Source of the DNA: Alphaproteobacteria bacterium
Lineage (GTDB): Bacteria > Pseudomonadota > Alphaproteobacteria > ATCC43930 > CGMCC-115725
Assembly: GCA_030037055.1 (NCBI GenBank)
Contig: JASHRZ010000457.1
Location: forward strand, 1-25,089
DNA: 25,089 nucleotides
Direction of reading: 5' to 3'
Shown: positions 1 through 25,089 of the stretch, one piece after another
Layout: every line of letters begins with the position of its first letter
Position numbering within the stretch: the stretch's first letter is position 1
The notes under the pieces: model-generated
Database searches by the model: none
Told to the model about the DNA's origin: nothing
Seen by the model: the letters and a program-made list of their open reading frames with translations, nothing else
Program-made: the position numbers and the translations under genes

Positions 1-918
1 CACCACAGCCCGGCGCAGCACCTGCTCGGCCCCGGGCAGCGCCGCGAGGCGGCTTGCGATCTGACCGCCGGTGAAGGTCTCGACAAGGGCCAGCGAAGAG
101 CCGCGCGCGCCGAGCGCGGCGAGTACGACGCCTTCGAGCGTCTGGTCGTCCTCGGCGACAATAAAATTGCCGAGCCGCCGGCGCAGCTCCGCCGCCACCG
201 GGGCGAGCTTCAGCGCCGCTTCCTCCGCGCTGGCGCCGCGCACGGCGAGCTTCGTCTCAAGCTGCGGGTAATGCGCGCGGAAGCCGAGCTTTACGCCGCC
301 GCCGGGCACCAGCGTCTCGATGCCGGCGAGCAAGGCGTCGACATGCGATTCGCCCAGGCCGTAGGAATGGAACCGCTTGAGAAGGATTACATTCTGCCGC
401 CCGCTGCGCGCCAGCAGCCGCGGGACGACCTGCTCCTCGAGCATGCGCCGCATCTCGCGCGGCACGCCCGGGGTGAAGAAGAAGCGTGCCTTGCCGATAT
501 CGAGCGCGAATCCGCAGGCGGTGCCGATGGGATTGTCGAGCCGCTCCGCCGTCGCCGGCAGCATCGCCTGCTTGCGGTTGTTGGGCGGCATCGTCCGGCC
601 GCGCCGGTGGAAGAACGCCTCCATCCACGCGAGCCAGACCTCGTCGAGGACGAGATCGACGCCCGCGGCGCGGGCGGCGACCTCTTGCGACAGATCGTCG
701 ACGGTGGGGCCGAGGCCGCCATTCACCACCACCGCCTCGGCGCGCTCTGCCGCGAGGCGGAAGGCGTGGAGCAGCGCCTCCCGGTCGTCGCCGACGATCG
801 TCCCCCAGCGCACGGCTAGTCCGACGTCCTCGAGCCTCTGGCTCATATGGCTGAAATTGGTGTTCAGGGTCTTGCCGGTGAGGACTTCGTCGCCGGTGCA
901 GATGATCTCGATGCGCAT
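1..918 (-). CDS. cinA: CinA family protein (N-terminal molybdopterin-binding-like/COG1058 domain plus C-terminal PncC-like domain); 3' end lies outside the window
   Basis: Manual translation from ATG at 918: MRIEIICTGDEVLTGKTLNTNFSHMSQRLEDVGLAVRWGTIVGDD...VVVNGGLGPTVDD...FFFTPGVPREM...FHSYGLGES...TLEGVVLAALGARGSSLALVETFTGGQIA. The frame is open to position 1, so it is missing from the ORF track (no stop in window). Confidence 0.92.
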   Translation of the reverse strand, partial: MRIEIICTGDEVLTGKTLNTNFSHMSQRLEDVGLAVRWGTIVGDDREALLHAFRLAAERAEAVVVNGGLGPTVDDLSQEVAARAAGVDLVLDEVWLAWMEAFFHRRGRTMPPNNRKQAMLPATAERLDNPIGTACGFALDIGKARFFFTPGVPREMRRMLEEQVVPRLLARSGRQNVILLKRFHSYGLGESHVDALLAGIETLVPGGGVKLGFRAHYPQLETKLAVRGASAEEAALKLAPVAAELRRRLGNFIVAEDDQTLEGVVLAALGARGSSLALVETFTGGQIASRLAALPGAEQVLRRAVV

Positions 919-1058
919 AAAGAACCCGGGTGCTTTCGCCTGGCGCCCATGATATCCGGTGCGCCGCGCAAAAGCAGTCGTCGGCGCCGACGCAAACCCG
1001 CCCTCTGGCACGGCTACGGCGCCGCGTCAAGCCGTTGTCACGGGCTTGTGAGGGCGCC

Positions 1059-1493
1059 TTAGGTGGCGCCGGCGATGAAGTTGCGGAGCGAGTTCGTCTC
1101 GTACTCCATCTCGTCGAGCCGTGCCTTGACCACGTCGCCGATGCTGACGATGCCGGCGAGCAGCCCGTCGCGCAGCACCGGGATATGGCGGATGCGCCGC
1201 TGCGTCATCTCGGCGGCGAGGTCGGCGACGTTGTCGCGCGGCGTGCAGGTAAAGACGCGCCGCGTCATGAGCTGCTCGACCTTGGCCTCGAGAAGGTTGC
1301 TGCCGAGCCCGGCGAGGCCATGGACGATATCGCGCTCGGACAGGATGCCGTCGACTGTGCCGCCGTCGCGGCTCACGACCAGCGCGCCAACCCGCTCGCG
1401 CTGGAGTGTCGCGGCCGCGGCGGCGATGCTGGCCTGCGGCGAGATGGTGGCGACCCGGGTACCCTTGCCGCGCAGAATGGCTTCGACATTCAT
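1059..1493 (-). CDS. CBS-domain protein (tandem CBS pair, 144 aa)
   Basis: MNVEAILRGKG...VGALVV...GILSERDIV...LMTRRVFTC...RRIRHIPV...GIVSIGDVVK. GGAGGA RBS upstream of ATG 1493; the longer TTG start at 1646 is unlikely. Confidence 0.93.
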   Translation of the reverse strand: MNVEAILRGKGTRVATISPQASIAAAAATLQRERVGALVVSRDGGTVDGILSERDIVHGLAGLGSNLLEAKVEQLMTRRVFTCTPRDNVADLAAEMTQRRIRHIPVLRDGLLAGIVSIGDVVKARLDEMEYETNSLRNFIAGAT

Positions 1494-1649
1494 CGGTGTC
1501 TCCTCCAGACGAACCGAGGCGACCCTGATCGGTGCGGCAACGGGGCCGCCATTTTTTTGAAGCCGACGCCGGCCGAGCAGGACCGGCTCCGGCGCACCGG
1601 CAAACAGTCTATGCCGAAGCCTTACTGCCTCCAATGGGCGACCCAAAAA

Positions 1650-1674
1650 TGACGCAGCGTCAATGGTTTGACGC
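1650..1674. promoter_or_regulatory. Overlapping palindromes in the divergent CBS/dcp intergenic region (candidate operator)
   Basis: TGACGC-A-GCGTCA (1650-1662) overlaps GCGTCAA-TGGT-TTGACGC (1657-1674), giving three TGACGC/GCGTCA half-sites. Confidence 0.3.
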
Positions 1675-1701
1675 CTAGCATCCTGAGCCGGTCGTTAATC
1701 T

Positions 1702-3759
1702 TTGGCGCCGCCGGCCGTTCCGCTAGAGACTTACGAGATAACGCACAATCCCTTCTTCGAGCGCTGGACGACGCCGTTCGGCCTGCCGCCCTTCGATCCC
1801 ATCCGGCCCGAGCATTTCCCGCCTGCCTTCGACCGCGCCATCGCCGAACAGCGCGTTGAGATCGCCGCCATCGCACGGAATCCGCAGCCGCCGAGCTTTC
1901 CCAACACCATCCAAGCGATGGAGCGCAGCGGCCGATTGCTCAGCCGGGTGAGCAAGGTGTTCGCCAACCTCAACGCCAGCAGCACCAGCGAGGCGCTCGA
2001 GGCGGTGGCACGCGCCTACGCGCCGAAGCTCGCCCAGCACCGCATGCACATCGCCCTCGACCCCGAACTCTTCCGCCGCGTCGCCGATCTGCAGGCGCGC
2101 CGCGATGCGTTGAAGCTCGCGCCTGATCAGCACCGCCTCCTCGCGCACCTCAACCAGTGCGCCAGGGCGCGCTGCTGGCGCCGGAGGCGAAGGCACGCCT
2201 GCAATCGCGGAGCGGCTCGCCACCCTCCAGACGCTGTTCGCTCAGAACGTGCTGCATGACGAGAAGGCGTGGCATTTGGCCCTCGGCGAGGAGGATCTCG
2301 AAGGGCTCCCGGGCTTTGTCCGTGCCGCCGCCGCCGAGACGGCGCGCGAGCGCGGCATCGCCGGGGGTTACGTCGTCACGCTCTCCCGCTCCTCGGTCGA
2401 GCCATTGCTCAGCTTCTCGGCGCGGCGCGATCTCCGGCGTGCGGTATTCGACGCTGGATGCGCCGCGGCGCCCAGCCTGGCGCGCACGACAACCCGCCGC
2501 TTATCCGCGAGATCGCGGTCTTGCGTGCCGAGCAGGCGCGGCTTCTCGGCTATGACGACTATGGGGCCTACGCGCTCGACAATTCCATGGCCAAGGACGC
2601 CGCCGCGGTCGATCGTCTGTTGCTGGAGGTATGGGCGCCGGCCAGGCGCAAGGCCATCGCCGAGGCGGCCGAGCTGGAGGCGCTGGCACAGGCGCAAGGC
2701 CTCAACGCGGCGATCGAGCCTGGGACTGGCGCTATTATGCCGAGAAGCTGCGGCGCGGCCGCTATGCTGTCGACGAGGCCAAGGTGAAGCCCTATTTCGC
2801 CCTCGAGGACATGGTGCGCGCCGATTTCGACACCGCCGGGCGGCTTTTCGGGCTCAGCTTCATCGAGCGCCACGGCTTGCCGCTCTATCACCTGGACGTG
2901 CGCGCCTATGAGGTGCGCCACCGCGAGGGCGGGACCATCGGTCTCTTCCTGCACGACAATTTCGCTCGTCCCGACAAGCGTTCCGGCGCCTGGATGAGCA
3001 GCTATCGCGACCAGGAATCCATCGACGGCGAAGTCGCGCCGATCGTCGTGAACAACAACAATTTCGCCAAGGGCGCGCCGGCTCTGCTGAGCTTTGACGA
3101 GGCTAGGACGCTGTTCCACGAATTCGGTCATGGGCTGCACGGGCTGCTCAGCCGCGTGCGCTACCCCAGGCAATCGGGCACCGCGGTGCGGCGCGACTTC
3201 GTTGAGTTCCCGTCGCAGATTTACGAGCGTTGGATGTCGGTGCTGGAGACGCTGCGGCACTATGCCCGGCACCACGAGACGGGCGTGGCTCTGCCGGAGG
3301 CGTTGCAGCAGCGTCTGCTCGCTTCGCGCAACGTCAACCAGGGCTTCGCCACGATCGAGTACACCCGCCGCGCTGTTCGACCTCGCGCTTCACCGCCACG
3401 CCGCGCCCGAGGGCCTCGATCCCGACGCCTTCGAGCGCGAGGTGCTGGCGCGGATCGGGATGCCCGCCGCGATCCCGCTCCGTTACCGCCTGGCGCATTT
3501 CCAGCACCTCTTCGCCGGCAGCAGCCACGCCGCGGGCTATTACGCCTATGTCTGGGCGGAGACGCTCGACGCCGACATCTTCGCCGCCTTCGCCGAGGCG
3601 GGCGACGCGTTCGATCCCGCTCTCGCCGCGCGGCTCGAACGCATCTACGCCGCCGGCGACAGAGAGGATCCGATGGCGCTCTACATCGCCTTCCGCGGCC
3701 GCGCGCCGCGCATCGACGCGCTGCTCAGACAGCGCGATCTTGCCAAGACAGGCTCCTGA
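1702..3759 (+). pseudogene. dcp: M3A peptidyl-dipeptidase (Dcp-like), broken by at least five frameshifts
   Basis: Segments in alternating frames: NPFFERWTTPFGLPPFDPI / RQGALLAPEAKARL / TLFAQNVLHDE...VVTLSRSSVEP / DNPPLIREIAVLRAEQARLLGY / WDWRYYAEKLR...KRSGAWMS...LFHEFGHGLH...DFVEFPSQ / HLFAG...AGYYAYVWAE...FRGRAP. Frame changes near 2157, 2200, 2456, 2720 and 3366; stop at 3757-3759. The start is uncertain. Confidence 0.88.
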
Positions 3760-3797
3760 CGCAGAGCCGCCCCCTAGCGCTGCGCGCGGCAACGGGG

Positions 3798-3826
3798 TGG
3801 CGAAGCGCCGGCAGCGAGCCTACACT
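3798..3826 (+). promoter_or_regulatory. Possible sigma70 promoter for gloB-LLM
   Basis: TGGCGA-N17-TACACT, ending 33 nt upstream of the ATG at 3860. Confidence 0.3.
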
Positions 3827-3859
3827 CCGTCTCTACGGCCGCACATCACGGGACACGCC

Positions 3860-4651
3860 ATGCTCGTCGAGCAGATCTGGACCGCCAACGCCTTCCGCAA
3901 CTTCAATTACCTCATCGCCTGCGCCGAGACCGGGGAGGCGCTGGCCGTCGATCCATTGGACCATGAGAAATGCCTGGCTGCGGCCAAGGCCAAGGGCTGG
4001 ACCATCACGCAGATTCTCAACACCCATGAGCACCGCGACCACATCGGCGGCAACGCGGCGATGGTCGCGGCCACCGGCGCCAAGCTGCTGGCGCACGCCA
4101 ACGCTAAGGACAAGATCCCGGGCATGGATCGCGGATTGCGTGCCGGCGACGCGATCAGGATCGGCAGGACGGTCGAGCTCCAATGCCTGGACACGCCGGG
4201 ACACACCATGTGCCACATCTGCCTCCTGGCGCAGGACGACCGGCCGGCCCTCTTCTGCGGCGACACGCTGTTCAATGCCGGCGCCGGCAATTGCCACAAT
4301 GGCGGCCATCCCAGCGAGCTCTACAACACCTTTGCCGGGCAGCTCGCCAAGCTGCCGGAGGCGACGCTGATCTATCCCGGCCATGACTACATCGTGCGCA
4401 ATCTCGGCTTCACCCTCGACCGCGAGCCGGACAACGCCAAGGCCCGATCGCTGCTGCCGGCGATGGAAAAGCAGGATCCAGCGAAGCCGCTGGTCACGAC
4501 GTTGAAGCTCGAGAAGGAGATCAACACCTTCTTCCGGCTCACCAGCCCCTCGGTGATCGCCCGCCTGCGCGAGGCTTTTCCCGACCTCCCCGACACTCCC
4601 GATGAGAAGACGGTTTTCCTGAAGCTGCGGGAGCTGCGGAACAGGTGGTGA
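3860..4651 (+). CDS. gloB: Hydroxyacylglutathione hydrolase (glyoxalase II)-like metallo-beta-lactamase-fold protein
   Basis: NFNYLI...AVDP...ILNTHEHRDHIGGN (THxHxDH), TPGHT, LFCGDTLF, YPGHDY, and the C-terminal TTLKLEKEINTFFR...FLKLRELRNRW typical of GloB. True start is ATG 3860; the long 3230 ORF is read-through. Confidence 0.85.
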   Translation: MLVEQIWTANAFRNFNYLIACAETGEALAVDPLDHEKCLAAAKAKGWTITQILNTHEHRDHIGGNAAMVAATGAKLLAHANAKDKIPGMDRGLRAGDAIRIGRTVELQCLDTPGHTMCHICLLAQDDRPALFCGDTLFNAGAGNCHNGGHPSELYNTFAGQLAKLPEATLIYPGHDYIVRNLGFTLDREPDNAKARSLLPAMEKQDPAKPLVTTLKLEKEINTFFRLTSPSVIARLREAFPDLPDTPDEKTVFLKLRELRNRW

Positions 4652-4678
4652 CGGCCGGGCGAGCGTCCCTGTGCGCCG

Positions 4679-5698
4679 ATGATCCCGTTCTCCGTCCTCG
4701 ATCTCTCCCCGATCGTCGCCGGCGGCGACGCCGCCCAGGCCTTGCGCAACACCCTCGATCTCGCCCGCCACGCCGAGCGCTGGGGCTACCATCGCTATTG
4801 GCTGGCGGAGCATCACAACATGCCGGGCATCGCCAGCGCCGCGACCGCGGTGGTGATCGGGCATGTCGCCGGCGGCACCTCGACCATCCGCGTCGGCGCT
4901 GGCGGCGTGATGCTGCCCAACCATGCGCCGCTGGTGATCGCCGAGCAGTTCGGCACGCTGGAGGCGCTCTATCCCGGCCGCATCAATCTCGGCCTCGGCC
5001 GCGCGCCGGGGACCGATCCGCTTACCGCCCGCGCGCTGCGGCGCAATCTCGCCGGCGACGAGGATGACTTTCCACAGGCCGTGGTCGAGCTCATGAGCTA
5101 TTTCCGCCCGGTTGAGCCGGGTCAGCGCGTGCGCGCCATTCCCGGCGCCGGCCTTGCCGTGCCGATCTGGCTCCTGGGGTCCAGCCTGTTCGGCGCGGCA
5201 CTTGCCGCGGCGCTCGGCTTACCCTTCGCCTTCGCCTCCCATTTCGCGCCGGCCCAGATGATCACGGCGATCGAGCTCTATCGCAGCCGCTTCCGCCCCT
5301 CGGGTCCTGCCGCCGAGCCGCGAGTCATGCTCGGCCTCAGCGTCTTTGCCGCCGATACCGACGATGAGGCACGGCATCTCTTTACGTCGCTCCAGCAGGC
5401 CTTCGTCAATTTGCGCCGCGGCCAGCCGGGGCCGCTGCCGCCGCCGGTCGACGACATCAAGGCGCATCTCTCGCCGCTGGAACTGTCGATGCTCGCCCAT
5501 TCGCTCTCTTGCGCGGTAGTGGGCTCGCCCGAGACCGTGCAGCGCGGGCTCGACGCCTTCATCGCGCGCACCAGCGCCGACGAGCTCATGATCACGGCGC
5601 AGATCTTCGACCACGCGGCACGCCTGCGCTCCTTCGAGATCACGGCCGAAGTCCACCGCGATCTCGCCGATGCGGCGGCGCCGGCCCGTTCGGGTTGA
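4679..5698 (+). CDS. Luciferase-like (LLM class) flavin-dependent oxidoreductase
   Basis: FSVLDLSP...[16 protein letters not shown]...[42 protein letters not shown]...IWLLGSS...FAFASHF. Confidence 0.93.
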
Positions 5699-5711
5699 CG
5701 CGATCAGTTGC

Positions 5712-5740
5712 TTGCGAAGCGCCGCCTCGGTCGCTAAGGC
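5712..5740 (+). promoter_or_regulatory. Possible sigma70 promoter for the MDR oxidoreductase
   Basis: TTGCGA-N17-TAAGGC upstream of the AAGGAG RBS and GTG 5771. Confidence 0.25.
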
Positions 5741-5770
5741 AACGAACGGAAAGTTGCCAAGGAGACGGCC

Positions 5771-6718
5771 GTGAAGGCGGTGCTGTTGATGGGGCATGGC
5801 GGGCCGGAGATGCTGCGCTACGGCGAGGCTCCGGATCCGGTTGCGGGGCCCGGCGAAGTCGTAGTCGACATCCACGCCGCCAGCGTCAATGCCGCCGATT
5901 GGAAGGTGCGGCGGGGCGGCGGCCGCTATACGCTCACCCGCTTCCCGCACATTCTCGGCCGCGATTTCTCCGGGGTGGTGAGCGCGCTCGGTGCCGGCGC
6001 CGTCGATCTCGCGCTGGGCGACGCGGTGTTCGGCGTCACCGAGCAAGGCGTCGAAGGCGCCTATGCGGAAAAGATCGCCATCAAAGCGGCGATCCTCGCC
6101 AAAAAGCCCGACCATCTCGGCCATGGCGAAGCGGCTGCCTTGGCGCTCACCGGCCTCACCGCGCTCTGGGCGATCGAGGACACGGCGAAGCTCAATGCCG
6201 GCGAGACCGTTCTGATCCAGGGCGGCGCCGGCGGCGTGGCCGGCTTTGCCATTCAGCTCGCAAAGCACATCGGGGCCACAGTGATCTCCACCGCCAGCGC
6301 TGGCAATCACGCCTATGTGCGCGGCCTCGGCGCCGACCGCGTCATCGACTACAACGCCGAGGATTTCGCTGACGCCGTCTCCGGCTGCGATGTCGTGTTC
6401 GACACGGTGGGTGGGGCCGTACAGGTCGCTTGTTACGCCGTGCTGAAGCCTGGCGGGCGCCTGGTCTCTATCGCACCGGCACCGGAGGGATTCAAGCCGA
6501 CGCGCCGGGACGTGACGACGCTGCGCCCCAATGTGCTGCGCGACCGCGCGCATCTCGAACGAATCCTGGCGCTGCTCGAGGCCGGCGCGGTCCGCCCGCC
6601 GAACATTGTCCACTACAAGCTCGCCGAGGCGGTCGCAGCGCATCGCGTCAGCGAGGGGCGCCACCTCCAGGGCAAGCTTGTCTTCGACGTTCGTCGAGCT
6701 GAGCCGGACACCGAATGA
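5771..6718 (+). CDS. NAD(P)-dependent MDR-family (zinc-free quinone-oxidoreductase-like) oxidoreductase
   Basis: MKAVLL...GGPEML...VHAASVNAADW, ILGRDFSGVV, GAYAE, VLIQGGAGGVAGFAIQLAK, LGADRVIDY, DVVFDTVGG, GKLVF. No Cys zinc ligands. AAGGAG RBS. Confidence 0.92.
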   Translation: MKAVLLMGHGGPEMLRYGEAPDPVAGPGEVVVDIHAASVNAADWKVRRGGGRYTLTRFPHILGRDFSGVVSALGAGAVDLALGDAVFGVTEQGVEGAYAEKIAIKAAILAKKPDHLGHGEAAALALTGLTALWAIEDTAKLNAGETVLIQGGAGGVAGFAIQLAKHIGATVISTASAGNHAYVRGLGADRVIDYNAEDFADAVSGCDVVFDTVGGAVQVACYAVLKPGGRLVSIAPAPEGFKPTRRDVTTLRPNVLRDRAHLERILALLEAGAVRPPNIVHYKLAEAVAAHRVSEGRHLQGKLVFDVRRAEPDTE

Positions 6719-7377
6719 CGAAGTCGCAGGCCCGTCCTGTCGCGGACAGGCTGCTGGTGACGAATATCAGACGGAACGCATCCGCCGTCGCGCCGCCTGA
6801 TTGGTCCCGATGCCATGCGGCGGTTTAGCCGCAGGCCGAATCGTCAACGACTGCGTTCACAGCCGCCCGCGATTTGACGGTTGGATAACCAGACGGAACC
6901 GGTTTCACCCCCGTCGCATCCGATCCGACTGCGACCATACTTGGCAGACCCTATTGCAAGTCACTGCTGGTAGGTCATACGGGAAGGCGATATCCTCTTT
7001 CCTGGCAAGTTTGTCGCGCCCCAGTCGCTGTGTACTCCGGCCTTGGGAATCCTGCCGCACATTGGCGTTTCGGACCATGTCCGGCTGCTCGCCGGTGCCG
7101 ACGAGGGTCATCGAGTGACAGAGTGGACCCCACGGCGGGCGGGCATCATGCCGCCAGGAGGATCGCCCGACGGGGTAAGCAAATGACGACGCCGCTCGAC
7201 GATGCGGAAGCCGATCTTCGGCAGATCATTGCCGCGGGCTCCGACGCCGCCGCGCCGAAATCGATGCAACTCGACGCGCATGGTAACTTCGGTTCAGATC
7301 GACGCCATATGCACGGGCACAGGAGCCGAACCTATAAAGGCCGCTGTGCATCTCGCCGCCAATAGGGAGGTATTGCC

Positions 7378-8778
7378 ATGACAATGAGGCCTGATCCGAC
7401 CTTCCACGCATCGCCGAAGCTCGCGATGGAAGCTCCGCCGGAGAACTTCGCCTATACTTTGCTCCTCAGCCCGGACTTCTCGAAGCCCGACGCGCTCGCA
7501 GTAATCGACGTGAAGCGCGGCTCGCCGACCTTCAGTCAGGTCGTCCACACGGTGGCGATGCCGTATAAGGGCGACGAGTTCCACCATTTCGGCTGGAATG
7601 CCTGCTCCTCGGCATTGTCGCCGCTCACCGGCCATGCCTTCCTCGAGCGGCGCTACTTGATCATCCCCGGAATCCGGTCTTCGCGCATTTATGTCGTGGA
7701 TACGAAGCCGGATCCCACCAAGGCGAAAATTCACAAGATCATCGAGCCCGAAGAGGTCTTTAAGAAAACCGGATACTCGCGGCCTCATACGGTCCATTGC
7801 GGGCCCGAAGGCATTTACGTCAGCACCCTCGGCGGCGGCGGCAAGAATGGCACCGATGGGCCGGCCGGCATCTTCATCATGGACTGCGAGACGTTTGACA
7901 TTCTCGGGCGCTGGGAGATCGATCGTGGACCGCAGCAACTGCACTATGACTTCTGGTGGAACCTGCCGCGCGACTATATGGTGACGAGCGAGTGGGCGCT
8001 GCCGCCGCAATTCGAGAACGGGATCGTCCCAGAGGACCTGCTCTCGAACAAGTACGGCCATCGCATCCACTTCTGGAATCTCCGGGCCCGGCGCAACGTC
8101 CAGACGATCGATCTCGGAGCCAACCACCAGATGGCGCTCGAGGTGCGTCCGGCGCACGATCCCGTTCGCGAGTACGGCTTCATGGGCGTCGTGGTCGACA
8201 CGACGAATCTCGAAGGCTCGATCTGGACTTGGTGGCGCGAAAGCGGCAAGTTCCGCATCGAGAAGACGGCGACGATCCCGCCAGAGCCCGCGCCCAAGGA
8301 CCAGCTGCCACCCCTCCTGCAGGGGTTCGGCGCGGTGCCGCCGCTGGTGACCGACATCGACCTCTCCATGGATGACCGGTTCCTCTACGTCTCCTGCTGG
8401 GGGACCGGCGAAATGCGTCAGTACGACGTCACCGATCCAAGGAAGCCGAAGCTTGCGGGTTCGGTGCGCATCGGCGGCATTGCCCGCCGCACGCCCCATC
8501 CGAGCGGAAAAGCCTATGCAGGCGGTCCGCAGATGGTCGAGATCAGTCGTGACGGCAAGCGGGTTTACTGGACCAACTCGCTCTACTCGACCTGGGACAA
8601 CCAGTTCTACCCCGACGGCGTGCCGGGCGCCGAGGTCATGGCCAATGCGGGCCCGAACGGCGGTCTTGAGCTGGCTAAGGAGTATTGGGTGAGCTTTCCC
8701 GCCGGCTACCGCTCGCATCAGATCCGGCTCGAGGGCGGCGACTGCTCGACGGATTCCTTCTGCTATCCCTCGGTTTGA
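7378..8778 (+). CDS. Selenium-binding protein SBP56 / SELENBP1-like methanethiol oxidase homolog, no signal peptide
   Basis: EFHHFGWNACSS, SSRIYVVD, RPHTVHC, YDFWW, YGHRIHFW, ALEVRPAH, DIDLSMDDRFLYVSCWG, GGPQMVEISRDGKRVYWTNSLYSTWDNQFYP, IRLEGGDCSTD. GGAGG RBS. Confidence 0.93.
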   Translation: MTMRPDPTFHASPKLAMEAPPENFAYTLLLSPDFSKPDALAVIDVKRGSPTFSQVVHTVAMPYKGDEFHHFGWNACSSALSPLTGHAFLERRYLIIPGIRSSRIYVVDTKPDPTKAKIHKIIEPEEVFKKTGYSRPHTVHCGPEGIYVSTLGGGGKNGTDGPAGIFIMDCETFDILGRWEIDRGPQQLHYDFWWNLPRDYMVTSEWALPPQFENGIVPEDLLSNKYGHRIHFWNLRARRNVQTIDLGANHQMALEVRPAHDPVREYGFMGVVVDTTNLEGSIWTWWRESGKFRIEKTATIPPEPAPKDQLPPLLQGFGAVPPLVTDIDLSMDDRFLYVSCWGTGEMRQYDVTDPRKPKLAGSVRIGGIARRTPHPSGKAYAGGPQMVEISRDGKRVYWTNSLYSTWDNQFYPDGVPGAEVMANAGPNGGLELAKEYWVSFPAGYRSHQIRLEGGDCSTDSFCYPSV

Positions 8779-9455
8779 ATTCGAGCGGAGCGGATTGGAC
8801 ACCTGCCGGGCTCTGGCTGGCTGTCGTCGCGAGCGGCCTCTATCACGGGGTGAACCCGGGGATGGGATGGCCGCTCGCTGTTTCGGCGGCGCTGATGGAA
8901 AGGAGTTCGCGCGCGCTCCTCGGGGCGCTTTGGCCGCTGATGATTGGCCATCTGCTGGCGATGCTCCTGGTGATCCTTCCCTTCGCGCTGCTGGTCGCTC
9001 TCGTAGAATGGCAGCAGCAAATCCGGATCGGCGCGAGCCTCCTGGTCATCGGGTTCGGCATTTTCCGGCTTGTCAACCGGCGCCATCCGCGGGCGCTGGC
9101 GCGGATACCACCGACGCAATTGGGGCTCTGGTCCTTTGCCGTAGCGATCGCTCATGGCGCGGGATTGATGCTCGTGCCGATTTACCTGGGGCTCTGCCGG
9201 GCCGCCGACCTCGGCAGAAGCCGCGAGGCGCCCGGCGCGCTCATCAATGCCGATCTCGGCATGGCCGTCCTCGTCTCCGCGGTCCACACCGCCGCGATGA
9301 TCGCCGCCGGCGGATTCTTGGCGTGGCTGGTCTACCGTTACCTCGGGCTCAAATTCGTCTCGCGGAGCTGGTTCAATCTGGATGCAATTTGGGCCTTGAG
9401 CCTCATATTGGTGGGCGCCCTTTCGCTTTCGATCAGCCTGGTGAGCCGGCACTGA
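8775..9455 (+). CDS. Polytopic membrane protein (about 6 TM) with intramembrane His/Met; UreH/RcnA/NiCoT-like candidate metal permease
   Basis: TTG start overlaps the SBP56 stop (TTGA at 8775-8778). Hydrophobic segments carry GLYHGVNPGMGW, GHLLAM, AHGAG and VHTAAM. Confidence 0.8.
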   Translation: MNSSGADWTPAGLWLAVVASGLYHGVNPGMGWPLAVSAALMERSSRALLGALWPLMIGHLLAMLLVILPFALLVALVEWQQQIRIGASLLVIGFGIFRLVNRRHPRALARIPPTQLGLWSFAVAIAHGAGLMLVPIYLGLCRAADLGRSREAPGALINADLGMAVLVSAVHTAAMIAAGGFLAWLVYRYLGLKFVSRSWFNLDAIWALSLILVGALSLSISLVSRH

Positions 9456-9598
9456 GGGGTGTCGCGTTCATTCGGACCGCGTCGACGGCCACGGCTACGC
9501 GGCGGAACCGTCCTTGGCTCAGCAACGGGTCGCTTGCGGCGGTCAGACGACATCCGTCGAACCTTCGTGGTCGGGTGCCGCCCGTCAGACATCGACCC

Positions 9599-10798
9599 CT
9601 AATTCCTTCTGTGGCTCATCAGCGCCGTGCCGTCCTTGGGCGGATGAGCGCGGAGCGCCGCCTCATTGGGCTCGGTGCCCCAGCCCGGCCGGTCGGGCAC
9701 GACCAGCTCGCCCTTCTCGATCATCGGCAGTTCCGTGAACAGCTCGTGGTCCCAGGGCAACCGGTCGATGTCGATCTCCATGACGCGCAAATTGGGCATG
9801 GCGGCGGCGTAATGCGCGCTCATCAGGCTGCAGAGATGGCCGTAGAAATTATGCGGCGCGACGTTCACCTCCTGCGCCTCGGCGGCGGCGGCGATCTTCA
9901 TCGACTGCCAGACGCCGTTCCACACCGTGTCGATGATCGCCACGTCCATGGCCTGGGCGCGGAAATAGGGAAGAAAGTCCCTCACTCCGAACAGCGTCTC
10001 GCCGGAGCTTATGGGATGCGGGCTCTGCCGCCGGATGAGGCCCAGCGCCTCAGGATCGTAACTGTCGATCTCCACCCAGAAGAGGTCGAAATCGGCGATG
10101 GCGCGCAGGATCTCGAGATAGCCCTCGGTCCTGGCGTTGAAATTCAGGTCGAGCAGGATGTCTATGTCGGGTCCGGCGCCGTCGCGGAACGCCTCGAGAT
10201 GCGCTCTCAGCCCGCGCAGCACCGCGCGGTCGACATTGAGCTCGGGGAAGAACGGTTTGGCGAAGCCCGCCTGCCAGCCCTGGAGCACGCCGTCCTTCGG
10301 GATGAAGATGTTGGTCTTGAGCGCGGAAAAGCCCTTCTCGCGCACCTCGGCGCCCATCGCCTTGACCCCGTCGAGATCGGTGATCGCCGGCTTGTAGAAT
10401 CCGGGATGGTTGATGCGCCAGGTGGCGCAATGCGACCAGTAGAGCGGGATGCGGTCGCGGATCTTGCCGCCCAGCAGCTCGTAGCACGGCACGCCCAGCG
10501 TCTTGGCCTTGGCGTCGAGCAGCGCGTTCTCGATGGCGCCGATGCCTTCGGCGACTACGCCGCCCGCCGCCGGCCGGGTCAGCGCGTAAAGCTCGGCGTA
10601 GATGCGCTCATGGGCCATCACCGATTGGCCGATGACGCGCCCGGCAAGGCGCGCGATCGCCGCAGTGACGCCGGGCGAGGCGAAGCCCTCGTCGAACTCG
10701 CTCCAGCCAACGACGCCGTTGTCGGCCGTGAGCTTGACGAAATGATAATTGCGCCAGCCCGCGTCGCAATGCAGCGTCTCGATCGCCCTGACCTTCAT
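9599..10798 (-). CDS. Mandelate racemase/muconate lactonizing enzyme family (enolase superfamily) enzyme, acid-sugar-dehydratase-like
   Basis: AIENALLDAKAKTLGVPCYELLGGKIRDRIPLY, GFSALKTN, metal ligands LLDLN/WVEID/SGETL, APHN, VPDRPGWG. GGAGGAGG RBS before ATG 10798. Confidence 0.92.
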   Translation of the reverse strand: MKVRAIETLHCDAGWRNYHFVKLTADNGVVGWSEFDEGFASPGVTAAIARLAGRVIGQSVMAHERIYAELYALTRPAAGGVVAEGIGAIENALLDAKAKTLGVPCYELLGGKIRDRIPLYWSHCATWRINHPGFYKPAITDLDGVKAMGAEVREKGFSALKTNIFIPKDGVLQGWQAGFAKPFFPELNVDRAVLRGLRAHLEAFRDGAGPDIDILLDLNFNARTEGYLEILRAIADFDLFWVEIDSYDPEALGLIRRQSPHPISSGETLFGVRDFLPYFRAQAMDVAIIDTVWNGVWQSMKIAAAAEAQEVNVAPHNFYGHLCSLMSAHYAAAMPNLRVMEIDIDRLPWDHELFTELPMIEKGELVVPDRPGWGTEPNEAALRAHPPKDGTALMSHRRN

Positions 10799-10827
10799 CG
10801 CCTCCTCCGTTCGCCGGCCGCGTTCGG

Positions 10828-12039
10828 CTAACTCTTGCGCAGCGCCTTCGCCAGCCTGAGGCGCAGCGCATTCAGCTTGATGAAGCCCTCGGCGTCGCGC
10901 TGATTGTAGACCTCGTCCGCCTCGAAGGTGACATGCGCGAGGCTGTAGAGGCTCTTGGACGATTTGCGCCCGACGACGTGCGCGAGCCCCTTGTAGAGCT
11001 TGAGGCGCACCGTGCCCTCGACATTCTCCTGGCTCTTGTCGATTAGCGCCTGCAGCATCTCGCGCTCGGGCGTGAACCAGAAGCCGTAATAGATCAGCTC
11101 GGCATAGCGCGGCATCAGCTCGTCTTTGAGATGCGCCGCGCCGCGATCGAGCGTGATGCTTTCGATGCCGCGATGAGCGGCGTGCAGAATGGTGCCACCC
11201 GGTGTCTCGTAGACGCCGCGCGACTTCATGCCGACGAAGCGGTTCTCGACCAGATCGAGCCGGCCGATCCCGTGCTTGCCGCCAAGCTCGTTGACCCGCG
11301 CCAGCAGGCTCGCCGGCGACAGCGCGACGCCGTTGACCGCCACGGGATCGCCGCGCTTGAACTCGATCTCGACATATTCGGACTGATCCGGCGCCGCCTC
11401 GGGCGCCACTGTGCGGCTGTAGACCAGCTCCTCGGGCTCGCTCCAGGGATCCTCGAGCACTTTGCCTTCGGCCGAGATGTGCAGCAGATTGGCATCTGTC
11501 GAGAACGGTGCCTCGCCGCGCCTGTCGCGCGGGATCGGGATCTGGTGCCGTTCGGCATAGGCGATGAGCTTGGTCCGCGAGCCGAGATCCCATTCGCGCC
11601 AGGGCGCGATGACCTTGATGTCGGGCTTAAGCGCGTAATAGGCAAGCTCGAAGCGGACCTGGTCGTTGCCCTTGCCGGTGGCGCCATGCGCCACCGCGTC
11701 GGCGCCGACCGCCTCCGCGATCTCGATCTGGCGCTTGGCGATGAGCGGCCGGGCGATCGCGGTGCCGAGCAGATATTGCCCTTCATAAAGAGCGTTGGCG
11801 CGGAACACGGGGAAGACGAAGTCGCGCACGAACTCCTCGCGCAGATCGTCGACGAAGATCTCCTTCACCCCCATCATCTCCGCCTTCTTGCGCGCCGGCT
11901 CGAGCTCTTCGCCCTGGCCGATATCGGCGGTGAAGGTCACGACCTCGCAGCGATAGGTCTCCTGCAGCCAGCGGAGGATCACCGAGGTGTCGAGCCCGCC
12001 GGAATAAGCGAGCACGACCTTCTTCACCGAGCCGCTCAT
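10828..12039 (-). CDS. argG: Argininosuccinate synthase
   Basis: [88 protein letters not shown]. Confidence 0.99.
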
Positions 12040-12072
12040 GACGCGGGAGACCTTTCAAAAAACGTCGGGCGC

Positions 12073-12112
12073 GGGAGTATAAGTGACGGGCTGATGGCGG
12101 CAAGAGCGCGCG
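12073..12112 (+). repeat. Direct repeat copy A (promoter-containing), paired with 14392-14431
   Basis: gggagtataagtgacgggctgatggcggcaagagcgcgcg matches copy B at 33/40 positions without gaps. Confidence 0.8.
12076..12103 (-). promoter_or_regulatory. sigma70-type promoter for argG
   Basis: Minus strand reads cTTGCCG-N16-TATACT, about 37 nt upstream of the argG ATG. Confidence 0.6.
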
Positions 12113-12145
12113 CCGGAAGACCGGCAGGCAAGGCGGAGAACGGCG

Positions 12146-13489
12146 CTACTCGCCCGCCGCGGCCGGCGCCAGGGCGGCCTCCAGTGCGCGCTGACGGCGG
12201 CCGAGCCAAAGCCCGTTGGCAAGCCAGAGCGCGGCGACGCCGATCGCCACCACGGCCGCGCCGCGCGACGCCGGCCCGTTCAGCAGCGCCACCGACCAGG
12301 CACCGACTTGATCGCCAAGGCGGTAGACCACCGTGTCGATGAAGCCTTTAGTCTTGTAGCGGTCCTCGCGCGGCAGGACCGTGAACAGGACCTCCCGTGT
12401 TGGTCGCGTGATCGCATAGTCGCCGGCGCGCCGCGCTACCTGGAACACGGCGATCGCTGCCAGCGTCGGTGCCAGCGCCAGGGTGCCGAAGCCGATCATG
12501 GTGAGTGCCGGCAGGATGGCTAGCGCGAGGGGCACGCCGAGCGATAGGACGATGCGGCCGGTCAGGAACAGTTGAAAGACGAGCGCGAGCGTGTTGACGC
12601 TGAAATCGATGGTCGCGAAGAACGCCGTCTGCGCACCGCGGTCGGCGAAGCTGTGGCTGACGATTTCCGCTTGTTGGAAATAAACGAAGGTCGAAGTGAT
12701 GGCGTAAAGCAGCAGGAAGCCGCCGACATTCAGTAGGTAGGGCGAGCCGAGGGCATGGCTGACGCCGGCGACGACGGTGCCGCCGATCGGGCGTTCGGCG
12801 GCCTTTTCGCGCCGGTCCGTTTCCGGACGCCGGTGCAAGGCGGGCGATAGCCTGGCAAGGCGCCCGACGCTGAAGACCGCGACCTCCAGCAGCACCGCCG
12901 CGCCGATCAGCAGTGGCGTGGGTGGAACATAGCGCGCCAGGCTCGCGGTGATGGCGGCGCCGATGATCGCGCCGATCGTCGCCCCGGCCGCGACAAAGCC
13001 AAACAGCCGCTTGCCCTGCTCGGGGCTGAAGAGATCGACATTGAGCTGCCAGAACACCGAGACGACGAACAGGTTGTAGACCGAGATCCAGACAAAAAAG
13101 ATTCTGCCGATCCAGATCGTCTGCCCGGGGCCTGCCAAGGCGAGCGCGAGCGCGAACAGCAGAATGTTGGCGGCAAAGAAGCGGTAGGTGAGGGGAATGA
13201 AGCGGCTGCGCGGCAGCTTCTTGACGAGATAGGCGAAGGGCAGATTCAACAGGATCATGCTGCCGAGCGTGCCCGCGAACAGCCATTGAAGATTGTTGAC
13301 CCCGCCGGCGATGCCCATCTGGTCGCGGATCGGCCGCATGATGTAATAGGAGGAGAGAACCGCGAAGATATAGAGCCAGCACCAAAGCACGGCGCGCACC
13401 TCCTCGGGCTGCACCGCGACCACCCTCTGCAGCAGCCGATAGGCAAATGGATGCGCCGCAGGCGCGGGGGATGGATCGGTTTCGGTCAA
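12146..13489 (-). CDS. TLC/NTT (ATP:ADP antiporter, COG3202-like) family MFS-fold carrier homolog
   Basis: YYIMRPIRD, NLFVVSVFW...DLFSPEQGKRLFGFVAAGATIG, YAITRPTREVLF, RYKTKGFIDTVVYRLGD; about 12 hydrophobic segments; TTG start 19 nt downstream of the preceding stop. Confidence 0.85.
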   Translation of the reverse strand: MTETDPSPAPAAHPFAYRLLQRVVAVQPEEVRAVLWCWLYIFAVLSSYYIMRPIRDQMGIAGGVNNLQWLFAGTLGSMILLNLPFAYLVKKLPRSRFIPLTYRFFAANILLFALALALAGPGQTIWIGRIFFVWISVYNLFVVSVFWQLNVDLFSPEQGKRLFGFVAAGATIGAIIGAAITASLARYVPPTPLLIGAAVLLEVAVFSVGRLARLSPALHRRPETDRREKAAERPIGGTVVAGVSHALGSPYLLNVGGFLLLYAITSTFVYFQQAEIVSHSFADRGAQTAFFATIDFSVNTLALVFQLFLTGRIVLSLGVPLALAILPALTMIGFGTLALAPTLAAIAVFQVARRAGDYAITRPTREVLFTVLPREDRYKTKGFIDTVVYRLGDQVGAWSVALLNGPASRGAAVVAIGVAALWLANGLWLGRRQRALEAALAPAAAGE

Positions 13490-13508
13490 AGCCGGCCTGC
13501 GCCGTCGG

Positions 13509-14270
13509 TCATTTCAACGCGGCGGCGATCTGGCGGATCTCGGCCGCGCTATGCTCGCCGCCGAGCGGCGTTCCCGGCACGAGATACCTGCCCATGGGCA
13601 AGCCGCCGACGAGCACCGGCTCGAACCCGATCTCCTTGATCAGGTTCGTCGCCAAGGCGATGGCGCTCGGGTCGTCGCCGGCGATCGGCACGCCCACCGG
13701 TTCACCCCGGCGGTGAGCGTCGCTCGCCAAGCTCGTGGAGCTGATCGCATTGAACGCGCGCACCAGGCGGGCGCCGGGCAGCAATTTTGCCGTGGCGAGG
13801 CCGGCTCCGCCCTGCTCGGCGACCCATTTGACGATGTCGTCGCCGTCGCGTCGCGCGATCGGGTTGGAGACATCGAGCACGAGCGCCTTGGCGGCGAGCG
13901 CCTTGCCGTAATCCCGGCCGATCTGCTCGACCGCGGTATAGGGAACGACCAAGATCACGACATCGCCGAAGGCGACCGCCTGCTCGACCGTACCCGCCTG
14001 CGCCGACGGCCCGGCATTCGCGACAAGCTCCTTCAGCGCCTCCGGGTGGCGAGAGGAGAACATCACCTTGTGGCCCTCTTTGGCGAACAACGTGCCGAGC
14101 GCGCCACCCTCGCGTCCGGCGCCGATCGTGGCAATTCTGAGCGACACGATATCGGCGTTTTGCGCCGATGCGGTCCTCGGCCAGGCGGCAAAAATGCCTG
14201 CGGCCACGCCGAGGGAGCCAAGCTTCACGATTTCGCGACGGCTGAGCGCGGATGCCGGATCATTCGCCAT
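13509..14270 (-). CDS. NADPH-dependent F420-reductase-like (FNO/F420_oxidored) oxidoreductase with a twin-arginine signal peptide
   Basis: N-terminal LSRREIVKLGSLGVAAGIFAAWPRTASA|Q (RR motif, h-region, AxA site). Rossmann IGAGREGGALG, FSSRHPE, VILVVPY, DVSNP, LVRAFN, AGDD...GFEPV. AAAGGAGG RBS. Confidence 0.88.
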   Translation of the reverse strand: MANDPASALSRREIVKLGSLGVAAGIFAAWPRTASAQNADIVSLRIATIGAGREGGALGTLFAKEGHKVMFSSRHPEALKELVANAGPSAQAGTVEQAVAFGDVVILVVPYTAVEQIGRDYGKALAAKALVLDVSNPIARRDGDDIVKWVAEQGGAGLATAKLLPGARLVRAFNAISSTSLASDAHRRGEPVGVPIAGDDPSAIALATNLIKEIGFEPVLVGGLPMGRYLVPGTPLGGEHSAAEIRQIAAALK

Positions 14271-14391
14271 GACGGGCCTCCTTTACCGGTGAGTTCGTGC
14301 ACCATAGGGTGCTGCGGGAATCTCCACACCTCAGATTCGCTAGCGGCGGCACCGGCCGCGCACGAGACTTTACACATAAGGATGCTCGGGC

Positions 14392-14431
14392 GGGAGTATA
14401 GGTGACGGACGGTCGGCGGCAAGGGCGGGCG
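14392..14431 (+). repeat. Direct repeat copy B (promoter-containing), paired with 12073-12112
   Basis: gggagtataggtgacggacggtcggcggcaagggcgggcg; 33/40 identity to copy A; 2319 nt spacing. Confidence 0.8.
14395..14422 (-). promoter_or_regulatory. sigma70-type promoter for the Tat-oxidoreductase/NTT operon
   Basis: Minus strand cTTGCCG-N16-TATACT, with the same hexamers and spacing as the argG promoter. Confidence 0.55.
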
Positions 14432-14440
14432 TGCGGCCCG

Positions 14441-15280
14441 TTATCTCTTGCCCGTCTTGCGCCGCTCCTTCGGCATCAGCCGGTCGATCATCCGCCAGTA
14501 ATTGACCGGCATCAGCCAGCACAGCGCCGCCATCAGAAAGGCGTCGGGACCGATGAGGATGCGCTGCTCGTTGCGCTTTATGCCGCGCAAGATGCGCACC
14601 GCCGCCTGGTCGGGACGGGTGCGCGCCATCCGGTCGAAGAGTTTCACCACTTGCCCGCGCAGCGCCGGATCGGATCTCGCCGGCAGGCGCGCGTTGCGCA
14701 CGATGTTGGTGCGCACGCCGCCGGGATGGACGGTGGTGACGCGAATGCCGCTACCGGCGAGCTCGTGGCGCAGCGCCTCGCTGAAGCCGCGCACCGCGAA
14801 CTTGCTCGCGGCATAGGCGGTCTGCCCGGCCGGCGCGACGATGCCGTAGATGCTGGAGATGTTGACGATATGCGCCTGCCGGTTCTCCCGCAGCAGCGGC
14901 AGGAACAGCCTGGTGCCGTATACCACGCCCCAGAAATTTACGTCGATCAGCCAGCGCATGTCGTCCACCGACAGCTCTTCCAGCTCCCCGATCAGCGCCA
15001 CCCCGGCATTGTTGATCAAGAGCTGGACGTAGCGGTGCGCTTGTTTCACCTCCTCGCGGAACCGCATCATTGCCTCGAGATCGGCGACGTCGAGGGCGTG
15101 GGTCGAGACCGTGCCGGCGCCGGCTTTCTTTGCCTCGGCCGCGGTGTTGGCCACCGTGTGCGCGTCCTTGTCGGCGAGCGCCAGCGCGCATCCCTCGCGC
15201 GCCAGCGCCAGCGCCAGCGCCCGCCCGATGCCGCTTCCGGCGCCGGTGACGACCGCAACGGTATTCCTGCCAAGTCTCAT
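14441..15280 (-). CDS. Short-chain dehydrogenase/reductase (classical SDR)
   Basis: VVTGAGSGIG, LINNAGV, VNFWG, IVNISS, YAASK (YxxxK), VHPGGVRT. GGAG-rich RBS before ATG 15280. Confidence 0.95.
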   Translation of the reverse strand: MRLGRNTVAVVTGAGSGIGRALALALAREGCALALADKDAHTVANTAAEAKKAGAGTVSTHALDVADLEAMMRFREEVKQAHRYVQLLINNAGVALIGELEELSVDDMRWLIDVNFWGVVYGTRLFLPLLRENRQAHIVNISSIYGIVAPAGQTAYAASKFAVRGFSEALRHELAGSGIRVTTVHPGGVRTNIVRNARLPARSDPALRGQVVKLFDRMARTRPDQAAVRILRGIKRNEQRILIGPDAFLMAALCWLMPVNYWRMIDRLMPKERRKTGKR

Positions 15281-15381
15281 TTTCTCTCCCTCCGGTGCTG
15301 GTCGAGCGTAGCCTGCGTCCGCAACGAGATCGTCGAGCCACACCTCGCCCTTCCGCTACGCGAGCCGCTCCGCGGCTCTCT

Positions 15382-15428
15382 CCCTCTTCGCCCCGGGGGC
15401 GGACAGGGCCGCGGGTGGGGCGAGCCAC
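15382..15428 (+). repeat. Degenerate palindromic intergenic repeat (REP/MITE-like), copy 1
   Basis: ccctcttcgccccgggggcggacagggccgcgggtggggcgagccac aligns with 18543-18593. It is preceded by a perfect hairpin gagccgc-tcc-gcggctc (15362-15378). Confidence 0.6.
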
Positions 15429-15447
15429 CAATTTGTGATCATCGATC

Positions 15448-16346
15448 CTAAGGCGCTACGCGCCGGACGAACCCTGCCGCATCCTCGAGCGCGGCGCGGC
15501 CTTCGGGCAGGAAGGAGGCGAAGAACTGCCAGACATGCGGCAACTTGCGCCAGGCGCGGAACTCGACCGCGACGCCGGCCTGGCGCGCCTTTTCGGCGAG
15601 CCGCGTCGAATCATCGAGCAGCACCTCGCTGTCGCTTGCCTGGATGAAGAGCGGCGCAGTCCCGCGAGATCGGCATAAAGCGGCGAGGCCAGCGGATCGG
15701 TGGGCGGCGCCTCGCCGAGATAGATGCGCGCGCCCTCCGCGACGCGGTGGCCATGGAACATCGCGTCGCTGCGGTCGTTGCGGCGGAGGGAATCGCCGGT
15801 TGCGGCGAGATCGGTCCAGGGCGAGAACAGCACCGCGCCCGCCGGCAGCGGATCGCCCGCTTGGCGCAGCGACAGCAGCAGGGCAAGCGCGAGGCCGCCG
15901 CCGGCGCTGTCGCCGCCCAGCACGATGCGGCGCGCCGGCGTGCCGGCGGCGATGAGGCCGCGATAGGCACGCACCGCATCCTCGACCGCGGCGGGAAAGC
16001 GATGCTCCGGTGCCAGGCGATAGTCCGGCACGAAGGCGCGCGCCTCGGCGCCGGCAGCAAGTCCGACGGTGATGACGCGATGCGTCTTGGGCGAGCAGAA
16101 GTAATAGCCGCCGCCATGGAGGTAGAGCAGCGTGCGCGCCGTCTCGGCCGCGCCGCCCTCGCGCTCGATCCATTCGCCCGCGATCGGCGCCACCGCTTCG
16201 CGGATGCGCCAGCCCGGCGGCAGGCGCGGCGTCGTCGCCATCTTGGCTGCAAGCCGCCGCGCCGCGGCGACGTCGGGCGGGCCGCTGGAGCGGCGCTTCA
16301 CCCGATAGCGCAGCATCAGCGTCAGCACGACGTTCTGCCAGCTCAT
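15448..16346 (-). pseudogene. HSL/Aes-family alpha/beta hydrolase (esterase/lactonase) with a single -1 frameshift near 15656 (real or assembly error)
   Basis: LYLHGGGY, PDYRLAPEH.FPAA, GDSAGG nucleophile, LFSPWTDL, SPLYADL in one frame. PLFIQASDSEVLLDD...LPHVWQ (catalytic acid and His) follows in the next frame. CTG CGC CGC TC is one C short of L-P-P-L. Confidence 0.85.
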
Positions 16347-16359
16347 GGGCGCGCTTCGG

Positions 16360-17703
16360 CTAATAGACTGTGAGATCGGCGTTGGGCCAGGGGAGCGGCC
16401 CGTCGCCCGCGAGCGGCGGCGCCTCGCGGCGGATCTTGTGCCGCAGCCGGCGCTCCACTCGCGGCAGCAGGCGCGGCAGCAGCCGGCGCGCGCGCCGCAT
16501 TTGCCGGAGCGCCACCGCTGGATTGACGAGATGCGAAACCGGCGGTTTCTGCCCCATCGCCTGCAGCACGCGGCCGAGCGGCAGCTCCATCCGGTCTTGC
16601 AGCTCGACCATCATCGCCAGCAGCTCGGCGCCCTCGCTCAGCAGCGGCCCGAAGCCGTAGCGCGGCTGCATCGTGCCGATGATGTAGAGATGCCGATAGG
16701 CCGGCAGCAGCGCCCCGCCATAGACATGGGCGAGTCCGCCCGTCACCGGCACCAGCCCCTTCGGCAGGAAGGGGAAATCGACGTGATAGCCCGTGGCGCA
16801 GATCACGACGTCGTAGGCCTCGCTGGTGCCGTCGACGAAGGCGACGCGGCTGCCCTCGAAGCGGGCGACGTCCGCGCGCGGCGTGATGCGGCCGTGCTTC
16901 ACGTAATGCAGCAGCTCCGAGTTGATCGTCGGATGATGCTCGAAGATCTTGTGGTCGGGCAGCGGCAGCCCGTAGCGTCGGTAATCGCCAAACACCAGCT
17001 TGAGTGCGAAGCGCAACAGCAATCGCTGCAACGGCACCGGCAGCCACAGCGGCAGCGCCTCGACCAGCGGCTTGCCGAGGATGCTCTTGGGCAGAAACCA
17101 ATAGCCGCGTCGGAGGCTGAGGTCCGAGCGTGCGCCGACCCGCGCCGCCTCGCTTGCGATGTCGCAGGCGGAGTTGCCGCCGCCGATGACCAGCACGCGC
17201 TTTCCGGCGAGCTGCGCCGAAGCCTTGTAGTCCTTGGAATGAATGAAGGTGCCGGTGAAGGTGCCGGGGTAGTCGGGAAGGCGCTTCGACCAGTGATGGC
17301 CGTTGCACACCATCACGCCCTTGTAGACGCGCTGCTCGCCGCTGGCGAGCCCGACATCCCAAAGCTCGTCCCGGCGCGGCCGCGCCAGCACCACCTTTGT
17401 GTTGAACGCGATGGCGCCGCGCAGATCGAAATGCCGGGCATAGTCGCGGAGATAATCGATCATCTGCTGCCGGCTCGGGAAGTCCGGATAGTCCGCCGGC
17501 ATCGGGTATTCGGTGAATTCCGTCGTCTTGCGCGAAGAGATAATATGCGCGCTGGCATAAACGCCGTGATACCAATTGCCGCCGACATCGTCATCGGCCT
17601 CGAACTGGTCGTAGCCGATGCCGTGCGCCTTGAGCGCCTTGGCGACGCCGAGCCCGACCGGCCCGGCGCCGATCACCGCCATCCTGTCGCGACGATCCTC
17701 CAT
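16360..17703 (-). CDS. Flavin-containing monooxygenase (class B, FMO type)
   Basis: IGAGPVG (FAD), GGNW, FTGTFIHSKDYK (FMO fingerprint FxGxxxHxxxYK), IGGGNSACD (NADPH), CATGY. GGGAGG RBS. Confidence 0.94.
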   Translation of the reverse strand: MEDRRDRMAVIGAGPVGLGVAKALKAHGIGYDQFEADDDVGGNWYHGVYASAHIISSRKTTEFTEYPMPADYPDFPSRQQMIDYLRDYARHFDLRGAIAFNTKVVLARPRRDELWDVGLASGEQRVYKGVMVCNGHHWSKRLPDYPGTFTGTFIHSKDYKASAQLAGKRVLVIGGGNSACDIASEAARVGARSDLSLRRGYWFLPKSILGKPLVEALPLWLPVPLQRLLLRFALKLVFGDYRRYGLPLPDHKIFEHHPTINSELLHYVKHGRITPRADVARFEGSRVAFVDGTSEAYDVVICATGYHVDFPFLPKGLVPVTGGLAHVYGGALLPAYRHLYIIGTMQPRYGFGPLLSEGAELLAMMVELQDRMELPLGRVLQAMGQKPPVSHLVNPAVALRQMRRARRLLPRLLPRVERRLRHKIRREAPPLAGDGPLPWPNADLTVY

Positions 17704-17737
17704 CCGCCCTCCCGCGCCGCGTGGATCGCACCAGTTT

Positions 17738-17806
17738 TAGGCGACCTAGGCAACGCGTTGCGCGTCGGCTAGGGTGGTTCGCGGCCACTCTAGGGTAGGC
17801 CCCCTA
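17738..17806. promoter_or_regulatory. Candidate TetR operator sites in the divergent FMO/TetR promoter region
   Basis: TAGG-cga-CCTA (17738-17748), CTAGGGTGG-N7-CCACTCTAG (17769-17793) and TAGGG-N6-CCCTA (17791-17806); TAGG/CCTA half-sites are densely clustered. Confidence 0.4.
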
Positions 17807-17843
17807 TTTGTCAAACGGTATCTGCGTGAAGCGCGGTACGGCG

Positions 17844-18488
17844 GTGAAGACGCGGGACAGGATTTTGAAAGCGGCGCTCGGCCTGTTCAATGAGCGCGGC
17901 GAGGCCCATGTCTCGCTCGCGCAGATCGCCGGCAGGCTCGGCATCAGCGAAGGCAATCTCTGGTATCACTTCCGCGCCAAGCACGACCTCGTCTTGGCGC
18001 TCTTCGCCGAGCTCGAGGAGCGCATCGAGCGCACCCTCTCGCGCGAGCCGGCGTCGGCCGGCGCCGATCTCGCCTATTTCGGCGATTATGCGCGGCAGAG
18101 CTTCCGCGACATCTGGGAGTACCGTTTCCTTTATCGCCACCGCTTCGATCCCGACGCGGAAAGCGAGTTGGCGCAGCGCATCGCCGATCTCACCGAGCGC
18201 GCGCATCGCCGCACCGAGCGCATCCTCGCCGACATGGTGGCGCGCAGACTGCTCGCCGCCACCCCGCAGGAGATCTCCGAGCTCGCCGCCAATGCCTGGA
18301 TCATCTCGCGCTATTGGTTCGACTACTTGCAGGAGCGCCATGGCCTCGCCCGCATCACCGAGGCCGAGCTCCAGGCCGGCGTCAAACAGCTCTTCGCGCT
18401 CTACCGGCCTTATTTGACCGAGGCCGCCCGCGGCCAGATCGCCGCCGCCCACGAGACCGCGCCGAGGAAGAAGGCGGCGCGCGGCTAG
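17844..18488 (+). CDS. TetR/AcrR family transcriptional regulator
   Basis: KTRDRILKAALGLFNERGEAHVSLAQIAGRLGISEGNLWYHFRAKHDL helix-turn-helix. GTG 17844 chosen by analogy with the common MKTRDRIL start; GTG 17826 is an alternative. Confidence 0.93.
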   Translation: MKTRDRILKAALGLFNERGEAHVSLAQIAGRLGISEGNLWYHFRAKHDLVLALFAELEERIERTLSREPASAGADLAYFGDYARQSFRDIWEYRFLYRHRFDPDAESELAQRIADLTERAHRRTERILADMVARRLLAATPQEISELAANAWIISRYWFDYLQERHGLARITEAELQAGVKQLFALYRPYLTEAARGQIAAAHETAPRKKAARG

Positions 18489-18542
18489 TGCTCGAGATGA
18501 GACATGCCCGGGTCAGCGCGAGATCCTCGACGCTCCACGCCA

Positions 18543-18593
18543 CCCTCTCCGCCCCGGGGCGCGGAAAGGACCACGGTGAGGTGGGGCGACCAC
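18543..18593 (+). repeat. Degenerate palindromic intergenic repeat (REP/MITE-like), copy 2
   Basis: ccctctccgccccggggcgcggaaaggaccacggtgaggtggggcgaccac; same orientation and layout as 15382-15428. Confidence 0.6.
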
Positions 18594-18704
18594 AAGCTTA
18601 GGATCGTCGGTCCTAGGCTGCATTGCTGCGTGCCGTCGATGCCTTCCTTTATGGCGGTACCGACCGCATAGCCAACTCCGTCGGAACGTCCCGGGGAGAT
18701 TGCG

Positions 18705-20234
18705 GTGAACGAGACCTACGACCTCGCGATCATTGGCGGCGGCATCAATGGCTGCGGCATTGCGCGCGACGCGGCGGGGCGCGGACTCTCGGTCTATTTG
18801 TGCGAGCAGTCGGATTTGGCGAGCGGCACGTCCTCGGCAGCGACCAAGCTGATCCATGGCGGATTGCGCTATCTCGAATATTACGAGTTCCGCCTGGTGC
18901 GCGAGGCGCTGAGGGAGCGCGAGTTGCTGTGGCGCCTGGCGCCGCATATCGTCTGGCCCCTGCGCTTCGTGCTGCCTTATAGCAAGCGCCTGCGTCCGCC
19001 CTGGCTGCTGCGCCTCGGGCTTTTGCTCTACGATCATCTCGGCGGGCGCAAGCTGCTGCCGGCGACCCGCACGCTCGATCTCGGCAAGGATCCGGCGGGA
19101 AGGCCGCTCAAGCCCGGGGAGTTCACGCTGGGCTTCGAATATTCCGATTGCTGGGTGGAGGATGCCCGCCTGGTCGCGCTCAACGCCCGGGACGCGATGG
19201 AGCGCGGCGCCGCCATCCGCACCCGCACCAGGCTCGTCGCGGCCGAGCGCGACGCCTCTTGCTGGCAACTGACCACTGAGGACCGGCGGCGCGGCGGCAA
19301 GGCCGCGACGATCGCCGCCCGAGTCCTGGTCAACGCCGCTGGTCCCTGGGTCGGCGAGGTGCTCGCGCTGACTGAGGGACGGAACGCGCCGGTGCATGTC
19401 CGGCTCGTCCAGGGCTCGCACATCGTGGTCCGCCGGCTCTACGAGCACGACCGCTGCTACCTCTTCCAGAACGCCGACGACCGCATCGTCTTCGTCATCC
19501 CGTTCGAAGGCGACTTCACGCTGATCGGGACCACGGACACCGACTATGTCGGCGATCCCGCTGAGGCGAAGGCGACGGCAGCGGAGATCGACTATCTCTG
19601 CCGCACAGCGAGCGCGTATTTCGCCGCCCCGGTAACGCCGGCGGACGTGGTCTGGACCTATTCCGGCGTCCGCCCGCTCTACGATGACGGGACGAGCAAG
19701 GCGCAGGCCGCGACGCGCGATTACGTGCTGGAGCTCGATCTCCGCGGCGCGCCGCTGCTGTCGATCTTCGGCGGCAAGATCACCACCTATCGGCGCCTCG
19801 CCCAGCATGCGCTCGAGAAGCTCGAGCCCTATCTGCCCGCGGCTGCGCGCGCGCGGCGCGACTGGTCGGGCCAGGTGCCGCTGCCGGGCGGCGACTTTCC
19901 GGTTCAGGGCTTCGAGGCGCTGATGGCGGAGATTGCGCGCGATTATCCCTGGCTCGACGCGCAACAGTGCCGCCGCCTTGCGCGCGCCTATGGCACCAGG
20001 GCGCGCGCGGTCCTCGGCGACGCCGCCGGCATGGAGGATCTCGGCCGCGATTTCGGTGGCGGGCTGAGCGAAGCCGAGGTGCTTTATCTCATGCGCTGCG
20101 AATGGGCAGAGGAGGCGGCCGACATCCTCTGGCGCCGCTCGAAGCTCGGCCTGCGCCTGTCGCCCGACCAAGCGGCGGCGCTCGAGACCTTCATGGCCGA
20201 GTGCCGCAGCTCTTTGGTCGCTCCCTCCGCCTGA
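18705..20234 (+). CDS. glpD: Aerobic FAD-dependent glycerol-3-phosphate dehydrogenase
   Basis: DLAIIGGGINGCGIARDAAGRG, SGTSSAATKLIHGGLRYLEYYEFRLVREAL, VNAAGPW, QGSHIVV, WTYSGVRPL, GGKITTYR, LWRRSKLGL. Confidence 0.97.
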   Translation: MNETYDLAIIGGGINGCGIARDAAGRGLSVYLCEQSDLASGTSSAATKLIHGGLRYLEYYEFRLVREALRERELLWRLAPHIVWPLRFVLPYSKRLRPPWLLRLGLLLYDHLGGRKLLPATRTLDLGKDPAGRPLKPGEFTLGFEYSDCWVEDARLVALNARDAMERGAAIRTRTRLVAAERDASCWQLTTEDRRRGGKAATIAARVLVNAAGPWVGEVLALTEGRNAPVHVRLVQGSHIVVRRLYEHDRCYLFQNADDRIVFVIPFEGDFTLIGTTDTDYVGDPAEAKATAAEIDYLCRTASAYFAAPVTPADVVWTYSGVRPLYDDGTSKAQAATRDYVLELDLRGAPLLSIFGGKITTYRRLAQHALEKLEPYLPAAARARRDWSGQVPLPGGDFPVQGFEALMAEIARDYPWLDAQQCRRLARAYGTRARAVLGDAAGMEDLGRDFGGGLSEAEVLYLMRCEWAEEAADILWRRSKLGLRLSPDQAAALETFMAECRSSLVAPSA

Positions 20235-20238
20235 TCGC

Positions 20239-20826
20239 TCACGGCAGCCACTGCCGCCAGGCCGGCCATCCTTCCACCAGCTCGGCGATCAGCGCATAGC
20301 CGGCAGCGCCGGGATGGGCGCCGTCGCCGATGGCGAGCTCGAGCCGCCACAGCCCGATCGCCTTGAGCGGCGTGTAGAGATCGAGATAGGCGATGGCAAG
20401 CTCGCCGCAGAGCCTCGAGAGCGCGCGCGACAGCGCACCGATGCGCGCGTCGGCATCGTCCAGCGGCAGCGGCGGCGGACCCAGCATCAGCGTTGGATGG
20501 CGTGCCTTGGCCGCGCCGAGGATGGCGCGGGCGTTGACGAGCGAAGCTTCCTGGGCAAGCCGCGGCGCCCCGTCGTCGCGCACGCAGTCATTGCCGCCAA
20601 AGGAGAAGACGAGGCGGCCGTCAATGCCGGTGGGCAGCCGTCGCGCCGTTTCCTCGTGCCAGCGCCGGGCGATGTCGGCGCTGGTGTCGCGGCGGATGCC
20701 GAGATTGTAGGAGGTGAGGTCGTGGCCGCGCCGGCACGCGGCGGCCGTGACGCGGCCGGCCCAGCCGAGGCCGGTGGGATCGCCGGTGCCGTTGACCAGG
20801 CTGTCGCCGATGAAGCAGAGCCGCAT
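20239..20826 (-). CDS. SGNH/GDSL hydrolase
   Basis: Block I FIGDSL, block II NLGIRRDT, block III FGGND, block V DGAHP. GGAGGA RBS before ATG 20826. Confidence 0.92.
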   Translation of the reverse strand: MRLCFIGDSLVNGTGDPTGLGWAGRVTAAACRRGHDLTSYNLGIRRDTSADIARRWHEETARRLPTGIDGRLVFSFGGNDCVRDDGAPRLAQEASLVNARAILGAAKARHPTLMLGPPPLPLDDADARIGALSRALSRLCGELAIAYLDLYTPLKAIGLWRLELAIGDGAHPGAAGYALIAELVEGWPAWRQWLP

Positions 20827-20894
20827 CGCTTGTTCCTCCGCGCCGCTCCTGCCTATCATGCGCGCGCAGGCGAGCGGCGATCGAGAGAGAGGCC

Positions 20895-21236
20895 ATGAGC
20901 GTCACCATCTACCACAACCCGCGCTGCGGCAAGTCGCGCGCCACTCTGGCGCTGCTGGAGAAGAAGGGCATCCGCCCGCGCATCGTTGAGTATCTGAAGA
21001 CGCCGCCCGACAAGGCCGAGCTGAAGCGCCTGCTGCGTCTGCTCGGGATGAGGCCGCGCGAACTGCTGCGTGCGAAGGAGGCGAAGAAAGCGGGCCTCGA
21101 CAAGCCCGGCCTATCCGACGATGCGATCATCGCCGGCATGGTCAAGCATCCCATCGTCATCGAGCGACCGATCGTCGTCGCCGACGCCCGCGCCGCCCTC
21201 GGCCGCCCGCCCGAGGCGGTGCTCAAGATCCTTTAG
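20895..21236 (+). CDS. arsC: Glutaredoxin-dependent arsenate reductase family (ArsC/YfgD-like)
   Basis: IYHNPRCGKSR, VEYLKTPP, RELLR, IERPIVV, GRPPE; catalytic Cys and the conserved Arg triad are present. Confidence 0.9.
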   Translation: MSVTIYHNPRCGKSRATLALLEKKGIRPRIVEYLKTPPDKAELKRLLRLLGMRPRELLRAKEAKKAGLDKPGLSDDAIIAGMVKHPIVIERPIVVADARAALGRPPEAVLKIL

Positions 21237-21337
21237 GCGCGCGGCCGTCGTCGCCGACGGCGGCCCGGTCCTTGTCACGCAGGACAAGAACCGCGGCTCC
21301 ACGCAGGGAAGACCGCCGCCGAAGGAGCGGTGCTCGG

Positions 21338-22543
21338 CTATTCCGACTCGATCACCTTGCCGAAGAGCTGCCAGATCTTGCCGTCGAAGCGCGCGAGCTG
21401 CATCTCGCGGATCGGGAAGAACTGCGTCGGCCCGGTGCTGACCTTGACGCCGGGCAGCAGCATCGGAAGCTGCAGGTTGAGGCTCGCCGCCTGCTTCATG
21501 ATGTTCTCGCGGGTGAGCTGGTCGCCGCATTGCTTCAGCACCTGCACCAGCCCCTGCGCCACGTTGTAGCCGTAGACGTTGAAGCCGTCCTCCAGATTGC
21601 CGTCGGGATAGTATTTCTTCATCCAGGCGAGCCAGTCGAGATAGCCCTTGTCGTTGTGCCATTGCGGATCGGTCGGGTCCTTGAAATAGAGCAGCGAGAT
21701 GACGCCGATCGATTTTTCGACCCCCGCCGGCTGCAGCACCGCCGAGACCGAAGCGGAGACCGAATTCAGCAGCTGCAGCGGCTTCCAACCGATGTCATAG
21801 GTCTTGCGGATCGCCTGCGCGGCAAATTTCGGCGTCGTAACATTGTAAAACGCGTCGGCGCCCGAAGCCTGCAGCTGGATGATCTGGGAATCGATGGTCG
21901 GGTCGGAGGTCTCGTAGGTCGCCTCCGTGACGATCATGTTGGCGGCTTTGCTTCCAAGGCCGTCCTTCAGGCCCTTGACGTAGTCCTTACCGTAGTCATC
22001 GTTTTGGTAGAGGATGGCGATTTTCGCGTTCGGCCGCTCCTGGAGGAGATACTTGGCGAAGATATGCCCCTCTGTCTGGTAAGTGGGCTGCCAGCCGATG
22101 GTCCAGGGGAAATGCTCGGGATCGCCCCATTTGGTGGCACCGGTAGCGACAAAGAGCTGCGGCACCTTGCGATCGTTCAAGTATTTCTGGATCGCCGTGT
22201 TCGTCGGCGTGCCCAACGGGCCGAAGTCGAACAGCACGCCCTCCTGCTCCACCAGCTTCCGCGTCTGCTCCACCGCCTTGGGCGGGCTATAGCTGTCGTC
22301 GAGTGACACCAGGTTGATCTTGCGCCCGTTCACCCCGCCCTGCTCGTTGATCATTGCGAAGTACGCGGCTTCCGCCTTTCCGATAGTGCCATAGGCGGAC
22401 GCGGGGCCGCTATAAGGCATGGTCTGGCCGATCTTGATCTCAGTATCGGTTACGCCCGGCCCATAGTTCTTCTGCGCCGCCGCTGGTGCGGCGAGCGCCA
22501 ACGCGGCCGCGAGCGCCGACAATGCCAACCAGTGACTTTTCAT
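21338..22543 (-). CDS. ABC transporter substrate-binding protein, LivJ/branched-chain amino acid-like (orphan)
   Basis: Sec signal MKSHWLALSALAAALALAAPAAA, GVTDTEIKIGQTMPYSGPASAYG, GGVNGRKI, DDSYSP, LGTPTN, YQNDDYGKD. GGAGG RBS. Confidence 0.95.
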   Translation of the reverse strand: MKSHWLALSALAAALALAAPAAAQKNYGPGVTDTEIKIGQTMPYSGPASAYGTIGKAEAAYFAMINEQGGVNGRKINLVSLDDSYSPPKAVEQTRKLVEQEGVLFDFGPLGTPTNTAIQKYLNDRKVPQLFVATGATKWGDPEHFPWTIGWQPTYQTEGHIFAKYLLQERPNAKIAILYQNDDYGKDYVKGLKDGLGSKAANMIVTEATYETSDPTIDSQIIQLQASGADAFYNVTTPKFAAQAIRKTYDIGWKPLQLLNSVSASVSAVLQPAGVEKSIGVISLLYFKDPTDPQWHNDKGYLDWLAWMKKYYPDGNLEDGFNVYGYNVAQGLVQVLKQCGDQLTRENIMKQAASLNLQLPMLLPGVKVSTGPTQFFPIREMQLARFDGKIWQLFGKVIESE

Positions 22544-22921
22544 GATTTGCCTCCCATGCGGTCACGCCAGCAAGGCCGCGACAACTCGACTCAACCATCG
22601 CCGACCGACCGCGGGCAGATCGTCCTACGAAGCCGGTGCCACCGTCAACACGATTGGCGAGGGGCGTGCGCGATGTTGTCCTATCGACTCCGTCTGAGGT
22701 CCCCAGGCGACGTGCCGTTCTCGTTGAATTTGGCGATCGTGCGCATGAGAACGGCTGGATCTATGTGCGCTCTCGCGTATCGAACATGCTTGCAGGGGCG
22801 GAAGCCCTCGCGACCCATCCCGTGATGGTATCGCGCAAGTAAGGTTCGCCCAGCGGGAGGTCGTTGTCGGCATGGAGCCTCGCTAGACCCCTGCGCTTCG
22901 CCCCTGCGAGACATACAGGAC

Positions 22922-23608
22922 GTGTCGATCGGGCCGGTGATCGCCACGGGGATGCCGTCGCGTGCGAGCGCGCCGCGGCGGACTGCGGCCCAGTCGACGC
23001 GGCCGAGCCGATCGCCGGCCGCCGCGACGATGCGCGACCAGTCCCGCCGGTCGCTTCGGCGTCATGGCGAGCCCTTCGTCGAGCGCATCGGCTCGCGCCT
23101 TTTCGGCGTGGATCTCGAGCAGCAGCCTGTCGCCCGCCTATTTCATCCGGCTTTCCTCCGGGTAACCCGCACCGGCGTCCCCAGTCCCCTGCGCGACCTC
23201 ACGGTAGAACCGATGTCCTCGGGACAAAGCTGGAGGCAGCCACGGCTGACATTGCGGCCGACGCGGTCGGACTTGTTGGTGCCGTGGATGAGGTAGCGGG
23301 GCCAGCCGAGCCGCAGCTCAAACGCGCCAGCGGGTTGTCGCGGCCTGCCGGCACGAGCGGCGGAAGGTCCGGCCGTTCGGCGCGGATCGAAGCGGGCGGG
23401 ACCAGGCGGGGTCGGCCAATTTGGCGACGATTCGCATCTCGCCCGCCGGGGAGTCCTTGCTGGCGATGCCGCTGGGGAAGGTCTCGACCCTGTCGCCGCC
23501 CGGCGGAAAACAGGACAGCCGCCGCCGCGCCGGCGCCACTTGCTCGGCGAAGAGCGCGCCCAGCCGCAGCCGGACGTGCTCCCGGCGCCGGCTACCCCGC
23601 CGTCTCAT
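22922..23608 (-). pseudogene. Decayed ErfK/YcfS/YnhG-type L,D-transpeptidase
   Basis: Multi-frame reconstruction: RRLSCFPPGGDRVETFPSGI...EMRIVAKLADPAW / VPPASIRAERPDLPPLVPAGRDNPL / AFELRLGWPRYLIHGTNKSDRVGRNVSRGCLQLCPEDI (HGT at about 23278-23286; S-R-G-C at 23236-23247) / DRLLLEIH / RIVAAAGDRLGRVDWAAVRR...GIPVAIT (Ldt C-terminal-like). Not present in the ORF track as one protein. Confidence 0.85.
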
Positions 23609-23647
23609 CGCTGAGTCCTCCGGCGATCCTTTGCCGGCGAATGGCGT

Positions 23648-23908
23648 TTATTTCTGCAGGCTGCGATTGTACATCTGGTCAGCGCGCTGATTGGCCGCCT
23701 GCGCCTCCTGCTCGGCCTCTTGCGCGGTCTGCAGCGCCTGCTGTGCGGTCTGCAGCGCCTTCTCGGCTTCGGTCTTGCTCTGATTGGCAGTCGCGACCGC
23801 CGAGGACGCTTCGCTGGTCGCCGCCGGCGTCTGGCTGGCGCATGCGGCCAGCAACAGCGGCGCGGCGAGGAGCAGGAACGAAGCGCTACGCAAAATTTCC
23901 TTTCGCAT
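23648..23908 (-). CDS. Lpp/OprI-like alanine-zipper outer-membrane lipoprotein
   Basis: Lipobox LLAA|C at residue 23; mature chain is an Ala-rich heptad coiled coil ending ANQRADQMYNRSLQK with a C-terminal Lys. GGGAGG RBS. Confidence 0.85.
   Translation of the reverse strand: MRKEILRSASFLLLAAPLLLAACASQTPAATSEASSAVATANQSKTEAEKALQTAQQALQTAQEAEQEAQAANQRADQMYNRSLQK
23724..23760. repeat. 21-nt-period tandem repeat inside the lipoprotein gene (one heptad duplicated)
   Basis: gcggtctgcagcgcct occurs at 23724-23739 and 23745-23760, encoding ALQTAQQ-ALQTAQE. Confidence 0.75.
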
Positions 23909-24095
23909 CTCGGGCCTCCCAAGGCAAAGCGTGCGGCCGGTTGCCGCGCAGGCAACTATTGACCGCGCCAGCTAACGCGGCGATTGCCGCGGCATTAAAA
24001 TATTTTCGTGAAAGTCCCGTTAGGGGCGCTGGAAGTGCTGTGCGTCGCCGCCGTCGGCCGAGAAAGGGGCGGGCTCTCCCGCGACGTGCCGGTGC

Positions 24096-25089
24096 TTAGG
24101 CAGGCTCGGCCGCCGCCGGCTCTTCGCTGAGCGCGCTGCGGCGTCGCCGGACGCTGGCGGATTTGAGCTGGCCGCAAGCGGCCATGATGTCCTCGCCGCG
24201 CGGCGTGCGCACCGGCGAAGAGTATCCCGCGGCGTTGACGATGTCGGAGAAGTGCTTGATCGCCGCCGTGCTCGAGCGCTCATAGCGCGCGCCGGGCCAG
24301 GGATTGAACGGGATCAGGTTCACCTTGGCAGGAACGCCGGCGATGAGCCGCACCAGCGCGCGCGCTTCGGCTGGACTGTCATTGACGCCCTTGAGCATGA
24401 CGTATTCGAAGGTGATGCGCCGCGCATTGCTCGAGCCGGGATATGTGCGGCACGCCTCGATGAGCTCGGCCAGCGGGTATTTCCTGTTGATCGGCACCAG
24501 GATGTCGCGCAGCTCGTCGGTCACGGCATGCAGCGAGATCGCGAGGTTGACGCCGAGCTCGGCGCCGCAGCGGCGGATCATCGGCACAATGCCCGAGGTC
24601 GAGAGCGTGATCTTCCGTCGCGACAGCGACAGCCCTTCGTGATCCATGACGATCTTCAGCGCCTGCGCCACATTGTCGTAATTGAAGAACGGCTCGCCCA
24701 TGCCCATGAGCACGATGTTGGTGAGCTGGCGATCGTCTTGCGGCGAGGGCCATTCGCCGAGCGCGTCGCGCGCCAGCATGACCTGGCCGACGATCTCCGC
24801 TGCACCGAGATTGCGCACGAGACGCTGGGTGCCGGTATGGCAGAATTTGCAGGTCAGCGTGCAGCCGACCTGCGAGGAGACGCAGAGCGTGCCGCGATCC
24901 TCCTCGGGGATGTGGACGCATTCCACTTCCTGACCGTCGGCAAAGCGCAGCAGCCATTTGCGCGTGCCGTCGAGCGAGGTGAGCGCCCGGGCCACTGCCG
25001 GCCGGCCGACGGTGTAGCGCTCGGCGAGCGCGGCGCGGAACGCCTTCGACAGCGTCGTCATGGCGGCGATGTCGGTGACGCCGCGGTTG
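24096..25089 (-). CDS. rlmN: Dual-specificity rRNA/tRNA m2A methyltransferase RlmN; 5' end lies outside the window
   Basis: [24 protein letters not shown] (radical SAM CxxxCxxC), [49 protein letters not shown]. The frame stays open upstream of 25061 ([10 protein letters not shown]). Confidence 0.98.

What the first reader, a model, noticed from the sequence alone, without database searches (positions are those of the whole stretch)
12146..14270. Tat-exported NAD(P)-dependent oxidoreductase in an operon with a nucleotide-carrier (TLC/NTT) homolog: candidate periplasmic pyridine-nucleotide system
Seen: the FNO-like Rossmann protein carries a clear twin-arginine signal (SRREIVK...ASA|Q). The NTT-family carrier starts 19 nt downstream on the same strand. 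Known: NAD(P)(H) is normally confined to the cytoplasm; Tat exports folded cofactor-loaded proteins (Zymomonas GFOR carries tightly bound NADP); NTT carriers of Rickettsia, Chlamydiae and plastids move ATP/ADP, NTPs and in one chlamydial case NAD+; homologs in free-living bacteria have largely unknown substrates. Inference: the carrier may supply, recycle or salvage the dinucleotide (or its product) for a periplasmic reductase. I know of no described system of this kind.
Basis: partly seen in the sequence, partly recalled or inferred. Interest (0 to 1): 0.72.

Follow-up and report, generated by a model that had tools for sequence, protein, structure and literature searches.

The report
NTT-like carrier beside exported NADP enzyme
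A peat bacterium encodes, as one two-gene unit, an NADP-type enzyme with a periplasmic export signal and a membrane carrier related to the ATP/ADP and NAD transporters of chlamydiae and plastids. The same pairing recurs across many bacterial phyla, so it may show how enzymes outside the cytoplasm get nicotinamide cofactor, but no transport has been measured.

Summary
Gene 13509-14270(-) encodes an FNO/STEAP-type NADP Rossmann protein with a twin-arginine signal. TIGR01409 scores above its cut-off, and RR is invariant in 33 orthologues. Nineteen nt downstream, gene 12146-13489(-) encodes a 12-helix carrier. Its only close solved relatives are the ATP/ADP translocators AtNTT1 and C. pneumoniae NTT1 (profile E 9e-17, TM 0.74).

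The linkage is not chance. Of 97 carrier loci from more than 10 phyla, 92 have an NAD(P)-type enzyme gene beside the carrier, nearly all with a visible export signal. Five unrelated enzyme families are involved: FNO-like, aldo/keto reductase, extended SDR, classical SDR and MDR. No other neighbour recurs. Ten of 11 genomes with the FNO-like orthologue also have the carrier.

Best reading (about 0.5): the carrier moves NADP(H) across the inner membrane for periplasmic reductases. The main rival is that it carries their substrate or product.

No transport data exist. I found no published description. This scan has flagged the same module at least six times before on other genomes. This window holds the minimal FNO-only form, bracketed by a duplicated 42-nt promoter-like repeat.

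The parts
14390..14431 (-). Promoter-like 42-nt element upstream of the pair (TTGCCG-16 nt-TATACT at 14422..14395). It is copy 2 of a direct repeat.
   Evidence: Promoter scan. Repeat family D1, 83% identical to 12071-12112. Only these two copies occur in the 4.66-Mb assembly.
14277..14283 (-). Shine-Dalgarno AAGGAGG, 6 nt before the ATG of the oxidoreductase gene.
   Evidence: Read directly from the sequence.
14163..14270 (-). Twin-arginine signal peptide, residues 1-36: SRREIVK, h-region LGSLGVAAGIFAAW, predicted cleavage ASA|Q.
   Evidence: TIGR01409 17.2 bits against cut-off 16.7. RR is invariant in 33 orthologues.
13509..14162 (-). Mature FNO/STEAP-type NADP(H) Rossmann domain. GAGREGG (GxGxxG) and SSR (2'-phosphate motif) are conserved.
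   Evidence: Pfam PF03807 6.7e-16. Family profile against PDB: 4huj 2e-24, STEAP3 1.9e-22, FNO 1e-20. Invariant columns G50, G52, G55 and R74.
13490..13508 (-). 19-nt spacer between the two genes. No terminator-like site was found, so they are probably co-transcribed.
   Evidence: Orthologous pairs show gaps from -39 to about +40 nt, several of them 4-nt overlaps.
12146..13489 (-). NTT/TLC-like MFS carrier, 447 aa, 12 long helices plus short ones.
12071..12112 (-). Copy 1 of the 42-nt promoter-like repeat, upstream of argG (10828-12039). Together the two copies bracket the two-gene module.

Best explanation
The two genes form one transcription unit that is the minimal form of a widespread, undescribed module. 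The module pairs an inner-membrane carrier of the NTT (ATP/ADP, NAD+ transporter) lineage with one or more NAD(P)(H)-dependent oxidoreductases that are exported to the periplasm, mostly by Tat.

Most likely mechanism (inferred, not shown): the carrier moves a pyridine dinucleotide, probably NADP(H), across the inner membrane, so that the exported enzyme (here the FNO/STEAP-like protein) can turn over. The simplest form is counter-exchange, the transport mode of known NTTs, with NADPH going out and NADP+ coming in. Because NADPH carries one more negative charge, an inside-negative membrane potential would favour that direction, by analogy with ATP4-/ADP3- exchange. Cofactor loading or salvage are variants of the same idea.

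Shown here: gene anatomy, the Tat motif, conserved NADP-binding motifs, NTT homology and fold, cross-phylum linkage, and genome-level co-occurrence.

Inferred: export, the transported substrate, the direction of transport, and the substrate of the reductase.
For: 1. The carrier is an NTT homologue. The profile matches CpNTT1 at E 9.2e-17 over the full length and AtNTT1 at 1.7e-12. The five best structural matches are NTT1 structures, TM 0.59-0.75 and E down to 2e-11, about four orders of magnitude better than any other MFS. The TLC signature stretches (YxxLRPxRD; RExxF...YKxKxxID) align with the NTT1 motifs.

2. Linkage. In 97 carrier loci, 90 have a homologue of the FNO-like, Tat-AKR, Tat-epimerase-type or signal-bearing SDR proteins within 2.5 kb. 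Two more have an MDR-type dehydrogenase directly upstream. The FNO-like gene is upstream on the same strand in 42 of 47 cases. No other neighbour family recurs in more than 9 loci.

3. The partners belong to five unrelated NAD(P) folds. What they share is the cofactor and the export signal.

4. Export signals. An RR motif is present in 40 of 46 FNO-like and 53 of 62 AKR partners. By the same crude test, about 6% of other ORFs in the same loci have one.

5. At least four partners have signal peptides without RR, Sec-type by eye (L137 Yersinia, L119, L132, L143). Sec-exported proteins cross unfolded and cannot carry cofactor with them.

6. Genome-level co-occurrence. The FNO-like orthologue was found in 11 other sampled genomes, and the carrier in 10 of them (5 of 6 genera). 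The carrier's base rate is 17 of 400 genomes.

7. NADP-binding motifs are invariant in the exported FNO-like proteins.

8. The literature states the open problem. [quoted passage not shown]
Against: - There are no transport, localisation or expression data for any member.
- The carrier is only 16-18% identical to characterised NTTs. It is far below the NTP/NDP exchanger equivalog cut-off (34.6 against 387 bits), so the substrate cannot be transferred by homology.
- I could not map the ATP-contact residues of the solved NTT1 structures, because the structure paper is not in the library.
- About 60% of metagenomic FNO-like loci have no carrier next door.
- One genome with a weak FNO-like hit, G450, has no carrier.
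- AKR, SDR, MDR and FNO-like enzymes are all hydride-transfer reductases. They could be interchangeable catalysts for one substrate class whose product the carrier moves.
- Tat export can carry bound NADP, as in Zymomonas GFOR (established knowledge), so a carrier is not strictly required.
- Free NADPH is acid-labile and could leak or be hydrolysed in the periplasm of a peat organism (my own reasoning).
- The loci sampled are the 80 best matches and include many Methylobacterium, so they are not independent.
Confidence: 0.5

Rival explanations
1. Substrate or product transporter. The exported reductases act on one class of periplasmic compound, such as a carbonyl, quinone or sugar derivative. 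The NTT-like MFS imports the product or exports the precursor. Under this reading the enzymes work with cofactor carried through Tat, or in redox-neutral cycles.
For: Enzyme-plus-transporter operons are the commonest reason for such linkage (general knowledge). AKR, SDR and MDR are classic isofunctional carbonyl reductase families (general knowledge). Most partners use Tat, which is compatible with cofactor hitch-hiking. The carrier is too distant from characterised NTTs to infer its substrate.
Against: No cytoplasmic catabolic or biosynthetic gene recurs with the module, so there is no pathway for an imported product. Five different folds, sometimes two or three in one locus, all exported, fit a shared cofactor better. 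Sec-type partners cannot bring cofactor with them. Single-turnover enzymes would be wasteful. The carrier's nearest relatives by sequence and by fold are all nucleotide carriers.
Confidence: 0.28
2. Nucleotide salvage or uptake only. The carrier imports NAD(P)+, ADP-ribose-type fragments or another nucleotide from the periplasm or the environment, as NTTs do in parasites. The exported Rossmann/AKR proteins act as binding or processing proteins rather than as reductases that turn over.
For: Characterised NTTs import nucleotides, and PamNTT4 imports NAD+ (PMC5381601). Soil and peat contain extracellular nucleotides (general knowledge).
Against: The AKR partners keep a D-Y-K-H-like catalytic set by eye. 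The FNO-like partners keep their hydride-transfer domain motifs. That argues for active enzymes. MFS carriers do not normally use soluble binding proteins (general knowledge).
Confidence: 0.12
3. The adjacency in this window is incidental. A mobile two-gene cassette landed in front of argG, and the two proteins have no functional link.
For: The pair is bracketed by a duplicated 42-nt element. None of the 96 other loci shares the argG or SDR neighbours. The family is patchily distributed.
Against: Mobility of the pair as a unit argues for a functional link, not against one. The pairing is conserved across phyla with tight or overlapping gene junctions.
Confidence: 0.03

Closest known systems
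NTT/TLC nucleotide transport proteins (Pfam PF03219, TC 2.A.12): Arabidopsis AtNTT1, Chlamydia pneumoniae NTT1 (PDB 9j3j-9j3o), Protochlamydia PamNTT4 (NAD+/ADP)
   Same: It has the same fold and is homologous over the full length. The TLC signature motifs are shared. The NTT family includes a dinucleotide (NAD+) carrier and works by counter-exchange (PMC5381601; established knowledge).
   Different: Identity is only 16-18%, and the protein is about 50-140 residues shorter. The score is far below the NTP/NDP exchanger cut-off. It occurs in free-living soil bacteria with full biosynthesis, not in energy parasites or plastids. It is genetically coupled to exported NAD(P) enzymes. The proposed direction is cytoplasm to periplasm, not host to parasite. 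The substrate is unknown.
F420H2:NADP+ oxidoreductase (FNO) and the STEAP3/STEAP4 N-terminal oxidoreductase domain
   Same: It has the same Rossmann domain family (PF03807), with the GxGxxG and S-R NADP motifs conserved.
   Different: All characterised members face the cytoplasm. This one carries a Tat signal. It falls below the npdG equivalog cut-off (51 against 149.8 bits). Its hydride acceptor is unknown. The genome has a separate, signal-less FNO paralogue next to an FO-synthase-like gene.
Zymomonas mobilis glucose-fructose oxidoreductase (GFOR) and other Tat-exported Gfo/Idh/MocA enzymes
   Different: GFOR keeps NADP tightly bound and runs a redox-neutral ping-pong cycle, so it needs no cofactor supply and has no carrier partner. 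No Gfo/Idh/MocA partner was recognised among the recurrent neighbour clusters here (not searched for specifically).
Caulobacter ceramide reductase CerR (periplasmic NDUFA9/epimerase-type reductase)
   Same: It is a periplasmic enzyme with a conserved NAD(P)H site and an unexplained source of reductant. Tat-signal epimerase-family proteins are carrier partners in Gemmatimonadota, Holophagae and Verrucomicrobiota loci.
   Different: I did not test homology between CerR and those partners. No carrier has been reported with CerR.
DsbD/CcdA and MsrQ-type systems that pass cytoplasmic reducing power to the periplasm
   Same: They meet the same physiological need, bringing electrons from NAD(P)H to the periplasm (established knowledge; one search list).
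   Different: Those systems relay electrons through thiols or haem/flavin inside a membrane protein. The proposal here is that the cofactor itself is moved.

Membership tests
NTT/TLC nucleotide transporter family (PF03219 / TC 2.A.12) | Sequence match to the family model above the curated cut-off | tested here: met
   PF03219 scores 24.1 bits against cut-off 21, but only residues 326-399 align and no single stretch passes on its own. Many orthologues carry a precomputed PF03219 hit. A family profile matches NTT1 chains over the full length at E 9.2e-17.
NTT/TLC nucleotide transporter family (PF03219 / TC 2.A.12) | 12-helix MFS-type fold closest to solved NTT1 structures | tested here: met
   AF2 model pLDDT 87.8, pTM 0.87. 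Foldseek ranks 1-5 are AtNTT1 and CpNTT1, TM 0.59-0.75.
NTT/TLC nucleotide transporter family (PF03219 / TC 2.A.12) | Membership of the NTP/NDP exchange transporter model TIGR00769 | tested here: not met
   34.6 bits against a cut-off of 387.2. It is a distant branch and not a canonical ATP/ADP exchanger.
NTT/TLC nucleotide transporter family (PF03219 / TC 2.A.12) | Transport of a nucleotide or dinucleotide, in counter-exchange mode | not testable with these tools
   This needs uptake assays.
NTT/TLC nucleotide transporter family (PF03219 / TC 2.A.12) | Conservation of the residues that contact ATP/ADP in 9j3l/9j3n | not tested
I saw only that the basic and acidic signature positions (R52, R55/D56, R161, R354, R365/E366, K379, K381, D385, R390) align with K/R/D/E of CpNTT1.
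Twin-arginine (Tat) signal peptide | S/T-R-R-x-F-L-K-like motif, an uncharged h-region and an AxA cleavage site | tested here: met
   SRREIVK, then LGSLGVAAGIFAAW, then ASA|Q. TIGR01409 scores 17.2 bits against cut-off 16.7. Pfam PF10518 gave no hit. RR is invariant in 33 orthologues. TatC is present.
Twin-arginine (Tat) signal peptide | Actual Tat-dependent export | not testable with these tools
   This needs fractionation in a tat mutant.
F420_oxidored / FNO-STEAP NADP oxidoreductase domain (PF03807) | Domain match plus the GxGxxG and S-R NADP 2'-phosphate motifs | tested here: met
   PF03807 59.1 bits against cut-off 21.6. G50, G52, G55 and R74 are invariant and S73 is at least 90% conserved. 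It aligns with the STEAP3 GSGDF...GSRNP stretch.
NADPH-dependent F420 reductase (npdG, TIGR01915 equivalog) | Score above the equivalog cut-off | tested here: not met
   51 bits against 149.8. The database names 'F420 reductase' and '8-hydroxy-5-deazaflavin:NADPH oxidoreductase' are over-annotations.

The most novel reading that the evidence does not exclude
Many free-living Gram-negative bacteria run an NADP(H) pool or hand-off in the periplasm. A dedicated NTT-type antiporter exports NADPH and retrieves NADP+, driven by the membrane potential, and so powers a set of exported AKR, FNO-like, SDR and MDR reductases. This would be a third, cofactor-based route for sending reducing power out of the cytoplasm, beside thiol relays and membrane electron chains.
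Probability: 0.35. Interest if true: 0.9.

Novelty: new variant of a known kind. Interest (0 to 1): 0.75.

Why it matters
Textbooks treat NAD(P)H as confined to the cytoplasm. Periplasmic enzymes that keep NAD(P)H sites, such as the ceramide reductase CerR, are an acknowledged puzzle.

A conserved genetic coupling between an NTT-type carrier and exported NAD(P) enzymes of five folds gives that puzzle a concrete, testable candidate. It also gives the first functional lead for the large group of NTT homologues in free-living bacteria; this carrier family alone has 3237 50%-identity clusters at E<=1e-30. The one survey I read (PMC5381601) gives no function for these homologues.

The module occurs in cultured, tractable hosts: Methylobacterium spp., Bradyrhizobium sp. 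S69, Roseomonas and Yersinia frederiksenii ATCC 33641. If the reading is right, it would also offer a way to supply cofactor for periplasmic biocatalysis.

Tried and rejected
- Complex prediction of the carrier with the mature FNO-like domain, both with alignments: score 0.00, no verdict. It is not used as evidence either way.
- Sequencing runs: the DNA is held by peat-metagenome runs. No RNA holder was listed, so nothing can be said on expression, and read laying was not used.
- Fused forms. A 'longer' search with the FNO-like protein found four proteins of 450-589 aa and none with the roughly 700-aa length expected for an FNO-carrier fusion. The long 'open frames' of 680 and 683 aa at G634 and G759 lie in a different frame from the FNO gene, so they are not fusions (my arithmetic).
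- A genome search with Pfam TLC (PF03219) found nothing anywhere, including in the window's own genome, so that route is uninformative.
- An empty-site comparison in three same-family genomes: argG is present, but the intergenic DNA is too diverged and the SDR is not adjacent. The insertion history therefore could not be reconstructed.
- Searches for the NTT1 structure paper, to map the ATP-contact residues, did not find it in the library.
- Neighbours of FNO-like genes that are not linked to the carrier: there is no recurrent partner and so no lead to a substrate.
- I considered and rejected reading the FNO-like protein as a true F420 reductase, and the view that the linkage is chance.
Full report
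**1. What is in the window**

On the minus strand, a 253-aa ORF (13509-14270) is followed after 19 nt by a 447-aa ORF (12146-13489, TTG start). The first gene has a strong Shine-Dalgarno sequence, AAGGAGG, 6 nt before its ATG. A sigma-70-like TTGCCG-16-TATACT site lies about 125 nt upstream. No terminator-like site lies between or after the genes. Downstream is argG (10828-12039). Upstream are a signal-less SDR, an alpha/beta hydrolase and a flavin monooxygenase.

The assembly is a 4.66-Mb MAG that is 79% complete. Its closest named relatives are Stellaceae. The DNA is held by peat-metagenome runs.

**2. The oxidoreductase**

It matches Pfam F420_oxidored at 6.7e-16. It is far below the npdG equivalog cut-off, at 51 against 149.8 bits, so 'F420 reductase' is an over-annotation.

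A profile of 33 orthologues matches 4huj (2e-24), the STEAP3 oxidoreductase domain (1.9e-22) and FNO (1e-20).

The N-terminus, SRREIVK-LGSLGVAAGIFAAW-PRTASA|Q, passes TIGR01409 at 17.2 bits against a cut-off of 16.7. Pfam's TAT_signal model is silent.

In the 33-sequence alignment the RR pair, the GxGxxG glycines and R74 of the SSR motif are invariant. The export signal and the NADP site are therefore both under selection. TatC is present in the genome. The genome's two other FNO-like paralogues have no signal peptide.

**3. The carrier**

Alone it barely touches Pfam TLC and MFS_1. A profile of 15 orthologues (A1) matches C. pneumoniae NTT1 over its whole length at E 9.2e-17 and AtNTT1 at 1.7e-12. 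The next solved MFS, OxlT, scores only 1e-3.

The AF2 model has pLDDT 87.8 and pTM 0.87. Its five best PDB matches are the NTT1 structures, with TM up to 0.75 and E down to 2e-11. Other MFS proteins follow from 2e-7.

It is a true but distant branch of the NTT lineage, at 16-18% identity. It does not meet the canonical NTP/NDP exchanger model.

The family is large: 3237 50%-identity clusters at E<=1e-30.

**4. Is the linkage real?**

I assembled 97 carrier loci:
- the window itself;
- 16 loci from an even sample of 400 genomes of the class;
- the 80 best loci from GTDB species genomes.

The last set spans Alpha-, Beta- and Gammaproteobacteria, 'Deltaproteobacteria', Binatia, Rokubacteria, NC10, Acidobacteriota, Gemmatimonadota, Verrucomicrobiota and Vulcanimicrobiota.

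Partners found within 2.5 kb of the carrier:

| Partner(s) | Loci |
|---|---|
| Tat-signal aldo/keto reductase only | 34 |
| AKR plus FNO-like | 26 |
| FNO-like only (the window's type) | 21 |
| Tat-signal epimerase-type extended SDR | 6 |
| Epimerase-type SDR plus AKR | 2 |
| Classical SDR with a signal peptide | 1 |
| None of these | 7 |

Of the seven without such a hit, two have an MDR/zinc-ADH-type dehydrogenase directly upstream, one of them with a signal peptide. One has only 630 nt of flank. Four are truly bare.

The FNO-like gene is upstream on the same strand in 42 of 47 cases, usually within 0-140 nt. No other gene family recurs in more than nine loci.

RR motifs are present in 40 of 46 FNO-like and 53 of 62 AKR partners. 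A crude version of the same test is positive in about 6% of the other ORFs of these loci.

The sample is not independent, because it contains many Methylobacterium, and it is biased to the best matches. The pattern nevertheless holds in every phylum represented.

**5. Reciprocal tests**

Starting from the FNO-like protein, I took 57 metagenome loci with at least 400 nt of downstream flank. Only about 22 have the carrier adjacent. The unlinked genes have no recurrent neighbour. Adjacency is therefore not obligatory.

At genome level the association is strong. FNO-like orthologues (E<=1e-35) occur in 11 other sampled genomes. Ten of these, from 5 of 6 genera, have the carrier: seven have it adjacent, one has it 3.3 kb away, and two have it on another contig. 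The one exception has the weakest FNO hit. The carrier's base rate in the class sample is 17 of 400.

The window's genome has no orthologue of the Tat-AKR, as far as it is assembled. It therefore represents the FNO-only form.

**6. Interpretation**

The partners share neither fold nor, presumably, substrate. What they share is NAD(P)(H) dependence and export. The carrier's only characterised relatives move ATP/ADP, other nucleotides and, in PamNTT4, NAD+ (PMC5381601).

At least four partners carry signal peptides without twin arginines. I judged this by eye, because no SignalP was available: L137 Yersinia frederiksenii, L119, L132 and L143. Sec substrates cross the membrane unfolded, so they would have to pick up cofactor in the periplasm.

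These points favour a carrier that handles the dinucleotide. I put about 0.5 on that, with NADPH/NADP+ counter-exchange as the most specific version.

The main rival, at about 0.28, is an ordinary substrate or product transporter serving isofunctional reductases. Against it, no cytoplasmic pathway gene travels with the module.

A salvage-only role (about 0.12) and pure coincidence (about 0.03) are less likely.

Nothing here measures transport, localisation or expression.

**7. Literature and earlier notes**

Four full-text searches and the one survey of NTTs in free-living bacteria (PMC5381601) gave no description of this pairing. A 2023 preprint on periplasmic CerR states the open problem explicitly.

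This scan's own notes show the same module flagged and followed up at least six times on other genomes, with similar conclusions. I reached the same picture independently from this window's data before opening those notes.

- the reciprocal tests;
- the Sec-type partners;
- the FNO-only variant;
- the bracket of repeats described in section 8.

**8. Local history**

The pair is bracketed by two copies of a 42-nt promoter-like element that are 83% identical, at 12071-12112 and 14390-14431. These are the only two copies in the assembly. None of the 96 other loci shares the argG or SDR neighbours. The module therefore moves as a unit, which fits its patchy, cross-phylum distribution.

Noticed in passing
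window 12071-12112 and 14390-14431: A 42-nt promoter-like direct repeat (83% identical, TTGCCG-16-TATACT) brackets the two-gene module. One copy precedes argG and the other precedes the FNO-like gene. These are the only two copies in the 4.66-Mb assembly. It suggests the cassette was inserted in front of argG with duplication of the argG promoter.
   Followed up: partly
L092:5263-7362: In one uncultured alphaproteobacterial MAG the FNO-like ORF runs in frame into the carrier with no stop codon, giving a 699-aa ORF. It is either a real fusion or an assembly error. A real fusion would be topologically awkward if the N-terminus of NTTs is cytoplasmic. No other fusion of this kind was found.
   Followed up: partly
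L004:381-1043 and 1057-2532 (own genome, contig C362): A signal-less FNO paralogue lies directly next to a radical-SAM gene that looks like FO synthase (CofG/H or FbiC type, by eye). The organism may therefore make a deazaflavin. That leaves open a deazaflavin as hydride partner for the exported FNO-like enzyme.
   Followed up: no
L137 (Yersinia frederiksenii ATCC 33641), 3253-7239: A cultured enterobacterium carries the carrier, an FNO-like protein with a Sec-type signal rather than a Tat signal, and a distant Tat-signal AKR. Transposase-like ORFs lie beside them. This looks like horizontal acquisition, and the strain is a convenient test organism.
   Followed up: partly
L135:7524-8078 and L145:7484-8068: In two Verrucomicrobiae loci a Tat-signal cupin protein (Cupin_2 plus Pfam TAT_signal) lies directly downstream of the carrier. 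It is an exported partner that is not an NAD(P) fold.
   Followed up: no
one search hits G018, G022, G149, G175, G199, G256, G330, G336: Eight genomes of 0.9-2.3 Mb in the same class give only weak matches to the carrier (21-26% identity, E 1e-11 to 1e-18). They are probably canonical Tlc/NTT proteins of host-dependent alphaproteobacteria, which shows how far this family lies from them.
   Followed up: no
window 14441-18488: Upstream of the module lie a cytoplasmic SDR, an alpha/beta hydrolase (Abhydrolase_3) and a flavin monooxygenase (FMO-like) on the minus strand. A divergent regulator that looks TetR-like by eye sits at 17808-18488. This could be a Baeyer-Villiger-type ketone or ester catabolic cluster. 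It is not conserved with the module.
   Followed up: no
window 12001-14000: AT skew (+0.19 and +0.14) and GC skew (+0.07 and +0.02) are positive over the module and mostly negative in the flanks, including argG on the same strand. This fits either a foreign origin or the composition of a membrane-protein gene.
   Followed up: no
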